The notes under the pieces: generated by a model
The model's database searches: none
Told to the model about the DNA's origin: nothing
Seen by the model: the letters and a program-made list of their open reading frames with translations, nothing else
In this document: positions 1 to 64,000 of the stretch, in pieces
Layout: every line of letters starts with the position of its first letter
Numbering within the stretch: position 1 is the first letter of the stretch
Position numbers and translations under genes: made by a program
From: Candidatus Latescibacterota bacterium
GTDB taxonomy: Bacteria; Latescibacterota; UBA2968; GCA-2709665
Direction: 5' to 3'
Assembly (NCBI GenBank): GCA_965205485.1
Contig: OZ242180.1
Location: 640,001 to 704,000 of the forward strand
Length of the DNA: 64,000 nt

Positions 1-444
1 ACGCGCCAATTTGATCGCATTTTCAGTGGCTTCCGAACCCGTTGTCAGCAGAAACACCTTGTCCAGCCCCTCCGGCGCCAGCCCAACCAGAAACTCGGCG
101 AGCTCAGCCCTCGCGGCGTTGGGGAACACGTAACTGTGCAGAAGTCCGTTGTTGACCTGATCCAGAATCGCCTTCCTCACCTCCGGCATCCCGTGGCCCG
201 CGTTGGTCACCAGCACCCCGGAACTCCAGTCCAGCCACATGTTTCCGTACCTGTCGTAAACGCGGACGTCCTCCGCCCGATCCCATACGACAGGCGGCTG
301 CCCCCGCATGGAAGTGGGCTCGAAAGTTCGCAACGCCTCGAGCACGGGAACCGACTCCGGATGCGGCAATCCGGAAACGATTCGCCTGTATTTCGTGTCA
401 ACGCGGGGAACGTCCCGGGGTGTGATATCGAACTCCCTTCCCAT
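1..444 (-). CDS. Class III PLP-dependent aminotransferase, 5' part (runs off the window start)
   Basis: Not in the ORF track. Manual translation from ATG 444 (GGAGG upstream): MGREFDITPRDVP...VVWDRAEDVRVYDRYGNMWLDWSSGVLVTNAGHG...KVFLLTTGSEATENAIKLAR, typical class III motifs. Confidence 0.9.
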   Translation of the reverse strand, partial: MGREFDITPRDVPRVDTKYRRIVSGLPHPESVPVLEALRTFEPTSMRGQPPVVWDRAEDVRVYDRYGNMWLDWSSGVLVTNAGHGMPEVRKAILDQVNNGLLHSYVFPNAARAELAEFLVGLAPEGLDKVFLLTTGSEATENAIKLAR

Positions 445-545
445 CGCATCCTCCTGAAAAGCTTCCTGAATTGAACAGCGGGCCGCAAGCTGCCGTCCGA
501 ACCCGTCGGCACGGCGTCTCACGGCCCGCTGTTCCCCTCCCCTAT

Positions 546-674
546 CAGTCCGTTGATAAAGTCGCTCTGCAGGCGAGGCATGGTGTCCCATCCCTCGATT
601 CGGCGAGGGAGCGCAACGCAGTATTTCGACCGCAAGGGCCGGCCGTAGCCCGGATGGGCTTTTTCAACGGGCTG
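546..674. mobile_element. MITE family A, copy 1 (129 bp)
   Basis: Terminal inverted repeats CAGTCCGTTGA...TCAACGGGCTG with flanks CTAT/CTAA; homologous to 8496-8594 and 36924-37083. Confidence 0.8.
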
Positions 675-1958
675 CTAAATCGGCTTTTCGTAAATCCGCT
701 GAAAGACCGCCTCCGGCCCCTCGTCTATCCTGCAGGGATCGATAATGGTGATGCCGTCTTCGCCGAACCGGGCCGTCACCGGCGTCCCCTTGCCTTCCTG
801 CAGATGCTTGAAGTTCAGATCCCGCACCCGCCTCGCCGCGTCCACGATCGCAACCGTAATCCGCCCGTCCGCCGCGGTAGGGTAGATCCCGTCCACGTCC
901 TCGCGCGTCTCCCCCATGAACTTGATGCGGCAGGCGGCGACCAGCCCAACCGTGATGCTGTCCACGCCGTAGCCGATATACGCCTCCGAGCCATCCGGGC
1001 GCCTGACGTCACGCGTCATATGGTTGTTCACCGTACGGCTGCCGCCCCCGTTGTACCAGAAACGTAGTCCCCGGTACTGCTGATCGGACTCCACCTTGCC
1101 GTCGGTACCCACGATTTCATGGCCCTGGTTCACCGGTCCCTCGAAATCGTCGGGCGTGATCCAGTTGTTGTGGAAATAGATGCTCATACCATTATCAAAC
1201 TCCACGCGCACCTGAACCGCGTCGTAGGCGTCGATGCCTTCGCGAACCAGCCGTTTCTTCTGCCCGACAGCGGAAAGCGCGACCGGTTTGCTCCTGAAAT
1301 AGTTGTAAATCAGGTCCGTCCAGTGTGGGCCGACATAGCTGAACGGGTCGCTCTGCTCGGCCCATTTGAACGTACTCGTGGACACCTCCAGCGGCTCTTC
1401 GAGTACTGCCTGCCCGTAGAGCGGATCTCCGATGCGGCTGGAGAGATCGTGCTGGACGCGCAGATGGTCGGGATCGTATCGCTTGTGCATATCCACGCAG
1501 ACCACCAGCCCTTTCGCGTCGGCAAGTTCGATGATCTCGTCCGCCTCCTCGATCGACAGGCACATCGGCTTTTCCATGACCACGTGCGTTCCGTTCCGCA
1601 GTGCGGCCAGCGTCACCTCGGTATGCAGATGGTCCGGAGTGACCACAGCCATGACGTCCAGATCGGGAACGTCGCGCAGCACGTCCTCCCACGGCTTTTC
1701 TCCCCAGTAGGCGCGCGGCTCGCGCCCCGTTGATTCCCTGAAGTTCTCCCGCGCCCGTTCCGCGGACGACCGGGACCGCGTGGCCACCGCCACCAGGTCG
1801 AACTGTATATCGGCAAGGTCCCGCGCCCACGGATCCAGACCGACCCGCCCGAGGTTTCCACTGATTCCCATCCGCTGCAGATCGGCGAATGCTCTGGCGT
1901 GTACGTCGCCGCCGAACATCCCCGCGCCGATCAGCGCGATCTTCATCGTGCGCTGCAT
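675..1958 (-). CDS. Gfo/Idh/MocA family oxidoreductase
   Basis: KIALIGAGMFG Rossmann motif, TPDHLH, EKPM. Confidence 0.9.
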   Translation of the reverse strand: MQRTMKIALIGAGMFGGDVHARAFADLQRMGISGNLGRVGLDPWARDLADIQFDLVAVATRSRSSAERARENFRESTGREPRAYWGEKPWEDVLRDVPDLDVMAVVTPDHLHTEVTLAALRNGTHVVMEKPMCLSIEEADEIIELADAKGLVVCVDMHKRYDPDHLRVQHDLSSRIGDPLYGQAVLEEPLEVSTSTFKWAEQSDPFSYVGPHWTDLIYNYFRSKPVALSAVGQKKRLVREGIDAYDAVQVRVEFDNGMSIYFHNNWITPDDFEGPVNQGHEIVGTDGKVESDQQYRGLRFWYNGGGSRTVNNHMTRDVRRPDGSEAYIGYGVDSITVGLVAACRIKFMGETREDVDGIYPTAADGRITVAIVDAARRVRDLNFKHLQEGKGTPVTARFGEDGITIIDPCRIDEGPEAVFQRIYEKPI

Positions 1959-2080
1959 TCGCTACCTCGCTTTTCCGTTTTGCCGGTCCTCTTCCGGTGG
2001 CCGGCATTACCGGTATATCGCTTCATCGTTTCAAGCCGTCTCCACAGGCACGCGTCCGGAAACGGGCGACTCGTGACGGG

Positions 2081-2815
2081 TCATCTCGTAAAGACGGTAC
2101 CCCTCACGTAGTCCGCATCGTCCGAAACCAGAAACGCCAGCACCCTGCCCACACCTTCGGGCTTTCCCAGCCCCGCTCTCATTGTTTCCAGACACCGCCC
2201 CTCCCGGTCCGCCTGCTTCCTGAGTACTTCCATCTTCAGCGGGGTATCGAGGCTTCCGGGACACAGCGCATTCACCCGGATTCCTCTGGAGGCCAGCTGC
2301 GGGGCGAGCACGAGGGAAAGCCCGTGTACGCCGCCTTTGCTCGATCCGTATGCCGCCGAAGAACTGCCTCCCCGCACCCCAGCGCCTGAAGACACGAGCA
2401 CCAGCACCCCCCCACCGGACCGCTCCAGAACCGGCGTCACGTGTTTGCACAGCAGAAAACTGCCCTTCAGATTCACGTCCAATACGCGATCCCATATATC
2501 CGCTTCGAACAGGTCGACCGGGACCAGCGCCCCTTCGAGAATCCCTGCGGAGTGAATCAGACCATCGATGCGTCCGAACCCACGGGCCACGCTATCCACC
2601 ATCGTCCGGACCTCGCCCTCCGCGCGAACGTCAACTCCGAATCCCCGGGCTTCGCCCCCCGAACCGTCGATTTCACGAACCGTTGCCGCAACTCCGTCCC
2701 TGTCGCAATCCGCCACCGCCACCCGCGCGCCTGCCCGTGCACAGCAGACCGCCGCAGCGCGACCGATGCCCGAGGCGGCTCCGGTTATCAGAATCACCTT
2801 CCTCTTCAGAGACAT
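2081..2815 (-). CDS. Short-chain dehydrogenase/reductase (SDR)
   Basis: TGAASGIG, YGSSK catalytic motif, IRVNALCPG; start placed at MSLKRK. Confidence 0.9.
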   Translation of the reverse strand: MSLKRKVILITGAASGIGRAAAVCCARAGARVAVADCDRDGVAATVREIDGSGGEARGFGVDVRAEGEVRTMVDSVARGFGRIDGLIHSAGILEGALVPVDLFEADIWDRVLDVNLKGSFLLCKHVTPVLERSGGGVLVLVSSGAGVRGGSSSAAYGSSKGGVHGLSLVLAPQLASRGIRVNALCPGSLDTPLKMEVLRKQADREGRCLETMRAGLGKPEGVGRVLAFLVSDDADYVRGTVFTR

Positions 2816-2871
2816 CTCAGCCTCAAGGGTCGCGATAGGACTACCGGGCAAGGCATCATTGCCGCCGTGTT

Positions 2872-4299
2872 CTATTCAGCTATAGCGTAAAGCGTATTCC
2901 GGGTCCCGATGTACAACACGCCGTCTTTCGCAACGGGTGTTGTGTACACCGCGCTGCCCATGTTGATTTCGTTGATTTTCTCGAGCTTCTTCGATGCCTT
3001 GAAGATCATCACGTCACCGTCTTCGTCGCCAATGTAGACCTTTCCGTCCGCCACAAAGGGCGATCCCCAGATGGCGGCGTAGGCATCGTAGGTCCAGTGG
3101 GGCTTTCCCGTCTTCAGATCAAGGCAATAGATGAATCCGCTCAGGTCCGCCGCGTAAAGCAGCCCGTCGTGGATGGCGACAGTTGACATCGTCCGGTTGA
3201 AATCCCTGCCTCCCAGATGCCAGACGGCGTGGGTGCCGGTGACGTCGCCCTTTCCGGTGGCGTCAATCGCCCAGAGATGCCCCACCCCTTCGCCGTGCTC
3301 GGGATCCTGTCCCACGCCGATAAAGACCTTGTCGTCGAATATCACCGGCGTGGCGATGATCGCGTTGCGCGTGCCCCGTCCGCCAAGCTCCCACACGGAG
3401 TCCTTCGGATTGCAATCGAACTTCCAGATCAATTCGCCTGTCTTCGGCGCCACCGCGTAGACCCAGCCGTCCCCTCCCGGAAGGATGACCTGAGGCGCTC
3501 CGTTGATCTTTCCGTAGGCCGGGTTGGACCACTGCCCGTGCAGGATATTCGTGCCGGGATAGGCCTTCTCCCAGACGAGCTCACCGGTCTTCAGGCTGAG
3601 TGCGAGAAAGCTGGGCGCAAACGGCGAAGGGATGGCCACGTGGCCTTCATCCACCCCGTTGCTGGTTATCACGAACAGCATCCCGTCCGCGCCAACAGGC
3701 GAACAGGTGGCCAGGTTGTGCGGGAACACATCCAGCTCCTCCATCATATCGTATTCCCAGACAATATCCACGCCATTGGCGCCTGTAACGTCTTCGCTCC
3801 GGTACGGGCCGTCGTTTTCCGCGTCCAGAAAACCCTCGGTATCGGCGCAGACCACCCGGCCCTGGTTGGAAACGTAGAACAGACGATCGCCCTGGATAAA
3901 CGGCGTCGAGCAAACGCCCTGCAGCGGCCAGTCGTTCACCCGTCCCGCGGGCAGCTTAGGGTGGGCCGACTGCCACAGGAATGCCCCGTCGGATTCCCGG
4001 AATGCCATCACCACGCCGCGATCGCCCTTGATATCGGGATTTCGTTCGGCGTGGTTGTTGGTCCCCATAAACACCTTGCCGCCCAGCAGAACGGGCCCCG
4101 CGTAGGATTGCGAGCCGAGGGCGGCCTTCCATTTGACATTCTCTCCCGTCTCCGTATTCCAGTCCGCTGGCAGATTCTTCTCGTTCGACACAAGGTTTCG
4201 GGAGGGTGTAAATCCCCACATCGCGGTCTCCTGGGCGCACGCGCCCGAAGCCGGCCAGAACAGCGAAAATGCGACCAGGTATATCCATCCAGATGTCAT
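2872..4299 (-). CDS. Secreted PQQ-like (BamB-type) beta-propeller protein
   Basis: Signal peptide from MTSGWIYLVAF; repeated AxDxxTGxxxW motifs; ENVKWKAALGS. Confidence 0.85.
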   Translation of the reverse strand: MTSGWIYLVAFSLFWPASGACAQETAMWGFTPSRNLVSNEKNLPADWNTETGENVKWKAALGSQSYAGPVLLGGKVFMGTNNHAERNPDIKGDRGVVMAFRESDGAFLWQSAHPKLPAGRVNDWPLQGVCSTPFIQGDRLFYVSNQGRVVCADTEGFLDAENDGPYRSEDVTGANGVDIVWEYDMMEELDVFPHNLATCSPVGADGMLFVITSNGVDEGHVAIPSPFAPSFLALSLKTGELVWEKAYPGTNILHGQWSNPAYGKINGAPQVILPGGDGWVYAVAPKTGELIWKFDCNPKDSVWELGGRGTRNAIIATPVIFDDKVFIGVGQDPEHGEGVGHLWAIDATGKGDVTGTHAVWHLGGRDFNRTMSTVAIHDGLLYAADLSGFIYCLDLKTGKPHWTYDAYAAIWGSPFVADGKVYIGDEDGDVMIFKASKKLEKINEINMGSAVYTTPVAKDGVLYIGTRNTLYAIAE

Positions 4300-4405
4300 T
4301 TTTGTCTTGTTCTCCGGGTATCGTTGTTCTTGTTGACGCCAATCTGGCGATTGACCCGACGTCCGGATGAATGCCCTTAGTCTTCGCATCCGGCCGGATG
4401 CCCGT

Positions 4406-6580
4406 TCAGTACACGCTTACGTTGTCATAGTAAATGTTCGCCGGCGAGTACCCGTAGAGCCCGGGACTTCCTTCCCGAATGGGAAGCGGGTCCTCCGCCT
4501 CGATCGTCCATGTGTCCGGCTCCCTGTCGCTCCGCTTCCAGACCTTTCCCCTTACAATCGCCCGACCGCCATCGATATCCACCCGCATCTTCATGGTATA
4601 CCAGACGTCCGGTTCCCATTCAAAAGCCACGCGATGAACCATCCTCAAATCAGACGACCAGGACCGCACTTCCAGTCGCTTGTAGGCGCCCTGCAGATCC
4701 AGGATGTATCGGTGAGCGACCAGGCCCATGTCCGGCAGCCAGCGTCTGCGTCTGCCGCCCATCAGGTCAGCCTGGACGGTATATCCCGACATTTCAGGCG
4801 GTCCGATGTACAGATTGGACCGGTCCAGTCCGCGCGCCGCGGGCGGCTTCACCAGGACCTTGTTTCCTTCCTTTTCCTCGACCCTGAACCCCCGGCCTCC
4901 CCATACCCAGTGGCGCGGATTCTTGCCGTCAGGGACCCCCTCGAAGTCCTCGGTCCAGGGTGGCTCGGGCGCCACCCGTACCCATGCCCTCGCGGTCAGC
5001 CCCCCGGTCGCGGCAACCACCCATCCGGCCTGTCCCCGTTTCGCCGGTGAAAACCGGCCGTTCTCAATCCGTCCGTCCAGCGATTCGAGGGACCACGTCA
5101 CGTCAACCTCTCCAATCAGCCGGCCCAGGTCGTCGTACGCCCGTGCGCTGAGTGGCAGCACCTCGTCAGGCGTGATTGTTCTCTCCGCGGGGACGACAAG
5201 AATCGTCGCCGTTTTGCCGCCCGACGGCGCCCGGGGGCGCCTTACAGACGGAGTGGACCCGGTCGCGAACGACCCATCCTTGTCGCCCAGGCAGAACAGT
5301 CCCGCTTCGGTTGCGAAGTAGACCCGACCGTATGCGACGGCGACCGAACCGTAGATCTCTGCGGGCCTGCCGGCGGGCATCATGATCTTCCTGTCATTCA
5401 GTACCCGCGCACCTACAGCCCCCACCTTGAGAATCCGGAATCCGCCGTTGACTTCGGTGACGTATAATTTACCGTCGGCCCAGGTGGGAGAGCCCTTGCC
5501 CACCGTACCGACGTTCTGCTCCCAGTATTTCCGCCCGGACTCCGCGTCAAGGCAGTGTACGTTCGCCGAATTGTCAATGACGTACAGACGCCCGGCATGA
5601 AGGGCCGGAGAAGCATACCCCGCGGCGATCCCGTCCTGGCGCCAGATCTCTCTTCCCGTTCCGGCGTCGAGGCAGACAACCCGACCCATCGTCGTATTGT
5701 CCACGTTCTCTTCGCTGTGGGTCGCGTACACGCGATTGTCAGCCGCAACCGGAGATGTGTTGATACCCCGCCTGCTCAAGGGGAACCCCCATACCACTTC
5801 ACCCGTCGCGGCCTTGAAAGCGAATATCCCGCCGTTTCCGTTCCCTGCGATCAACAGCCTCCGGCCGTCGACGGTCGTCGCTATCGGCGTGGAATATACA
5901 GTCAGGTCGGCCTGTCCGCCCCCGCCCGGCCGCGCCATCCAGACGGTCTCTCCAGTGCGCTTGTCGAAGGCCATGTACCGGTGAGACGGAGGACGGTCCG
6001 CCCAACCCCGGTTTCCCATGCTGATGACGACCAGGTCTCCGTCTACCACCGGCGTATGCAACCTGCCGCCATAGCCCGAAAACCTGTTGAATTCCTCGGT
6101 CAGTGACCTGCTCCAGAGGATCCGTCCATCACCGTCGAAACACAGCAGGAGGCCGTTCACCAGGTGCGCGTACACATTGCCGGTTTCCCCGTCGGCGCCA
6201 AGGTTCGCCCAGCCCAGGCGGTTGAACGTAATGGTGGAGTGCCATACGTTGAACTTGCGTTCCCATACCAGCCGGCCGTCCTCCGCATCGAAACACGCGA
6301 CGTGTTCCTGCCTGGTTACCCCCTCCCCTGTTCTTCCGATCACGTAGACCCGCCCATTCAGGATCACCGGCGTGGACCGGCCGATGAACTCCGACCGCCA
6401 GACCAGGTTTTCACCGTCCGGAGACCAGCTGGAAATCAGGCCGGTTTCCGGAGACGCGCCGGTCTGCATGGGCCCTCGCCAGTGGGTCCAGTCCGACGCC
6501 CCGGCCGGCATAGACCAGACCATCGGCAGGGCGCCGACCAGGCAGGCCGCGAGAATGCGATTTTTTGTCCATGCGTACAT
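4406..6580 (-). CDS. Secreted PQQ-like beta-propeller with Ig-like and C-terminal beta-sandwich domains
   Basis: Signal peptide then DWTHWRGP; repeated CLDAxTGxxxW; C-terminal beta-rich domain ending YYDNVSVY. Confidence 0.85.
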   Translation of the reverse strand: MYAWTKNRILAACLVGALPMVWSMPAGASDWTHWRGPMQTGASPETGLISSWSPDGENLVWRSEFIGRSTPVILNGRVYVIGRTGEGVTRQEHVACFDAEDGRLVWERKFNVWHSTITFNRLGWANLGADGETGNVYAHLVNGLLLCFDGDGRILWSRSLTEEFNRFSGYGGRLHTPVVDGDLVVISMGNRGWADRPPSHRYMAFDKRTGETVWMARPGGGGQADLTVYSTPIATTVDGRRLLIAGNGNGGIFAFKAATGEVVWGFPLSRRGINTSPVAADNRVYATHSEENVDNTTMGRVVCLDAGTGREIWRQDGIAAGYASPALHAGRLYVIDNSANVHCLDAESGRKYWEQNVGTVGKGSPTWADGKLYVTEVNGGFRILKVGAVGARVLNDRKIMMPAGRPAEIYGSVAVAYGRVYFATEAGLFCLGDKDGSFATGSTPSVRRPRAPSGGKTATILVVPAERTITPDEVLPLSARAYDDLGRLIGEVDVTWSLESLDGRIENGRFSPAKRGQAGWVVAATGGLTARAWVRVAPEPPWTEDFEGVPDGKNPRHWVWGGRGFRVEEKEGNKVLVKPPAARGLDRSNLYIGPPEMSGYTVQADLMGGRRRRWLPDMGLVAHRYILDLQGAYKRLEVRSWSSDLRMVHRVAFEWEPDVWYTMKMRVDIDGGRAIVRGKVWKRSDREPDTWTIEAEDPLPIREGSPGLYGYSPANIYYDNVSVY

Positions 6581-6699
6581 CGATACAATACCCCCGAATG
6601 TCCTTTCCCGGTCAGATTCCAATTCTCCCAAAGATCCTTCCCTCCGTGAACCGCTGCCTGGGCTCAACTTCTCCGTGCAACCCTGTCCATGTCGCCTGA

Positions 6700-7158
6700 T
6701 CAGCGAAACGTGCCCTCCGCAATATCCGATTCACCGACGAATTGCTTGAGATGTGCTATAGCCCTCGCCAGATCGCTCCTCACCCACGGATCTCTCTCCG
6801 TCCGCATCGCGAGTTCAAGGACGGCAATGGCTTCGGGCTGTTCGATATGCATGATTGCGACGGCGGCCTGCTGGCGTAACCGGCGGCTGCCGTCTCTGAG
6901 GAACGGCACCAGATCGGGAAGCGCTTCGCCGGCGCCCAGCATGCCCAGCGCCCAGACAGCCTTGGCCCGCACTTCCGGAACCGTGTCTCGCAGTGCCTGT
7001 CGCAGATGGGGAACCGCACCGGGTATGCGGTGCGCACCCAGATAAACAGCAGCATCCTCGCGTTCTCGCGGCGTTCCGGCTCTGAGCCGCGTAAAGTGAT
7101 CGCTGCCGCCCCCGCACGCCGGCAAACCGAGCAACAATATGAGGATTACGCCACGCAT
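6700..7158 (-). CDS. HEAT-repeat lipoprotein
   Basis: Lipobox LPAC; repeats such as [10 protein letters not shown] and LRQQAAVAI; overlaps the hemL stop. Confidence 0.75.
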
Positions 7159-8435
7159 TCTTTCAGGGCCGTGTATTGCGCTTTAACCGTTCGGTCTATA
7201 TCCTCGTCGGTATGCGCCAGCGAGACAAACGTGGCTTCGAACTGGGAGGGCGCCAGATACACGCCCTGCTCCAGCATCCGACGGAAGTAACGCGCGAAGG
7301 CGTCCTGGTCGCACGCCACGGCGGCTTCGTATCGTGTCACCGCGCGGTCCGTAAAAAACAGCGTCATCATCGACCCGACCCGGTTAAGGCGAAAGGGCAA
7401 TCCGAGCGACTTCAGGTTTTCCCGGAAACCGGCTTCAAGCGCGACTGACTTACCCTCGAGCGCCTCATAGGCGCCCGGTTCACGGAGTTGCCGGAGCGTC
7501 TCGTAACCGGCCGTCATCGCGAGAGGATTTCCCGACAGCGTCCCGGCCTGCGATACCCCTCTGCCCAGCGGCGAAATGTGGGACATGATCTCGCGCCGGC
7601 CGCCGAACGCGCCCACCGGCAGGCCCCCGCCGATGATCTTCCCGAGCGTGGTCAGATCCGGCGTAATCCCGTACAAACCCTGGGCGCCGCCCGGATGAAT
7701 GCGGAAACCCGTAATCACCTCGTCGAAAATCAGCACGATGCGAGACTCGACAGTGAGTTCCCGCAGCCCCTGCAGGAACCCCTCCGCCGGCGGAATCACC
7801 CCCATGTTTCCGGCAACCGGCTCTACGATGATCGCCGCGATCTCGTCCGGGTTCTCCGCCACGATCCGCTCGACCGCCTCAATGTCATTGAAGGGCGCCG
7901 TGACGGTACCCGACGCCGTTCCGGCGGTCACGCCGGGGCTGCTGGGCACTCCCGTGGTCAGCGCCGACGACCCCGCCTGAATCAGGAAGCTGTCCGCGTG
8001 CCCGTGCCAGCAGCCTTCGAACTTGATCACCTTCTCCCGTCCCGTATACCCCCTGGCCAGGCGTACCGCGGACATCGTGGCCTCCGTGCCCGAGTTCACC
8101 ATGCGCACCATATCCACGCCGGGCACGAGTTTGGTGACAAGCCCGGCCATTGCCACCTCGATTTCCGTGGGCGCGCCGAAACTCGTTCCATGTTCGCAGA
8201 CCTTCCTGATCGCCTCGACGACGACAGGCGGCGCATGGCCGAGAATCAGCGGGCCCCACGAGCAGACATAGTCGATATATTCCCGCTCGTCCGCATCGAA
8301 AACCTTCGATCCGCGTCCTCGCGTCACAAAAAGCGGCTGGCCGCCCACCGGGCCGAACGCCCGCGCCGGGCTGTTCACACCGCCGGGAATCACCCGCTGC
8401 GCCGCTTCGAACAACGCTGCCGAACGGTTTCCCAA
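7146..8435 (-). CDS. hemL: Glutamate-1-semialdehyde 2,1-aminomutase
   Basis: [53 protein letters not shown]. Confidence 0.97.
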
Positions 8436-8495
8436 GTAACACCCCCGTCTTTATGTCGGCTGCCGGATCATTCCTTGTTCCACACCAGCCCTTAA

Positions 8496-8594
8496 CAGCC
8501 CGTTGAAGAAGTCCATCCGGGCTGCGGCCGCCTCTTGCGGCCGAAATACTGCGTTGCGCGCCCTCGCCTGCAGAGCGACTTTCTCAACGGACTG
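8496..8594. mobile_element. MITE family A, copy 2 (99 bp, inverted, TTAA on both sides)
   Basis: CAGCCCGTTGA...TCAACGGACTG flanked by TTAA at 8492-8495 and 8595-8598; reverse complement of the other copies with an internal deletion. Confidence 0.8.
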
Positions 8595-8641
8595 TTAATT
8601 TTCAGATTTTGACCGCCAATGTCAAGTGGCGATTTTTGGGC

Positions 8642-8669
8642 TTGCGACGCGGCCCGCGCGACGTATATT
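8642..8669 (+). promoter_or_regulatory. Putative sigma70 promoter for the tRNA-like gene
   Basis: TTGCGA-16 bp-TATATT ending 14 bp before the tRNA-like 5' end. Confidence 0.5.
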
Positions 8670-8683
8670 TCGACGTCATTTTC

Positions 8684-8749
8684 GCGGCAGCAGCTCAGCA
8701 TCCGGCTTTGGACCGGACGGTAGGGGTTCGAGTCCTCTCTGCCGCACCA
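8684..8749 (+). tRNA. Atypical 66-nt tRNA-like gene, anticodon TTG (Gln), D-loop missing
   Basis: Acceptor GCGGCAG/CTGCCGC + A + CCA; anticodon stem TCCGG/CCGGA, loop CTTTGGA; T-arm AGGGG-TTCGAGT-CCTCT; only 10 nt (CAGCTCAGCA) between acceptor and anticodon stems. Confidence 0.8.
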
Positions 8750-8756
8750 TCCGGAG

Positions 8757-8780
8757 CCCCGGTCATCCGACCGGGGTTTT
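8757..8780 (+). terminator. Intrinsic terminator after the tRNA-like gene
   Basis: CCCCGGTC-ATCC-GACCGGGG-TTTT. Confidence 0.7.
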
Positions 8781-8796
8781 GCCTCCCCGATCCGGC

Positions 8797-11568
8797 ATGC
8801 CACCCGCCAACGAAGCGATCCGCATTAGAGGCGCCCGCCAGCATAACCTGCGGGACCTCAATCTCGACATTCCCAAGAACCGGTTCGTGGTCATCACGGG
8901 ACCGTCCGGCTCAGGGAAATCCTCGCTTGCATTCGACACCATCTACGCCGAAGGACAACGCAGGTACGTCGAGGCGATGTCCGCCCACGCGCGACGGTTC
9001 CTGGAGGTGATGGAACGACCGGACGTGGACAGCATCGACGGCCTTTCTCCCGCAGTCGCGATTCAGCAGCGCCGTGCCTCGGGAAGCGCCAGGTCCACGG
9101 TCGGGACCCTTACGGAAATCCACGACCATCTGAGAATCCTGTTCGCGCGTGCCGGTCGGCCGCATTGCCCGAACTGCGGCGAACTCCTTGCATCCCAGAC
9201 CGTGGGCGAGATTGTCGACGCCGTACTGGCCCTGCCCGACGGCGCGCGTCTTCGGATTCTGGCGCCACGGATTCGAGAACGAAAGGGTGGTTTCGATCAG
9301 GAACTGGAACGTCTTCGGCGAGACGGATACGTACGCGTGCGAATCGACGGAGACGAACGCGCCCTGGACGAAGAAATCCGCCTTGACCCAACGAAACCGC
9401 ACACGATCGAAGCGATTGTAGACCGCCTGGTCGTCCGCCAGAAGATTGAACGCCGGCTGGCCGACTCACTGGAAACCGCCCTTTCGCTTTCCGGTGGTAC
9501 GGTCGTCCTGGATATCCTCGAAGGCCGCGAGTTGCACTTTTCCACCCGGCTGATCTGCAGAAACTGCGACATCGGCTTTGTTGAACCGTCCCCTCGTCTG
9601 TTCTCGTTCAACGGTCCGCACGGCGCCTGTCCGGCCTGTAACGGAATGGGCGTGAGGACAGAAATCGACCCCGATACCGTCGTCCCGGACCCGCGCCGAT
9701 CCATCGCCGAGGGCGCCATTGCGCCCTGGGGCGTCCCCAAGGGCCGTGCGACCCTCGATCTGCTCAAACGGCTTTCGGAACGATTTCGTCTCGATCTCGC
9801 CGCGCCGTTCTCGTCCCTGCCGCCCGAAGCGAAGGAAGCCATTCTGTCGGGCGATCGCACTCTGGGCTACGAAGGCGTAATCCCTTCCCTGAAAAAAAGG
9901 CTTGCGGATGCCGGGTCGGACAACGCCGGATCGAGGCGGGACCCGTATGCCCGTACCGTCGACTGTTCCGACTGCGGCGGCGCCAGATTGAGAGCGGAGG
10001 CCCTCGCGGTCAGGATCGAGGGCATGAACATCGCGCAGGTCTCTGCCCTGAGCGTCGATGAAGCCATTGATTTCACGGATCGCCTGGAGGGCAGATTACA
10101 TCCTCGTGACGTCGTTGACCCCATCCTTCTCGAGATCCGCAACCGGCTGGTCTTCCTTAGGGAGGTGGGCGTGGGCTATCTCACCCTGGAACGAAACGTC
10201 GCCTCGCTCTCGGGCGGCGAAACACAGCGGATCCGCATGGCCACGCAGATCGGCGCCCGCCTGTCCGGAGTACTCTACGTTCTGGACGAACCCAGTGTCG
10301 GGTTGCACCCCCGGGACAATCGGAAGCTGATCCATACGCTCGAAACGCTCCGCAACCAGGGCAATACCGTTCTGGTGGTGGAGCACGATCGGGAAACCAT
10401 GCTGGCCGCGGACCATCTGATCGACCTCGGTCCGGGAGCGGGCGAGCAGGGCGGCGAACTGATGGCGGAAGGCGCGGCCCGGGATATCATGGCCGCAGGA
10501 GAATGCCTCACGGGCGCGTATCTGTCCGGACGGAAGACTATTCCTCCGCCTCCCGACAGACGGAAACCCACCGGCAGGATCGTATTAAAGGGCGCGAGAG
10601 GTCACAATCTCAAGTCCATCGACGTTTCCCTCCCGCTGGGCATTCTTGTGTGCGTCACCGGGGTTTCCGGGTCGGGCAAGAGCACGCTGATCAACGGGAC
10701 GCTTTACCCGGCACTGGCGAACATGCTGCACAACGCCTCCGCCGAACCTCTTCCGCACGACGGTATCGAGGGCCTGTCGCAAATCGACAAGATCATTCGT
10801 ATCGATCAGGCGCCCATCGGCCGCACGCCCAGGTCGAACCCGGCCACCTACACCGACCTCTTCTCGGACATCCGCGACCTCTACGCGCAGTTGCCGGAAT
10901 CCAGGGTTCGTGGCTATACACCCGGTCGTTTCAGTTTCAACCTCAAGGGCGGCCGCTGCGAGCCCTGCCAGGGCGACGGCCTCAGACGGATCGAAATGCA
11001 CTTCCTTCCCGACGTCTACGTGACCTGCGAGGCCTGCGGCGGCAGCCGGTACAACAGGGAAACCCTGGAAATCCGTTACAAGGGCTGCACGATCGCCGAC
11101 GTTCTGAATATGACGGCGGAGAGGGCGCTCACCTTTTTCAGGGACATACCGGGCGCAAGCCGGAAACTGAAGACGCTTTCGGAAGTCGGCCTGGGATACA
11201 TCCGTCTGGGCCAATCGGCAACCGCCCTCTCCGGAGGCGAGGCGCAACGCATAAAGCTGGCCGCCGAACTTTCCCGTGTGGCGACCGGAAAAACCATGTA
11301 TATTCTGGACGAACCCACAACCGGGCTGCACTTCGAGGACATCCGGTCGCTCATTGCCGTTCTCGACCGGCTGGTGGACAGGGGCAACTCCGTCGTTGTC
11401 ATCGAACACAACCTGGATGTGGTGAAACGGGCGGACTGGATTGTCGACCTCGGCCCCGACGGCGGCGATTCCGGCGGCCGGATTGTTGCCGAGGGTCACC
11501 CGGAACGCATCACCGCGGCGCCGGCCTCCCACACGGGCCGCTTTCTTAAAGAGGTGATCGAATCATGA
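8797..11568 (+). CDS. uvrA: Excinuclease ABC subunit A
   Basis: IRGARQHNL, GPSGSGKSSLAFDTIYAEGQRRY, zinc fingers, two ABC modules. Start moved to ATG 8797 because the ORF-track extension overlaps the tRNA-like gene. Confidence 0.97.
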   Translation: MPPANEAIRIRGARQHNLRDLNLDIPKNRFVVITGPSGSGKSSLAFDTIYAEGQRRYVEAMSAHARRFLEVMERPDVDSIDGLSPAVAIQQRRASGSARSTVGTLTEIHDHLRILFARAGRPHCPNCGELLASQTVGEIVDAVLALPDGARLRILAPRIRERKGGFDQELERLRRDGYVRVRIDGDERALDEEIRLDPTKPHTIEAIVDRLVVRQKIERRLADSLETALSLSGGTVVLDILEGRELHFSTRLICRNCDIGFVEPSPRLFSFNGPHGACPACNGMGVRTEIDPDTVVPDPRRSIAEGAIAPWGVPKGRATLDLLKRLSERFRLDLAAPFSSLPPEAKEAILSGDRTLGYEGVIPSLKKRLADAGSDNAGSRRDPYARTVDCSDCGGARLRAEALAVRIEGMNIAQVSALSVDEAIDFTDRLEGRLHPRDVVDPILLEIRNRLVFLREVGVGYLTLERNVASLSGGETQRIRMATQIGARLSGVLYVLDEPSVGLHPRDNRKLIHTLETLRNQGNTVLVVEHDRETMLAADHLIDLGPGAGEQGGELMAEGAARDIMAAGECLTGAYLSGRKTIPPPPDRRKPTGRIVLKGARGHNLKSIDVSLPLGILVCVTGVSGSGKSTLINGTLYPALANMLHNASAEPLPHDGIEGLSQIDKIIRIDQAPIGRTPRSNPATYTDLFSDIRDLYAQLPESRVRGYTPGRFSFNLKGGRCEPCQGDGLRRIEMHFLPDVYVTCEACGGSRYNRETLEIRYKGCTIADVLNMTAERALTFFRDIPGASRKLKTLSEVGLGYIRLGQSATALSGGEAQRIKLAAELSRVATGKTMYILDEPTTGLHFEDIRSLIAVLDRLVDRGNSVVVIEHNLDVVKRADWIVDLGPDGGDSGGRIVAEGHPERITAAPASHTGRFLKEVIES

Positions 11569-12206
11569 TCCGCATCGACTTCGGCACCCTGTACGAATTT
11601 GAACGGGAAGACAATAATCGCCGGCGGGAAAACCGGAAAAAGATCCAGGACTTTCTCAGCCTGTGCGAGACCCACCAGGCCACCATTGTCGAGCAGCGGG
11701 ACTGGAACACGCGCGACCTCATCCACTTCCTGGGCATCTCGCCCAACCTGGTCTTCACCATTACGATATCGGAAAAATACCTGGGCGTTCAAACCAGCCA
11801 GATTCGCGAGAAATTTCAGACGTTCCGGGCCGAATACGTCTCCGTACCGGACCGGCAGGCGATATCTCTCGAGCAGCCACCGGCGGAAAAGCTGGGCCTT
11901 CACGACGTTGTGAACTGCCCGTCCTGCGGGAAGAACACGCCCTACGACGGGTACTTTCAGCACTGTGTGCGCTGCGGCGAAAAGCTGGATACGATGGTGA
12001 AGTCATGCAAAACCTGCACGAACGGCGTCCTCTATCATCCCTCGTACGCCTGCTGCCCCATCTGCGGCAGTGAATTGCAACCGGATTACGACAGCCCCCC
12101 TCTGAACGAGCTGGACCCCCACGGCCTGATCTGGGGCATCTCGAACAAAGAAGAAACCGCCGAAGAGGGCGAAGACCTCTTCGGCGGCGGCGGTCCGCTT
12201 GGGTAG
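11565..12206 (+). CDS. Hypothetical protein with C-terminal double zinc ribbon
   Basis: CPSC, CVRC, CKTC, CPIC; ATGA overlap with the uvrA stop. Confidence 0.75.
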   Translation: MIRIDFGTLYEFEREDNNRRRENRKKIQDFLSLCETHQATIVEQRDWNTRDLIHFLGISPNLVFTITISEKYLGVQTSQIREKFQTFRAEYVSVPDRQAISLEQPPAEKLGLHDVVNCPSCGKNTPYDGYFQHCVRCGEKLDTMVKSCKTCTNGVLYHPSYACCPICGSELQPDYDSPPLNELDPHGLIWGISNKEETAEEGEDLFGGGGPLG

Positions 12207-12239
12207 GATCGGTCCGAACCCGTCATTCCCGCTTCCCTT

Positions 12240-12812
12240 TCACAAACCCTCGCCCATATCGAATTCGAAGTTATTCTCTGCGTCGGCAAGCGCTGGGAGT
12301 TCCAGGTCCTTTCCTGACAGGATCGGATCGGATACCGGCCAGTCGATGCCGACGGCCGGATCGTTCCACAGGATGCCCCGGTCCAGGTCGGGCGCAAACT
12401 CCGCCGTGACCTTGTAGACAAACTCCGCCTCGTCGCTCAGCACGCAGAACCCGTGCGCAAAACCCTCCGGAACGTAGAACATCCTGAAATTCCCTTCCGA
12501 CAGCACAACCCCCTCCCACTTTCCGAAGGTGGGCGCATTCCTGCGGATATCCACGGCAACGTCGAACACCTCGCCCCTGACAACCCGCACCAGCTTGGCC
12601 TGCGCCGCGGGATGCAGTTGATAGTGCATTCCCCTCAGAACGCCCCTTTCCGAATGGGAATGGATATCCTGTACGAACTCGGCGGCAATTCCGTTGGCCT
12701 CGAAATCCGACTTCTTGTAGGACTCCATCAGAAAACCGCGACTGTCCTCGAAGACCCGGGGTTCAACCAGAATAAGGCCGGAAATTCCCAGTCTTTCGAA
12801 CCTGAACGGCAT
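12240..12812 (-). CDS. rfbC: dTDP-4-dehydrorhamnose 3,5-epimerase
   Basis: FEDSRGFLMESY, GVLRGMHYQ, DVAVDIR, GFAHGF. Confidence 0.95.
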   Translation of the reverse strand: MPFRFERLGISGLILVEPRVFEDSRGFLMESYKKSDFEANGIAAEFVQDIHSHSERGVLRGMHYQLHPAAQAKLVRVVRGEVFDVAVDIRRNAPTFGKWEGVVLSEGNFRMFYVPEGFAHGFCVLSDEAEFVYKVTAEFAPDLDRGILWNDPAVGIDWPVSDPILSGKDLELPALADAENNFEFDMGEGL

Positions 12813-12848
12813 ACAGTTTCCTTTCGAGGCAAGTCCGCACGACCCGGA

Positions 12849-13883
12849 TCATGACTTCCGGGACGTCGCCTGCTTCCATTCTTCCTCGTCCACGTCCAGA
12901 CGTTTCAGCAGAGGTTCCCACCACGCCCGGTTATCGGTGTACCAGAGCACCGTCTCTTTGAATCCGCGTTCAAATGAAATTTCCGGACGCCAATCGAGTT
13001 GCGTGCGCAGCTTGTTCGAATCGAGAAGGTATCTGCGGTCGTGTCCGGGGCGGTCCGGAACGTAGACCTTGTGGGATCGGTCCAGCCCGAGTACATCCAG
13101 AATGGTGTCCGCGATCGTCTCCACGTCCACCTCCATGCCGCTGCCGACGTTGTACGTCTCCCCGATTATACCCCGTTTCAGGATCAGGTCGATCGCCCGG
13201 CAATGGTCCTCCACATGCAGCCACTCCCGCTTGTTCCGGCTGCTCTTGTAGAGCGTCATCTTCTTTCCGTCGAGCAACTGCGTGACGAACAGCGGGACTA
13301 CCTTTTCCGGGAACTGATACGGCCCGTAGTTGTTCGCGCAATTGGAAATCGTAACCGGCAACCCGAACGTGAGATGGTACGCCCGAACCGCCAGATCGGC
13401 CGCCGCTTTCGATGCGTTGTAAGGCGTACGCGGCTGATACGGGTCCGTCTCCGAAAAGCTCGCTTCAGAGTCCAGCGGCAGGTCCCCGTAGACCTCGCAG
13501 GTGGAAATGTGGTGAAACCTGGGCACTCCTGCGTCGTGAGCCGCCCGCAGGAGACGCTGGGTCCCAAGCACGTTGGTTTCGAAGAAGACGTCGGGATTGA
13601 CCACAGCGCGGCTGTTGTGCGACTCGGCGGCGAAGTTCACGATGCAGTCCGGCTTGTGCCGCTCGAGAAGGTCCCGCGTCATCCCGTAGTCGCCGATATC
13701 GCCCTGAACGAACTCGTACCTGCCGGCACAGGCGCCGGCCACGTCGGCCAGGTTTTCCGGAATCCCCGCGTACGTGAGCAGATCGTAATTGATGACGGTG
13801 TCGTCCGGGTACCTGGACAACCAGTACCGAATGAAGTTCGATCCGATGAACCCTGCCCCGCCCGTCACGAATATCCTGCCCAT
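12849..13883 (-). CDS. rfbB: dTDP-glucose 4,6-dehydratase
   Basis: TGGAGFIGSNF, FAAESH, YNASKA, NNYGPYQFPEK, DRPGHDRRY. Confidence 0.95.
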   Translation of the reverse strand: MGRIFVTGGAGFIGSNFIRYWLSRYPDDTVINYDLLTYAGIPENLADVAGACAGRYEFVQGDIGDYGMTRDLLERHKPDCIVNFAAESHNSRAVVNPDVFFETNVLGTQRLLRAAHDAGVPRFHHISTCEVYGDLPLDSEASFSETDPYQPRTPYNASKAAADLAVRAYHLTFGLPVTISNCANNYGPYQFPEKVVPLFVTQLLDGKKMTLYKSSRNKREWLHVEDHCRAIDLILKRGIIGETYNVGSGMEVDVETIADTILDVLGLDRSHKVYVPDRPGHDRRYLLDSNKLRTQLDWRPEISFERGFKETVLWYTDNRAWWEPLLKRLDVDEEEWKQATSRKS

Positions 13884-13892
13884 ATTGGACCC

Positions 13893-14870
13893 CTATAAGA
13901 ACAATACCCCGGTTAAAGCCAGGTACGCCCCGTACATCGCAAGCAACACGACGCCCTCGAGCCGGGTCAGCCGGTGCCCTGTGCGCATCATGATGAGCAT
14001 CGCGAAGACGATCACCAGCATCGCTGGAAATGAAAAGTGGATTACCTTTTGCGTCACCACGAGCGGATTGACCACCGCGGATGCGCCGGCGATCCAGCAG
14101 ATATTCAGGATATCCGCTCCCAGGATATTGCCGACCACAATCTCGCCGTGCCCTCTCCTGGCAGCCGTGACCCCGGTGGCGATCTCCGGCAACGACGTGC
14201 CGATGGCAATCACCGTAAGCGCAATCACCGCTTCGCTGACGTCCAACGCCTTGGCGATGACCACGGCGGATTCCACGATAAAATGACTCGAAATCAGCAC
14301 CCCCACCAGCCCCACGCAGAACCAGAGCATCAATGTCCCGAGACCTCGACCCTCAATGGACGCTTCGATCTCCCTGAGATCCTCCATTCGGTTCCCTTCG
14401 GCCTTGGATGAACGACTGCGCGTGACATAGGTAAAGACCGTGTATGCCACGAAGAGCAGGAGCAGTACGCCGCCCTCGATCCGGTCCAGAGTACCGTCGA
14501 ACGCCATCGCGTAAGCCGCCAGGTCCACGACGATCAGGAAGATCCCTGTCGTCCACAGCAGAAATGGATTGATGAGGATGGGCGACCCGGCCACGAGGAC
14601 GCCCAGCGCGAGCGCGACGCCGTCGTCCACGATCACCGACCCAATGGCGTTTCCAAGCGCCATTTCAGGATGGCCCTCGAGTGCGGCAAGCACGGAAACG
14701 GCCAGTTCGGGCGAGGTCGTCGCCAGGCTCACCAGCACGATGCCGATCAGCATTTTCGGCACATTCAGGTACTCGGCAATCCCTACGGCTCCGTCCACAA
14801 ACCAGGACGCGCACTTGGAAAGCACCACGAAACACACCGCCAGAACGCCGACTGCAACCGTTATACTCAT
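13893..14870 (-). CDS. Calcium/sodium antiporter (YrbG/CaCA family)
   Basis: Alpha repeats ATTSPEL...GNAIGS and GTSLPEI...GNILGA. Confidence 0.9.
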   Translation of the reverse strand: MSITVAVGVLAVCFVVLSKCASWFVDGAVGIAEYLNVPKMLIGIVLVSLATTSPELAVSVLAALEGHPEMALGNAIGSVIVDDGVALALGVLVAGSPILINPFLLWTTGIFLIVVDLAAYAMAFDGTLDRIEGGVLLLLFVAYTVFTYVTRSRSSKAEGNRMEDLREIEASIEGRGLGTLMLWFCVGLVGVLISSHFIVESAVVIAKALDVSEAVIALTVIAIGTSLPEIATGVTAARRGHGEIVVGNILGADILNICWIAGASAVVNPLVVTQKVIHFSFPAMLVIVFAMLIMMRTGHRLTRLEGVVLLAMYGAYLALTGVLFL

Positions 14871-14955
14871 ATAAAACAATCCTTTATTAGTCCAAACAGA
14901 CACTCACCATCTGGCCCGTGCAGGGGGCTCCGACGACGGTGGCGAAACGCGCCGC

Positions 14956-17277
14956 TCATCTGCCGGCCACCCGCGCCACCCAGATGCTGAATTCGTAGAG
15001 CAGCACCAGCGGCAGCGCCATCATCAGCTGGGAGATCGGATCCGGCGGCGTGAGCAACGCCGCCAGTACAAAGCCGATCACCACTGCATACCTCCTGCCG
15101 CGGCGCATCAGTTGCGCGGTCAGCAGGCCGATCCGGCTCAGGAAGAACGCCGCCACCGGCAGCTCGAACACGACGCCGAAGGCAACCAGCAGTCTCAACA
15201 CGAAACCGATGTAGAAGCCGATGTCGAACTGCGGGTCGACTCCGGTCCCTTCGCCGATCAGAATCAGGAATCGAAAGGACAGCGGCACCACGCTCACGTA
15301 AGCGATAGCGCCACCCAGGACAAAACAGATCGACGATGAAAAGACGATGAAAGATACGTACCGCCGCTCGGTTGTCAACAGACCCGGCGCAACGAAGATC
15401 CACAGTTGATACAGGAGAACCGGCAGCGCCAGGACCGCGCCGCCAACAAGGGCGATCTGAAGTTTAACGAGAAACATCCCCATTGGTTTCAGATAAATCA
15501 GCTTGACAGGCGGCTCAACGGGCGCCACCCCCAACAGCTTCATGACCGGGGTCGCCTCCCGGACCGGCAACACGAGCCACCCAAGTATATTGTCAGAAAA
15601 TATCCCGCAGATCACCGCGCCCACAGCGAGCGCGGCCAACCCCTTCAGCAGACGCCAGCGGAGTTCCTCCAGATGGTCCAGAAAGGGCATCGGTCTGTCG
15701 TCTGCGCCCGAAGCCGGTTCCGGCGCGGGTTCCGCGGACATGTCCGAATCGGGGGGCAGAATGGAATGCTCTGCAACCACCGCGCGACGCCGGAAGGCCA
15801 TCAACACCAGGACCGCGCCCAGGACCAGGCAGAGCTGCGAGAAAAGGTCTCCGTTTCTCGTATAAAATGTCTTTGCGGTTCGCGGCGTCACCCCCTGAGT
15901 CAAAACTGCCGGATGGAAGATCCCCGTTGTCCCCGACTTCCGTCCCCATGCGTCGATAAACGTGGAAACGCCGGTGTTCGCGCAGCGCACAACCGCCCGC
16001 CGGTTCTCAATGGCGCGAAATACCGCGGCCTCGGCGTGCTGAAAGGGTCCGGAGGTCCGACCGAACCAGCCGTCGTTGGTGATGATCACCAGGAATTCAG
16101 CGCCCAGATCCACGAATGACCTGACGAATCCCGGAAAGACCGAATCGTAACAGATCAACGCGGAAAATCGCGCGCCGGGGCCGTTGAAGACCGTGCGGGT
16201 CTCTCCGGAATCCCAGTTCCCACCCACGAATCCGCCGCCGGTGAACCGGATTTTTCGCAAAAAGGGAAGTATTTCCGGGAACGGCGCCCGTTCGCCGAAG
16301 GGCACCAGGCGAGTCTTGTCGTAGTATCCGGAGATCCCCTTTCCGGGCACGAACAGAAAAGAGGAGTTGAACACCTTCACCGGTTCGCCGGCTTCCAGTC
16401 TGTAGGCACCCGTATAAAGGTAGATGCCGAGCGAGTCCACCATGGCCTGCACCCGCTCGCGATGGCGCCGGTACAGCTCCCCTTCAAGGTAACCGACCGC
16501 CGTCTCGGGCCACACGACCAGCCGTGCCCCCTGACTCGCGGCTTCCGCGGTCATCGGCTTCAGTTTGCCGAAATTATAGTCGAATCCCCGGTATTCCTTG
16601 GCCACCGGGGGCATATCCGGCTGGACCAGGCCCACCGCCACGGCCTGTTCGTCCGGATCGTTCTTCAACGCCAGATACCCGTTCGCCGCCGGTCCCGCAA
16701 AGAGTACGGCCAATGCGGCTGCCCACACCCGGCGCCGCGCCCGGTTCCTCCAGAGCATCATGATGCTCAGATTGACAAGCACAATCCAGAACGACACCCC
16801 GTACACGCCCGTAACTTCCGCGTACTGGATCAGCCTCAGATAGGCCGTCTGCGAGTTTCCCAGCACCACCCAGGGAAACCCCATGTCGCCCAGAGAGTTG
16901 AAATACTCGAACCCGACCCAGAGGAAGGGCGCGCTCCACATCCCCGCAATGCCGTACCGCCTGACCACGCGGGCGAACGTCCACAGGAACAGTCCGCGGA
17001 ACAGGGACATGTAAATCGCCGCCCCGGCCATGCCTGGCGGCGTGATCGATCCGATCCAATAGAGTGTCGTCCCGTAGAAGAAAATCCCCTGGACGAACCC
17101 GGCGCCGAAGGCCTCCCGGCCGCGCACCCGTTCCGCGGAGAACAACAGCGGAATCAGCGCGACGTAAGACAGGAAGCCCAGAGGCAGCGGTGGAAACGCC
17201 GCGCCGAGGACAAGGCCCGAGACCGCAGGAAACAACACCATCCATTTCCAGTCCGTTCCCTGTCGTGCCTCGGTCAT
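14956..17277 (-). CDS. lnt-tatC: Fusion of apolipoprotein N-acyltransferase (Lnt) and Tat translocase subunit TatC
   Basis: Lnt triad motifs VVWPETA, YDKTRLVPFGE, LICYDS, plus TNDGWFG. From residue 530, TatC motifs MPFLDHLEELRWRL, YQLWIFVAPGL, FELP, TPPDPISQ. One 773-aa frame. Confidence 0.92.
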   Translation of the reverse strand: MTEARQGTDWKWMVLFPAVSGLVLGAAFPPLPLGFLSYVALIPLLFSAERVRGREAFGAGFVQGIFFYGTTLYWIGSITPPGMAGAAIYMSLFRGLFLWTFARVVRRYGIAGMWSAPFLWVGFEYFNSLGDMGFPWVVLGNSQTAYLRLIQYAEVTGVYGVSFWIVLVNLSIMMLWRNRARRRVWAAALAVLFAGPAANGYLALKNDPDEQAVAVGLVQPDMPPVAKEYRGFDYNFGKLKPMTAEAASQGARLVVWPETAVGYLEGELYRRHRERVQAMVDSLGIYLYTGAYRLEAGEPVKVFNSSFLFVPGKGISGYYDKTRLVPFGERAPFPEILPFLRKIRFTGGGFVGGNWDSGETRTVFNGPGARFSALICYDSVFPGFVRSFVDLGAEFLVIITNDGWFGRTSGPFQHAEAAVFRAIENRRAVVRCANTGVSTFIDAWGRKSGTTGIFHPAVLTQGVTPRTAKTFYTRNGDLFSQLCLVLGAVLVLMAFRRRAVVAEHSILPPDSDMSAEPAPEPASGADDRPMPFLDHLEELRWRLLKGLAALAVGAVICGIFSDNILGWLVLPVREATPVMKLLGVAPVEPPVKLIYLKPMGMFLVKLQIALVGGAVLALPVLLYQLWIFVAPGLLTTERRYVSFIVFSSSICFVLGGAIAYVSVVPLSFRFLILIGEGTGVDPQFDIGFYIGFVLRLLVAFGVVFELPVAAFFLSRIGLLTAQLMRRGRRYAVVIGFVLAALLTPPDPISQLMMALPLVLLYEFSIWVARVAGR

Positions 17278-17345
17278 CGTGCCTTTTCCTCCGAACCCGC
17301 CTGCCGGAACGTCGCCGGCAGCGGTCTGAAGATTCAGATTGGATT

Positions 17346-17389
17346 AAAGAAAAACCGGTTGGCCGCAAGCTGTGAGTCCCGCCAACCGG
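17346..17389 (-). terminator. Terminator-like hairpin in the leader upstream of lnt-tatC
   Basis: CCGGTTGGC/GCCAACCGG 9-bp stem followed on the minus strand by TTTTTCTTT. Confidence 0.55.
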
Positions 17390-17421
17390 AATGGTTGAAC
17401 CCCACCCAAAAATCACGTTAG

Positions 17422-17449
17422 AATATAAACGAACGGACCCTTTTGTCAA
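17422..17449 (-). promoter_or_regulatory. Putative sigma70 promoter upstream of lnt-tatC
   Basis: Minus strand TTGACA-16 bp-TATATT. Confidence 0.55.
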
Positions 17450-17553
17450 ACCGGTACCATGGCCTCCCCTTTGCTTGACAAGCCAGGGGGATTTCCATAA
17501 TTTCCGTCCACATTTCATCCCCATTAACCCTGTGATTCATCGGTATCCTGACA

Positions 17554-18717
17554 GTGCTTCCCCATCTCGACACGGAGCTGGACAGTCTCAGATCCCACGG
17601 GCTCCACCGCAGCCTCCGCCTCGTGGAGGGTGCGCAGGGTCCCCGGGTCCGCATCGACGGCAAAGAACGCCTCCTTTTCTGTTCCAACAACTACCTCGGG
17701 CTTGCAAACCACCCGGCGCTCAAGGACGGCGCGGACGCTGCGCTGCATTCGTACGGATTGAGCGCTGCTGCCTCCCGGCTCATATCCGGAAACATGGAAC
17801 CCCACCGGATACTGGAACACCGGATGGCGCATTTCCTGGGTACGGAATCCGCACTCTGCTTTCCCACCGGATACATGGCGAACCTTGGCGTCGTTAGCGC
17901 CCTCGTCGGCGCTGAAGACGCAATTTTCAGCGACCGACTGAACCATCGCAGCATCATCGACGCTTGCCGGCTCTCCCGGGCGAAGACGTTCGTCTATCGC
18001 CACCGGGACGTGGACCATCTGGAATGCCTTCTCGGTTCCCAGCGTGAGTACCGGCGCCGGCTGATCGTCAGCGACGGGTTGTTCAGCATGGATGGAGACC
18101 TGGCGCCTCTCCCGGGGCTCGTGGAGGCAGCCCACCGGCACTGTGCCATCCTGATGGTTGACGACGCCCACGGGACCGGGGTCCTGGGCGCTTCCGGCCG
18201 GGGCATACACGAACACTTCGGCATCACGCAAGGCATCGACGTTCTGACGACCTCCGGCAGCAAGGCCCTCGGCGCGTACGGCGGATTCGTCGCCGGAAAC
18301 GAGAAACTCGTCGACCTGCTGATCAATCGGGCCGCGGCATTTATCTTCACCTCGGCCCTGCCGCCCGACGCCTGCGCGGCAGCGACGACTGCATTGGCGT
18401 TGATCGAAACCTGTCCGGACCTTCGGGAAGACCTCTGGCGTAACGTCCATACCGTACAAGACGCCCTGGATGACCTCGGCTTCGATATCATGGACTCCCG
18501 ATCCCAGATTGTTCCGGTCCTTATCGGCGACGCGGCACGTACGATGGCGATTTCCGACCACCTCTTCGAGGAGGGCGTCTACCTCAGCGGCATCCGGCCG
18601 CCAACCGTACCCGATGGTGAGAGCCGCCTCCGGCTTACGCTGATGGCCGACCACAGCGATGATGATATCAACCGTCTCATCCATGCGATGGCAGATGTTC
18701 GTGAGGCCTTTTTTTAA
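17554..18717 (+). CDS. bioF: 8-amino-7-oxononanoate synthase (alpha-oxoamine synthase family)
   Basis: FCSNNYLGLA, TGYMANLG, LNHRSIIDA, SMDGD, DDAHG, SKALG, IRPPTVP. Confidence 0.85.
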   Translation: MLPHLDTELDSLRSHGLHRSLRLVEGAQGPRVRIDGKERLLFCSNNYLGLANHPALKDGADAALHSYGLSAAASRLISGNMEPHRILEHRMAHFLGTESALCFPTGYMANLGVVSALVGAEDAIFSDRLNHRSIIDACRLSRAKTFVYRHRDVDHLECLLGSQREYRRRLIVSDGLFSMDGDLAPLPGLVEAAHRHCAILMVDDAHGTGVLGASGRGIHEHFGITQGIDVLTTSGSKALGAYGGFVAGNEKLVDLLINRAAAFIFTSALPPDACAAATTALALIETCPDLREDLWRNVHTVQDALDDLGFDIMDSRSQIVPVLIGDAARTMAISDHLFEEGVYLSGIRPPTVPDGESRLRLTLMADHSDDDINRLIHAMADVREAFF

Positions 18718-19909
18718 TGTTCTCGCGGGCTTTTTTTTATTGCACCTCGTTCCGGCGCCCGCGAACCCGGCGACGCTGACCGGCACGGTACGGGACAGCG
18801 CGACGCGTGCGCCATTGCCGTACGCGACGGTCGTTCTGCCTGGTTTGAAGCGTGGTGACCACACGGACCTCTATGGTCGCTTTTCCTTCACGGATCTTCC
18901 TCCTGGCCCGATCCGCGTTCAGATTTCGTTTGTCGGTTATCGGACCGTGCGCGGTGAGATCGTAGTTCCCGGCGCCGCCGGAAGCCGGCCGGACATCCTG
19001 CTTTCCCCGTCTCCGATGTCCCTCAAGTCCCACGTTGACATGCCGCGCCCGTCCCTGGACGCCCTTCTCGAAAAAATCGGTCGGGAACCCCGTGAAAACG
19101 TCTTCCACACGCGCTACGCGGACCTCGAGTCACATCGATTCGCATTGAACGGGACCCAGACCCTGTACGCCCACAACCGAGCAGGCGCTCACGTCCTGGC
19201 GCGGATCGACTACGACGGTCGGGGATTCTATCGGAACCCGGGGGAGATCGTCCAGGACATCACGGCGTACCGGTCGCGTCACGCGCCGGCGCAGCAATTC
19301 GGCATGCATCCCGGCGTCATCATCAACATCCGCAGCGGCCGCCTCAACGGCCGGGATTTCGACGTGGGTCCTCTGCCGCTGGAGACGGACGCCAGGCGGG
19401 ATTACCGCTATCGTCTTGTCAGTACCGTGCAGATGGGCGACGTGGCGGTGCACAAGATTCACGTCGAACCACGGAAAAGGCGACGCCCCGGACTTGAGGG
19501 GGCCATCTGGGTTTCCGCGAACGACTTTTCGCTGGTGGGCTACGACCTGCGCCTGAACAAAAAGGGCCGACGTCCGCTCGGCGTCCGGGAACTGCGCACC
19601 TATCAACAGAACGCGCTGTACTACGACCGATACTGGCTGCCGGTTCTGCAAACCGTGCGCATTACGACCGAGTCCGGCGCCCTGGCAGAACAGACCACGC
19701 GCATCGGCGGTTATACGTTGAATCCCGCGCTTGAAGACTCCCTCTTCAACCGGGACGCCTTTTCGATGCGTCCGGATGCGACCCGGCGAGGCGCGGCTTA
19801 TTGGAACGTCCGCGACGACAGCCTGGAGACCGCGCAGAGGCGGTCAGTGGAGATGCTGCTCGAGACAAATACCGTTCCCCAGGGTTGGAAACGCCTGTTG
19901 AGCCAATAG
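18695..19909 (+). CDS. Secreted protein with carboxypeptidase-regulatory-like N-terminal domain (DUF5686-like)
   Basis: Signal peptide; LTGTVRDSATRAPLPYATV...SFVGY; LEGAIWV, YWLP, AYWNVR. Confidence 0.7.
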   Translation: MFVRPFFNVLAGFFLLHLVPAPANPATLTGTVRDSATRAPLPYATVVLPGLKRGDHTDLYGRFSFTDLPPGPIRVQISFVGYRTVRGEIVVPGAAGSRPDILLSPSPMSLKSHVDMPRPSLDALLEKIGREPRENVFHTRYADLESHRFALNGTQTLYAHNRAGAHVLARIDYDGRGFYRNPGEIVQDITAYRSRHAPAQQFGMHPGVIINIRSGRLNGRDFDVGPLPLETDARRDYRYRLVSTVQMGDVAVHKIHVEPRKRRRPGLEGAIWVSANDFSLVGYDLRLNKKGRRPLGVRELRTYQQNALYYDRYWLPVLQTVRITTESGALAEQTTRIGGYTLNPALEDSLFNRDAFSMRPDATRRGAAYWNVRDDSLETAQRRSVEMLLETNTVPQGWKRLLSQ

Positions 19910-20013
19910 TTGACCGGCCGCGTGAACGGCGCGCCGGTTATCAGGCTGACGCGATACCGGATCGTGCCTCCAAAGGATGACCGCAGGCTGTGAGATCAAA
20001 CGAGGAACAACAG

Positions 20014-20775
20014 ATGCTGCAACAGACGACCGCACCGGAAGTACTCAACCGGATCCGCGTTGTCCTGGCAGGCGCCAAGGAGCCCGGCAACGTCGGGTCC
20101 GTAGCGCGCGCGATGAAGAATATGGGACTCTCGCGGCTCTACCTCGTGGATCCGCCGGACCATACCTGCGGCGACGCGCGAAAGATGGCTCACGGCTCCG
20201 GTGAGGTGCTCTACGGCGCCACCGTCTGTGAATCGCTCGAAGAGGCCCTTTCGGGAACGGTACTCTCTGTGGGCACAACGCACCGGAAACGGGAGCACTT
20301 CGACGTCCTGTACGGCCCGCGGCACGCGGCGGAAAAGCTGGTCTCCCTGCCCTCGGAAAAAGAAGCCGCCCTCGTTTTCGGCCGGGAGGAAAACGGTCTG
20401 ACCAACAATGAACTGGGTCTTTGCAGCATAGTCGCCAATATCCCCACCGCACACAGATATCCCTCGCTGAACCTCTCGCAGGCCGTCCTCATCTTCGGCT
20501 ATGAACTCTACCGCGCGGCTGCGAAGCCGGTCGAGCAACCGGAGCTGGATCTGCCGACGTTTGAAGAGATGGAATCGCTCTACGCCCACGTCGATTCCGC
20601 ACTGGACAAGCTGGGCTTCCCCGCCGACTATATGCCCAAGGCGTTCCCCCGGTCCATCCGGCGCCTCTTCGGCCGCACATCCATGGATCGTCGGGACGTT
20701 GCCACGCTGCACCGCATCTTCCGCCAGATCGACAAGTTCGTCGCCGTACACAAATCAGACGCGGAATCAAGATGA
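20014..20775 (+). CDS. trmJ: SPOUT tRNA/rRNA methyltransferase, TrmJ/LasT type
   Basis: PGNVGSVARAMKNMG, ALVFGREENGL, YPSLNLSQAV. Confidence 0.85.
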   Translation: MLQQTTAPEVLNRIRVVLAGAKEPGNVGSVARAMKNMGLSRLYLVDPPDHTCGDARKMAHGSGEVLYGATVCESLEEALSGTVLSVGTTHRKREHFDVLYGPRHAAEKLVSLPSEKEAALVFGREENGLTNNELGLCSIVANIPTAHRYPSLNLSQAVLIFGYELYRAAAKPVEQPELDLPTFEEMESLYAHVDSALDKLGFPADYMPKAFPRSIRRLFGRTSMDRRDVATLHRIFRQIDKFVAVHKSDAESR

Positions 20776-20833
20776 TCCCACGTCCAAATGTGTGCTCCCT
20801 GCGTGCTCCGTCACGCAGTCGCCCGATTTTCCA

Positions 20834-21329
20834 CTACTTCCCCACGACTCTGCTTCGCCGTTCCATCAGGACGACGTCTCGCCAGACCCCGTTGAGCTTC
20901 CCCAATCGTTCCTGCCTGCCGACCTCCCGGAACCCGAATGCCCTCTGGAGCGCGATGCTGGCGGCGTTCTCCGGAAACACCCCTCCCTGAAGGGTCCAGA
21001 TCCCCTCTCGCTCTGACGCGTCGACCAGTTCCCGCATCAGGGCCTTGCCGACGCCCTCTTCCCCTGAAGCCGGATCCCACGTACACGCTGACTTCCGCGA
21101 CGCCCGAGTGGACGCACCGGCTCGAGACCGGACTCAGGGCGGCCCACCCCGCAATCTCGCCGTCTATCCGGGCGACAAGCCGGCACACCTCCAGATGACT
21201 GCTGTCCCAGGCGTCCCAATCGGGGACTTCCGTGTCGAATGACGCATGTCCCGTGGCGATGCCATCCTCGAGAATCCGGCGCACTGTCTCCCAGTCTTCA
21301 GGTATCATTGGCGTTACGATAGGATTCAT
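20834..21329 (-). pseudogene. Phosphinothricin-acetyltransferase-like GNAT with +1 frameshift (or sequencing error)
   Basis: MNPIVTPM...AEVSVYVGSGFRGRG joins VGKALMRELV...FPENAASIAL...WRDVVLMERRS if one G of the run at 21054-21056 is removed. Confidence 0.8.
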
Positions 21330-21354
21330 CGGCGAGTTTCCCGTCGCGTGATGA

Positions 21355-22251
21355 TTAAAGGCGGTGGGGCAAGTACCTGAAGAGATGCGTCTGCCACTGC
21401 GAAAGGGGGCTCCTGCCGGTCCTTTCGTAGAACGCCAGGGAATCCCCCGCATTCATGGCCTGAGAGCGTCGTAATGGATTGCAGAATTCGTACTTGAACC
21501 CTCCCCTGGACTCTTCTCTCGCGTACACCTTCAGGGCGTTCAGAAGGTCGGGTCGCCCGAGGTCGAAAGGGACGCACGCGCTTCTTGCCAAGATTCCTTC
21601 GTGGAAGAACCCCGGGACGTCGCGCTCCAGCCCCGCAATCCTTCGACGGCCGTATTGATACGAAATGCTGAGGAAGACCAGGCCGCCGTCGCGCAGAAAC
21701 TCCCGGGCGCCCCGCAGGACCGTCCGTCTGTATCCGAATCCGTCATCGTCTTCGCTCGAAATTGGGTTGGCGATCAGGAAATCTGCGCGGCCCTTGAGCG
21801 ATTCGAGAGTACGCCTGTCGCCATCCGCGAACGGCGCGTAGGAATCCGACCGCATGAACTCTACTCTTCCTCCGACGCCGTTCAACCTGGCGTTCCTACG
21901 GGCGACGGACACGTTGGTTTCGTCGATTTCCAGCCCGACGACGCGGGTTACCCCGGGTGTCCGCGCGGCCATGATGGACAGGCATCCGCCGCCGCTTCCC
22001 CAGTCGATGCCTGATCCCTCGAGCAGGTGTCCGTGGCCGGCGATCGCTTCAATGGAAATCATGCTGGCCGGCGTAATGGGCGTGGTGCCCGGTGGATGCA
22101 TGAGCGTGATCTCGCCAAGGCCAGCCGTGACCTCGTCGCCCAGCGTCGTCTCATTACTCTTTCGCGGAAAGGAATCATCACTGCCGGAAGCCGTTCGTTC
22201 GTTTCTCCCACGCTTCGCCATCAATTTCATCTCCCAACTGAATTCATCCAT
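21355..22251 (-). CDS. Class I SAM-dependent methyltransferase
   Basis: IDWGSGGGCLS motif I, VVGLEID, DFLIANP; start may be 22221. Confidence 0.75.
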   Translation of the reverse strand: MDEFSWEMKLMAKRGRNERTASGSDDSFPRKSNETTLGDEVTAGLGEITLMHPPGTTPITPASMISIEAIAGHGHLLEGSGIDWGSGGGCLSIMAARTPGVTRVVGLEIDETNVSVARRNARLNGVGGRVEFMRSDSYAPFADGDRRTLESLKGRADFLIANPISSEDDDGFGYRRTVLRGAREFLRDGGLVFLSISYQYGRRRIAGLERDVPGFFHEGILARSACVPFDLGRPDLLNALKVYAREESRGGFKYEFCNPLRRSQAMNAGDSLAFYERTGRSPLSQWQTHLFRYLPHRL

Positions 22252-22269
22252 GTGTCTGTCGAATTCTGA

Positions 22270-22652
22270 CTACCCGCTGGTACCGTCGTTTCTACGATGG
22301 ATGCAGAGCAGGTTCCCCCACGGGTCCTTGATCCAGGCCATGCGGCAACTTCCGCTATCGGCCGGCTCCATCACAATCCTGACGCCCTTCCCGCGCAATT
22401 CTTCCACCGCCTCGTCCACGTCGTCCACCGCAAGCGCGATCCCAGGTCGTCCCGCCTCCTCGTCCCATCGGACCAGCGCCAGGCTGACTGGACGCGTGTC
22501 GAATTCCGTCCACGTGTCCCGGCTTCCGTCACCCTCGATCACACCGTCGTCGATGAAATCCTGATCGATCCCAAGACTTCGCGATAGAAACGAACCGCCT
22601 CTCTCGTATCGGTCACGTGGGAAATTACGAAGTCGATCGCCTTGACTTTCAC
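22270..22652 (-). pseudogene. VOC/glyoxalase family protein with -1 frameshift (or sequencing error)
   Basis: GGAGGAGG SD then GTG: MKVKAIDFVISHVTDTREAVRFYREVLG. Adding one G at 22570-22572 continues into IDQDF...IALAVDDVDEAVEELRGKGV...IKDPWGNLLCIH. Confidence 0.75.
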
Positions 22653-22703
22653 GGATCGCACCCTCCTCCGAGACTGTCGCGTCGCACAGCGCCCTGACAT
22701 TCC

Positions 22704-23187
22704 TCAACTCTTCAGCTTTCTTCTCCATCATGATGACGTCCCGCACGATCCCGCAGGACAACCGTTCCGGAGACCGGCCTGCCTCTGTGTATCCGTTGGC
22801 GCGGTAGAAGCGGGGCGCCGCGACGTTGTATTCCGTATAACACAGCCGGGCGGTGTGATGACCGGCGAGCTGAATCTCCTCCTCGGCCACCTGCAACAGT
22901 ATACTCCCGATGCCGCGTCTCTGGAAGGAGGGATGAACCCACAGATCGGCGACTTCGCGGCCGTCTGTGCTCGTCAGACCGAGAATTCGTGACTGGTGTT
23001 CCGCGACCGTGACCTTCGGCCAGATTTCCGGAAACCGCGTCCGTTCGAAATCACCCTCGATCCAATCGCGCACAGCCTCGATCGGCGCCAGTTCGCAGTT
23101 TCCGGACAGCCAGGACCGCTGCGCCAGGTCGATAAGCGCCGGTACGTCCGCATCAACCGCGCGACGGGTCTCAACCGCGAGTTTCAT
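22704..23187 (-). CDS. GNAT family N-acetyltransferase (3' end frameshifted)
   Basis: LWVHPSFQRRGIGSILL acetyl-CoA motif, RFYRANGY. A natural end MEKKLKS* appears if one A at 22717-22719 is removed. Confidence 0.75.
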
Positions 23188-23903
23188 TGACTTCTCTCCG
23201 CGTGTGCCAGCTGTTTCATCAGAACGGTCCATAGGCCCGGGATGCCGAGGACTTCGGCGTCCTTGGGACAAGCCTTCATCTGCCGTAATTCGACGACCGC
23301 GAAATAGCGCTGCAATATGCCTCTCAATCGATCTTCAGAGTAGCCGATGCCCGGGGGCATCTCTCCACGTTTGTATATTTCCCGGTCTTCGACGGGCTGA
23401 CCGCCAGTCGTGTCGAAGCAGGCCATGCCGAAGAATCCATCCGGCTGCAGCACCCGCCGAACCAGGTCGAGATAGTATTGCCTTTGATGAGGCTGAAGAT
23501 GATGAAACAGACCGGAATCATACGCGATGTCATAATGGTTCTGTGGTAACGATACGTCAAAGACCGACCCGACGATGAACTTGACGCGAACCCGCCCTTC
23601 CCCTGCGGCCTGACGACCTCTCGTAATCGCCGTCCGCGACAGATCGATGGCGTCAACCCGGAAGCCTGCTTTCGCCAAATAGATCGCGTTCCGGCCGATC
23701 CCGCATCCCAGATCGATTGCCCTTCCGGACTCGAGGCGCCCCTGCTCTACGAATCCGACCAGATTCTCATCCGGGACATTCCTTAGAAATGGCGGCGTCC
23801 GCGTACCCTCTGCGTAGAAGGACTCCCAGTCCACCTTCGTGGCAAGAGAATGATCGAGAAACGCCGTGGTTTCATTTTTAGGATTTGGTTTCCGGGCACA
23901 CAT
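23184..23903 (-). CDS. Class I SAM-dependent methyltransferase (TPMT/TehB-like)
   Basis: AIDLGCGIGRNAIYLA, YDSGLFHH. Start uncertain; the upstream ORF extension runs into a REP pair. Confidence 0.8.
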   Translation of the reverse strand: MCARKPNPKNETTAFLDHSLATKVDWESFYAEGTRTPPFLRNVPDENLVGFVEQGRLESGRAIDLGCGIGRNAIYLAKAGFRVDAIDLSRTAITRGRQAAGEGRVRVKFIVGSVFDVSLPQNHYDIAYDSGLFHHLQPHQRQYYLDLVRRVLQPDGFFGMACFDTTGGQPVEDREIYKRGEMPPGIGYSEDRLRGILQRYFAVVELRQMKACPKDAEVLGIPGLWTVLMKQLAHAERSQ

Positions 23904-23953
23904 GTCCAAAATCGTCTTTCCCACCGCTATCACGACATGATCCACCTGTAACC

Positions 23954-24101
23954 GGAGCGAGGGCATCCTGCCCTCGAACTTCGCATCATCTATCCCTATT
24001 CGCGTCGAGGGACTGACGCGTCCATTCAATCCGACACCGGTTCACGGAAAACACCGTGTGCGACGAATTATCCGACGTCGAGGGCAGGATGCCCTCGCTC
24101 C
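23954..24101. repeat. REP doublet (REPIN-like): two 24-bp perfect inverted copies 100 bp apart
   Basis: GGAGCGAGGGCATCCTGCCCTCGA at 23954-23977 and its exact reverse complement at 24078-24101; each copy is itself a hairpin. Confidence 0.8.
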
Positions 24102-24309
24102 CGGGAACGCCAACGACACCGGCCCCAAATCTGTTCCTGTCTTGGACAGTCGTGGCCAAAAGAACGGAACCTGCATTGGCACTTCGAGACGACTTTCAAT
24201 AAAAACAGGTACTTACGCATCCAAGGTCGTCCTTCCGAACCTATCCTGGACAGCAGTGCTCGCCAATGTTCAATTTGAACCGCGTTCAGTTCGTCGCGAG
24301 TTGCGCGTT

Positions 24310-25032
24310 TCAACATGAGTTGTTCGACAATTCGGGTGCGAAAGGGAATTCTCCCCGATCCAGCCGATCCGAACAGTCGATCATGAAATCGATCAACCGG
24401 TGTCGGCTGCTGCCTGTAAACGGATTGCACATTTGGCTTTCCCAATAGGTGGCCGGCGCGTTGTCTTTGAGGTGATCCACCAGGGCAAGAAGATTTCGTG
24501 CGGCGGGCGATGCCTCAAACGCCTCACGATCTTCTTCGTTCATCATGTCGTCAAGCGCCATACCCAAGAAGTGCGCCATGGCGATCAGGCTGTTTCTCCG
24601 GTCGTGTTCCTCCGCAGACATCCGCTGGAATCTGACGCCCCTTCCGGCGATAAATTCGAGAATTCGGGGATCGGGATCGCCAAAGCATCCGCCGGCGTGC
24701 ACCCCGAACCAGCGACACTTCAAATTCCGCATCTTGTACTCAGCAGAAATCCTTGCGGAACACATGTCGAACACACAGGCATCCCTGCCTATGCAACGAT
24801 TCAGTCGTTGGACGTAACCCTCAAGAGCAAAAACGGGAACGGCGAGGAAGACATAGTCGGAACTCGCCGCACAGGAATCGAAATCCGTCACAGGCGTGCA
24901 ACCCGATTTCGCAATGTCGTCTCCAACGTCCCGAAGGGAGTAGACGTGAACATCGAACCCTCGGGTGAAGACCTTCGCAAACTTCCGCCCCATCCTGCCG
25001 TAGCCGACAACCATCAGCTTCGATTTCGACAT
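24310..25032 (-). CDS. Prephenate/arogenate dehydrogenase-like protein
   Basis: VVGYGRMG, VFLAVPV, DMCS, MSAEEHDR, AMAHFLG. Confidence 0.65.
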   Translation of the reverse strand: MSKSKLMVVGYGRMGRKFAKVFTRGFDVHVYSLRDVGDDIAKSGCTPVTDFDSCAASSDYVFLAVPVFALEGYVQRLNRCIGRDACVFDMCSARISAEYKMRNLKCRWFGVHAGGCFGDPDPRILEFIAGRGVRFQRMSAEEHDRRNSLIAMAHFLGMALDDMMNEEDREAFEASPAARNLLALVDHLKDNAPATYWESQMCNPFTGSSRHRLIDFMIDCSDRLDRGEFPFAPELSNNSC

Positions 25033-25261
25033 CGAATTTTCTCCTGAAGATGCCGACCCATGTCCGCTTTCTTGATCTGCGCAGCGCCTGGATATTCAGA
25101 TCCAAAACGTCACTCGGGGATGCTTGCCGGCCGATTCAAGTCCAGCCAAAACATGCAACCCCGAGATTTCATTACCCTAATCATCATGACACTGGTAAAC
25201 GCTGGCGATCGCCGCCAGAGCCGGACGACTCCGTAGTAAGTGGTCCGGCACAATAGCGAAT

Positions 25262-25591
25262 CTACCCGGCGGGGAAGACCCGCACCACCTGACCAGGTCG
25301 AATTCTCGAAAGCACTCGTTCGAGTTCCGGTACGACCTGAATCAGGTCGTCAAGCGCTTCGCTGGATGTACGCAATACCGCCACGGCCAGGTCGAATTGT
25401 CGAACCGGCTGTTGATAAGGTAGATTGTCGTCCATTGTAACCAGAACATCGAAATGTCGTTGAGCTACACGAAGTAATTCGCCGTTTTTCAACCCCTTCC
25501 AGCCCCGGTACTCCACGGTTTCGACCTCTACTTCCGAACGAAAGTAGAGCCGTAAGCCTACGGGTATATCTTCAACGAGAAGCACCCGCAT
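25262..25591 (-). CDS. DUF5615-type PIN-like toxin
   Basis: MRVLLVEDIP...GWKGLKNGELL...FDVLVTMDDNL; overlaps the DUF433 gene. Confidence 0.8.
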   Translation of the reverse strand: MRVLLVEDIPVGLRLYFRSEVEVETVEYRGWKGLKNGELLRVAQRHFDVLVTMDDNLPYQQPVRQFDLAVAVLRTSSEALDDLIQVVPELERVLSRIRPGQVVRVFPAG

Positions 25592-25832
25592 TCTGCATCC
25601 TCAAGTGATCCAATCCCTCCGCCGAGAGTTCGAGATATGATTCGATCTGCCATCGCTGTACCGAAGGAAATTCCTTGAGATACTCCTCGATCGAATACCC
25701 CCCTTTAAGATAACACACAAGGCTGCCTACCGGAACACGCGTGCCTGCGAAAACGAGGTCCCCACTGTGAATTTCAGGATCACGTGAAACGACCTTTTGC
25801 AAGTTGATCGTGTTTCGTTCTCGATCCGCCAT
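25572..25832 (-). CDS. DUF433 antitoxin
   Basis: VSRDPEIHSGDLVFAGTRVPV...GYSIEEYLKEFPSV. Confidence 0.85.
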   Translation of the reverse strand: MADRERNTINLQKVVSRDPEIHSGDLVFAGTRVPVGSLVCYLKGGYSIEEYLKEFPSVQRWQIESYLELSAEGLDHLRMQNAGASR

Positions 25833-25971
25833 TGCGCAGTCTCCGATTCCAGTCAACTCGATTGTCAGACGTCTGAAATGCCCTGAAAATATACGGTCCG
25901 TCGAATCAAGATACAAGGGGCCAGGACAATTATTCGAGAGGAATCCCGTTCTCCACTGGCAACTCACACCA

Positions 25972-26691
25972 CTACCAATGCGAATCCCCGAGATGGCCCT
26001 TCATATCGAGATTGAGCGCGCCGGCGATTCTATGCGCGAAGGCGCGTACACCGGGCAGTTCGGTATAGTTGTGTGAATACACCAATACGTTGACGTCTTT
26101 ATATTTCGAGTACTCCAGGAGGTAGAGATTCGTCTCCCCGGTGACGTAGAGGTCGATATCGTGACTCAGCGCATCTCTTACAAGCGTGGTATAGATTCCC
26201 GCGCCGGTTGCCGCTGCCACCCTCAGCACAGGACGGCCGGCGTCGTGCATTCTGCAGGGCTCTTCGGACAACAGTGATGTGAGGCTCGCGCGCACCGTAG
26301 CCAGACTGCCGGGTTCGGAGAATTCGCCCACTCTCGCTTCAGCATGAGGCAATACCGCCACCTGAGAACAACCCAGCTCCGACAGCAGCGTTGCGGAGGT
26401 CCCGAAATCCGCAAGGTCCAGAGGGAGGTGCGCCCACACGTGCGTGAGTCGGTATTCCTTCAACAGGGATTGGACCTCGTCCCGCTGCTCGAACATGAAA
26501 TCCCACGCGTCGTGGTGAGTGACGATGAGGTCCACGCTCAGTTCGACGGCCGTCCGAATCGTCTCAGGCGTAATCGTCGTCGCATAGCCCACGGTGGAGG
26601 GGTGGTCGCAATAATCGGCAATTCCCCATTCATCCGGGTGGGCGTCAAGCAGTTCCCTGCCGAACAGGTCATCCAGAATCTCGCTGATCAT
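25972..26691 (-). CDS. Nif3-like dinuclear metal centre protein
   Basis: DLIVTHH, AHLPLD, YVTGE, SHNYTE. Confidence 0.85.
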   Translation of the reverse strand: MISEILDDLFGRELLDAHPDEWGIADYCDHPSTVGYATTITPETIRTAVELSVDLIVTHHDAWDFMFEQRDEVQSLLKEYRLTHVWAHLPLDLADFGTSATLLSELGCSQVAVLPHAEARVGEFSEPGSLATVRASLTSLLSEEPCRMHDAGRPVLRVAAATGAGIYTTLVRDALSHDIDLYVTGETNLYLLEYSKYKDVNVLVYSHNYTELPGVRAFAHRIAGALNLDMKGHLGDSHW

Positions 26692-26764
26692 AAGTTCGCC
26701 CCGTGTTTTCCCGGTCCATCTCCCGCAGCCCGGGTACCGATCTGTACCCCAACCGACGAACCAT

Positions 26765-26806
26765 AGAAACAAGACCACACACACAAGTGTGTGTGGTCTT
26801 GTTTCT
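26765..26806. repeat. Perfect 20-bp inverted repeat with 2-nt spacer
   Basis: AGAAACAAGACCACACACAC-AA-GTGTGTGTGGTCTTGTTTCT. Confidence 0.9.
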
Positions 26807-26814
26807 CCCCTGTT

Positions 26815-27702
26815 TCACAGCACCATCCACACGCCACCCACACAGAGTACCACGCCCGCCACCAGCGGCAGCGTCAGCTTCTCCTTGAGCAGGAACACCG
26901 ACATCAGCATCCCCAGGACCGGAGACACAGACGCCAGGGTGGCCATCTTGGCGGGGCCGATCCGGGCGATCGCCATCACATACAGCAATGACCCGGCGCC
27001 CACGCCCACAATCCCGCTTGCGGCAACGACCAGCAGCGCCCGCCGGTCGATATCCCGGATGCGCATAACCGGACCCGCCCATGCCCGTGTCAGGAAGAGA
27101 ACCGCGGCCGTGAGCGGCACCCGGACGCTGTTGGCCTGTACCGACGTCATATTCGCAATCGCCGGTTTGAGCATCACCGTACTCAGACCCCAGAGCAGGC
27201 AGGCGAACAGCGCGAGGAAAACGCCAAGGACGAGCCGGTCCGGCCGCTCGCGCTCAGGCTGTCGAGACCGGCTGGATAGAAAGATGACCCCCACGGCCAC
27301 CAGGCAGATCCCGAGAAAGAAGCGACGGCTGAACGGGTTGTCGAGCAGGGCCCACTCGAAGAAAAAAGTGGACAGAGGGAAGGTTCCCGACAGCGCCATC
27401 GCGCGCGATACGCCGATCTCCCTGATCGCCGCGAGGTACATCGTTTCGCCAACGGCCATTCCGATCAGCAGGCCGCCCAACAGAAGGGCCCATTCCGTTC
27501 CGGTTACCAGCACGTAGCTGGAAAGCGGCGGCCCGAACGGAAGCAGCATCCAGAAGAAGACTGTGGCCACGGCGCACCGGATGCCGTTCATCATCGCCGG
27601 CGGAATGGCCTGCGACTGCGTGCGGACCATCAGGCTGTTCACCGCCCAGACCAGCGAACAGGACAGGCCAAAGATCTCACCCGCTGAGATTGAGAACCCC
27701 AA
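26815..27702 (-). CDS. DMT/EamA family transporter
   Basis: About 10 hydrophobic segments in two EamA repeats (AIREIGVSRA, AIARIGPAK, FLLKEKL). Start uncertain (TTG 27702 chosen). Confidence 0.85.
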   Translation of the reverse strand: MGFSISAGEIFGLSCSLVWAVNSLMVRTQSQAIPPAMMNGIRCAVATVFFWMLLPFGPPLSSYVLVTGTEWALLLGGLLIGMAVGETMYLAAIREIGVSRAMALSGTFPLSTFFFEWALLDNPFSRRFFLGICLVAVGVIFLSSRSRQPERERPDRLVLGVFLALFACLLWGLSTVMLKPAIANMTSVQANSVRVPLTAAVLFLTRAWAGPVMRIRDIDRRALLVVAASGIVGVGAGSLLYVMAIARIGPAKMATLASVSPVLGMLMSVFLLKEKLTLPLVAGVVLCVGGVWMVL

Positions 27703-27779
27703 TTTGAAGCCCCACGCGAGTTCTGATGTATCAGTACCTGGCCAGTAAGGGAGGTGATTTCGAGATTCGTTACCGGATG

Positions 27780-27970
27780 ACAGTCGGATTGGCCACAAAA
27801 AGCCTGAATGCGGGTAGAGGGTAGACCAAAGGCGGTGAGACGGTAGCCGGTAGAGGGTAGAGATTACCTGCCTTGTGAGGCTTCTCTTCGTGCCGGAGGC
27901 AAGGAGGGATAAATTCGCCGGCAAGGATATCTTCTACCGTCTTACGTCTCCCGTCTACCCGCTTCTGAGG
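27780..27970. repeat. Heptamer-armed repeat element family B, copy 1
   Basis: Left arm GGTAGAG/GGTAGAC/GGTGAGAC units, right arm complementary TCTACC units; homologous to 59462-59702. Confidence 0.75.
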
Positions 27971-28094
27971 TGACGGGGGGGAGAGGTTCCGAACATGCCC
28001 AGCGACCTGGTGTATCCTGATAATCCGCGGTCAAATCGCCTTTATCAACTTGCCTGTATTCGAATTAACGTCCACGAAGACTGCCGAATCCTGG

Positions 28095-28502
28095 TCAGAC
28101 TTCGTACTTCCGGGTCGTGTCAGGGCCGCCGGGCTCGTTGGCGATAACGTAGAAAACCAGATCCTCGGAGTCGCTCCCATTCCGGATCCGGTGCCGGGTG
28201 CCGGCGGGCTGCATGAAGCAGTCTCCGGCGACGGCTTCGGTGGATTCGCCTTCACGATCGACCACGGCTCGGCCCGATACGACGATGAAGAACTCCCACA
28301 TCCGGGCGTGTGAATGCACGGGGCATGGGCGCGCGCCGGGGGGAAGACGCGTCAGTTCCACGTCGAATGGATGTGGCGATTCCGGGGTGTTCCCCAGTGC
28401 GACCGAGACATGGCGACGATAGCGTTCGTAGTTTCCGGTGCTCCAGGTCCATTTCTGATGTTCTTCAGGCACGTCGTCCAGATTGATCTTCCACGGCGTC
28501 AT
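28095..28502 (-). CDS. Cupin domain protein
   Basis: LPPGARPCPVHSH..WEFFIVVSG and PAGTRHRIRN cupin motifs. Confidence 0.85.
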   Translation of the reverse strand: MTPWKINLDDVPEEHQKWTWSTGNYERYRRHVSVALGNTPESPHPFDVELTRLPPGARPCPVHSHARMWEFFIVVSGRAVVDREGESTEAVAGDCFMQPAGTRHRIRNGSDSEDLVFYVIANEPGGPDTTRKYEV

Positions 28503-28536
28503 GAGTCGCGCACCTCCTGGTGTGGTTTGTTGTTTT

Positions 28537-28965
28537 TCAATCGGACTCCTCCGAAAAGGTCTCCTCGCCACGTTCTCTCTGTTTCCGTCTGATCTCCGTG
28601 ATGTCTTCGTCGGTCAATCGTTCATGGTCCGATACGATCGTCTTTTCGATGAATTTCAGTTTCAATTCACGCCTGGTGAGCCACTCCCAGCCGTCCGCGT
28701 TCGCGGCGTGGGGATGCGGATAGATATCCTCAGGGCCGATCTCCTCGGAAACAGTATAGAGAAACCCCGGTGTGACGCCATTGTGCTTCACCCGATAATC
28801 GTCAGACAGGAACTCCCCCGGGCAAACCCTGCTGACAAGCGAGGGTCTATGCGAAAACGCCTTAGCGAGGTCGCGGATCTGCGTGATCGAACTGCCAACG
28901 CGAAGTTCCGTCAACTTTTGCTGGGAACCATGGTACCATGTCTGACTGAAGTCACAATCTGACAT
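28537..28965 (-). CDS. Hypothetical protein, possible ADP-ribosyltransferase fold
   Basis: WYHGS near the N-terminus, GFLYTV, GWEWLT; GGAG-like SD upstream. Confidence 0.6.
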   Translation of the reverse strand: MSDCDFSQTWYHGSQQKLTELRVGSSITQIRDLAKAFSHRPSLVSRVCPGEFLSDDYRVKHNGVTPGFLYTVSEEIGPEDIYPHPHAANADGWEWLTRRELKLKFIEKTIVSDHERLTDEDITEIRRKQRERGEETFSEESD

Positions 28966-29053
28966 TAAAGTCCTCAACTCCCGAGTCGTACGGAAACCGC
29001 AATCAAAAACGCCGGATAAATCCTACATAAACCTCGTAAAATTAAACATTTGT

Positions 29054-29809
29054 CTATCTAGGCGCATCCACGTCCTTCTGCATCAGAAAGCCCGCGTCAC
29101 GGCGGTCACGACGATAGGTCGTACAGTACAGAATCCCGAAACCCGCCGCAGTCAGTTCCTCGCGATATCCCTCCATGCTCTGTGAGCGGCCCATCAGGAA
29201 TACACTCTTGCCATTCACGGCCTCCCAACGGTCTCCCTGGCGCTTCTGGAGAGGGACGCCGGACGTATTGGCGCCCGTCTTCCTGCAGAATTCGACGAAC
29301 GACCCCACCGGGCCCTCGCAGGCGTCCGGGTCATGCGAACCGAAAAGGATTAAATGACCTCCGTCCCGCATGGCCCGTCTCACGTTTCCAAGGTAGTCTT
29401 TCCTGTGCGCGTCGACAACCAGCATATTTAAGCAATAGCAGTCCAGGACGATGTCGAACCCGTATGCCGGCAAGGTATCCGGATCCAGCGCATTCGCAAC
29501 CTCGAATTTCGCACGTGCACCGGCTTCCGCACACCGCTGTCTTGCGCGTACGATGGCTACCTCCGAGATGTCGATACCCAGGTATCGATATCCCAGCCCG
29601 GCCAGGATGAGTCCGACCGTGCCGTCCCCGCATCCCACGTCCAGTATCCGGGTTTCCGGCGGCGAATGCGTGATTTTTCGGAGCATTCCCTCCAGGCGCC
29701 GAAGTACCCCCTGCGATCCCCCTTCACCAAGAAACGCCAGACCTTCTGCATACGCGACGCGATAGTTGTGATCGTATGCCTTATAGTACGACCTGTCGTC
29801 GAATTCCAT
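29054..29809 (-). CDS. Class I SAM-dependent methyltransferase
   Basis: ILDVGCGDG, GIDIS, FDIVLD. Confidence 0.85.
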   Translation of the reverse strand: MEFDDRSYYKAYDHNYRVAYAEGLAFLGEGGSQGVLRRLEGMLRKITHSPPETRILDVGCGDGTVGLILAGLGYRYLGIDISEVAIVRARQRCAEAGARAKFEVANALDPDTLPAYGFDIVLDCYCLNMLVVDAHRKDYLGNVRRAMRDGGHLILFGSHDPDACEGPVGSFVEFCRKTGANTSGVPLQKRQGDRWEAVNGKSVFLMGRSQSMEGYREELTAAGFGILYCTTYRRDRRDAGFLMQKDVDAPR

Positions 29810-29846
29810 ATGACATTCCGGTTGCCAACAGGCCAGCGTACGGAAC

Positions 29847-30125
29847 TCAGCCGCTTTTATCTATCCGAGAGTATGAGGTGGACACGCTCCTGTTCCCGAT
29901 GATCGCTGACAGAATTCCAAGGAACAGGGCCAGCTTCAGGGACGCAAACCACGAGATTTCACCCGCGATGAGCCCCTGTTCCACCGCACCGGGAAAGAGA
30001 TCTGGAATCGTCCACGCCCAGAGGATCTTGATGAGAAACAGGGCGGCAAAGATGAGCCCTGCCGCCAGAAGGAGAAATCCCTGAAGCGCTGCCGCGAGGC
30101 CCGCCGCGAGCCATCCCTTTTTCAT
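29847..30125 (-). CDS. Small membrane protein
   Basis: Two hydrophobic segments around LWAWTIPDLFPGAVEQGLI. Confidence 0.6.
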   Translation of the reverse strand: MKKGWLAAGLAAALQGFLLLAAGLIFAALFLIKILWAWTIPDLFPGAVEQGLIAGEISWFASLKLALFLGILSAIIGNRSVSTSYSRIDKSG

Positions 30126-30317
30126 ATTCGTCTCCGTTTGAAATGAGATCTGTCGAGATTTGCGGTTTACGATCCTGACTTCAACACAAAAGCGACCTCG
30201 ACGTGAGGCCGCTTCTTCTCTTCCCAATCCGGAATATCCGACCCTGGAGATCGGGCCAAATGGCTCATCCAGTTACCCTGTCTACGGAGTCGATCCGCGC
30301 CGCCTGCGGTGAGTCAC

Positions 30318-33300
30318 CTACAGCTCGACGGGTTTCAGGGAATGGGTACGGGATTCAAACTCACACCCGGTAAGCAACCTGGAAAGCGTGTTGGTCATCC
30401 GGACGACAATGCGGTTTTTCCCGGGTTTCAGCCATTCCGTCCTGGCCGTCCACTTGAACGGCGCCCATGCCCTCGTCCCGAGGGAGCGGCCGTTGATGGC
30501 CACCTCAACAATATCGGTAACGTCCTTGAGTTCCTCCTCGAGCGAGAAGACGAACTGATCGGACTCGGGGGGCTCGGCAAACGTCATATCCTTTGTATAC
30601 ACAACCGTGCCCGCATAATACGGCATTTTCTGATCGTCGAGTTCGCCTGGGAAACCACGGTCGACCGGAGCGACCATTCGCAGATTGTGGTTCAGCCAGC
30701 GCCTGACGCCGAATTTTCCGAAGAGATAGAAGGCGTCGACCAGGCCCTGATTGAGATCGTCGAGCTCCACCCGGATTGCAAGGACGTTCCTGCCGGTGTT
30801 TACGCGGCGCACAACCGCGCAGGTGACGTTGTTGTGGTCGTAACGAAACGTGGGACGGAAGGCCTTTCCCGGCAGGCGGACACCGTTCAGATAGATCTGG
30901 TAATCTCCCAGAATGGCGCTGCGGTCCATCACGAGTGAGAGCTTGGACGGCACGACGTCGGCTGAGAATGCCGTCCTGAACCAGCAGACCAGTGGAAACT
31001 CGATGCCCGGACCCGCCTTCTTGCCCGGGCCGGCGCTATTGAACGTAAAGGGCAGGCCGGAAAGGGACGGTAGATCGCCGATCTGTTCAACCACCGGTTT
31101 GGGAGTTACGGACGTCCAGCGGTTGTCTCTGTAGCCGGGTTTGTGCCAGCCCTGTTCGATCCCCTTGTTCTGCGGATCGAGTTGCATCTGGAACCTGTCC
31201 ATACGCAGACAGTTGTCCTCTTCGGCATCGACTTTCCACGCGCCATTCGCGTCGGGACGCAAAACGACCGCCGTTTCCGATTCCGGCAGCGACTGGGGTT
31301 TGTCTTCCGTTACGACGATCAGGTGGGATTGCAAGCGATCGAAGTTGAGATTGAACTTTAACCGATCGGCGTCCCGCTCCGTCGTCAGCGGGGTCCGGCG
31401 GCCGGTTTCCAGGTCCCAACGTTCCACCTTTCGCCGATGAGACGCCACACGTACCGCGACCCTGGACGTGAAGGCGTTTTGGTCCGTATTCGTAAAGAAA
31501 AACAGATCTCCGTTTGACGTTTCTCTCCTCTGCGACATAACCGCCGACCCGTTCTTCTTGTCGGTCTCCACGATCACGTCGGGAGGAAGGATTCGGTGGA
31601 GTAGATCGGCCAGCATTCGCGCGCCGCGGTTCTTTTCGACGGAGCCCCCTGTTCTGATAAAGTAGAGGTCGCCTCTCTGAATGAGATGTACGCCCAGTTC
31701 GTGGCCGATGTAGTCGCGCCTCATTCTTCCGGGTTCCATGTCGGTCAGGCGGGAGAATGCCTCCACGACCGAGGGGCCTTCCTGGATGTCTTCGATGGGA
31801 AGCAGGCCGAGACAGATGACTTTGCCGCCTGCATTGATAAACTCCCGGATGCGCTCAAACGCGTCTCGCTCCAGGTTTGTAATGGGCGGCACGATGAGCA
31901 CATCGTAGCTGGCTGCCTCGGTCTGAAGTCGGCTTCCGGCAACGCGCGCCGCCGCCAGGGTTTCCGGATCCAGGGAGTCGAAATCGCGCTGCATCTGGCA
32001 AAGGGACTCGATGAGATACGCCCAATCCGAAGCGAGACGATCGGTAAGCTTGGCCTCGTCATCATCGTATCCGATGTATTCCCAACCGAGGCCCGGACTG
32101 CCGAGGTGCGCCCAAAGGCTCGTTACCGGATCGAGAAGGGCCAGATTGGCTCTTCGGCGTCCCTGGCTGAGGGCGTACGAGAGACGGCCGGCGTAGTCCG
32201 CGAGCAGCCGGAAATGTTTCCAGTAGGGGTTCTGGTGAAAAATCGACGGCGGACTGTGGTGCTTGCGCAGTCCGTCGAGGGTGTAGGACAATCCCCGTGC
32301 ATGAAACAGGTTGGCGCCGAGGGCGCCCATCCGGTCAATCGTCCACTTCATATCCTGGAGCGTCAGCGACCACCCGGTATCCTTGAAACACGTGTTGAAC
32401 GCGCGGCCACCGTCGTGGACGGATACGGAGAACCTCGGGTTTCGACGGTAAGCGGCGGCGTGCGCGTCCCGGTCTCTGAATCCGCCGATCTTTTCCCCGC
32501 CTCCGCAGGTACCGGGAATGTGGACGTGTCTCCTGTGGGCGTTTCTGAAGACCGTCACGTCGGACGCATGCAGCACATTGTGTTTCGCGCACCACGTCTC
32601 GAATGCCTTATGGAAATTGTCTCTGAGCATCTCACTCAGCGTCTGGAAGTAGTCGTACCGGATCCGGGCCGTATTCGGACCGAAATAGGTCATCAGCGCG
32701 GGCAGACAGTTGAGGAGGTCATACTGGTTGCGCTCCCGGAATACCCGGGGCAATGTCGGAGACCAGGGCCATCTGCCCGGTATGGAAAACGCCTCGGTGG
32801 TCAGAATGCCCTGGATCACGCCGCCAAAGCTGTCCGACAGCCCGCCGGCGTACCGTCCGTGGGTGGTCTCGAGATAACAGGCCACGGCTTCGGCGTTGAA
32901 TGGATCGAAGTGGATACCATGGGGTTCTTCAGCATCGCTTTCCCTCTGGATGAAGACAAGCACCCTCCAGCGTCCCGGCGGCGCCTTCCAGAACAGGCGA
33001 TGCGTGAGATGGCGGGCGAGAAATCTCTTGTTGTGGTATCGCCCGTCGGCAGCGTGTTCCCGGTAGATCTCCTGTCGCTGGTTCGCACCGATGTACTCTC
33101 CGATGTCCTCAACACTCTCCCACAGGCACCGGTCGCGTTTGAGCGGCACTGCCAGGGCGCGCAAAACGGTGCCCCACGGCAGTTCCATGTCGACCTGCTG
33201 GCCTCCCTGAACCGTGATCTCATCGAAGGTAAGGTGCTGACCGCGATAATGGGGATGGCCCAACGATACCTGGCCGCCGCTGATCGCGTGCGGGTGGGGA

Positions 33301-33560
33301 AACTCATCGTGCAGCCAGACCTGAAGTCCGCACTCCCTGGCGGTTTCGACCGCCAGCCGGACCCGATCGAACCAGACCCTGGAAAGGTACGGTATTCGAA
33401 GCCCCGGCCCCGGAGAAAGACAGAAACCCCCCAGGCCCTTTTCGCTCATCTCCCGGATCTGGCGCACGATCTCACCCTCCTCGATCGTGCTGTTCCACGC
33501 CCAGGAAGGCAGGACCCGATATGGCGCCGGAGGATTCAGGAATGTGCTGGTGTCCATCAT
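30318..33560 (-). CDS. Large glycoside hydrolase (GH106-like with C-terminal sugar-binding domains)
   Basis: FLNPP..YR..P.WAWN, GLGGF, WLHDE, RIRYDY, YYAGTVVY, RAWAPF. The usual TDEP motif reads TTEA. Confidence 0.75.
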   Translation of the reverse strand: MMDTSTFLNPPAPYRVLPSWAWNSTIEEGEIVRQIREMSEKGLGGFCLSPGPGLRIPYLSRVWFDRVRLAVETARECGLQVWLHDEFPHPHAISGGQVSLGHPHYRGQHLTFDEITVQGGQQVDMELPWGTVLRALAVPLKRDRCLWESVEDIGEYIGANQRQEIYREHAADGRYHNKRFLARHLTHRLFWKAPPGRWRVLVFIQRESDAEEPHGIHFDPFNAEAVACYLETTHGRYAGGLSDSFGGVIQGILTTEAFSIPGRWPWSPTLPRVFRERNQYDLLNCLPALMTYFGPNTARIRYDYFQTLSEMLRDNFHKAFETWCAKHNVLHASDVTVFRNAHRRHVHIPGTCGGGEKIGGFRDRDAHAAAYRRNPRFSVSVHDGGRAFNTCFKDTGWSLTLQDMKWTIDRMGALGANLFHARGLSYTLDGLRKHHSPPSIFHQNPYWKHFRLLADYAGRLSYALSQGRRRANLALLDPVTSLWAHLGSPGLGWEYIGYDDDEAKLTDRLASDWAYLIESLCQMQRDFDSLDPETLAAARVAGSRLQTEAASYDVLIVPPITNLERDAFERIREFINAGGKVICLGLLPIEDIQEGPSVVEAFSRLTDMEPGRMRRDYIGHELGVHLIQRGDLYFIRTGGSVEKNRGARMLADLLHRILPPDVIVETDKKNGSAVMSQRRETSNGDLFFFTNTDQNAFTSRVAVRVASHRRKVERWDLETGRRTPLTTERDADRLKFNLNFDRLQSHLIVVTEDKPQSLPESETAVVLRPDANGAWKVDAEEDNCLRMDRFQMQLDPQNKGIEQGWHKPGYRDNRWTSVTPKPVVEQIGDLPSLSGLPFTFNSAGPGKKAGPGIEFPLVCWFRTAFSADVVPSKLSLVMDRSAILGDYQIYLNGVRLPGKAFRPTFRYDHNNVTCAVVRRVNTGRNVLAIRVELDDLNQGLVDAFYLFGKFGVRRWLNHNLRMVAPVDRGFPGELDDQKMPYYAGTVVYTKDMTFAEPPESDQFVFSLEEELKDVTDIVEVAINGRSLGTRAWAPFKWTARTEWLKPGKNRIVVRMTNTLSRLLTGCEFESRTHSLKPVEL

Positions 33561-33592
33561 GCGGCTGTCCGGTTGAGGAAGCGCCCGTCGGC

Positions 33593-33838
33593 TTAAGAAG
33601 CTGTCGCACAGGTTTCACACAGATACGTTACCGTCCGATAGCGTTCCGCGAGGCGGGTGAGCTTGATCCGTCCTTCATTCTCTCCGCAGCGCTCGCAGGG
33701 ACGCTCCAGGCCGGTATTCGACCGGTCCGCAGCCAACGCTTCGCAGACTTCGCAACGATATGTGACCTGTTTCTCGCCATTCAGAACCCGGGTGGAGACC
33801 CGTGTGGCGGTACGCGTTTTACACGTTTCACAGAGCAC
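33593..33838 (-). CDS. Small protein made of two McsA-N-terminal-like zinc fingers
   Basis: MLCETCKTRTAT...TRVLNGEKQVTYRCEVC, then CERCGENEG...TVTYLCETCA; GTG start. Confidence 0.7.
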   Translation of the reverse strand: MLCETCKTRTATRVSTRVLNGEKQVTYRCEVCEALAADRSNTGLERPCERCGENEGRIKLTRLAERYRTVTYLCETCATAS

Positions 33839-33905
33839 CTGTCAAGGCTTCTCCGGAAGCTGACGCTGCGCGAAATTCGACTCTGTCGATATTTCAAAGA
33901 AATGT

Positions 33906-33933
33906 AATGTACAATTTAACGCAAAAAAGTCAA
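33906..33933 (-). promoter_or_regulatory. Putative sigma70 promoter of the zinc-finger/GH unit
   Basis: Minus strand TTGACT-16 bp-TACATT in an AT-rich island. Confidence 0.45.
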
Positions 33934-34187
33934 GTCAAAGCGTAATTCAACAAATTTTATTATTTGTTTTTACGCTATTTATGAATAATCGGATTTCGTT
34001 CTCACGGATCTGCGCACGCACGCCCGGCGCCGGTGCGTTCTTCATGTCCCCGGACATTTGAATTCCCTTGACTGTTGCGATTAAGTGTTTGTTTTTTAAC
34101 GTGGAGCAACCGCATCGAACCGCATTTGCAGTCGCAGGTCGGAAGTTGTGGTCTCACGACCTTTTTTTTATTATACTTGACGTCCAA

Positions 34188-34784
34188 ATGAAAAAACGCA
34201 TCTGCGCGCTGGTGCCGGCTGCCGGATTGTCGACGCGTATGGGGTCTCCCAAACAGCTGCTGCCGTTTGGCGAAAAGACAGTACTTCAGACCGTGGTGGA
34301 TACGCTGCTGGAAGCCGATCTGGATGGCATCCTGGTCGTGCTCGGTCACCGGGCGGATGCCGTGCGGGAAAGCCTGGCCGGTCGCCCGGTATCGTTTCAT
34401 CTGAATCCCGATTATCGCAAGGGCATGTTTTCGAGTATCCTGTGCGGGCTTTCCGTCCTGGAGAAATCGACGGACGCCGCTCTGATCGCCCTGGGGGATC
34501 AGCCGAACGTCCGTGCGAGCGTGGTCAGGAAGGTGGCAGCGGCGTATCGGAACGGCAACAAGGGGATCGTCGTTCCGGTTTACCGTGGAAGACGAGGGCA
34601 TCCGGCCCTGGTGGATCTGGGTCGTTATTTTTGCGAGATCCGGTCTCTGGCCGGCGAGGAGGGGCTGAAACCCGTCATGCGGGGGCACCCGGGTGACACG
34701 CGGGAGGTGGAGGTGGAGGACGGCGGCGTCCTGAGGGATATCGATACGCCGGAGGAATACCGGGCGGAACTGGATCGACTCTGA
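34188..34784 (+). CDS. MocA/MobA-like nucleotidyltransferase
   Basis: AAGLSTRMGSPKQLL, NPDYRKGMFSSI, LGDQP, RRGHP, DIDTPEEY. Confidence 0.85.
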   Translation: MKKRICALVPAAGLSTRMGSPKQLLPFGEKTVLQTVVDTLLEADLDGILVVLGHRADAVRESLAGRPVSFHLNPDYRKGMFSSILCGLSVLEKSTDAALIALGDQPNVRASVVRKVAAAYRNGNKGIVVPVYRGRRGHPALVDLGRYFCEIRSLAGEEGLKPVMRGHPGDTREVEVEDGGVLRDIDTPEEYRAELDRL

Positions 34785-34817
34785 CCGACGACGCATTCAA
34801 CGCCGTCCGGAACCGGT

Positions 34818-35645
34818 CTACGCGGGAGAAAGCTGCGCCCCGCCGTCTACACGCAGGATCTGGCCGCTCACGAAGCTTGCCAGCGGCGAAACGAAGAACT
34901 GCACGGCACGCGCGATCTCATCCGGATAAGCGTAACGGATCAGCGTGGGCCGGTTCATTGCGTCCAAAAATTCCGGGTCCGCCTGACCCGTGGCAAGAAA
35001 ACGGCCGCTTGGGGAGTCGCCCGGCGCAACCATGTTCACGGTGATGTTGTGCTGGCGGAGTTGGGCTGCCAGGCAACGGGTATAGTGGGTCTGCGCCGCC
35101 TTGGCCGTGGCGTAAACGGGGCCTCCTCCGGGCTCGCCGGTAAAGCTGTCCACCGAACCGATGTTGACAATTCTGCCTCCCCCGCGTTGAATCATGCCCG
35201 GAACGACCGCGCGGCAGCAGTGCAGGGTCGTGTCGAAGTTTCTCTTGAACACGGCCTCGATATCTTCCAGCGGGATACCGATCGTATCGTTAGGATTCGG
35301 TTTGCCGCCCGCCGCGGCGATGTCACCTCCGGCGTTGTTGACCAGAATGTCGATCGGACCGAGTTCGGATTCAATGCGTTCAACGGTTGCCTTAACCTGC
35401 AGGGGATCCGATACGTCGGCGAATACGGTGATCACCGCGTTGCCCGTTTTCGCGATTTCCCGCGCCGCGTGAGTCGTGGAGGGGGCTTCGCCGAACTCGG
35501 CCGCGGTCCGGTCGGATCTTGCGTGAACGACCATCGAGGCGCCGCAATGGGAAAGACGTTCAGCAATTGCCCGGCCAAGGCCCCGCGCGGACGCCGTGAC
35601 CCAGGCGACTTTGCCGGCCAGTAGTTCAGGATTTACGTATTCCAT
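34818..35645 (-). CDS. SDR oxidoreductase
   Basis: TASARGLG, LVNNAG, YATAK. Confidence 0.9.
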   Translation of the reverse strand: MEYVNPELLAGKVAWVTASARGLGRAIAERLSHCGASMVVHARSDRTAAEFGEAPSTTHAAREIAKTGNAVITVFADVSDPLQVKATVERIESELGPIDILVNNAGGDIAAAGGKPNPNDTIGIPLEDIEAVFKRNFDTTLHCCRAVVPGMIQRGGGRIVNIGSVDSFTGEPGGGPVYATAKAAQTHYTRCLAAQLRQHNITVNMVAPGDSPSGRFLATGQADPEFLDAMNRPTLIRYAYPDEIARAVQFFVSPLASFVSGQILRVDGGAQLSPA

Positions 35646-35874
35646 ACAGTTGTGACCTCCGTATGTGACAGCGAGTCTCGCAACTCGGATCAATGGCGTC
35701 ATGTCCCGATCAGATGCTCCGGCGCGACAGGCGGCCGATCGTCCGGAAAAGATACACCGCCCGCGTGTTTCGGACAAGCCTGGGTGAACCGGTGGCGACG
35801 CATCGCATTCGGGCCGGCGGCGGCGCCAGGGGAACCTCATAACAGTTTGGCATAAGCTCCTGGAGGATTCGTCT

Positions 35875-36918
35875 ATGGGCCATCGGAATATCGGTTTTGC
35901 AATGATCGGATGCGGCGTGGTCGCGGACTATCACATCGGCGCCGTGCAGGATACCGACGGGGCGGAACTGGTCGCCGTATACAGTCGAAGCGAATCACGC
36001 GCCAGGAGTACTGGAGAAGCGCACGGCGTGCCCTGGTTTACCGATCACGAAGCCATTCTCCGCCAGCCGGAAGTGGATGTGGTCTGTGTCTGCACGCCCA
36101 GCGGCGTCCGCATTCCAATCGTGACGGACGCGGCTGATGCGGGAAAGCATCTGATCGTGGAAAAGCCTCTGGATGTATCCATAGAGAATATGGATAGGAT
36201 CATCCGAGCCGCGGCCGTCGCGGACGTGAAGCTCATGGGGGTATTCCAGTTGCGGTATGGTCAGGCGGTCAACAGGGTGCGTGACGCCGTGCAGACCGGC
36301 GCTCTCGGCAAAATGGTGCTGGCTGACGCCTATATAAAATGGTTCAGGCCACAGGCTTACTACGATGCGGACGACTGGCGGGGCAATTGGGCGATGGAGG
36401 GCGGCGGGGCGCTGATGACGCAGGGCAGCCACACCGTGGATCTGCTCCAGTGGATTATGGGACCCGTTAAACGCGTCTATGCCAGAATGGGTACATTGAT
36501 CCACGACATCGAAGTGGAAGATACGGTGGTTGCCACGCTGGAATACGAAAACGGAGCGCTGGGTGTGATTGAGGCGTCTTCCGCGGCGTACCCCGGATTG
36601 CCGGCACGGATGGAGTTTTCCGGAGACCGGGGTACGGTTGTTGTGGAAGCGGACCAGATAGCCAAATGGGACGTCGAGGGCGAGAGCGTGGAGGAGTCGG
36701 CGGCGGACACGACGGACGTGGCCAGGGCGGCATCGGATTCGAAGACCTTCGGAACGGAGGGACACAAGGCGCAGATCGCGGAGATGGTTCGTATTCTGAA
36801 TGAAGGCGGTGAACCGGAAATCGACGGGCCGGAGTCGAAACGGGCGATCGAAATCATCCTGGCGATATACGAGTCCGCCAGGTCGGGCAATCCCGTGACG
36901 CTGCCTTTCCGCGGGTGA
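35875..36918 (+). CDS. Gfo/Idh/MocA oxidoreductase
   Basis: IGCG, TPSG, EKPL, GGGALMTQGSHTVD. Confidence 0.9.
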   Translation: MGHRNIGFAMIGCGVVADYHIGAVQDTDGAELVAVYSRSESRARSTGEAHGVPWFTDHEAILRQPEVDVVCVCTPSGVRIPIVTDAADAGKHLIVEKPLDVSIENMDRIIRAAAVADVKLMGVFQLRYGQAVNRVRDAVQTGALGKMVLADAYIKWFRPQAYYDADDWRGNWAMEGGGALMTQGSHTVDLLQWIMGPVKRVYARMGTLIHDIEVEDTVVATLEYENGALGVIEASSAAYPGLPARMEFSGDRGTVVVEADQIAKWDVEGESVEESAADTTDVARAASDSKTFGTEGHKAQIAEMVRILNEGGEPEIDGPESKRAIEIILAIYESARSGNPVTLPFRG

Positions 36919-36923
36919 ACGAG

Positions 36924-37083
36924 CAGTCCGTTGATAAAGTCGCTCTGCAGGCGAGGCCGAGCCATTGTGGGCGAAGACTAGGCGCGCGACCGAGTCCCAT
37001 CCCTCGATTCGGCGAGGGAGCGCAACGCAGTATTTCGACCGCAAGGGCCGGCCGCAGACCGGATGGGCTTTTTCAACGGGCTG
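36924..37083. mobile_element. MITE family A, copy 3 (160 bp)
   Basis: Same terminal repeats, flanks CGAG/CCAG; longest copy. Confidence 0.8.
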
Positions 37084-37114
37084 CCAGGATTTTTCAATCT
37101 ACCGGGAGCGTTTT

Positions 37115-38104
37115 ATGGAGCCGATCAAGATTGTGGTGACCGACTATATCGAACCCGACCTGAAATGGGAAGTGGAGGAGCTCCGGAAATACGGGCACGT
37201 CACCTTCGAATATCATCAGCTTAAATTCCTGCCGGAGTCCGAACTGATCGAAAAGATCGTCGACGCGGATATGATTCTGGTGAATATGGTGAAGATGACC
37301 GAGGGCGTGATCAATCAGCTGGAAAGGTGCAAGCTGATCCTGAGGCACGGCGTCGGCTACGACAACGTGGACGTGGGCGCTGCCACGAAGAAGGGAATCC
37401 GCGTCGCCTACGAGCCGGACTATTGTTCGGACGAGGTGGCTGAACACGCCATTACGCTGATGTTGTCCGGTTGGCGCAAGCTGAACGTGGGACGCAGGAT
37501 TCTGGAGGCTTCGAGTCGGAACGGAATCTGGGATTTCACCGAGGTCTATCCGGTCTATTCCGTCAAGGGCAAGACTGTGGGTATTATCGGATGCGGCCGG
37601 ATCGGCAGCCTGACGCTTCGGAAACTGGCCGGGTTCGAGGTGAATATCCTGGTCTGCGATCCGTATCTGTCCGAAGAACGCCAGAAGGAACTGGGTGTGC
37701 GGGTGGTGGAACTCGAAACGGTACTCAATGAAGCCGATATGATTACGGTTCACGCGTCGCTCGACGATGATTCGTATCATCTTATCGGCGAGAGCGAGCT
37801 CCGGGCGATGAAATCCCACGCCTATCTGGTGAATACAGCCAGGGGCGGTCTGGTGGACGCGGATGCGCTTGCCCGGGCCCTCAGAGAGGGCTGGATCGCC
37901 GGGGCGGCCGTCGACGTATACGAGCAGGAGCCGCCCGATCCTGAAATGGACCTGTTCAATCTCGAGAATGCGCTCCTGGCGCCGCACCTCGCGTGGTATT
38001 CGGAAGAGGCGAACTGGAGCATGCGAGAAAAGGTGATGGAGGACTTTGTGCGATTCATAGAAGGGCGTCCGCCACGGTTCCTGATCAACAAGGAACTCGA
38101 ATAG
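37115..38104 (+). CDS. D-2-hydroxyacid dehydrogenase (CtBP/SerA-like)
   Basis: GVGYDNVD, GIIGCGRIG, VNTARG, APHLAWYS; start moved to MEPIK because the ORF extension lies in the MITE. Confidence 0.9.
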   Translation: MEPIKIVVTDYIEPDLKWEVEELRKYGHVTFEYHQLKFLPESELIEKIVDADMILVNMVKMTEGVINQLERCKLILRHGVGYDNVDVGAATKKGIRVAYEPDYCSDEVAEHAITLMLSGWRKLNVGRRILEASSRNGIWDFTEVYPVYSVKGKTVGIIGCGRIGSLTLRKLAGFEVNILVCDPYLSEERQKELGVRVVELETVLNEADMITVHASLDDDSYHLIGESELRAMKSHAYLVNTARGGLVDADALARALREGWIAGAAVDVYEQEPPDPEMDLFNLENALLAPHLAWYSEEANWSMREKVMEDFVRFIEGRPPRFLINKELE

Positions 38105-38138
38105 GCGGATGCCGAATTAATCTGTCGGGAGATCCGAA

Positions 38139-39476
38139 ATGGCGCTGGTGGCGAACGCGATGAAATTGGATAAGCGAGAGATTCCGGGACCCCGCTCCGC
38201 CGAACTGCTCGAGGTCTCCAGGGAATACGAGCCGCCCTGTATGGCCGACCAGGTCCCTGTGGTGTGGGACCGCGGCGAGGGCGTCTGGGTGTGGGACGTG
38301 GACGGCAACCGGTTTCTGGACTTTACTTCCGGCGTCCTGGTGACCAATCTTGGCCATTCGCACCCGCGCCACGTGGAGCGGATCCGGGAACAGGCCGGGC
38401 GGCTGATGAACTGTTATTCGTTCCCCACCCCGGAGCGGGTGACCCTGTCAAAACGCCTGACCGATCTGCTTCCCGGCAATATCGACCAGACGTTTCTGCT
38501 GACAACCGGCGCCGAGGCCACTGAAGCGGCCATCCGCATTGCCAAACGGTTCACGGGCAAGCACGAAGTGCTGTCGTTTTACGGGGGATTTCACGGACGC
38601 ACGTACGGGCCGATGAGCGTTGCCGGCAATATGAACACAAAGCGCGCGTTCGGGCCCCAGTTGCCGGGTGGAATACTGGCGCCGTTTCCCTATGTCTATC
38701 GGGACTTTTACAGCAGCGATTCCGAAGAAGAATGCGCGCGGCGCTGCCTCGAAAACCTGGACAGGATCATCGATTCCACGTCCACGGGCGACGTGGGCGC
38801 CGTAATCACCGAACCCTACCAGGGAGGCGCGGGTTTCATCTTTCCGCCTGCCGGCTGGCTGAAGGGGCTCGAAGCGTGGGCTCGGGAGCGCGGGATGGTC
38901 TTCATTCTGGACGAAGTGCAGTCGTCGTTCGGACGAACCGGAAAGCTGTTCGCGCTGGAGTGGGAGGGCCTGCGGCCGAATATGGTCTGTCTGGGCAAGG
39001 GTATCGGCAGCGGCATGCCGGCATCGGCGCTTGCCGGCGAGAGTCGGATTTTCGAATGCATGGGAACCGGCGAGATGTCCAGCACCTGCGGCGGGAATCC
39101 ACTGGCCAGCGCCGCGTCCCATGCTGTTCTGGACGTCATGGAAGACGAGAGACTGCCGGAAAACGCCCGACGTGTTGGCGATTACATGATGGCTCGGTTT
39201 CAGGCGCTGAAAGCGAAACACCAGGTGCTGGGCGACGTGCGCGGGCAGGGCCTTGTGATCGGTCTGGAGTTTGTACTGGACCCCGAGGACAAGACACCCG
39301 CGCCGGAACTGACGTCGAATCTGCTTCTGAGGGCGGGAGAGTACGGCCTTCTGCTCGGCAAGGTCGGACTGTACGGAAACGTCGTAAGGATCGCGCCCCC
39401 TCTGGTTATTAACGAAGAGGAGGCGGGATTGGGCATCGACATACTGGACCGGGCCCTGGAAGAACTCGCCGGATGA
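38139..39476 (+). CDS. Class III aminotransferase (GabT-like)
   Basis: TTGAEATEAA, FHGRT, DEVQSSFGRTG, GKGIGSG, GGNP. Confidence 0.9.
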   Translation: MALVANAMKLDKREIPGPRSAELLEVSREYEPPCMADQVPVVWDRGEGVWVWDVDGNRFLDFTSGVLVTNLGHSHPRHVERIREQAGRLMNCYSFPTPERVTLSKRLTDLLPGNIDQTFLLTTGAEATEAAIRIAKRFTGKHEVLSFYGGFHGRTYGPMSVAGNMNTKRAFGPQLPGGILAPFPYVYRDFYSSDSEEECARRCLENLDRIIDSTSTGDVGAVITEPYQGGAGFIFPPAGWLKGLEAWARERGMVFILDEVQSSFGRTGKLFALEWEGLRPNMVCLGKGIGSGMPASALAGESRIFECMGTGEMSSTCGGNPLASAASHAVLDVMEDERLPENARRVGDYMMARFQALKAKHQVLGDVRGQGLVIGLEFVLDPEDKTPAPELTSNLLLRAGEYGLLLGKVGLYGNVVRIAPPLVINEEEAGLGIDILDRALEELAG

Positions 39477-39579
39477 CACGGCAGGTGGTTTTCGGATACC
39501 CGGAAGGTCGGTCGTACCGTACCCATAACAAAGGATCCGGAATTCGGGTGCAAACTCGCCGGATCCCGGGAGTGCGCTC

Positions 39580-40815
39580 TTGGACAACCGGTTATTGAAG
39601 TCCGCGATCGAGTCTCACAAGGAAGATGCGGTAGCGCTGCTATGCGATCTGATCCGCATCCCGTCCGTGCGCGGAAATGAAGCACAGGCGATGCGCGTGT
39701 TGCACGCCCGGATGCAGGAGGTCGTCGACGAACGTGAGCTTGTGCCCATTGCGGACACGATTCAGGAGGACCCGGACTATTCGTTCAGGCTGCCGGACCT
39801 CAGCTATGCCGATCGGCCGAATCTGAGGGTGGTAAAAAGGGGAACCGGCGGCGGACGGTCGTTGATCGTGAACACCCACCTGGACGTCGTTCCCGCCTCG
39901 TCGGACCAGGACCGTCCGTTCGAGGGGCGCGTGGAGGACGGGGTCGTCTTCGGTCGCGGCGCGTGTGATTGCAAGGGACAGGCGGCCATGTTGTACCTGG
40001 CGCTCGCCGCCCTGAGAGAGATGGGCGTGGCGCTTAAGGGAGACCTGATCGGGCACCTGGTGATCGAGGAGGAATGCGGCGGCAACGGAACGCTCGCGTT
40101 CGTGCGTGGAGATGACCGGGCCGATGCTGCGCTGGTCCTGGAGCCCTCCGAAATGAAGATCCTGCCGTCGATACGCGGTGCGGTTTGGTTCACGGTGAAT
40201 GTCTACGGTCGGGCGGGCCACAGCGGACAGGCGGGGCGCACGGTGAGCGCGCTGAAGGAGGCCATGCGCGCAATCGAGATTCTGGAGGGATATCACGGTA
40301 GACTGTTGGCTGAATCCAAAGGACATCCGCTTTACGATGCGTATGAAAACCCGATGCCCATCACGTTCGGTACTCTGGAGGCCGGTGACTGGCCGGCGAT
40401 GGCGCCGAGAAAGGCGACATTCAAGGGCGTTCTCGGATTCCTGCCGAACAGGAACAAGGAAGAAGTGATGCTGGAGATGGAGGGAGCGCTGAAGGACGAG
40501 GGTGGAGACTGGCTCCCCGACCATTTCGATATGGAGTTCATGTACCGTCACGACTGCAACGAGGTACCCGCGGAGGATCCCATCGTGAGGACGCTGCAAC
40601 GGGCCTGTCTTGCAAGCGGACAGGCCGCCGAGGTGGCGGCGATGCCCGCGTCGTGCGATGCGTGGTTCTATTCGAACCTGATCGGCGTCCCCGCGGTCGT
40701 GATCGGCGCGGGAACGCTCGGCGTTGCACACTCAAGCCAGGAACAGATCCCCGTACATAGCCTCGCAGAGGGTGCGGAAGTCCTCGCACGCGCTATCGTG
40801 GACTGGTGCGGATGA
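39580..40815 (+). CDS. M20 family deacylase (ArgE/DapE-like)
   Basis: NTHLDVVP, GRGACDCKG, EEECGG, EPS, AHS. Confidence 0.9.
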   Translation: MDNRLLKSAIESHKEDAVALLCDLIRIPSVRGNEAQAMRVLHARMQEVVDERELVPIADTIQEDPDYSFRLPDLSYADRPNLRVVKRGTGGGRSLIVNTHLDVVPASSDQDRPFEGRVEDGVVFGRGACDCKGQAAMLYLALAALREMGVALKGDLIGHLVIEEECGGNGTLAFVRGDDRADAALVLEPSEMKILPSIRGAVWFTVNVYGRAGHSGQAGRTVSALKEAMRAIEILEGYHGRLLAESKGHPLYDAYENPMPITFGTLEAGDWPAMAPRKATFKGVLGFLPNRNKEEVMLEMEGALKDEGGDWLPDHFDMEFMYRHDCNEVPAEDPIVRTLQRACLASGQAAEVAAMPASCDAWFYSNLIGVPAVVIGAGTLGVAHSSQEQIPVHSLAEGAEVLARAIVDWCG

Positions 40816-40878
40816 ATGTACACCGCCGGAGACCGCGGCCGGGAAGGCGCGGCCGGCCCAAACGGAGAATGCGATTCG

Positions 40879-41952
40879 ATGGAGCGGCTCGGGGTTGGGA
40901 TAATCGGATTTCATCACCTTCATTCCCTGGATTATCTGCCGCATTTCGATGCCATCGCACGGACAGAGGTGCGGGCCGTCGCGGAATCGGATCCCGTCTG
41001 TCTGGAGCGGGTGTGCGGGCAGACCGGGATCGATGGATACGTGGATTACAACACACTTCTTTCGCGGGAGGATATCGGCCTGGTGGTGATCCTGCTGCCG
41101 CACGCGGAATGCCCTGACGCGGTGGAACGGGCGGCGTCGGCGGGCAAGCATGTGATTGTAGAGAAGCCGATGGCGGACACGTCCGAGGGTATCCGGCGCA
41201 TGATCGCGGCGACTGAAGGTGCGGGCGTGACGCTGTCATCGCCCTACTGCTGGCGCGCGCATCCGGCATCCAGAAAGATCAAGGAGCTTGTTGATCGCGG
41301 CATTTTGGGGCAGATTGTCGCGCTCGAGGGCCGGTGCGCGGCGGGTTCGCCCCTGCGCTACCTGGAAAACGGGATTTCACCCTGGCTGAACAAGAAGGCG
41401 GTTGCGGGCGGCGGACCGATGCACAATCTGGGTACGCACTGGATCGATCTGTTCCGGTGGTTCCTCAAGGACGAGGTCCGGCAGGCGACAGGCATGGTGA
41501 GCCACCTGCAACACCGGCTGGATATTGAAGACAACAGCTTCGGTATCGTAAGATTCAGAAGCGGCGCCACAGCCACGCTGGATATCAGTTATTCCGTACC
41601 GAAAGCCTATCCCGCCGGCAGGGATCTCTTCATTGGCCTTCGAGGCAGCCTGGGCACGGTGTCGTGGAGCCCGGCGTGGGGGGGAACCGCCGACGAAGTC
41701 TTTGTGGTCAGCGATCATCCCGACTTCACAGACGGACCCCGGACGACGTTGAAGATCGCTTCTGAAGCGGCAGACGGTTACGGCGGTGTTTCCGGCCGGG
41801 TGTATCTGAGCGAGACGGTCGACGCCATACTGAACGGGAAGCCTTCCTGTATTTCTGGAGTGGACGGGCTGAGGGCCGTGGAAGTCGTGGAAGCGATTTA
41901 TGCCGCCGCGGAAACGGGCAGGGTCGTGACGGTGGAGAACTGCAGCGCCTGA
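40879..41952 (+). CDS. Gfo/Idh/MocA oxidoreductase
   Basis: GIIG, GKHVIVEKPM, GGGPMHNLGTHWID. Confidence 0.88.
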   Translation: MERLGVGIIGFHHLHSLDYLPHFDAIARTEVRAVAESDPVCLERVCGQTGIDGYVDYNTLLSREDIGLVVILLPHAECPDAVERAASAGKHVIVEKPMADTSEGIRRMIAATEGAGVTLSSPYCWRAHPASRKIKELVDRGILGQIVALEGRCAAGSPLRYLENGISPWLNKKAVAGGGPMHNLGTHWIDLFRWFLKDEVRQATGMVSHLQHRLDIEDNSFGIVRFRSGATATLDISYSVPKAYPAGRDLFIGLRGSLGTVSWSPAWGGTADEVFVVSDHPDFTDGPRTTLKIASEAADGYGGVSGRVYLSETVDAILNGKPSCISGVDGLRAVEVVEAIYAAAETGRVVTVENCSA

Positions 41953-41972
41953 ATATGCCGGACGTCAACAAG

Positions 41973-42016
41973 AAAAGGAACAGCCGCACGTGAAACCGGC
42001 TGTTCCTTTTTGTTTT
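41973..42016. terminator. Bidirectional intrinsic terminator between convergent genes
   Basis: AAAAGGAACAGCCG...CGGCTGTTCCTTTT with A and T tracts on each side. Confidence 0.8.
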
Positions 42017-42033
42017 GCCAGCCAGGAAGCTGT

Positions 42034-43092
42034 CTACCACGCGTCCATCACAATCTCCCGTCCGGTCCGGGCGGATTCGTAGATGGCCAGGATCAGGTCC
42101 ACGGACTTCCGTGCGGACTCGCCCGGGATGTGGGGCTCACGGTCTTCCAGTACGGCGCGGGTAATATCGTCTACGAGAAAGCCATGGCCGGGCGCGACGG
42201 CGCTGGCGGCGCCCACGTTGCCTGCCGCGGCGATCTGCCGCGGGGGAAACGCGTCGGCCGCGCGCCCGTCTTCCTCGGTCGTGGTCGCCCAGCGCGTGAT
42301 CTGGGTGCCGCTCATGGTGATGGTCCCGGAATTGCCGTGGAGTTCGATACGAGACGCCTCTCCCGGGTTGCAGGACGTGGTGCCGATGAGCGTCCCGAAG
42401 GCACCGCTTCGGTATTTGATCGTGGCGACGGCGGTGTCTTCCACTTCGATGTCGCGCACCTTGTGTTCGGCGCGCGCGAACACGGATTCGACGTCGTCAT
42501 CGATCAGCCACAGCAGAAGGTCCACCCCGTGTACCCCCTGGTTCATCAGCGCGCCGCCGCCGTCGTCCTTCCACGTACCGCGCCAGCCGGCACTGTTATA
42601 GTACGCTTGAGAGCGGTAGTTCTTCATCAGGGCATCTGCCAGCACCAGTTTGCCGAGTTCTCCGTTCCTGATGGCGTTTCGAACTCTGATGGCTTCATCG
42701 CTGGTTCGACTCTGAAAAATACAGCCGAGCTTGACGCCTGCATCGCGGCAGGCATCGATCATCCGGTCCATCTTTTCGCGTGTGACGTCCAGCGGTTTCT
42801 CACACAGGGAGTGCACACCCGCCCGGGCGGCCGCAATCACATTGTCGGCGTGCATGCCGGACGGGGTACAGATACCGGCGATGTGCACCCCGGGATCCGC
42901 GACCAGGTCCTGATAGTCTTTATAATATCTGATTCCACCGGACTCGGTAGCGAATTTCCTTCCTTTTTCCTCATTGTGATTGCATACCGCGACCAGTTCC
43001 GCGTCGGGACACGCTTCGATGCCGGACCGGAAATGGGCTGCGATCATGCCGGCGCCGATGATTCCCCATCCGAGTTTGCTGTTTTTCGCCAT
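42034..43092 (-). CDS. Gfo/Idh/MocA oxidoreductase (tandem paralog 2)
   Basis: GIIGAG, TPSGMH, CEKPL, GGGALMNQGVHGVD. Confidence 0.9.
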   Translation of the reverse strand: MAKNSKLGWGIIGAGMIAAHFRSGIEACPDAELVAVCNHNEEKGRKFATESGGIRYYKDYQDLVADPGVHIAGICTPSGMHADNVIAAARAGVHSLCEKPLDVTREKMDRMIDACRDAGVKLGCIFQSRTSDEAIRVRNAIRNGELGKLVLADALMKNYRSQAYYNSAGWRGTWKDDGGGALMNQGVHGVDLLLWLIDDDVESVFARAEHKVRDIEVEDTAVATIKYRSGAFGTLIGTTSCNPGEASRIELHGNSGTITMSGTQITRWATTTEEDGRAADAFPPRQIAAAGNVGAASAVAPGHGFLVDDITRAVLEDREPHIPGESARKSVDLILAIYESARTGREIVMDAW

Positions 43093-43152
43093 TCTTGCAT
43101 CGTCCCCTTTCGGGTGTTGGAGAGCAGCGTTCCCTGAGGTGGCCGCGTTGCA

Positions 43153-44226
43153 TCAGCCTGCGTGCCGCACTTCGACTTCCCTGCCGGAGCGCGCGGACTC
43201 GTAGATCGCCAGAATGAGATCGACGGCCCCACGGGCGGACTCGCCGGTAACGTAGGGTTCACGGTCTTCTCTGATTGCCCGGACAAGGTCATCGACCAGG
43301 AATACGTGTCCCGAACTTCCGATGTCACTGGGGTCGGCCACCGCGCCTTCGATTTCGATTTCCTTCGGCGGTTCGCTGTCTTCGGCGCGGCCGTCTTCCT
43401 CAACGGTACTCGCCCAGCGGGTAATCGAACTGCCGCTGACCGTGATCGTACCGCGATCCCCGTGTAATTCGATGCGGCGGGCCTCGCCGGGGTTGCACGA
43501 AGTGGTTCCGATGAGCGCGCCGTAAGCGCCGTTCTTGAATCTCAGATTGGCCACGGCCGTGTCTTCCACTTCGATGTCGCGCACCTTGTGTTCGGCGCGC
43601 GCGAACACGGATTCGACGGGGCTTCCCATCAGCCACAGGAGAAGGTCCACGCCATGCACCCCCTGGTTCATGAGCGCGCCGCCCCCGTCAAGCGCCCAGG
43701 TGCCCCGCCAGCCCGCGCTCCGGTAATAGGCCTGGGAGCGGTAGTCCTTGAGATAGGCGTCGGCCAGAATCATCCGGCCCAGAAGACCGTCCTGAATGGC
43801 TTTGCGGGCCCTGATCATGTCCGGACTGGTCCGGCTCTGGAAAACGCAGCCGAGTTTCACCCCCGCATCGCGACAGGCCGCCGTCATTTCCGTCAGGCGG
43901 TCGGCGTCGATCTCCAGAGGCTTCTCGCACAGCACGTGCTTGCCCGCCCTCGCGGCCGCGGTCACACCCTCGCAATGAAGTCCGGAGGGCGTGCAGACGC
44001 TGACGATTTCGACCTGTGGGTCCCGAACAAGCTCTCTGTAATCTGAATACGTGCGAACGCAGGCCGCACCGCCATCCATACCGGCGAGGAATGACCGGAT
44101 CTGGTTCTCATCGGTATCGCAGACCGCCACCAGTTCGGCCTCGTCGCAGGCATCGATCGCCAGGCGATGGGTGGGCGCGATGACACCGCAGCCGATGATG
44201 CCGAAACCGAATTTGCCGTCCGCCAT
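43153..44226 (-). CDS. Gfo/Idh/MocA oxidoreductase (tandem paralog 1)
   Basis: Start MADGK with GGAGG SD; same motifs as its neighbour. Confidence 0.9.
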   Translation of the reverse strand: MADGKFGFGIIGCGVIAPTHRLAIDACDEAELVAVCDTDENQIRSFLAGMDGGAACVRTYSDYRELVRDPQVEIVSVCTPSGLHCEGVTAAARAGKHVLCEKPLEIDADRLTEMTAACRDAGVKLGCVFQSRTSPDMIRARKAIQDGLLGRMILADAYLKDYRSQAYYRSAGWRGTWALDGGGALMNQGVHGVDLLLWLMGSPVESVFARAEHKVRDIEVEDTAVANLRFKNGAYGALIGTTSCNPGEARRIELHGDRGTITVSGSSITRWASTVEEDGRAEDSEPPKEIEIEGAVADPSDIGSSGHVFLVDDLVRAIREDREPYVTGESARGAVDLILAIYESARSGREVEVRHAG

Positions 44227-44423
44227 TCGCTGCCTCCGTATCCAGAAGCTGTTTGATAATTCCCGGCGGTCGAAACGGAAAGTTGCCGCGCCGGGAAGAT
44301 TTCGAGCCGTGTGCAATGTAGGTTACGCCCGCCGGGATGTCAACGGGCATTTTACGCTTTTCAGCAATCGGGCCGTGCATATATTAGGCGGTCGGTGAAT
44401 CGCCGTCTGTCCGGGGGCCAGAT

Positions 44424-45938
44424 ATGGAGAAAAAGAAACCATCCGGCACGAAAATGCAGAGAATCGGTCTGATCGCCGGACCCGTTCTGGCCATCGCGCT
44501 TCTCCTGTTCACCGATCTGGAACCGGGCCGGCCGGCCGTGACCCGGACGGCGGCCGTGGCCCTGCTGATGGCCGTCTGGTGGATGACGGAAGCCGTGCCG
44601 CTCGCGGCAACCGCGCTGCTCCCCGTCGCGCTGTTCCCGCTGCTTGGGATCATGGACGGAAAGAAAGTCGCGCCGATCTATTTCAACCACGTCATCTTTC
44701 TCTTTGTCGGCGGCTTCATGGTGGCTCTGGCCATGCAGCGCTGGAACCTGCACCGTCGGATCGCATTGCGCGTCCTCCTCTGGTGCGGCGTTCGCCCGCG
44801 CCGGATTCTGCTGGGATTCATGGTTTCGACCGCGTTCCTGTCGATGTGGATCTCAAATACGGCCACCACCATGATGATGGTTCCAATCGTACTGGCGGTG
44901 GTGTTGAAACTGGAGGAGGGAGCGGCGCAGGGCAGGCTTGCCACCGGTCTGTTTCTGGGCGTGGCTTACGGCGCCTCCATCGGCGGCGTGGCGACGCTGG
45001 TGGGCACGCCGCCGAATCTCTCGTTCGCCAGGATTTTGAATATTCATTTCCCGGACGCGCCGGAGATCTCCTTCGCGAACTGGTTCCTGTTCGCATTCCC
45101 GATTTCCGTGCTGTTCCTGGTTGTCGCATGGATCCTGTTGAGTTGGCTCCACGCCGGCGGCAGGCAGGAGAGGACTCTCGACCAGAGTGTGCTTCGGGAT
45201 CAGTACAGGGCACTGGGGTCCCTCTCGTACGAAGAAGCCGTGGTTCTGGCGGATTTCGTACTGCTCGCGTTTCTCTGGCTTTTCCGGAACGAGATCCGCA
45301 TCGGCGAAGTAGAGATCCCGGGGTGGTCGGGGCTTTTTCCAGGCGGCGCGTATTTGAATGACGGCTCCGTTGCAATGGGAATGGCGCTTCTGCTTTTTCT
45401 GATCCCGGCACGCAGCGGTTCCGCGGAGAAGATCCTGGACCGGGAGACCGTGGCAAAGTTGCCCTGGCATATCATACTGCTCTTCGGAGGAGGCTTCGCC
45501 CTGGCGACAGGGTTCATTGAATCGGGCTTGTCCATGTGGTTCGGTCATCGCCTGGCGGGGCTCAGCGCCGTTCATCCCCTGCTGCTGGTGGCCGTCCTCT
45601 GCCTGATGATAACATTCCTCACCGAATTGACGTCGAACACCGCCACGGCCGAGATGTTCCTGCCCATTCTGGCTGCGTTGGGCGTCGCGATTCAGGTGAA
45701 TCCCCTTCTCTTGATGATTCCTGCCACATTATCGTGTTCGTTTGCATTCATGCTGCCTGTCGCGACGCCGCCGAACGCGATCGTGTTCGGAACGGACCGC
45801 GTCCGGATGACCGACATGGTCCGTGTGGGGCTGATATTGAATCTGACGGGGGTCGCCATCGTCGCCGGCGCCATCTATCTGCTGGGCGGGTCGGGCCTGG
45901 GAATCGAGCTGACGGGCTTGCCCGAATGGGCGAAATAG
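44424..45938 (+). CDS. SLC13/DASS sodium:dicarboxylate or sulfate symporter
   Basis: SMWISNTATT, GTPPN, TELTSNTATA, MLPVATPPNA. Confidence 0.92.
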   Translation: MEKKKPSGTKMQRIGLIAGPVLAIALLLFTDLEPGRPAVTRTAAVALLMAVWWMTEAVPLAATALLPVALFPLLGIMDGKKVAPIYFNHVIFLFVGGFMVALAMQRWNLHRRIALRVLLWCGVRPRRILLGFMVSTAFLSMWISNTATTMMMVPIVLAVVLKLEEGAAQGRLATGLFLGVAYGASIGGVATLVGTPPNLSFARILNIHFPDAPEISFANWFLFAFPISVLFLVVAWILLSWLHAGGRQERTLDQSVLRDQYRALGSLSYEEAVVLADFVLLAFLWLFRNEIRIGEVEIPGWSGLFPGGAYLNDGSVAMGMALLLFLIPARSGSAEKILDRETVAKLPWHIILLFGGGFALATGFIESGLSMWFGHRLAGLSAVHPLLLVAVLCLMITFLTELTSNTATAEMFLPILAALGVAIQVNPLLLMIPATLSCSFAFMLPVATPPNAIVFGTDRVRMTDMVRVGLILNLTGVAIVAGAIYLLGGSGLGIELTGLPEWAK

Positions 45939-46001
45939 TTCCTGTGCGGCAGCAGGAGGCCGGAGCAGATCCGGTTTCCGCTATTGGGAACGAGGACTAC
46001 A

Positions 46002-47000
46002 ATGTACGAACCTATTGACACGATCAGACTGACGTCGGGCGAACGGGTGGAAGCCGGAGTTGTGACAGGGCCGGACCCGGATTGGGCGGAGCGGATCGAA
46101 GCGCTTCTGGAACACAAGGGCGAGATGTGGCGCTGGGGTAACACGATGGTGCTCCGGGAGCGCCTGGACGTCGAGGCGTACTTTTATATTCTGCATCGCG
46201 GCGGGATCCCCTTTGCCAATATGAGTACGGTCGAAACGCGGGGTGTTGGGATATTCGGACACGTGTTTACAACGCCGGAGGACAGGCGGAAGCGCGCGGC
46301 GATGGAGCTGATGCGAGTGATGATGGATCATTTCAGACGGCGGGGCGGACGGGCGCTCTACCTCGGGACGGGTTATGACTCGCATCCTTATCACATATAC
46401 AGGGCCCACGGATTCACAGGCCTGGAACCTCGCAGCGGCTATATGGATTACCATACGACTTCAAGGGAGGCGTTCGAGAAGGGCTATTTCGCGAGAGGAC
46501 CGGTGGAAGTGGCCGCACTGGACTGGCGGGACTGGCCTGCGTCGACGGCCCTGTTTACCGGTGGATTTCCCGGTGTGACGCGGTGTGCAGGCATGCGGAT
46601 CTTCGGACGGCAGTCTACCGAGAGCCCGCTCTTGCCGTTCATTCGGGACGCGTCGACGCGCAGGGCGGATGGCAGAAGCGCGCGGGTGAAGGTGTTGCGG
46701 CAGGAGGTGACCACGGCGGTGACGGGCCTGGCGATGTGGTCGTTCGACAGTCTGTGGCCGGGAAGCTGCGTGGTGGACGTGTATTGCCATCCAAGCTTCT
46801 GGGACCGCTCGCACGAACTGCTGGGCGCGCTGGCGCTTCCGGAAGCGGAAAGGTACCTGGCTTATTGCGACGCGGGTTTCGAACCGAAGGCGGCAGCGCT
46901 GTCCCAGGCCGGTTTCCGCCCGTCCGTCATATACCGACGGCGCGTCGCGCGCGACCGTGCGCGAACGGCGTACGTCGACGTGGAGGTCTGGGAGAAATGA
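46002..47000 (+). CDS. GNAT-domain protein
   Basis: GHVFTTPEDRRKRAA, ALYLGT, IYRAHGF. Confidence 0.7.
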   Translation: MYEPIDTIRLTSGERVEAGVVTGPDPDWAERIEALLEHKGEMWRWGNTMVLRERLDVEAYFYILHRGGIPFANMSTVETRGVGIFGHVFTTPEDRRKRAAMELMRVMMDHFRRRGGRALYLGTGYDSHPYHIYRAHGFTGLEPRSGYMDYHTTSREAFEKGYFARGPVEVAALDWRDWPASTALFTGGFPGVTRCAGMRIFGRQSTESPLLPFIRDASTRRADGRSARVKVLRQEVTTAVTGLAMWSFDSLWPGSCVVDVYCHPSFWDRSHELLGALALPEAERYLAYCDAGFEPKAAALSQAGFRPSVIYRRRVARDRARTAYVDVEVWEK

Positions 47001-47080
47001 GCGCGAACCGGCAGGCAGCGACCGCCGCTGGATTACGCGCGGCTGGCATCGGGGCGATCCGACAGATCGTCCCGTTTTTC

Positions 47081-48844
47081 TTAATCGGCGGCGTTCTCCC
47101 GGGCCTGGGGAATACGCCAGCCGCGTGAAATCTCCTGCGTACGCACCATGCGGGCGTAGAGACCGTCCCGAGTCATAAGGTCCTCGTGATCGCCTGATTC
47201 GACGATGCGTCCGCCATTGCAGACGAGAATCTTGTCGGCATTGCGCACGGTGGACAGCCGGTGCGCGATCACGATCGTCGTACGATGGCGCGTCAGGCGT
47301 GCGATGGCTTCCTGGATGAGGATTTCGGTCTCGGCGTCCACCGAGGACGTGGCTTCGTCCAGGATCAGGACCGGGGCGTCTTTCAACACCGCGCGTGCAA
47401 TGGACAACCGCTGCTTCTGGCCGCCGGAAAGCCGGATCCCCCGTTCACCGACGAGCGTGTCGTAGCCTTCCGGCAGATCCAGGATGAAGTCCTCCGCGTT
47501 GGCCGTTCGGGCCGCTTCCCGGACCTCCCGGTCGGTCGCGTCCGGTCGGCCGACGAGCAGATTCTCCCGTACTGTGGCGTGAAACAGAAAGACATCCTGG
47601 AACACGGTTGCGATCTGCGAGCGCAGGTAGGCCAGCCGGAGAGTGCGGATATCGTACCCGCCTATGTAGACCCCGCCTCGCTGAGGGTCGTAAAAGCGTG
47701 GAATCAGGCTGGCGACGGTGGTTTTGCCGGCCCCGGTAGGACCGACGAGGGCGATGATTTCTCCAGCCTCGACATCGAATTCGACCCCGTGGAGCACGGG
47801 ATTTTCTGGATCGTATCCGAATGTGACGTCGCGGAACCTGATGTCCCAGTTCATGGCTTTCGGCGCAATCGCGTCGGGGGCGTCATCGATGTCTGATTCG
47901 ACGGCAAGGAGCTGGAAGACGCGGTCTGTGCTTGCCACGGCTTTCTGCAGGATATCGTTGAACGAGGCGAGCTGAAGAAAGGGCTGGTAGATATGGCCCA
48001 TGTAGACGATGAAAACAAATAGGTCCGCAACCGAAATGACGCCTTCCAGCGCCATATTGCCGCCGCTCCAGATGACCAGAACGATGCCGATGCCGCCCGC
48101 GGCCTCAATGATCCCGGCGGGCAGAAGGGAAACGCGGTTGGCCGTTACGCTGCTGTCTCTGAACTTCCGGCTCCGGGCTTCGATCAGGCGGACGCGACGG
48201 GTTTCCTGCGCGAAGGACTTGATAACCGGGATGCCGGAAAAGCTGTCCTGGACCAGCGCGATGAGATCGGCCAGATGCGCGCGCACGGCGCTCCAGAGCG
48301 CGCGGACCTTCGAGACGTAACGGTAAATCAGCAGGGTTGTCAGCGGAATGGGGATCAGGGTAATGAGTGCGAGTTCGGGGTTCAGAGTAAACAGCACGAC
48401 AATCATCGAAACGGGTATGATCGCGGCCAATGCCGTCTCCGGGATGCCGTGGGCAACAAAGTCCTCAAGCGCTTCAACGTCGTTGATTGAACGGGAAATG
48501 AGATTGCCGGTCCGCTGTTTGTTGAAGAAGCGATGGGGCAGGCTCTGCAGGTGCCGGTAGATCCTCACCATCAGGTCGTGCATCACGCGATAGGCGGCAA
48601 TGTGTGAAAAGTAACCGTAACCGTATCTGGTTGCGCCCCGAAAAAGGTAGACCCCTATCAGGAGCAGACTGATCTGAATCAGGTCGGCGCCATGGGCGCC
48701 TTCCGTCAGCCACCGGATGAGTTCCCTGATCAGCAACGGCGGCAGGAGGTTCGCGGCGGCAAAGAGGAGCCCGCAGGCGACGGTGAGGGCGATAAGCAGT
48801 CGTTTGCCCGCCAGAATGCTGTAGAGTTGTGCGAAGAAGCCCAT
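47081..48844 (-). CDS. ABC exporter, fused permease/ATPase (MsbA-like)
   Basis: N-terminal TM domain, GPTGAGKT, LSGGQKQR, ILDEATS, IAHRLST. Confidence 0.92.
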   Translation of the reverse strand: MGFFAQLYSILAGKRLLIALTVACGLLFAAANLLPPLLIRELIRWLTEGAHGADLIQISLLLIGVYLFRGATRYGYGYFSHIAAYRVMHDLMVRIYRHLQSLPHRFFNKQRTGNLISRSINDVEALEDFVAHGIPETALAAIIPVSMIVVLFTLNPELALITLIPIPLTTLLIYRYVSKVRALWSAVRAHLADLIALVQDSFSGIPVIKSFAQETRRVRLIEARSRKFRDSSVTANRVSLLPAGIIEAAGGIGIVLVIWSGGNMALEGVISVADLFVFIVYMGHIYQPFLQLASFNDILQKAVASTDRVFQLLAVESDIDDAPDAIAPKAMNWDIRFRDVTFGYDPENPVLHGVEFDVEAGEIIALVGPTGAGKTTVASLIPRFYDPQRGGVYIGGYDIRTLRLAYLRSQIATVFQDVFLFHATVRENLLVGRPDATDREVREAARTANAEDFILDLPEGYDTLVGERGIRLSGGQKQRLSIARAVLKDAPVLILDEATSSVDAETEILIQEAIARLTRHRTTIVIAHRLSTVRNADKILVCNGGRIVESGDHEDLMTRDGLYARMVRTQEISRGWRIPQARENAAD

Positions 48845-49207
48845 GGACAATGACGATTCCTGCCGGAAGGAGCGATCCTGTGTTCGTACGGAGTCCGATG
48901 CAGGTTCGTTCGGGTACGGACCGGAACTCACGTGTGAGAACATAAACCTAGGTTTCCACGGGAGTAAAGTCAACTCCTTTGGCTACGGAGGAGTACGCAC
49001 TCGAATTTTCAGTTGTGTAAGAAGAACTTACATTCTATATTGTTTTCCAGCGTACATAAATTTAGTGCTTTTAATAACTGTGTGCGCATATTTAAAATAT
49101 ACGCTTATGGAATTCCGTTCGCGGATTTTCCCGCCTTGACCGCCACTTTTTCGCTCGCGCTCGGGAACTCACCGGTAATTTAAAACAGCTTCATAGAGGG
49201 AGCGGCG

Positions 49208-50239
49208 ATGGAGATGTCGAAGTCTAGCATTGATCCAATAGAGACCGAAACGGCGCTTGTCGATCGGATGACCGAGCCGGTTCCCGAGGTGAGGGATGCC
49301 GTATCCAGAATCAACGGCGAGGTCATGATTCTCGGCATCGCCGGCAAAATGGGGTTGACGCTGGGCGAACTTCTGGTGCGTTCCGGCGCCAGCGGCGTGA
49401 TCGGGGTCTCCCGGTTCTCCAGTCCCGGTGACCGGGAATACCTCGAGGCGAGGGGCGTACGGACGGTACGGTGCGACCTGATCGACGACGATTCGCTCCG
49501 CGCACTTCCCGAGGTTGGCCACGTAATCCTGCTTGCCGGGCACAAGTTCGGCTCGACAGGAAATGAACCCCTGACATGGGCAATGAACGCGCTGCTTCCC
49601 GGCAAGGTGATGCAGCGGTTCCGGGATTCACGAATCGTCTATGTTTCTTCGGGAAACGTCTACCGGTTTGTGTCTCCGGATTCCGGCGGTTCGGTGGAGT
49701 CGTCGCCTCTGGGCCCGGTCGGTGAATACGCGCAGTCCCGTCTTGGAGGGGAGCGGCTGGCGGCCTACTACGCGGAACGGAACGGTACTCCCCTCGCGAT
49801 TGTGCGGTTGTTCTACGCAACGGAGTTGCGCTACGGGGTATTTCTGGATATCGCGCAGATGGTCTGGACGGGACAACCGATCGATCTGAGCATGGGATAT
49901 GTTAACCAGATCTGGCAGGGAGACGCGAACGCCTATCTTGCGCGGAGCTTTCCGCTCTGTGAGAGCCCCGCGCGGATCCTCAACATGACAGGGTCCGAAC
50001 AGCTTGAGATCCGCGACGTCGCGTTGAAGCTGGGCGCGCTGATGGGGCGGACACCTGTCTTTGAGGGCGAAGAGAGCCGCACTGCCCTGCTGGGCAATGC
50101 GAACGCGCTGTTCAGCCTCCTGGGACCGCCCCGGGTCTCGTCCGGAGAGATGATGGAATGGGTGGCGGCCTGGGTGATGAACGGGGGTCCGACGCTGGGC
50201 AAGCCCACCAAGTACGAATCCCGGAACGGGCAGTTCTAG
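49208..50239 (+). CDS. NAD-dependent epimerase/dehydratase
   Basis: LGIAGKMG, SSGNVY, EYAQSRLGGE, VNQIWQGDAN. Confidence 0.8.
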   Translation: MEMSKSSIDPIETETALVDRMTEPVPEVRDAVSRINGEVMILGIAGKMGLTLGELLVRSGASGVIGVSRFSSPGDREYLEARGVRTVRCDLIDDDSLRALPEVGHVILLAGHKFGSTGNEPLTWAMNALLPGKVMQRFRDSRIVYVSSGNVYRFVSPDSGGSVESSPLGPVGEYAQSRLGGERLAAYYAERNGTPLAIVRLFYATELRYGVFLDIAQMVWTGQPIDLSMGYVNQIWQGDANAYLARSFPLCESPARILNMTGSEQLEIRDVALKLGALMGRTPVFEGEESRTALLGNANALFSLLGPPRVSSGEMMEWVAAWVMNGGPTLGKPTKYESRNGQF

Positions 50240-50290
50240 TGTACGGCCCTGGATAAACGGTCTGCAGGAGCGGGTTGGGAGATTCCGGTA

Positions 50291-51607
50291 ATGGGCGAAC
50301 TGAAAGCCGGCGTTGCCGAGGTCACGATCACCCCGCCCATCGGTATTTCCCTCTGCGGGTTCGGAAACCGGAAGGGGCCGGCCGATACGGTTCACGACGA
50401 TCTGTTCGCTCGCGCGCTGGTATTGGACGACGGTCGGACACGGCTGGCGATCGTTACATCGGACCTCATCTCCTTCGCGACCGACCTGGTTCATCGGCTA
50501 CGGGACCTGGTCGAACGCGCTTCGGGCGTGCCGGGCGAGGGTCTGCTGCTGAACGGATCGCACTCTCATTCCGGACCCACGGTGATGTCGTTTCGCAGCA
50601 TGGGATCGCGCGACGCAGCGTACGAAAACGTGCTGTGCCGGCAGGTCGCGGGCGCCGTCCGGATGGCGGCGGACCGTCTGGAGCCCGTTTCGCTCGGGGT
50701 CGGCCGGGCACCCGTCAGGATCGCCATTAACCGACGCGCCCGCCGTAACGGAAGAATGACGATCGGCCATAACCCTGAAGGCGCCGAAGCCCCCTGGGTC
50801 GACGTGCTTCGCATCGACGCCCGGTCCGGTTCACCGCTCGGGCTCCTGTATATGACGGCGGCCCATCCTGTCAACCTTCGGGGCCTGGCGTTCAGCGCGG
50901 AATTTCCCGGATACGCGGCTCGGACGATTCGGCGGGAACTCGACGGCGCGCTTCCGATGTTCGCGCAGGGCTGTTGCGGCGACATCAACTGTACGCCGAT
51001 GGACGGTACATTGCGGACAACCATGCGGCAAGGCGACCTGCTGGGAGGGGCTGCCGTGAACGCCGCCCGTCACGCGGAGCCGTTGGAATCGAACGTCCTG
51101 GGGGTGGCGCGCCAGGTGATTTATCTTCCCACGAGAATCCCTTCGGTGGATGAGGCGGAACGTGCCCTCGAGGATCAGAAGACACGTGTGCAGGAAACGG
51201 AGCAGGACCCCGAAGCAACCGACTATCTCATCCGCCAGTACCGAGGACAGATCGAGTGGGCTGAAGATTATCTGCGCGCGGCGCGAAACCGCCGACCCCG
51301 GCCGGAAGCGTTCGAGATCCAGGCGATGAGAATCGGAGAGGCGGCGATTGTGGCGTACCCGGGCGAAATGTTCGTGGACTATCAACTCGAAATGGACCGG
51401 GCGTCGCCATTCAAAAAGACATTCACCCTCGCGTACAGCAACGGATGCATCGGATATGTGCCAACGGCGAAGGCATTTCCTGAGGGGGGTTACGAAGTTG
51501 ACCACGCTTTCCGATATTATGGTACGTTAATGATTACTTCGGCCTGTGAACGGATGATTAAATCCGCGACCGTCGAAATGTTGAACGGATTGAAATGCAA
51601 CAACTGA
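50291..51607 (+). CDS. Neutral/alkaline ceramidase-like amidohydrolase
   Basis: AGVAEVTITP, HDDLFARAL, SHSHSGP, AAHP, QGCCGDIN, YSNG..GYVP....EGGYE. Confidence 0.8.
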   Translation: MGELKAGVAEVTITPPIGISLCGFGNRKGPADTVHDDLFARALVLDDGRTRLAIVTSDLISFATDLVHRLRDLVERASGVPGEGLLLNGSHSHSGPTVMSFRSMGSRDAAYENVLCRQVAGAVRMAADRLEPVSLGVGRAPVRIAINRRARRNGRMTIGHNPEGAEAPWVDVLRIDARSGSPLGLLYMTAAHPVNLRGLAFSAEFPGYAARTIRRELDGALPMFAQGCCGDINCTPMDGTLRTTMRQGDLLGGAAVNAARHAEPLESNVLGVARQVIYLPTRIPSVDEAERALEDQKTRVQETEQDPEATDYLIRQYRGQIEWAEDYLRAARNRRPRPEAFEIQAMRIGEAAIVAYPGEMFVDYQLEMDRASPFKKTFTLAYSNGCIGYVPTAKAFPEGGYEVDHAFRYYGTLMITSACERMIKSATVEMLNGLKCNN

Positions 51608-52587
51608 CTCGGGCCACGTTTATGCGTCTACTGCTTCTGTGCGGGTTGGTGTGCATCTGGGCGACACCATGCGAAGGCGGAAGCATAAAAAAAGAGTCAT
51701 TCGCAGAAGGGACGAATTCCGCGGAGGCGGCGTTTGCGAGGTATCGCCCGAGACGGATCGGGCTCATGGTTCTGGCGTCGGACCGGGACCCTGATCCCGG
51801 GCTCCAATACGCCGGCCGGGTTGTACTGGGATACACGCGCCAGTTGCAGGGGGACCCGTTTCGGATGCCGCGCAGGTACGAACTCCGCTTGTACGAAGCC
51901 ATCCGTTCGGCGCTGCAGGCCAGGGGATACGTGGTCCGGCACCTGGGCAACTGGAGTGGATTGCGTCTGGGAGAGGTGATCGAGCGAGCAACCGACGTGG
52001 ATGTGGTGTGCGCGGCGCATTACTATATAAAGCGTAACCACAGGATCGGCGAATTCGACGGCTTCAGCTGGTCGTCTCCCTTCGAGGGAATGCATCTGAA
52101 TGTCCGTGCGGTGTTCTATCACGTCGGGAGCACGAAATCGATATACAGTTTGGAGGCCGACGCGCTTGGGACCGAGGAACTATATGCCAATGTGGGTGAG
52201 ATCGTGGCCGAGGAACCGCTCTATCCGGACGGTTACGACGAGCACGGGAGTCCCAATTCGTACAAGATCGCAGTATATCAGACCTCGCTGCGGGACTTGA
52301 AGCTTGCAGAACATCCAGTCCCGATAATACGCACGGCGGAAGGCTCCCTCGACATAACGTACGACGGGGGGTGGCTCCGTAAGGGAAGAGTGCGATTGAA
52401 AAACGTGATGGGACGTCTCAATATTCCCATCCCGGAGGATCTCGCCAGACAGAACAGCGTACTCGCACGGATGCTTGAATACGTTTCATTCCGCCCCAGG
52501 GACGATGATCGGGAATATTTCGATCTGCTGGGCGTCGCGCAGATGGGCCGTTTGGTTCAACGAAGAATCCCGCAACGTAGTCCATAG
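51595..52587 (+). CDS. Secreted hypothetical protein
   Basis: Hydrophobic N-terminus (MRLLLLCGLVCIWATPCEG); overlaps the upstream gene; start may be 51622. Confidence 0.6.
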   Translation: MQQLTRATFMRLLLLCGLVCIWATPCEGGSIKKESFAEGTNSAEAAFARYRPRRIGLMVLASDRDPDPGLQYAGRVVLGYTRQLQGDPFRMPRRYELRLYEAIRSALQARGYVVRHLGNWSGLRLGEVIERATDVDVVCAAHYYIKRNHRIGEFDGFSWSSPFEGMHLNVRAVFYHVGSTKSIYSLEADALGTEELYANVGEIVAEEPLYPDGYDEHGSPNSYKIAVYQTSLRDLKLAEHPVPIIRTAEGSLDITYDGGWLRKGRVRLKNVMGRLNIPIPEDLARQNSVLARMLEYVSFRPRDDDREYFDLLGVAQMGRLVQRRIPQRSP

Positions 52588-52691
52588 CAGGATCCGTGGA
52601 ACAGGTTTGCTTCGCCCGGCGTCAGAATAACGCGCTCACGGGTGTACGTCCGGCCGTCTGAGGCTAATTCCAACGAACAGGATACGGTTAT

Positions 52692-53687
52692 ATGGATAAA
52701 TTCAAACTGAAAGAGTTGGAACTGGCGCCGGACATAACCGGAATTAAGCTGGACACCGATTTTTTCTCGATGGTTGTCGCGCCGGAATTGGGCGGAAAGA
52801 TAACTTCCCTTGTCAATAAGGCGACAGGGCGAGAGTTTCTTTCGCGCACCAATATACCCTACCGCAGGCGCACCTACGCGGACCGTTTCGAGAATTACGA
52901 ACGGGACGGCGCGGACGAGTGTTTTCCCACTGTCGAAGACTGCCCCTATCCCGCCTTTCCGTGGGAAGGGGTGCCGGTTCCGGACCATGGAGAGGTCTGG
53001 ATGCTGCCCTGGCAGTACGACGTCAAGCAGGGACGCCTGCAGATGTGGGTAAGGGGCGTGCGGTTTCCATATGTGTTTCAACGTGACATCCGCTTCGAGA
53101 CGCTGGCGCGCGGAGAAAAGCCATATATCCGGTTTTCTTACACCGTTAGAAATGAAAGCCGGTTTGATTTGCCGTTTGTATATGCGTTCCACCCGCTGTT
53201 TAAAGTGGAAACCCGTGCGCGAATCCTGATGCCTTCCGGTACGGACGTGGTTTCCTACATGAGTACGGAAGACCGCCTGGGACCGCCAATGACACGACAT
53301 ACCTGGCCCAAAGTGACGGATGTGACGCTGGACAAGGACTATAACCGGTCCTCGATCCGGTCCAGCCGTACAAAAGAGGCGGAGAAGATTTACTCCACGC
53401 GCCTGGAGCAGGGCCGCTGCGCGCTGGTCTACCCGAACGGGGAGTTTGTCGGCTTTCTGTTTCCGGCGAAAAAACTCCCCCATCTGGGCTTGTGGATCAA
53501 CGAGGGTGGATGGAATAACCTCCACCACGCGGCGCTGGAGCCGTCCACGTCGCAGGTCGACCGCCTGGATACCGCGTGGGGACTCAAGGCGTGCGGGGTC
53601 GTGCCGGCCAATGGCCAGTACGAATGGGATATCAGCCTGATTCTGGGCGAAGGCGAAGAGCGCCAGGAATTGCTCGGGGAATTTTGA
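52692..53687 (+). CDS. Galactose mutarotase-like (aldose 1-epimerase superfamily) protein
   Basis: PELGGKITSL, GADECFP, PDHGEVW, AFHPLF, LGLWINEGGW, ALEP. Confidence 0.75.
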   Translation: MDKFKLKELELAPDITGIKLDTDFFSMVVAPELGGKITSLVNKATGREFLSRTNIPYRRRTYADRFENYERDGADECFPTVEDCPYPAFPWEGVPVPDHGEVWMLPWQYDVKQGRLQMWVRGVRFPYVFQRDIRFETLARGEKPYIRFSYTVRNESRFDLPFVYAFHPLFKVETRARILMPSGTDVVSYMSTEDRLGPPMTRHTWPKVTDVTLDKDYNRSSIRSSRTKEAEKIYSTRLEQGRCALVYPNGEFVGFLFPAKKLPHLGLWINEGGWNNLHHAALEPSTSQVDRLDTAWGLKACGVVPANGQYEWDISLILGEGEERQELLGEF

Positions 53688-53688
53688 G

Positions 53689-55065
53689 GTGCAACGTCTA
53701 TGGATCGCGGTTCTGGTTGCTTTCACTCCGGCGGCGGCGCCCGCCCAATCCACCGGAGATGAAATGGTCCTGGTACAGTCCGGCCAGGAACGGTTCTACA
53801 TGAGCAGGCATGAAGTGACGGTCGAGCAGTTCAAAGTGTTCGATCCGGACTATCATCCGGCGTACACGTATTTCGATGATGCCAATATGCCGGCCACCGC
53901 GATCACGTTCACGCAGGCGAAGGCGTACTGCGAAGCGCAGGATAAGCGCCTGCCAACGTCCGACGAATGGGTCGTTGCGTGCGGCGGTCTGGAGGGAACG
54001 GCCTACGCCTATGGAAACAACTACGACCCGAACCACGCGCGGGTGGGACGAAGGAACTGGACCGACGGGCCCAGGGCGGTGATGAGCTACGGGAAGAACA
54101 AGGCGGGACTGTACGACATGTCCGGAAACGTGTGGGAGTGGGTTGAAGACGGCGGCGGAGAAGGCGGGATGCAAAAGGTGTACGGCGGATCCTGGACGGA
54201 TGGACCCAGGTTGACACGGTGCGGTTCGGCGAGGCGGGCGAAAGTCGATCTGAAATCGCTGAACTATGGTTTCCGGTGCGCCCGCTCTCTGACGGAGGCA
54301 GACCGGAACCGCCTGGCCAGGGCGGAGGCGGAGGCGCGACGGAGAATTCAGGCGCGTGTCCGCAGGGAAGCCGCCCGCCGCAAGGCCGCGATCAAGGCCG
54401 CAGAGGCGGCCCGAAAGGCGAAGATCGACGCACAGGCGAAGACGGCCACGGAAGCCGAACTTGCCGAAGAACAGGCTCAGGCGGCAGAGGCGGAGCGAAG
54501 AGCCGCGGCTTTTGCCAAAAAGGTCGAAGGCATGCTGAAGGTTGAGACCTCCGCTTTCCAGACCTTTTACATCGATCCTCACGAAGTCAGCGTTGAGGCA
54601 TATCGGGCGTTTAATTCCACTTACAGGCCGGACGAATTCTCTAACGGTCCACGAATGCCGGCCACCGGAATAAACCACGAACAGGCGCGCGAATACTGCG
54701 GTTCCCTCGGCAAGAGGCTGCCTACATCCGAGGAATGGGTTGCGGCGTGCCTGGGTGAAACGGGCAATATCTATTCGTACGGGAAGCGCTACGATCCCGC
54801 AAGGGCCCGGACCGGCCTGGCGTGGAATGCCGGTGCCGGCGAAGTGGCCAGGGGAGACCCCAACGTCTATGGCGCTACGGATATGGTGGGCAACGTCTGG
54901 GAATGGGTGGACGGTTGGTATGGAAACAACAGGGAACTCCGTGCGATATACGGGGGCTCATGGCTTGACGACGAAAAGCGAGCAAAATGCACTGGCGCAG
55001 GTTGGGCGGAACCCGATGACAAACGGTCGGACGTTGGGTTTCGCTGTGCGGTGGGAGTCGAATAG
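53689..55065 (+). CDS. Secreted protein with two FGE/SUMF1-like domains joined by an Ala/Arg/Glu-rich coiled coil
   Basis: Two copies of HEV, RLPTSxEW, DMxGNVWEW, GGSW and GFRC. Confidence 0.85.
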   Translation: MQRLWIAVLVAFTPAAAPAQSTGDEMVLVQSGQERFYMSRHEVTVEQFKVFDPDYHPAYTYFDDANMPATAITFTQAKAYCEAQDKRLPTSDEWVVACGGLEGTAYAYGNNYDPNHARVGRRNWTDGPRAVMSYGKNKAGLYDMSGNVWEWVEDGGGEGGMQKVYGGSWTDGPRLTRCGSARRAKVDLKSLNYGFRCARSLTEADRNRLARAEAEARRRIQARVRREAARRKAAIKAAEAARKAKIDAQAKTATEAELAEEQAQAAEAERRAAAFAKKVEGMLKVETSAFQTFYIDPHEVSVEAYRAFNSTYRPDEFSNGPRMPATGINHEQAREYCGSLGKRLPTSEEWVAACLGETGNIYSYGKRYDPARARTGLAWNAGAGEVARGDPNVYGATDMVGNVWEWVDGWYGNNRELRAIYGGSWLDDEKRAKCTGAGWAEPDDKRSDVGFRCAVGVE

Positions 55066-55067
55066 GA

Positions 55068-56549
55068 ATGCGTAACTCAAGACGGAAGCGGCCGCCTGTA
55101 GTCTGGCGGACTGCCGGGTTCATTCTGATCTGCATCGGTGCCTGGAGTTGCGGTGTCAGCCGGCAGGAAGTCGAGCTGGCAGAAAGAGACGCGCTGAATA
55201 CCGTACTCAGTCTTGTTCACAACGGCGATCTGGATGTCGCCCTCGTTGCGGAGGGCGTATCGGTCCTCGGGAGTCTGGATGGCATTGATGTTCGATCCGC
55301 ATTCCTGACCCTTCTGGAACATCCGGATGAAATTGTCGTTTTGCGGGCGGTGGAAGCGCTTGGAAGACACGAAGGTCCCGGCGTCGTCGACGCGCTCAGA
55401 GGTGTGTTCGAGAAAACCGAAAACGCCCTGGTGAAAGTGGAGGTTGCGGCCGCGCTGGAACGTCTGAACGCCGAGTCAATGGCTCCCTGGCTGGCGGAAA
55501 CGCTCGGAAACGGCCAGATGGCCATGGTTCGATCCAGGGCCGCCGCCGCATTCGGTCAGCTGGAGAACCCGACGGCCGTCCCGGCGCTCAGACGCGCGTT
55601 TGGAGAAGATCCGGATCCGGTTGTCCGATCTTCCGCGGCATTGGCGCTGGCCAGGCTGGAGGATCTGCAGAGTCTGCCTGTCATCGCCGATACCCTGCTG
55701 GAAACCCGTCAGCTTTCCACCTCGCTGGTCATGGTGGAGGCTCTGGAGGAATTCGGAACCGCCGAGGCGATCGAACATCTTGAGACTGTAGCGAAACAGA
55801 CGTCGTGGCAACATTCCCTGCGAATCCGTTGCCTGGAAGCACTGGGAGGACTGTCCGAGAGGACGATTGGCGTCTACCTCAAGGAACAGCTGCTGGAAGA
55901 AGGACACCCAATGAACCGGTTGCTGGCTGTGGACGGGTTGGGGTGGATTCAGGACTCAACGGCGGTGGAACTCCTGCGGTCGGCCTTTTTCGGCCCTGAA
56001 AACCAGCCGCTACGGCTCAGCGCGGCATGGTCGCTGGCCCGGCTTGGCCACGGGTTCGAAATTTCGGAGGAACTGGAAGACGACCTGAAGAGCAAGCACA
56101 TTCCGTTTCGAAGGCGCGCCGCGGAGATCTTGGGTATCATTGCAGATGAACGACGGATCCCGGCATTGAGGAACGCGTTTTCGGAAAACAGGGGATTCTC
56201 GGTTCGTCTGGCGGTTGTGCAGGCCCTGGGCAAAATCCATAGCGCCGGGTCGGTCGAGGCGCTGGGGTGGGCGTTTCATCAGGACGGGTCGCTGGAAATC
56301 AGGGAGTCCATAATTGACGCGCTTGGACAGATTACCCTGACAGAGGCGAATGAAGCGCTGAACGAAATCCTTTCGGAGAACGAAGAAGCGGTTCTACAGG
56401 CGGCGGCTTTGAGAGGATTGGCGCGGTCCGGCGACATCAATCAGTTGAAGACGCTTCGCACTTACATTAAGAACGCCGAACCGGGCTTGCGCCTGGAAGC
56501 CGCCAGAGGAATCTTGGAGCTCGCCCGCGGGGAGATTCAGCAGGGCTGA
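55068..56549 (+). CDS. HEAT-repeat (lipo)protein
   Basis: AWSC lipobox-like site; many VR..AA.ALG repeats. Confidence 0.8.
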   Translation: MRNSRRKRPPVVWRTAGFILICIGAWSCGVSRQEVELAERDALNTVLSLVHNGDLDVALVAEGVSVLGSLDGIDVRSAFLTLLEHPDEIVVLRAVEALGRHEGPGVVDALRGVFEKTENALVKVEVAAALERLNAESMAPWLAETLGNGQMAMVRSRAAAAFGQLENPTAVPALRRAFGEDPDPVVRSSAALALARLEDLQSLPVIADTLLETRQLSTSLVMVEALEEFGTAEAIEHLETVAKQTSWQHSLRIRCLEALGGLSERTIGVYLKEQLLEEGHPMNRLLAVDGLGWIQDSTAVELLRSAFFGPENQPLRLSAAWSLARLGHGFEISEELEDDLKSKHIPFRRRAAEILGIIADERRIPALRNAFSENRGFSVRLAVVQALGKIHSAGSVEALGWAFHQDGSLEIRESIIDALGQITLTEANEALNEILSENEEAVLQAAALRGLARSGDINQLKTLRTYIKNAEPGLRLEAARGILELARGEIQQG

Positions 56550-56585
56550 CGCGGGAGTCTTTTCATCCGGTTATTCTGCGGAATT

Positions 56586-56661
56586 CTAGTGTTCTGTCCC
56601 AGAAATAAGTTGCCTAAATTCGGCCGCCGAATGGTGAGGAATTTTTGGGACAGGACACCAG
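56586..56661. mobile_element. 76-bp IS630-type miniature remnant
   Basis: CTAGTGTTCTGTCCCAGAAAT...ATTTTTGGGACAGGACACCAG, 18/21 inverted match with CTAG/CCAG ends. Confidence 0.6.
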
Positions 56662-56674
56662 TTGCGAAGGACAG

Positions 56675-57865
56675 ATGAATATACGTTCCAATATACCTGT
56701 CTGGTTGTTTGTGGTCTGTTTCCTGTTATCGACCGCATCGGCGCAGACAACGACCGATATCGATTTCGACGGCAACCATGTGATCGATTTTGGGGATTTC
56801 GTCCTCCTCGCGCAGGCATTCGGGACCGGGGACGCGCGGTTTGACCTCAACGGCGACGGTGCCGTCGATCTTCAGGATTTCCTGATCTTCGCGCGCCTGT
56901 ACGACAAAGCCCAACACACGGTGATGCATTCTCATGTCGACGAAGAGCTCGCTGTCGGTTCGGTCGATGTCTATGACGTGCCGACCCAGGGAAGCCAGCC
57001 TCAGGATATCGTGGTCGACGTCCTTGGCCGCGTCTGGTTTACGCAGCCGGGCGCAAACCAGATCGGACGTTTCGATCCCTCAACCGAGACATTTGTCGAA
57101 TTTCCATTGCCGACCCCTGGCGGTCGGCCGGCCCGGCTTGCCGTTGACGGCCGCGGTATTGTCTGGTTTACGGATATTGTCGCGAACGCGGTCGGCCGGC
57201 TCGACCCGATTTCTGAAGAAATCCGGACGTATCCCGTTCCCACCCCGGGAAGCCGGCCCAGCGGCCTGGTTTTCGATCGCAAGGGTTACCTCTGGTTCAT
57301 GCAGGAATCCGGCAACCAGATCGGCCGTCTCGATCCTGATCGCGGCACGTTCGAAGAGTATCCTGTGTTCACGCCTTCGGCTGGTCTGGACGAGATACAG
57401 ATCGACAGTGAAGGCATATTGGTGTTTTCGGAGCGAGCCGTCGGAAAATTCGGCCGGATGAATCCGGAGACGAAAGAGATTGCCGAGATCGAAATACCCG
57501 TCCAGGATCTGACCATCAGACAGTTCGTGTTGGACGCGGGAGATCAGATCTGGTTTGCCGCGAATTCTTTCCAACTGCACATGTGGGACCTGCTTGCCAC
57601 GGGTAACTTCGCAAGTTATATCCTGCCTGAAGATGGGCCCGATCCATCCTCGCTGGCTGTGGACCTTAACGGACGTATCTGGTACGCGGCCGATCAGTCC
57701 AGGTATTCCGCCAGGTTCGATCCGGAGGCTACCAGCATCAGGATACTCGAACTGCCGAATTCGGTTTCAGGAGTGGGAAGGCTGACAGTGGATCGGCTCG
57801 GAAAGATCTGGTTTACCGATCCTACCGGGAACCGGATCGGAAGCGTGGAGGACATCGGTCCCTGA
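56675..57865 (+). CDS. Secreted EF-hand/dockerin-like module fused to a Vgb-lyase-like beta-propeller
   Basis: Signal peptide; DFDGNHVIDFGDF and DLNGDGAVDLQDF; repeats such as GRVWFT...NQIGRFDP. Confidence 0.8.
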   Translation: MNIRSNIPVWLFVVCFLLSTASAQTTTDIDFDGNHVIDFGDFVLLAQAFGTGDARFDLNGDGAVDLQDFLIFARLYDKAQHTVMHSHVDEELAVGSVDVYDVPTQGSQPQDIVVDVLGRVWFTQPGANQIGRFDPSTETFVEFPLPTPGGRPARLAVDGRGIVWFTDIVANAVGRLDPISEEIRTYPVPTPGSRPSGLVFDRKGYLWFMQESGNQIGRLDPDRGTFEEYPVFTPSAGLDEIQIDSEGILVFSERAVGKFGRMNPETKEIAEIEIPVQDLTIRQFVLDAGDQIWFAANSFQLHMWDLLATGNFASYILPEDGPDPSSLAVDLNGRIWYAADQSRYSARFDPEATSIRILELPNSVSGVGRLTVDRLGKIWFTDPTGNRIGSVEDIGP

Positions 57866-57943
57866 GACGTCTCTCTCATTGCCCGACGTGTACGTCTCAA
57901 TCTCAGAGATTGCGGCGTTTTTTTGTGTAACGATAGAAAGAAA

Positions 57944-57972
57944 TTGACACGGCGGGGTGGCTTAGGTACCAT
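57944..57972 (+). promoter_or_regulatory. Putative sigma70 promoter of the ABC operon
   Basis: TTGACA-17 bp-TACCAT. Confidence 0.55.
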
Positions 57973-58029
57973 TCCGGCCGACGTTGCAGTTGTAGAGTCA
58001 AACCCCGAATAGAAGCGAATGGACCAGCC

Positions 58030-59448
58030 ATGAAGCACCGAATTCTACCCTTTTTCTTTTTCTGTATACTCATTCCCGTCACAATTCAGGCCGCGACCGA
58101 ACGGCTGGTTCTGATCTCGCCCCATCCGGACGGCGTCCAGAACGAGTTTGAAGCGGCCTTCAAGTCCCACTATTCCAGGCTGACGGGCAGGGAGGTTGTC
58201 CTGGAATGGCTCGACGTCGGCGGTGGCACGAGCTCGATTCTGAGATACGTCAAATCGGAATTTCGCCGTGCGCCCGGCGGAATCGGTATCGACGTCTTCT
58301 TCGGCGGAGGCCTGGACCCGTTTATGGAAATCGCCGAGATGGGCCTCTGCTCTGCCCATCGCCTGCCTGAGGCCCTGCTGGATCGATTGCCACGAAAAAT
58401 CGGGGGCGTACCTCTGTTCGATCCGAACTATCGCTGGTACGGCGCCACCCTGGCCGGTTTCGGAATCGTGTACAACAGGGCCGTTCTCGACCTTGTGGAC
58501 CTGCCGGCCCCGCGGACCTGGGCCGACCTTGGAGATCCGGAGCTCTTTTCGTGGGTCGGGTCGGGAGATCCACGAAGCAGCGGCAGCGTACACATGGCCT
58601 ATGAGTTGATCCTTCAGGCATATGGCTGGGAGCGAGGCTGGGAGGTCATTACAACTCTGGGGGCCAATGTGCGCAATTTCACCTCGGGCGGCTCACAGGC
58701 GCCCAAGGACGTCGCCGTCGGCGAGGTGGCCTACGGCCTGTCCATCGACTTCTATGCCTGGGCCCAGGCCGGCCAGGTGGGGGAAGATTATATCGGATTC
58801 ACGATGCCCGACAACCTGACCATCGTCAATCCAGACGGGGTGGCCATCCTTAAAGGCGCATCCAACCTGCGGGCGGCAAGGCGTTTCGTCGAATTCGTCA
58901 TGTCGGACTCGGGCCAGAAACTCTGGTTTCTGAAAAAGGGTGTGCCGGGCGGCCCCCGGGAAACCGCGCTGAACCGGTTTACGGTATTGCCCGATCTCTA
59001 CCGGCGGTACCGCGATCAGGCCGCCGTTGCGTTGAACCCATTCGAGTGGAAGTCCGACCTCGTCTATGACTCGGAGAAGGCGTCAAACCGATGGCGCGTA
59101 TTGAACGACCTGATCGGCGTCATGGTGATCGATTCCCACCAGCAGCTTCAGACCGCATGGAAAACGGCGATTATGGAAGGAATAACCCCTGAGCGTGTTC
59201 GACGGCTCGCGAAAGTACCCGTCAGCGAAGAAGCCTGCGGCCGTCTGGGCCCCCGTTGGCGGGATGCAGAACTGCGCAACAGGACCCTGGCGTCATGGAC
59301 GGAATTCGCACGGAACAAATACGGAGTGTCAGAGCCTCCGTTTCGAAGGCGTCTTCTGGACAGGCTGACGCTCCTGTTCCCGTTGGGCCTTGCAGGCGCC
59401 ATGGTGATCTACCTCGCAAAGACATCGCTTCCCTCGTTCAGACGGTAA
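58030..59448 (+). CDS. ABC substrate-binding protein (AfuA/FbpA-like) with C-terminal membrane anchor
   Basis: ISPH, DVFFGGG, GIVYN, DPRSSGS, AILKGA; hydrophobic tail LTLLFPLGLAGAMVIYLAK. Confidence 0.85.
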   Translation: MKHRILPFFFFCILIPVTIQAATERLVLISPHPDGVQNEFEAAFKSHYSRLTGREVVLEWLDVGGGTSSILRYVKSEFRRAPGGIGIDVFFGGGLDPFMEIAEMGLCSAHRLPEALLDRLPRKIGGVPLFDPNYRWYGATLAGFGIVYNRAVLDLVDLPAPRTWADLGDPELFSWVGSGDPRSSGSVHMAYELILQAYGWERGWEVITTLGANVRNFTSGGSQAPKDVAVGEVAYGLSIDFYAWAQAGQVGEDYIGFTMPDNLTIVNPDGVAILKGASNLRAARRFVEFVMSDSGQKLWFLKKGVPGGPRETALNRFTVLPDLYRRYRDQAAVALNPFEWKSDLVYDSEKASNRWRVLNDLIGVMVIDSHQQLQTAWKTAIMEGITPERVRRLAKVPVSEEACGRLGPRWRDAELRNRTLASWTEFARNKYGVSEPPFRRRLLDRLTLLFPLGLAGAMVIYLAKTSLPSFRR

Positions 59449-59461
59449 CTCGCCCCCGGCC

Positions 59462-59702
59462 CCTCAGAAGCGGGTAGACGGTAGACGGAAGAAGGTAGTA
59501 GACCACACCCCGCCCCACCACCTGGTGAGACGTAAGCCGGGACAGGTTAGAGATCGCATGCCGCGTAAGATTTCCTGTCATTCCGCAGGCAAGACGGAGG
59601 AACACATCGGCAAGGGCTTCTTCTACCGTCTCACCGCTTCCGTCTCACCGCTTTTGGTCTACCCTCTACCCGCATTCTGGCTCTTTGTAGCCAATATGAC
59701 TG
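59462..59702. repeat. Heptamer-armed repeat element family B, copy 2
   Basis: Ends are the reverse complements of the ends of 27780-27970; GGTAGAC units on the left, TCTACC/TCTCACC units on the right. Confidence 0.75.
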
Positions 59703-59758
59703 TTGCCTTTCTTCGAATTGAGGCTAAAAACAGCCTCCAGAGGACATGAGGGCGTACC

Positions 59759-60985
59759 ATGGTGCGTGTTCGACTGCAGGACGTCACAAAACGATTCGGC
59801 AGCGTCGTCGCTGTTGAATGCGTGGATATCGAAATTGAGAAAGGCGAATTCTATTTCCTGCTGGGACCTTCCGGATGCGGCAAGACCACGTTGTTGAGAA
59901 CGGTCGCCGGATTCTACAGGCCGGAACGCGGACGCGTGTTTTTTGACGATCGGGACGTTACCGGTGTCCCGCCTGAAAAGCGAAACACTGGAATGGTCTT
60001 TCAGAACTACGCACTATGGCCCCATATGACGGTCTGGCAGAACGTTGTTGAGAACGGTCGCCGGATTCTACAGGCCGGAACGCGGACGCGTGTTTTTTGA
60101 CGATCGGGACGTTACCGGTGTCCCGCCTGAAAAGCGAAACACTGGAATGGTCTTTCAAAACTACGCACTATGGCCCCATATGTGGAGTACGGCCTTTCCC
60201 TGCGCGACATTGCGCCGCGAAAACGCGCCGATCGGATCCGGAGGGCGTTGCAGATGGTGAGAATGGAAGGCTACCGGGACCGGTCCCCCAATCAGCTGTC
60301 AGGCGGGCAGCAGCAGCGCGTGGCGCTGGCGCGGGCACTCGTGATCGAACCCGACGTGGTGTTGCTGGACGAACCGCTCTCCAATCTCGACGCACGGCTG
60401 CGGCTGGAGATGAGGGAACAGATCCAGGCGTTGCACCAGAGCCTGGGGATCACCATGATCTATGTCACGCACGACCAGAAAGAAGCGCTGGCGATGGCCA
60501 GCCGCGTCGCCGTGATGCAGGCGGGTCGGGTCGTGCAGTCCGGTTCTCCCAGGACGTTGTATTCGAAGCCGGCCAACCGGTTTGTCGCGGACTTCATCGG
60601 TGAAATCAACCTGATTTCGGGCAAGGTCGTTCTGATCGACGAGAACATCGGCGTCAAAACGGGGGTGGGTGTCCTGTACGGCGGGCCGGGCTACGACGGC
60701 ATCCGGAAAGGCGACCGTGTATTGTGCGCCATCCGCCCCGAGGCCATGGAATTCCACGCGGGCAGTCCGGGCGAGGCGGACCATGTCGTCGCCGGGACGG
60801 TCCGGAACGCGATATACCTGGGCGAAATGGAACAGTATGTTGTGGACCTTTCGGACGGAACTCAGGTGAAGCTCTTGGAGAGCCATCCGCGGGTCCGGAG
60901 AGCATTTCCCGGCGATCGCGTGAGCATCCGGTTTGCCCGGGACTCGATATCAATACTACGGGACGAAGGTGAAAACTCTGCTTGA
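59759..60985 (+). pseudogene. ABC ATPase (PotA/FbpC-like) interrupted by an internal duplication
   Basis: GPSGCGKT...FQNYALWPHM and LSGGQQQR, LLDEP lie in the same frame; removing 60045-60182 restores WPHMTVWQNVEYGL. Confidence 0.85.
59888..60182 (+). repeat. 141-bp direct repeat (59888-60028 and 60042-60182), one mismatch
   Basis: Identical except TTTCAGAAC vs TTTCAAAAC. Confidence 0.9.
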
Positions 60986-62663
60986 TCGATACGATCTGAC
61001 CGGGTCCAGGGTCCTCTTTCTGGCGGGACTGTCTGCCTTTTTTGTGTCTTTTCTGTTCTATCCGCTCTGGTACGCCGTTGTGCGAGCGCTGTGGGTGAAC
61101 GGAGAATTCTCGCTCGTTTTCTTTGAGTTGATGGCAGGCAATCCGGTCTACACGGAAATGATTCTGAACAGCTTCCGCCTCGGCATGTTCACCACAATCG
61201 CAACGACACTGCTGAGCCTTCCCGTCGCATTCCTGCTGGTACGATATGACTTCAGGGGCAAGAACGTCCTCAACGGTCTGATCCTGGTGCCCATGGTCCT
61301 CCCGCCGTTCGTGGGCGCGATCGGGATGAAACAGATGTTCGCCCGCTTCGGATCAATCAACCTTCTGCTGCTCGAGCTGGGTATCGTCGACCAGCCCATC
61401 GACTGGTTCGGCGGCGGGTTTACGGGTGTGGTCATTCTGCAGGTGCTGCACCTCTATCCCATTATGTTCCTGAACGTGGCCGCGGCGCTGGCGAACATCG
61501 ACCCCAGCCTCGAAGAGGCCGCCCGCAACATGGGGGCCCGAGGTTTCAGGCTGTTTCGAACCGTGACCTTTCCGCTGATGTTGCCTGGCTATTTCGCGGG
61601 TGCGATCATTGTTTTCATCTGGGCGTTTACCGACCTTGGTACACCGCTGATCTTCAACTATCGCCAGGTGGTGATGGTCGAGATATTCAACGCAATATCA
61701 GATATCAACGAAAATCCAATGGCGTATGCGCTCGTGGTTTTTCTGTTGTTGCTGACCGTGTTGTTTTTCTACCTGTCCAAGCTGATGCTGGGCAAGGGAC
61801 GGTACGAAATGGTTGCACGGGGACACGTGGGATCGGCCGTGCGCCGTGCTACGCCAGGGATGACCGCGTTTATCTACGGAGTAATGATCTCACTGACAGC
61901 CATCGCGCTGATCCCTCACCTGAGCGTATTCCTGACCTCGATCTCAGAGCGCTGGTTCATGTCGATCTGGCCGCAGGAAATCACAGGCAAGTACTATCCG
62001 CTCGTATATCGGCACCCGATCGCGGGCCCCAGTGTAACCATGAGCCTGATGCTGAGTTCTCTAAGTACGATTTGCGACGTGGTACTCGGCATATCCATAG
62101 CCTATCTGCTTGCCCGCACCCGGATCCCGTTCCGAGGCGCGCTGGATGCGGTCGCAATGCTGCCCCTGGCATTGCCTGGCCCGGTGCTGGCTTTCGGGTA
62201 TCTGGCCGGGTATTCCGGCACCTTTCTGGATGCAAGACACAATCCGGTGCCTCTGCTGGTTATCGCATACGCGGTGAGACGCCTGCCGTATATGGTCAGG
62301 TCTGCCTACGCCGGATTCCAGCAAAGCAGTGTCGCCCTTGAAGAAGCGGCCAGGAATCTGGGCGCTTCTCCCCTGCGCACGACTTTGCAGATTACCTTCC
62401 CGCTCATTCTCGCGAATCTGGTCGCGGGCGCCATTCTCTGTTTTTCCTTTGCCATGCTGGAAGTCAGCGACAGCCTGATACTTGCGTTGAAGACGCAGTA
62501 TTACCCCATTACCAAGGCCATCTACGCGCTGATGGGCAGGATTGCGGATGGGCCATACATCGCCAGCGCGATGGGGATGCTGGGCATGCTGCTTCTCATG
62601 CTCAGCCTCTTCCTGGCAGGACGCTTCCTGGGCCGGCGCATGGGGGAGTTGTTCCGTGCGTAG
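60969..62663 (+). CDS. Fe3+-type ABC transporter permease (FbpB-like)
   Basis: Two EEAARNxGA loops, multiple TM segments; GTG start overlapping the ATPase end. Confidence 0.9.
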   Translation: MKTLLDRYDLTGSRVLFLAGLSAFFVSFLFYPLWYAVVRALWVNGEFSLVFFELMAGNPVYTEMILNSFRLGMFTTIATTLLSLPVAFLLVRYDFRGKNVLNGLILVPMVLPPFVGAIGMKQMFARFGSINLLLLELGIVDQPIDWFGGGFTGVVILQVLHLYPIMFLNVAAALANIDPSLEEAARNMGARGFRLFRTVTFPLMLPGYFAGAIIVFIWAFTDLGTPLIFNYRQVVMVEIFNAISDINENPMAYALVVFLLLLTVLFFYLSKLMLGKGRYEMVARGHVGSAVRRATPGMTAFIYGVMISLTAIALIPHLSVFLTSISERWFMSIWPQEITGKYYPLVYRHPIAGPSVTMSLMLSSLSTICDVVLGISIAYLLARTRIPFRGALDAVAMLPLALPGPVLAFGYLAGYSGTFLDARHNPVPLLVIAYAVRRLPYMVRSAYAGFQQSSVALEEAARNLGASPLRTTLQITFPLILANLVAGAILCFSFAMLEVSDSLILALKTQYYPITKAIYALMGRIADGPYIASAMGMLGMLLLMLSLFLAGRFLGRRMGELFRA

Positions 62664-62682
62664 CAAAAGGAGAACATTGGAG

Positions 62683-63618
62683 ATGGTCTATATCGCTGTG
62701 ATCGTCCTGTTGATGCTCGCGGTTATATTCACTCTGACGCGTGAACGGGGAACGCGAGGTAGAGAGATTCCGGAAGGAGACGATGCACTGGCCGCAGACA
62801 TGGCGGACCTGGTGATCGAAGGCCGGAAGGAGTTCCTGCCCGTTGCCAGCCACCCGGTTTTGGAGGGTGTGCTTCGCGAATTGATGGACCGCCTGGGGAT
62901 AGAAGCAGAGCAGGTACTGGTCAATCGAGGCTTTGCGCGAACCGCGGGCGTGACACGCGTGGATGACGAAAGTACCAGAATTCTGAGGGTATTCGATCCT
63001 GCAGAAAACATGATGCAGGTTGTAGAACGGGCGTTTCTCGTGGGAATTCAGTTGGCGCGCGCCGACGATGACTACGCCGGTGTGGGCGATGACCACCTGG
63101 ACCTCGAGGCGCTGGTACGCAAGGCCGAAGCCATTGAAATGGATCTGTTCGGCGACGGGAAGCGCGATCGTTACGTATTCTACGGGAAGGCTGCCCTGGC
63201 GCTGCAGGATATGCTTCAGGATGAAAGAGAAGCCGCGCGACGGGAAGTCCTGCGAGGACTGCTGGAGATGGTCGACGCACAGATCAATGCCTGCCAGGAG
63301 GCGCTGGACAGGTCGATGGCGTACGTCCCCGAGCCGGATACGTTGAGGTGGGGCGACCGGAGGGATCGGCAGTTGTATTATTTCAAGATGGGCGTAACGA
63401 ATTCACTGAGACGAAGCGGACAGTTGGAGAGCCTGGGACATCTCTACCGGTACCGCGGGGTGAATTACGACGTCCTGGAAGCATATGACCTGGCGGCCCA
63501 GGAATGTCCGCAACTCTTCGCGGCGGATGTTATCGGGATCGATGGATTGCTGCGACTGGCGTCGGGAGAGGTCCGGGCGTTGGCGCGGAAGTCGCTGCCG
63601 GATGGCGGAAGGCGTTAG
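62683..63618 (+). CDS. Membrane-anchored hypothetical protein
   Basis: AGGAG SD, N-terminal TM, helical soluble body; no recognised motif. Confidence 0.65.
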   Translation: MVYIAVIVLLMLAVIFTLTRERGTRGREIPEGDDALAADMADLVIEGRKEFLPVASHPVLEGVLRELMDRLGIEAEQVLVNRGFARTAGVTRVDDESTRILRVFDPAENMMQVVERAFLVGIQLARADDDYAGVGDDHLDLEALVRKAEAIEMDLFGDGKRDRYVFYGKAALALQDMLQDEREAARREVLRGLLEMVDAQINACQEALDRSMAYVPEPDTLRWGDRRDRQLYYFKMGVTNSLRRSGQLESLGHLYRYRGVNYDVLEAYDLAAQECPQLFAADVIGIDGLLRLASGEVRALARKSLPDGGRR

Positions 63619-63643
63619 TGTACTGTTTCGGAGTACAATGAGC

Positions 63644-63678
63644 GAAAGCCGCCACGCGTGCGTGGCGGCTCTTTTTTT
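63644..63678. terminator. Intrinsic terminator between convergent genes
   Basis: AGCCGCCACG-CGTG-CGTGGCGGCT followed by CTTTTTTT. Confidence 0.8.
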
Positions 63679-63957
63679 CTACGTTGCCCTGCGGGCATTT
63701 TCGTAATAGGGACGAACGCGTTCGATGACCTCCGTATCGAGTTTGCATTCAGACACGATTTTCGTGAACTCCTCTGCCGGCAAGCCGAGTTCCTCCAGGA
63801 ACTTCTGGTCGGCCGGTCAGGGGTAGACGTAGTCGCCGATGTTGTTCTGCAGCATCGCCCGGGCCTTGTCCGTAATCCTCGGCAGCCATGGGATGCCGCC
63901 CATCGCAAGCGTTCTGCCCCGCGGGCGGAATTCGATGGATTCGTGCATGGTATCCAT
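63679..63957 (-). CDS. DUF5069-like small protein with in-frame UGA (candidate selenoprotein, 92 aa)
   Basis: AAGGAG SD, ATG 63957: MDTMHESIEFRPRGRTLAMGGIPWLPRITDKARAMLQNNIGDYVYP-UGA-PADQKFLEELGLPAEEFTKIVSECKLDTEVIERVRPYYENARRAT-TAG. Confidence 0.8.
63777..63816 (-). promoter_or_regulatory. Candidate bacterial SECIS hairpin directly 3' of the UGA
   Basis: CCGGC...AGTTCC-TGGA-GGAACT...GCCGG; apical loop begins 19 nt after UGA with G at loop position 2. Confidence 0.6.
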
Positions 63958-64000
63958 CTGTTCGGCTCCTTTCCGAATGGTTGTTGGACAATTTAAAGAA

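What the first reader, a model, noticed from the sequence alone, without database searches (positions are those of the whole stretch)
8642..8780. 66-nt D-loop-less tRNA-like gene with its own promoter and terminator, divergent from hemL
Seen: perfect 7-bp acceptor stem with encoded ACCA, perfect 5-bp anticodon stem with a UUG anticodon, and a canonical T-arm. Only 10 nt (CAGCTCAGCA) lie where about 19 nt are expected, as if a D-loop were deleted between AGC microhomologies, and position 8 is C rather than U. Established: bacterial tRNA-Gln normally has U1-A72, the GatCAB identity pair; this RNA has G1-C72 and A73. D-armless tRNAs are known mainly from animal mitochondria. Inference: intact stems and flanking signals suggest selection. 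One hypothesis is a non-ribosomal glutamyl carrier charged by a non-discriminating GluRS, for example for the C5 tetrapyrrole pathway whose hemL is adjacent. Alternatives are a decoy RNA or a recent pseudogene.
Basis: partly seen in the sequence, partly recalled or inferred. Interest (0 to 1): 0.8.

Follow-up and report, generated by a model that had tools for sequence, protein, structure and literature searches.

The report
Decaying spare arginine tRNA gene
This is a broken leftover of a spare arginine tRNA gene in a bacterium with sponge-dwelling relatives, probably cut at its D-arm by a small jumping element; it is not a new short glutamine or glutamate carrier.

Summary
The 66-nt element (8684-8749) is real and is not an assembly error. 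It is the positional orthologue of tRNA-Arg(UCG): 61 of 66 nt match the intact gene of a congener. The gene is full-length in 34 of 38 genomes of the order outside this genus. Within the genus, 12 of 15 genomes lack the D-loop, 2 are intact, and 1 carries a 163-nt MITE exactly at the shared left breakpoint. Two deleted alleles keep the MITE end at the junction. A 7-8 of 11 nt match between MITE end and tRNA predicts the commonest deletion size, 10 nt. UUG comes from one C35U change, seen in 1 of 12 deleted alleles. The genome has TadA, tRNA-Arg(ACG) and (CCG), normal tRNA-Gln and tRNA-Glu, and GlnRS, so the gene is redundant and a non-discriminating GluRS is not needed. Eight of 12 deleted alleles have broken stems; covariation is no better than shuffles. 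The conserved promoter probably serves uvrA and hemL. Verdict: pseudogene of a redundant tRNA. A residual structural role in a few slowly changing lineages, including this one, is not excluded.

The parts
8684..8749 (+). Relic of tRNA-Arg(UCG): D-loop (positions 15-23) deleted, U8C, U29C, C35U, A41G, one variable-loop base lost, G49A
8695..8698 (+). TCA target (8695-8697) and deletion junction (8697/8698); the site where a MITE sits in relative G008
8708..8710 (+). UUG anticodon, from UCG by one change at 8709; found in 1 of 12 deleted alleles
8642..8669 (+). Sigma-70-like promoter; the only + strand promoter-like site found in 8400-8900, upstream of both the relic and uvrA
   Evidence: 0 parsimony changes in the 25-nt core and 8-nt -10 box over 11 genomes
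8598..8625 (-). Divergent promoter-like site facing hemL, back to back with the + promoter
8757..8780 (+). Terminator-like 8-bp hairpin with a four-T tail; the tail is interrupted in several relatives
8797..11568 (+). uvrA, starting 47 nt after the CCA end
   Evidence: NF001503 1335 bits, cut-off 1147
7146..8435 (-). hemL, glutamate-1-semialdehyde aminomutase
   Evidence: TIGR00713 611.5 bits, cut-off 527.3
8493..8598 (.). A second, unrelated dispersed repeat between hemL and its promoter; absent here in two related contigs
   Evidence: 81 hits of 60 nt or more among 163 in G000; joints in X5 and X6

Best explanation
A pseudogene of tRNA-Arg(UCG). Shown: the hemL-tRNA-Arg(UCG)-uvrA order is ancestral in the order. 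The genome also has tRNA-Arg(ACG), TadA and tRNA-Arg(CCG), the usual two-tRNA set for CGN codons, so the UCG reader is spare. The relic has lost both main Arg identity elements (A20 deleted, C35 changed). Shown in relatives: a MITE with a TNA target preference has entered this gene at the TCA of the D-stem, and two deleted alleles keep a MITE end at the junction. Inferred: the MITE was removed by slippage between its end and a similar 11-nt stretch of the tRNA, taking the D-loop with it (net -10 nt). This probably happened several times, recently. Inferred, about even odds: this genome's allele arose that way; it carries no MITE letters itself. Inferred: the promoter stays because uvrA and hemL depend on it. 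The RNA is probably still transcribed as part of the uvrA leader, is not charged, and is decaying.
For: Orthology. Redundancy: Arg(ACG) in 14 of 15 genus genomes (the whole locus is missing from the 20-contig G001 assembly), with 1 variant base among the 14; TadA 160 bits against cut-off 150 in G000; PF14437 hits at E below 1e-34 in 15 of 15. PMC3711424 (abstract, passages) and PMC6063277 (passages) give ICG plus CCG as the usual set, with non-target tRNAs mostly absent where inosine is made. Decay: 19 of 238 stem cells unpaired, in 8 of 12 deleted alleles; T-loop U55 changed in 2; covariation reached by 47 of 500 shuffles. Six branches change at the neutral rate, 37 observed against 36.6 expected; 11 other internal branches show 4 against 37.1. 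MITE: insertion with TCA duplication in G008; 93 paired copies in G000, 49 with an identical 3-nt duplication; junction of G009 has 5 mismatches to the tRNA and 1 to a common MITE end (simulated chance 0.0015), G007 5 and 2 (0.012); best match of either end gives net -10, the size in 8 of 12 alleles.
Against: Overall the relic changes at only half the base-matched four-fold rate (46 against 92 steps). G000, G006, G003 and G001 keep all 17 pairs. G000 and G006 differ at 1 of 66 sites (Fisher p 0.097 against nearby uvrA sites), G003 and intact G011 at 3 of 66 (p 0.045). C29-G41 appears in three separate parts of the tree and C8 in several; G003's allele is nearly that of the G000 clade although its flanks and neighbouring genes group with intact G011. 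The branch counts use delayed-change parsimony, which favours tips. The gene is kept in 34 of 38 genomes outside the genus, nearly all of which also show TadA-like and Arg(ACG) matches, so it is not useless there, and CGA is still 12% of CGN codons in G000. The -9 and -11 alleles are not explained by the 11-nt match. No autonomous transposase with the MITE's ends was found.
Confidence: 0.8

Rival explanations
1. The D-loop-less relic has a residual or new non-decoding role, kept by selection in some lineages: for example an RNase P-cleavable top half that processes or stabilises the uvrA message, or an uncharged decoy RNA.
For: Top half (31 sites) changes at 0.44 of the neutral rate and the anticodon loop, 3' stem and variable loop at 0.40, while positions 8-14 change at 0.96. 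CCA is invariant in 14 of 14. Pair-keeping changes occur (A7-U66, G49A, G51A, U65C, C29-G41). Four alleles keep all stems.
Against: Acceptor stem broken in G004, G010, G014; T-stem in G002, G010, G012, G014; T-loop in G002, G004, G005. Covariation is not above shuffles. Recent separate knock-outs give the same slow average. G008 carries a 163-nt insert in this place.
Confidence: 0.14
2. A D-armless tRNA that still decodes on the ribosome (CGA in UCG alleles, CAA here).
For: UCG is kept in 10 of 12 deleted alleles; ARAGORN calls the G001 allele a tRNA; D-armless tRNAs work in animal mitochondria (PMC7609411, passages).
Against: A20, the main bacterial Arg determinant (PMC9976931, passages), is deleted in all 12. 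This allele also lacks C35. It lacks U1-A72, G2-C71 and G73 of the Gln set. A normal tRNA-Gln(UUG) is present. Two anticodon changes among 11 clade members are not clearly fewer than about 4.7 expected from the base-matched rates.
Confidence: 0.03
3. One reading: a non-ribosomal glutamyl carrier for the C5 tetrapyrrole pathway, charged by a non-discriminating GluRS.
For: G1-C72, A73, U34-U35 and a 4-nt variable loop are shared with this genome's tRNA-Glu(UUC). hemA is present and hemL is adjacent.
Against: UUG is in 1 of 12 alleles; the closest relative has the same body with UCG. GlnRS is present, 438 bits against cut-off 425.8, with a single GluRS. Glu identity includes tertiary interactions and C36 (PMC9976931 Table 1), and the D-stem is gone. 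Two normal tRNA-Glu genes exist. That glutamyl-tRNA reductase reads the tRNA core is recalled; one search listed no paper on it. hemL adjacency is ancestral to the Arg gene.
Confidence: 0.02
4. Assembly or sequencing error.
For: None found.
Against: Contigs of 4 of 4 runs show no insertion at the D-loop; X4 matches 8568-9100 with 0 differences, and the main X1 contig has T at 8709. Eleven other genomes have the same lesion.
Confidence: 0.005

Closest known systems
Bacterial tRNA-Arg(UCG), a 'non-target' isoacceptor made redundant by TadA-edited tRNA-Arg(ICG)
   Same: Direct orthologue, 61 of 66 nt identical; same place, promoter and CCA. Absence of such tRNAs where inosine is made is described (PMC6063277, PMC3711424; passages).
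   Different: Caught while being lost: D-loop gone, A20 and C35 gone, with intact, MITE-interrupted and deleted alleles in one genus.
Prokaryotic tRNA gene fragments and pseudogenes (PMC9897764; abstract and outline seen)
   Same: Scores as tRNA in a covariance model but lacks canonical parts; linked to a mobile element.
   Different: Both ends and the flanking signals are kept; the lesion is internal, not a 3' fragment left by an integrating element.
Bacterial MITEs (PMC11602168; passages)
   Same: The element in G008 is 163 nt with terminal inverted repeats (14 of 15 matching) and a 3-nt target duplication, and has 93 paired copies in G000.
   Different: No transposase partner found; a TNA target suggests an IS5-type mover (recalled, not tested). 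Its end happens to resemble the tRNA, which fixes the deletion size.
D-armless animal mitochondrial tRNA-Ser (PMC7609411; passages)
   Same: Acceptor, anticodon and T arms without a D arm.
   Different: Those are fixed, conserved and charged. This one is polymorphic within a genus and broken in 8 of 12 alleles.

Membership tests
tRNA-Arg(UCG), by descent | Sequence and positional orthology to intact tRNA-Arg(UCG) | tested here: met
   61 of 66 identity; same hemL-uvrA interval
Functional bacterial tRNA-Arg | A20 in the D-loop | tested here: not met
   Deleted; determinant per PMC9976931
Functional bacterial tRNA-Arg | C35 and U/G36 | tested here: not met
   U35 at 8709; G36 kept
Functional bacterial tRNA | U8, D-stem and G18-G19 for the tertiary core | tested here: not met
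   C8; D-loop and 3' D-stem largely missing
Bacterial tRNA-Gln | U1-A72, G2-C71, G73 with a YUG anticodon | tested here: not met
   Only the anticodon fits; G1-C72, C2-G71, A73; 40-45 of 66 identity to the genome's tRNA-Gln genes
Substrate of a non-discriminating GluRS or of HemA | Genome without GlnRS; tRNA core intact | tested here: not met
   GlnRS above cut-off; D-stem absent
Substrate of a non-discriminating GluRS or of HemA | Glutamylation in vitro | not testable with these tools
   Needs biochemistry
tRNA pseudogene | Inactivating lesion plus a redundant decoder | tested here: met
tRNA pseudogene | Neutral-rate decay | tested here: inconclusive
   Neutral on six branches, slower on eight tips including G000
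tRNA pseudogene | No mature charged RNA | not testable with these tools
   No RNA holder listed
Conserved structured ncRNA | Covariation beyond controls | tested here: not met
   47 to 248 of 500 shuffles reach the observed values
MITE (element in G008) | Short, terminal inverted repeats, target duplication, many copies | tested here: met
MITE (element in G008) | Autonomous partner with the same ends | tested here: inconclusive
   None among 3 spans of 0.5-3 kb in G000 or 26 IS1182 loci

The most novel reading that the evidence does not exclude
A MITE whose end mimics part of the tRNA repeatedly converts a spare tRNA-Arg into the same D-armless RNA. In some lineages, including this one, selection then keeps it and convergently strengthens it (C8, C29-G41, A49-U65) as a processing element of the uvrA leader or as an uncharged decoy. 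That would be a bacterial D-armless tRNA-like RNA caught at its origin.
Probability: 0.12. Interest if true: 0.65.

Novelty: new member of a known kind. Interest (0 to 1): 0.3.

Why it matters
As a pseudogene it is ordinary, and it warns against reading an isotype from one genome's anticodon. The allele series is the useful part: intact, MITE-interrupted, MITE-scarred and plainly deleted copies of one spare tRNA within one genus. It shows the steps by which a TadA-covered tRNA-Arg(UCG) is lost, which earlier work inferred from presence and absence. It also offers a testable reason why separate losses look alike. Seven literature searches listed no paper on this locus or on MITE-scarred D-loop deletions; the library lacks most subscription journals.

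Tried and rejected
ARAGORN at a low threshold and in mitochondrial mode gave only noise. Thermodynamic folding is uninformative: the three-stem fold is not the minimum for the relic, but the intact orthologue and tRNA-Arg(ACG) also miss the cloverleaf. AGC-AGC slippage was rejected, as it would remove 15 nt. A Vsr or methylation mutation bias as the cause of the recurrent T-to-C and A-to-G changes found no support: no Vsr or C5 methyltransferase match in G000, Vsr in 7 of 15 genus genomes, and no telling k-mer bias. CGA avoidance was not found: 10-13% of CGN in the deleted genomes against 14-15% in the two intact congeners, on 6-10 genes. IS1182 as the MITE's mover: no matching ends. The metagenome scan gave 1 locus, identical over the printed stretch to a known allele. 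No RNA holder was listed; this says nothing on expression. The junction comparison took wrong start points for several rows and one search was off by one base; both are replaced. Earlier-finding look-ups returned nothing. How widely the MITE occurs outside G000, G007, G008 and G009 was not counted and stays open. No supplements were read.

Full report
Observation. The element is at 8684-8749 (+). It has a 7-bp acceptor stem, A73 and CCA, a 10-nt linker with C8, a 5-bp anticodon stem, a UUG anticodon (8708-8710), a 4-nt variable loop and a T-arm with one G.U pair. Rfam scores it 47.3 bits as tRNA; ARAGORN misses it. It is the second-lowest of 46 Rfam tRNA matches in the genome. Promoter-like sites face both ways. 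The downstream hairpin has only four T. hemL and uvrA flank it, with uvrA starting 47 nt after the CCA. Contigs of four runs from three studies show no insertion at the D-loop. X4 matches 8568-9100 exactly and the main X1 contig has UUG, while X5 and X6 have the deletion with UCG. X1 or X4 may be the source of the window.

Identity. Genomes matching a promoter pattern are titled Candidatus Latescibacterota in 10 of 14 records (3 Gemmatimonadota, 1 uncultured). Related sequence occurs in sponge metagenomes (X5 and X6, laid). In relatives the same interval holds an ordinary tRNA-Arg(UCG). A match of 72-77 nt at 91% identity or more is found in 34 of 38 genomes of the order outside the genus; the four misses are 82-91% complete. 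The window's element matches the intact gene of congener G013 at 61 of 66 nt, against 49 for the best tRNA in its own genome (Arg ACG) and 39-45 for the Gln and Glu tRNAs. Its changes are U8C, loss of positions 15-23, U29C, C35U, A41G, one variable-loop base and G49A. G1-C72 and A73 are inherited. Among 15 genus genomes, 12 lack the D-loop (8 by 10 nt, 3 by 11, 1 by 9), 2 are intact and 1 is interrupted. UCG stands in 10 of the 12, ACG in one and UUG only here.

Redundancy. G000 has normal tRNA-Gln(UUG) and (CUG), two tRNA-Glu, tRNA-Arg ACG, CCG, CCU and UCU, and no other Arg(UCG). TadA passes its NCBIfam cut-off. tRNA-Arg(ACG) is found in 14 of 15 genus genomes with one variant base; its locus is missing from the G001 assembly. 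PMC3711424 (abstract and passages) and PMC10454642 (passages) give ICG plus CCG as the usual readers of CGN. PMC6063277 (passages) reports non-target tRNAs absent in most species that make inosine. The relic has lost A20 and C35, the main Arg determinants, and lacks U1-A72, G2-C71 and G73 of the Gln set (PMC9976931, Table 1 and passages). The genome has GlnRS, one GluRS, gatB and hemA, so it needs no non-discriminating GluRS.

How the D-loop was lost. In G008 a 163-nt element with terminal inverted repeats and a TCA duplication sits right after position 14, the left breakpoint of all deletions. G000 holds 93 paired copies; 49 have an identical 3-nt duplication, 45 of them of the TNA form, mostly in a C-TNA-R context that the D-stem matches. 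Five copies lie within 300 nt of a tRNA gene against 0.5 under a uniform model, which is not corrected for intergenic bias. The element's ends match tRNA positions 24-34 at 7 and 8 of 11 nt; this is the best match downstream, and recombining there gives net -10 nt at any crossover. The junctions of G009 and G007 differ from the tRNA at 5 of 11 nt but from a common element end at 1 and 2; random substitution gives this in 0.15% and 1.2% of trials. The other ten junctions, G000's included, show no clear element trace. An insertion into an already deleted allele would leave the same scars, so the route is shown for the site and inferred for this allele.

Selection. In trees of hemL and uvrA, deleted G003 is sister to intact G011, interrupted G008 is sister to intact G013, and the other 11 form a clade in the uvrA and joined trees. 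That gives at least three events, unless an allele moved between lineages. Of 238 stem cells 19 are unpaired, in 8 of 12 deleted alleles, and no covariation measure beats shuffles. Outside the junction the 11-clade shows 46 changes against 92 expected at four-fold rates. By branch, 11 internal branches carry 4 changes against 37.1 expected; five tips and the G010/G014 stem carry 37 against 36.6; eight tips, G000 among them, are slower, including G008, which is certainly disrupted. This fits a gene that worked until recently and was knocked out several times, though the parsimony rule favours tips. Against nearby uvrA sites, 1 of 8 pairs reaches p below 0.05. Unexplained: C29-G41 and C8 recur in separate lineages, and G003 differs from G006 at 1 of 59 sites where four-fold sites differ at 41%. 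Short-tract transfer, convergent selection or a mutation bias could do this; a Vsr-type bias found no support.

Flanking signals. The promoter boxes show no change over 11 genomes, while spacer and leader change freely. No other + strand promoter-like site was found before uvrA, and the hairpin's T tail is interrupted in several relatives. I infer that the promoter is kept for uvrA and hemL, not for the relic.

Verdict. This is a pseudogene of a redundant tRNA-Arg(UCG) (0.8), with a MITE-linked lesion shown in relatives. A residual non-decoding role remains possible (about 0.14). It is a new member of a known kind, interest 0.3. Also seen: PMC7609411 (passages), PMC9897764 (abstract and outline), PMC11602168 (passages). 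No supplements were read.

Noticed in passing
window 8493-8598: A second dispersed repeat between hemL and its promoter (81 hits of 60 nt or more in G000); present or absent among close relatives.
   Followed up: partly
G000 genome-wide; type copy L010:3111-3273: MITE family with 93 paired copies and a TNA target; 5 lie within 300 nt of tRNA genes; no autonomous partner found; also in G007 and G009.
   Followed up: partly
L039:1555-1620 (G003): The deleted allele is nearly that of the G000 clade, but its flanks and neighbouring genes group with intact G011: possible short-tract transfer between species, or convergence.
   Followed up: partly
L044:1541-1607 (G009): The relic's anticodon reads ACG because the MITE end supplies that base; another misleading isotype.
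   Followed up: yes
window 8781-8796: No purine-rich ribosome-binding site is apparent before the uvrA ATG; a C-rich stretch there is well kept across the genus.
   Followed up: no
L143 (G037), L144 (G049): Full-length tRNA-Arg(UCG) genes in other genera with single stem mismatches; possibly early decay.
   Followed up: no
G000:C1:3228602-3228699: A tRNA-Sec gene is present.
   Followed up: no
G000 genome-wide: CTAG is strongly under-represented (0.23 of expected) though no Vsr or C5 methyltransferase match was found in this genome.
   Followed up: no

Follow-up and report, generated by a model that had tools for sequence, protein, structure and literature searches.

A fused lnt-tatC gene in a Latescibacterota bacterium, its distribution and its probable origins

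The lnt-tatC locus

Within the window (the whole stretch of DNA analysed here, 64,000 nucleotides), a single open reading frame of 773 codons on the minus strand (14956..17277) encodes both Lnt and TatC (P0001, 773 aa; supported by the frame itself, Pfam, NCBIfam and tblastn). The protein contains the Pfam domains LNT_N (residues 20-170), CN_hydrolase (216-448) and TatC (534-756), and scores 318 bits with TIGR00546 (lnt, cut-off 132.9) and 198.8 bits with TIGR00945 (tatC, cut-off 132.7). These matches bear out the original prediction, made from the DNA alone, of one 773-aa frame with a complete Lnt including its catalytic triad, a linker and a complete TatC from residue 530. The Lnt half (residues 1-497, 15787..17277), supported by Pfam, NCBIfam, alignment to 5VRG and a structural model, consists of a membrane domain, a predicted periplasmic nitrilase-fold domain and a final membrane helix. 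This helix (residues 477-495 by hydropathy, 478-495 in the model; 15793..15849) is followed by RRR and by a probably cytoplasmic linker rich in Pro, Glu, Ala and Asp (about residues 498-529, 15691..15786), a segment recognised by its pLDDT, column conservation and length spread. The TatC half (residues 530-773, 14959..15690; Pfam, NCBIfam, alignment and model) begins with the motif MPFLDHLEELR. All of these features lie on the minus strand.

Downstream and in the same orientation is a Ca/Na antiporter gene (13893..14903, minus strand), followed by rmlB- and rmlC-like genes (12240-13883); these were annotated from profile matches and serve as context only. The upstream neighbour, a PLP enzyme gene (bioF-like, Pfam Aminotran_1_2; 17554..18717, plus strand), is divergent, and lnt-tatC is the first gene of its own unit. 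The gene at the PLP-enzyme position in genomes G020 and G038 scores as bioF.

As had been predicted, no stop codon occurs in any of the three minus-strand frames between FRRR (residue 495) and MPFLDH (residue 530); the nearest other-frame stop found by the frame scan sits immediately before FRRR. GC3 ranges from 0.68 to 0.91 along the gene and is 0.69 in the linker. The host genome (G000; one contig, 5.13 Mb, 97% complete) has its sole lnt and its sole tatC at this locus: tblastn of each half against the whole genome detected no stand-alone copy of either gene and one further match that is weak (48 aa, E 9e-4).

All genomes used here are metagenome assemblies, a point in favour of reading the junction as a sequencing or assembly artefact or as a strain-specific read-through mutation. 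However, the contig records X1-4 (15640-16102) and X2-10 (15196-16164; both runs possibly source data of the assembly) bridge the junction with 0 differences, no gaps and no stop in the linker in a contig-level comparison of four runs, and X5-17, from a separate study, extends over the entire stretch, where it has 127 substitutions and 0 gaps. In run X6, 18 of 30 bins were covered and the junction lies outside the coverage. The open junction is moreover common to all 53 genomes of the order at 55-100% identity, so that the close relatives are not split. This distribution already refutes an artefact, to which we assign practically no chance, and the Lnt-TatC fusion is genuine. Run X5 is a sponge metagenome that contains related DNA.

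The two halves and the linker

Alignment of residues 21-499 with E. coli Lnt (5VRG) places the catalytic triad of the Lnt half at E258 (E. coli E267; 16504..16506), K321 (E. coli K335; 16315..16317) and C376 (E. coli C387; 16150..16152), all on the minus strand. These three residues and E329 (E. coli E343) are invariant in 102/102 fused homologues. Three other positions differ from E. coli: that of W237 is occupied by E228 here and by G, E, S or R in homologues, that of Y388 by Y or F, and that of E389 by D or E. All three residues are described as required in E. coli Lnt, and the active mycobacterial enzyme as keeping only five of the seven residues (PMC3850990). The same changes are present in unfused members of the class. 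The AlphaFold2 model of the fusion matches Lnt 8AQ4 with a TM-score of 0.83 by target. The half thus shares with the Lnt family (TIGR00546; E. coli 5VRG, 5N6H and 8AQ4) the membrane and nitrilase-fold domains, the triad, the E343 equivalent and the fold, but unlike E. coli Lnt it carries a whole TatC after its final helix and has W237 replaced. By score, modelled fold and key residues it is a family member, and N-acylation is its predicted activity.

In the TatC half, the signal-binding residues H535, F628 and E637 as well as E705 and D746 are invariant in 102/102 fused homologues, and signal-binding E538 is found in 100/102. E705 and D746 are the equivalents of TatC E170 and D211. The equivalents of H12, E15, F94, L99 and E103 are kept. 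As H12, E15, F94, Y100 and E103 are the residues described as binding signal peptides (PMC13323110), four of the five are retained; the Y100 position is mostly Leu class-wide, in fused and unfused proteins alike. The model shows the six-helix fold and matches Aquifex TatC 4B4A with a TM-score of 0.90 by target. Score, modelled fold and key residues place this half in the TatC family, with transport as the predicted function. The six-helix fold and the signal-binding residues are shared with known members (TIGR00945; Aquifex 4B4A and 4HTS; the E. coli and Nitratifractor core complexes 9DZZ, 9E02 and 9E07), whereas the N-terminus tethered to Lnt, Leu in place of Y100, and a genome with one distant TatA-family gene and no TatB found are differences.

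The only TatA-family gene of the genome lies about 3.1 Mb from the fusion, in line with the predicted lack of an adjacent tatA or tatB. No separate TatB was detected in the genome, where TIGR01410 matches the tatA gene alone and below cut-off, and the system differs in this respect from three-component TatABC translocases. PF02416 has one match in 101/105 genomes of the class, fused or not. We considered whether the fusion stands in for TatB and rejected this, since genomes without the fusion likewise have a single TatA-family gene.

Between the two halves, the AlphaFold2 model (mean pLDDT 83.7, pTM 0.68) predicts two well-folded units separated by a disordered segment (residues 500-527, pLDDT <50). 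Column conservation among the 102 fused homologues is 0.31-0.33 in the linker versus 0.62-0.81 in the core domain blocks, and linker length varies from 20 to 100 aa (median 39) with a composition rich in Pro, Glu, Ala and Asp. Similar N-tails, acidic and rich in Pro, are present in unfused TatCs, and the linker resembles the old Lnt tail joined to the N-terminal tail of a stand-alone TatC. A short SILP/TILP motif is kept in the linkers of family f1. According to published work, the Lnt nitrilase domain is periplasmic with one helix after it (PMC8689077), and TatC binds signal peptides at the cytoplasmic face via residues of helix 1 (PMC13323110). A periplasmic nitrilase domain followed by one helix (477-495) that ends in RRR would therefore leave the linker in the cytoplasm, which supports the predicted compatibility of the two termini. 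A complex prediction for Lnt (8-499) and TatC (528-773) from the 102-row alignment scored 0.00 in two runs whose controls were not folded, and counts neither for nor against an interface. A polyprotein cut by signal peptidase was considered and rejected: residues 496-542 contain no hydrophobic stretch, the linker being polar, Pro-rich and acidic, and a signal-peptide-like segment is absent at the joint.

Two proteins might still be made from the fused gene, through internal initiation at or near M530 (15688..15690, minus strand) or through linker cleavage, with the fusion existing mainly at the DNA level; we consider this quite improbable. M530 is nearly invariant, with Met in 34/34 unfused and 52/53 fused rows and Ile (ATA) in one fused form. 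However, it lies within the conserved TatC motif, and unfused TatCs, which mostly have an ATG farther upstream, conserve it to the same degree. Shine-Dalgarno (SD) pairing before M530, scored with the genome's own 16S tail, is +0.3 kcal/mol (the medians of 645 called starts and of 604 internal ATGs being -5.8 and -2.65), as expected from the earlier reading that no clear SD is present, and the median for the motif Met at 38 loci of the order is -2.6, equal to the internal-ATG background. An SD is also missing at many of the likely starts in unfused tatC genes, so SD-free initiation is possible. In 3/4 fused genes of genus g30 the motif ATG is preceded by an SD-like sequence that pairs strongly (-7 to -11 kcal/mol), and 8 genes of g6 contain a linker ATG with a pairing score of -5.3. 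The linker is exposed and disordered in the model, which could favour cleavage, but just 23/102 linkers contain any Met and neither a signal-peptide-like segment nor a conserved cleavage motif was seen across lineages. Sequence evidence thus makes internal initiation unlikely, and the product is presumably an uncut single chain.

Distribution and repeated origin

The order that includes the host genome consists of families f1 and f2, and the class also holds families f3 and f4. In 53/53 genomes of the order a single match crosses the junction without a stop, with one tatC each (two matches are cut by contig ends and one is broken near the 5' end), and the split form was found in none. In family f3 (three genomes), lnt and tatC are adjacent and separate in two, and tatC follows mnmA in the third. 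Family f4, with 66 of 69 genomes examined, is mixed: 30 are fused (23 in genus g25, two in g29 and five in g30), and among the 36 unfused genomes lnt and tatC lie within 220 bases in 29 and 1.4-31 kb apart in four, while adjacency is absent or not judgeable in three. In G069, G084 and G085, the region upstream of tatC yielded no lnt. Across the unfused genomes examined in the class, 31/39 have adjacent lnt and tatC.

Outside the class, both genes occurred together in 0/20 loci from 18 of 28 genomes of other classes, several of them on short contigs. Neither fusion nor adjacency was seen in 31/32 further loci from other phyla; the exception (L177) matches the query over both halves, as class members do. 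Of the 50%-identity representatives, the 150 best include just two that match both halves, both already in our set; weaker fused forms could rank lower. The database names of these proteins refer only to Lnt or to a hypothetical protein, so that TatC is easily overlooked in this lineage.

A tree of 89 rows, in which the domains of Lnt and TatC were concatenated and two genomes from other classes gave the root (15 near-redundant rows, one frameshifted row and loci without one half were left out), requires four changes of state with an unfused root, as does a 62-row IQ-TREE (LG+G4, quick mode). Both trees are made from Lnt and TatC themselves, not from marker genes, and agree with the genus codes. 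AU tests rejected the placement of all fused rows in one clade (p 0.0005) and of the fused f4 rows in one clade (p 1e-44), and a clade of g29 and g30 is compatible (p 0.41). The rejections therefore indicate no fewer than three independent fusions. With one early fusion, about twelve later splits would be needed, as counted on the 62-row tree. The fusion thus appears from these trees to have arisen at least three times from an ancestral adjacent lnt-tatC pair, a point that the original prediction had not seen.

Genus g25 contains both forms and shows a likely path to fusion. In its four unfused members lnt and tatC are in the same frame, separated by one stop with an ATG one codon later; the 45 codons that precede the motif Met contain no ATG in any fused member (0/23).

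The lnt-tatC pair is constant across the class while its flanks vary: bioF and the Ca/Na antiporter gene in the window, bioF and Memo/MBL in G020 and G038, radC and various genes in f4. The retention of the pair amid changing flanks suggests selection on co-expression. Two control junctions were compared. For psd-pssA, frame length was used to screen 104 genomes and six loci were checked; the four long-frame loci that contained both genes had them unfused. For tatA, frames reach at most 294 aa in 105 genomes. Each of these controls has its own constraints. Joins to unrelated neighbours in other lineages count against a functional link: two TatC-NadA fusion proteins were detected, and Lnt is fused with SNase, LEA_2 or PAP2 domains.

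Precedents and possible meaning of the fusion

No description of a natural Lnt-TatC fusion was found in a literature search at the level of titles and abstracts that covered few subscription journals, and within this scope the view that the fusion is undescribed still holds. The nearest precedent, which had already been named, is the mycobacterial Lnt-Ppm1, where a second protein also follows the Lnt C-terminus (PMC3850990). It is described as fused in some species and encoded by two adjacent genes in M. smegmatis and C. glutamicum, and its partner stays active after deletion of the Lnt domain (PMC3850990). That partner is a glycosyltransferase domain, whereas here Lnt is joined to a polytopic subunit of a translocase that assembles as a trimer. 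In E. coli, TatC has been fused behind TatB in the laboratory, and the TatB portion in such fusions is described as integrating into the complex (PMC5102672). These laboratory constructs and the natural TatC-NadA proteins resemble the present fusion in that TatC is joined to other proteins, at either end; they differ in that the partner here is an N-terminal eight-helix enzyme of another pathway and the linker has no signal-peptide-like segment. The fusion is real, conserved, convergent and apparently undescribed, and is built from two known families.

The most probable explanation, in our view, is that a conserved gene pair became fused by read-through and that the join is tolerated and hard to reverse, with both halves working normally and Lnt tethered to a TatA-only Tat core. 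The product would be one inner-membrane protein of 14 helices, whose two halves work independently and are joined by a flexible cytoplasmic tether. Acting on the periplasmic side, Lnt would N-acylate every diacylated lipoprotein, most of them exported by Sec, and TatC would be the receptor of a minimal TatA-TatC translocase. On at least three occasions, a closely coupled lnt-tatC pair would have become fused when the lnt stop was lost or a short change restored the frame. Since the C-terminus of Lnt and the disordered N-tail of TatC both lie in the cytoplasm, such fusion would be easy; it would be hard to undo once the start codon of tatC is gone. Tat cores are described as TatC trimers with their convex faces toward the bilayer (PMC13323110); an uncut fusion would therefore place three Lnt domains on leashes around each core, with no dedicated hand-over of substrate needed. 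Whereas the frame, its single copy, the conserved residues, the distribution and the repeated origin have been demonstrated, we infer that both halves are active, that the topology is as described, that the product stays uncut and that the join is nearly neutral. Against such a tolerated fusion, three or four fusions at one junction and no split form in the order exceed what the two control junctions show, the pair stays together while its flanks change, the two top Tat hits are lipoproteins, and the f1 linkers keep their SILP/TILP motif.

Selection for the link itself is a doubtful but conceivable alternative. Lnt could be placed at the Tat site for local maturation of folded lipoproteins leaving TatAC, with Lgt and LspA reached by diffusion; or the fusion could fix a 1:1 Lnt:TatC ratio or stabilise the TatB-less core, and the conserved gene pair would be an earlier form of the same link. 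The retained adjacency amid shuffled neighbours and at least three independent fusions, with no reversal seen within the order, agree with such coupling. So does the small Tat repertoire of the genome: TIGR01409 detects seven twin-arginine signals, six of them over cut-off, and the two strongest hits belong to lipoproteins, namely a molybdopterin oxidoreductase and a DctP binding protein. The tatA operon of f4 genomes, in which pssA and psd are found as well, is often situated 6-14 kb upstream. These two genes make phosphatidylethanolamine, the preferred donor of Lnt.

Other evidence counts against coupling, and in particular against the earlier proposal that Tat-exported lipoproteins are channelled to maturation, which found no support. 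After Sec or Tat export, lipoproteins pass Lgt, LspA and Lnt in this order (PMC8689077), so Lnt is the third step, and the two enzymes that act in between are unlinked here (single lgt and lspA genes about 1.5 and 2.7 Mb from the fusion; the single lolA gene is also far away). No shared lgt/lspA/lnt/tat cluster, and neither lgt nor lspA itself, was found among 80 neighbour genes from 8 of 14 wider loci in relatives. Rough counts over 3932 called genes, based on pattern rules, gave 82 lipoproteins, 18 Tat-like signals and three proteins with both, or 110, 31 and six with alternative starts allowed; several Tat-like calls are plainly membrane anchors, and in 2861 internal control segments the rules fired five (lipoprotein), four (Tat-like) and zero (both) times. 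With three to six twin-arginine proteins among about 82-110 predicted lipoproteins, the sole Lnt would serve mainly Sec lipoproteins, while lipoproteins appear to be a fair share of the small Tat repertoire.

Comparisons of fused and unfused relatives point the same way. Tat-signal hits are alike in sister genomes (7, 8 and 8 in unfused versus 4-12 in fused g25; 7 and 6 in unfused versus 6, 5, 4 and 5 in fused g30), giving no sign of extra Tat signals. The linker varies in length, and no alignment column was shared by the four fused groups and rare elsewhere (0; null mean 0.13 over 816 control sets, a comparison with little power), so that neither fused-specific nor convergent residues emerged. 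Adjacency is broken in the four f4 genomes with distant genes, three others show no lnt upstream of tatC, and the single TatA-family gene is common to fused and unfused genomes.

In a bolder version, which we consider unlikely, a single machine would combine the Tat translocase with the final maturation step of lipoproteins: a trimeric TatA-TatC core with three Lnt domains, which would complete folded lipoproteins, or check them, where they are exported. Both the conserved pair and the three or four fusions would then be a Rosetta-stone signal for a physical link of Tat to lipoprotein maturation, one that may be present, unfused, elsewhere too.

Under the preferred reading of a tolerated fusion, the Tat core would work with an eight-helix enzyme on every TatC N-terminus, beside the signal-peptide site and apparently without TatB. 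A tethered Lnt would constrain models of TatA recruitment and could be a large built-in handle for cryo-EM of the TatAC complex. The class also offers a natural series of gene fusion, with lnt and tatC separate, adjacent, in frame with one stop, and fused, the last with at least three apparent origins.

Linkers and possible start sites within the fused genes

The linker between the two halves of the fusion (residues 498-529 of the 773-aa protein, window 14956-17277, minus strand) has the same length in all 15 genomes of the window's genus. Linkers of family f1 are otherwise variable but keep a short S/T-I-L-P motif (window 15745-15770, minus strand, and f1 homologues). The motif could form a small docking site or reflect common ancestry. 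In family f4, the fused members of genus g25 (L058-L083), a genus that also has unfused members, carry linkers that include 6-residue repeats; these repeats vary in copy number and consist largely of Asp, His, Glu, and Pro.

Strong Shine-Dalgarno-like pairing (-7 to -11 kcal/mol) precedes the ATG of the TatC motif in three fused genes of g30, another mixed f4 genus (L095, L097, and L099). This predicted pairing possibly marks an internal start in the g30 lineage, or is possibly a by-product of Gly-Glu codons.

In the TatC of f4 (e.g., L058-L100), the first periplasmic loop carries an insert of approximately 30-60 residues that divides the match into two parts. Apparent frameshifts were detected close to the 5' end of lnt in genome G029 and in L098 (G150), and within tatC of L053 (G102); these are probably assembly errors.

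Genomic settings and Tat lipoproteins

The sole tatA sits within a conserved run, degP-psd-pssA-DUF4321-tatA-gatA-porV-like, identified at loci L001 and L210-L216 (genomes G000, G090, G152, G097, G093, G094, G138, and G119). In many f4 genomes, lnt-tatC follows 6-14 kb downstream of this run; in G000, the genome containing the window, approximately 3.1 Mb separate the two, and pssA has no psd directly upstream. The f3 genome G069 encodes mnmA and then tatC (L219:7644-9627), in the same bioF, rmlC, and rmlB setting as the lnt-tatC of the window.

The two clearest Tat lipoproteins of G000 are a molybdopterin oxidoreductase and a TRAP DctP binding protein (G000:C1:1926021-1927082 and 1539854-1540975). 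The oxidoreductase, a predicted Tat lipoprotein, has a long acidic tether.

Other fusions and a PorV/PorQ-family neighbor

Two proteins (P0120, labeled at source as candidate division KSB1, and P0121) have the quinolinate synthase NadA joined to the C-terminus of TatC. Further Lnt fusions occur among relatives (P0163, P0180, P0187, P0158, and P0162), namely PAP2-Lnt, Lnt-LEA_2, Lnt-SNase, and a pair of proteins in which approximately 330-350 additional C-terminal residues lack a Pfam match.

At L210:8694-14226, a gene for a PorV/PorQ-family barrel adjoins one whose product, a large protein with lamin-tail and Ig domains, weakly matches PorU at its C-terminus. This pair hints at type IX-like secretion parts in the phylum Latescibacterota.

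Follow-up and report, generated by a model that had tools for sequence, protein, structure and literature searches.

An in-frame UGA in a short DUF5069 gene of an uncultured Latescibacterota bacterium as a probable site of selenocysteine insertion

A gene on the minus strand of the window (the 64,000-nucleotide stretch of DNA analysed here) is most probably a real gene for a selenocysteine (Sec)-containing short DUF5069 protein of an uncultured Latescibacterota bacterium, a reading which, on comparison with related sequences, is given a probability of roughly 0.92. The internal UGA would be decoded as Sec by the standard bacterial route, with a stem-loop right after the UGA (apical stem of 6–7 bp, loop UGGA, 19 nt from the UGA) predicted to recruit SelB with Sec-tRNA(Sec), and translation would then proceed through 45 further codons to a TAG. 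Sec would replace the one conserved Cys of the DUF5069 family, just before helix 2 in the predicted model, and the chemistry would be that of a single Sec, with electron donors encoded elsewhere. The Sec insertion mechanism itself is ordinary.

Gene layout and selenocysteine machinery

The coding sequence occupies 63679..63957 (minus strand), and the layout proposed in the preliminary description was read exactly: ATG at 63957-63955, 46 sense codons, TGA at 63819-63817, 45 sense codons and TAG at 63681-63679, giving 92 residues with Sec as residue 47 in the motif GDYVYP-U-PAD. A Shine-Dalgarno sequence, AAGGAG, is directly legible at 63966..63971 (minus strand) with an 8-nt spacer to the ATG, and GAAAGGAG precedes the ATG in genus-level orthologs too, as in the window gene. 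A terminator had also been claimed 3′ of the TAG, of which the structure stands and the direction is qualified: the G+C-rich hairpin at 63647..63670 (10 pairs, 8 of them G-C) is terminator-like and likely a two-way terminator between convergent genes, but its T-run follows on the plus strand, the minus side having an A-run before the hairpin and TTCGCT after it, so that the T-run is the stronger for the convergent plus-strand gene. This convergent neighbour (62542-63618, plus strand) is a 358-aa ORF with no Pfam match, following an ABC transporter set composed of a substrate-binding protein, an ATPase with a TOBE domain and a 576-aa double permease; its true start is uncertain, because the start overlaps the permease gene.

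In the ORF listing under translation table 11 the frame is broken into pieces of 46 aa and 34 aa. Among 15 genus-level sequences, variable sites fall at codon positions 1/2/3 as 5/1/27 upstream of the TGA (40 codons) and as 8/6/24 downstream of it (codons +12..+38), and this bias towards the third codon position indicates that the halves on both sides of the TGA are translated in one frame; reading frame and length are also kept across the 80 loci compared below. Among the 22 sequencing runs listed, no RNA run contains the gene stretch.

The window genome consists of one contig of 5.13 Mb, estimated to be 97% complete, and all four components of the Sec machinery, whose presence had been named as a check on the proposal, are found there above curated cut-offs. 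These comprise selA (547.6 bits), selB (325.3 bits, or 357.6 with a neighbouring same-frame match), tRNA-Sec, the selC product (73.4 bits), and selD (362.6 bits), the last with an in-frame TGA of its own; selA, selB and tRNA-Sec lie side by side. Across relatives, selA was detected in 57 of 61 genomes. Among the 50 with the TGA form it was detected in 49, and the one in which no selA was found is G018, a genome 80% complete in 820 contigs. Conversely, no selA was found in a genome 86% complete (G059) whose ortholog has the Cys form YPCPAD. Cys forms also occur in two selA-bearing genomes (G022, G034), from which it follows that Sec is not obligatory.

The UGA column and the hairpin that follows it

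One genome per species was scanned, giving 227 confirmed relatives, and the codon at the column of interest was read in the best 80 of these 227, where it is TGA in 61, TGC in 14, TGT in 5 and no other codon. Among 61 genomes of the same class, a short ortholog is present in 53 (E of 2.4e-21 or better), with an in-frame TGA in 50 and without one in three, all of which are Cys forms (G059, L051 and L054). A search for TGA at the same column in other genomes, likewise suggested beforehand, is therefore answered by 61 of 80 loci and 50 of 61 relatives, counts that overstate independence because the genomes are related. The TGA form persists in orthologs down to 45% identity, and Sec forms are found in metagenome-assembled genomes (MAGs) labelled, as deposited, Latescibacterota, Gemmatimonadota, Poribacteria, Planctomycetota, Alphaproteobacteria (one) and unclassified. 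One ortholog, in the fragmented genome of G037, is split over two contig ends (C104:2-112 and C336:2-79).

The placement of the UGA at the conserved Cys of the family, proposed in the preliminary description, is borne out by Cys at this column in 19 of the 80 loci, in all full-length Cys forms in databases, and in the solved structure PDB 3omd. The Cys short forms (about 84–103 aa; Latescibacterota, Gemmatimonadota, Poribacteria and other MAGs) match the Sec form in length and share 46–67% identity with it, having in common with the window protein the residues P12, R13, R15, G20, W24, L25, R27, D30, K31, R33, A34, G41, Y43, Y45 and P46, and some of them sit in the same operon as Sec forms do. 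They differ in having TGC or TGT for TGA, in lacking the hairpin (two forms described below excepted), and in varying the codons, and even the residues, of the FLEE peptide encoded downstream. In a tree of 81 proteins, built with the Sec/Cys column left out, Sec forms fall into about three clades and five Sec/Cys changes are needed, of which well-supported branches impose at least two. A clade of 41 Sec forms with 96% support also takes in two Cys forms (L079, L080); since most of the hairpin is still present in both, these are recent Sec-to-Cys replacements.

The hairpin proposed to lie directly after the UGA is present at 63777..63816 (minus strand), as indicated by folding, codon entropy and covariation. 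Its apical stem pairs 63803-63798 with 63793-63788 around the loop UGGA (63797-63794), the loop and four of the stem pairs being invariant or nearly so among 55 distinct Sec sequences; a lower stem (63816-63812 with 63781-63777) is found in the sequence of the window genome. The 48 nt from the UGA fold with an energy of −19.2 kcal/mol, and a 66-nt stretch reaches −25.5 kcal/mol (z = −2.09), with equal or better folding in 7 of 200 shuffles; stability alone is thus only modestly better than chance. It is through comparative evidence that the hairpin is convincing as a putative SECIS element. RNAalifold, applied to 55 distinct Sec sequences of 51 nt, returned just the 6-bp stem with its invariant UGGA loop. 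Within these 55 sequences, pair 18-31 is GC in 41 and CG in 14 and is never broken, while pair 17-32 is AU in 37, GU in 13, GC in 4 and broken in 1. The covariation score of 0.245 compares with 0.120 for shuffled alignments, was reached by none of 500 shuffles, and drops to 0.077 or less when the partners are slid. When the lower stem was tested in one register, pairing was seen in 75% of cells, and at one of its pairs 32 of the 55 sequences are unpaired; the claim of conservation is limited to the apical hairpin, because the lower stem shifts register between clades.

The codons that form the stem are also frozen at synonymous sites. Across the 62 distinct Sec forms compared, codons +6..+9 read TTC (60/62), CTG (62/62), GAG (62/62) and GAA (61/62), with third-position entropies of 0.21, 0, 0 and 0 bits, where other invariant residues show 0.9–1.7 bits. 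In the 19 Cys forms the same positions show 1.00, 0.83, 1.29 and 1.37 bits, and the residues vary. The FLEE peptide over the stem is invariant as protein in Sec forms as well, and part of its conservation could reside at the protein level, but selection on the peptide falls short as an explanation, since synonymous sites would not freeze under it.

As given in the legend to Fig. 2 of a 2026 review (PMC13188914), the bacterial SECIS (bSECIS) model has a loop of 3–9 nt, an upper stem of 4–16 bp, a G in the first two loop positions, a UGA-to-loop distance of 16–37 nt and a minimum free energy (MFE) at or below −7.5 kcal/mol. By the rules in that legend, the loop UGGA, the stem of 6–7 bp and the spacing of 19 nt all fall within the model, as do the MFE values of −10.0 to −22.1 kcal/mol over 59 Sec sequences; the SECIS-like hairpin of the preliminary description thus agrees with the published rules as well as with the covariation and the frozen synonymous sites. 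Under the model in the same legend, the mechanism would be the same as that of SelB-dependent genes with an intragenic SECIS, the host protein family being different. The selD gene of the genome itself carries a hairpin of the same design, with 17 nt spacing, a 7-bp stem and the loop GGUC. Positions 60000-64000, when scanned against Rfam with E up to 10, yielded chance-level matches only and no SECIS family.

A reading of the UGA without selenium would have it stand for an amino acid throughout the genome, or be suppressed by a near-cognate Trp, Cys or Arg tRNA with the hairpin acting as a stimulator only. Hairpins after stop codons can stimulate read-through, and one database entry (P0005) shows W there, presumably because a different code was used for the call. 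TGA, however, terminates 16 of 32 long non-overlapping ORFs in the window and the same DUF5069 gene in some orthologs (L036, L040), which excludes genome-wide reassignment; in the 80 loci Cys is the only residue other than Sec at the column, with no case of Trp, Gly or Arg; and the hairpin has the spacing of a SelB site and a small G-containing loop, as does that of selD. Taken with the full Sec machinery, its co-occurrence with the TGA form and the Cys form of G059 (the genome in which selA was not found), these observations leave decoding without selenium very improbable.

Still less probable is a pseudogene or otherwise broken gene, in which the TGA would be a nonsense mutation or an assembly error and at most a 46-residue stub would be made. 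The frame is indeed read as broken under table 11, and public gene calls agree, 9 of the best 150 representatives ending exactly before the TGA (query residue 46), with P0026, P0027 and P0030 also ending at ...YP. Against this stand the recurrence of TGA at the same column in distant orthologs and the part after the TGA, which keeps frame, length and third-position bias; moreover, independent contigs from other studies span the TGA site (X5 record 10, with 5 differences; X6 record 17, with 33), and among the 40 of 59 contig differences from the window that were listed, none lies at 63817-63819.

Separately, about 50 nt within 63781-63840, covering the YP-UGA and SECIS, stand out in metagenome assemblies from sponges and marine sources by a 10- to 50-fold rise in summed contig depth. 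Contigs of other organisms match this stretch with 5–8 differences, so that it is common to orthologs of co-occurring symbionts.

Family membership, fold and place in the catalogues

The likeness to DUF5069 put forward in the preliminary description is upheld by a Pfam match of the read-through product (P0001, 92 aa) to DUF5069 (PF16798) at 51.7 bits against a cut-off of 27 (E 1.3e-13), with one domain running across the TGA; a genome-level profile search with PF16798 gave 48.4 bits with one TGA inside the match. The match covers profile positions 4-74 of 133, short of a full-length domain, and the window protein is for that reason regarded as a short form of DUF5069: compared with the full domain, it ends at residue 92 and lacks the C-terminal third. 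The short subfamily is about 90 aa long, and its Cys members are public as ‘DUF5069 domain-containing protein’ or ‘hypothetical protein’. Searches of P0001 against NCBIfam matched no model at E up to 1, and those against Pfam found nothing above threshold besides DUF5069.

The AlphaFold2 model (mean pLDDT 90.6, pTM 0.79) is composed of a beta hairpin and four helices, with residue 47 just before helix 2 (residues 48-57). Its one clear structural match is PDB 3omd (Leptospirillum rubarum, 145 aa), an uncharacterised protein and the only solved member of DUF5069, which was found by VIA (Z 12.4, rmsd 2.2 over 85 residues; next PDB match Z 4.2) and by Foldseek (E 3e-4, TM 0.77, rmsd 1.6 over 78 columns; next E above 2), and which the A1 profile matches at E 5.8e-16. 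The two share the fold and the Y-x-C/U-P-x-D motif at the same column, 3omd having Cys (YNCPLDQ) where the window protein has Sec. Beyond 3omd, neither fold search returned anything above noise or any functional hint; the model shows no thioredoxin-like fold, and the sequence contains no UxxC or CxxU motif. In the ESM Atlas, a natural Cys homolog retrieved DUF5069 clusters only, including a Cupin/DUF5069 fusion, with no function attached, and a literature search on 3OMD and Leptospirillum gave nothing relevant.

That the TGA lies inside a single Pfam domain and a single compact predicted fold, that each Cys homolog is one chain of about 90 aa over both parts, that the 11 codons from the TGA to the TTG are conserved in frame, and that this TTG has no ribosome-binding site and is preceded by the stretch forming the SECIS make it exceedingly improbable that the locus holds two small genes, a 46-residue peptide and a C-terminal product from an internal start, even though a 34-aa TTG ORF (63783-63679) does exist in the same frame.

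The same genome also has a longer DUF5069 protein. This 431-aa protein (G000:C1:1400349-1401593; L028:1465-2760, minus strand), encoded outside the window, contains three tandem full-length DUF5069 domains (113, 91 and 89.8 bits), of which only the middle one has the Cys motif (YNCPIDQ), the corresponding segments of domains 1 and 3 being GDDSGLD and AEDSGLD; Cys is therefore not universal in long DUF5069 forms. Proteins of 900–1600 aa (P0047, P0048, P0049, P0064, P0088 and others) each contain 5–10 separate stretches that resemble the first 30 residues of the query, which suggests that the PR..R...G..WL.R..DK segment also occurs as a repeated module in large proteins.

DUF5069 seems to have no entry in current catalogues of selenoproteins or in annotation models, though an unpublished annotation may exist. 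The 2026 review (PMC13188914) tabulates, in its Table 1, 119 families and subfamilies of prokaryotic selenoproteins together with their domain identifiers, and neither DUF5069 nor PF16798 is among the 119 entries. A literature search over roughly 8.4 million full texts gave no occurrence of ‘DUF5069’ or ‘PF16798’, and one for selenoproteins with Latescibacter or Poribacteria gave nothing relevant. No DUF5069 name or motif string occurs in the supplements of deep-Sep (PMC12013277), nor in the stored supplement file of BSepDB (PMC13326102), which is perhaps incomplete, nor in the available part of the supplements of the GOS study (PMC2398784). The statement in the preliminary description that DUF5069 had not been described as a selenoprotein family accordingly holds for NCBIfam, for that Table 1, and for the full texts and supplements searched. 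Four families in the same table (DUF523, DUF1573, DUF3179 and DUF166; PMC13188914) are comparable in resting likewise on Sec/Cys pairing and a SECIS only, with one Sec and no known function; their sequences are unrelated to short DUF5069. The novelty seems to lie in the protein family, the decoding route being the ordinary bacterial one.

Gene neighbourhoods, possible function and meaning

Sec has been used in evolution almost only at catalytic redox or nucleophilic sites. Given that Sec takes the place of the one Cys conserved in the family and sits just before helix 2 in the predicted structure, the likeliest role for Sec47, as a best guess, would be that of a nucleophilic or redox-active centre with single-Sec chemistry. 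The family alignment contains no second conserved Cys. Invariant residues include the basic set R13, R15, R27, K31 and R33, together with Y43, Y45 and D50, a combination that would suit an anionic ligand.

The gene neighbourhood is not the same in every clade. In the clade of the window, the gene lies downstream of rsmD on the same strand (34/80 loci), and in the window genome the order is DUF4432, a fused glyQS, rsmD and the Sec gene, with the ABC transporter convergent; an assignment of function from these neighbours (rsmD, glyQS, ABC transporter) was considered and dropped, as they are uninformative housekeeping genes. In a second clade, a kinase-like gene abuts the short DUF5069 gene upstream in 28 of 80 loci (15 Sec, 13 Cys); the kinase-like protein belongs to no Pfam family and has a weak PDB match to a phosphotransferase (E 6.8e-4), and a gene of about 125 aa precedes it in 26 loci. 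An FNR-like NAD-binding flavoprotein is encoded directly downstream in 17 of the 80 loci, and a GT2 glycosyltransferase is likewise present in 17. In two Poribacteria Sec loci, a fusion of glutaredoxin and thioredoxin reductase (Grx-TrxR; TIGR01292, 372.8 bits) is encoded 25–29 nt upstream. The reductase neighbours fit a possible redox role and are no proof of it.

The second-clade loci (L104-L140, e.g. L113:485-3971) are tightly packed operons, often with overlapping genes, in the order of the ORF of about 125 aa, which matches no family, the kinase-like protein, with invariant K, E, D..N and D, the short DUF5069 (Sec or Cys), the FNR-like flavoprotein and the GT2 glycosyltransferase. A complex prediction for the kinase-like protein and the Cys short DUF5069, both from L113, gave a score of 0.09 (mark 0.32), which speaks neither for nor against binding. 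The window genome has a kinase-like homolog as well (E 4.4e-82; G000:C1:334503-338057, L145:182-3736), away from the Sec gene and between a DUF362 gene and a gene for an AIR-synthase-like protein whose similarity to HypE, ThiL and SelD stays under the cut-offs for these families. This homolog (L145) was considered as a second selenoprotein and rejected, the one TGA reported inside it being an ordinary stop codon.

A wider proposal, tentative and on balance doubtful, would see in short DUF5069 an uncatalogued selenoprotein family in which Sec would mark the catalytic centre of a redox fold with no relation to that of thioredoxin (the beta hairpin and four helices), acting as a single-Sec oxidoreductase or carrier that might draw on a Grx-TrxR or FNR-like donor according to lineage and that, in one large clade, might share an operon with a kinase-like enzyme and a glycosyltransferase of the polyprenyl-phosphate type.

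For DUF5069, a family with a solved structure, the finding provides a first functional handle, and because Sec is found almost only at catalytic redox or nucleophilic sites, the residue in Y-P-C/U-P-A-D is the place to mutate and assay. With no entry for the family apparent in catalogues or annotation models, pipelines truncate or miss the gene in many genomes, the affected MAGs being Latescibacterota, Gemmatimonadota-labelled and Poribacteria, many of them from sponge metagenomes; a Sec-flagged family model would fix these annotations. The family also offers a clean example of dual coding, in which the nucleotides of the four FLEE codons stay fixed only in those forms that require the RNA hairpin.
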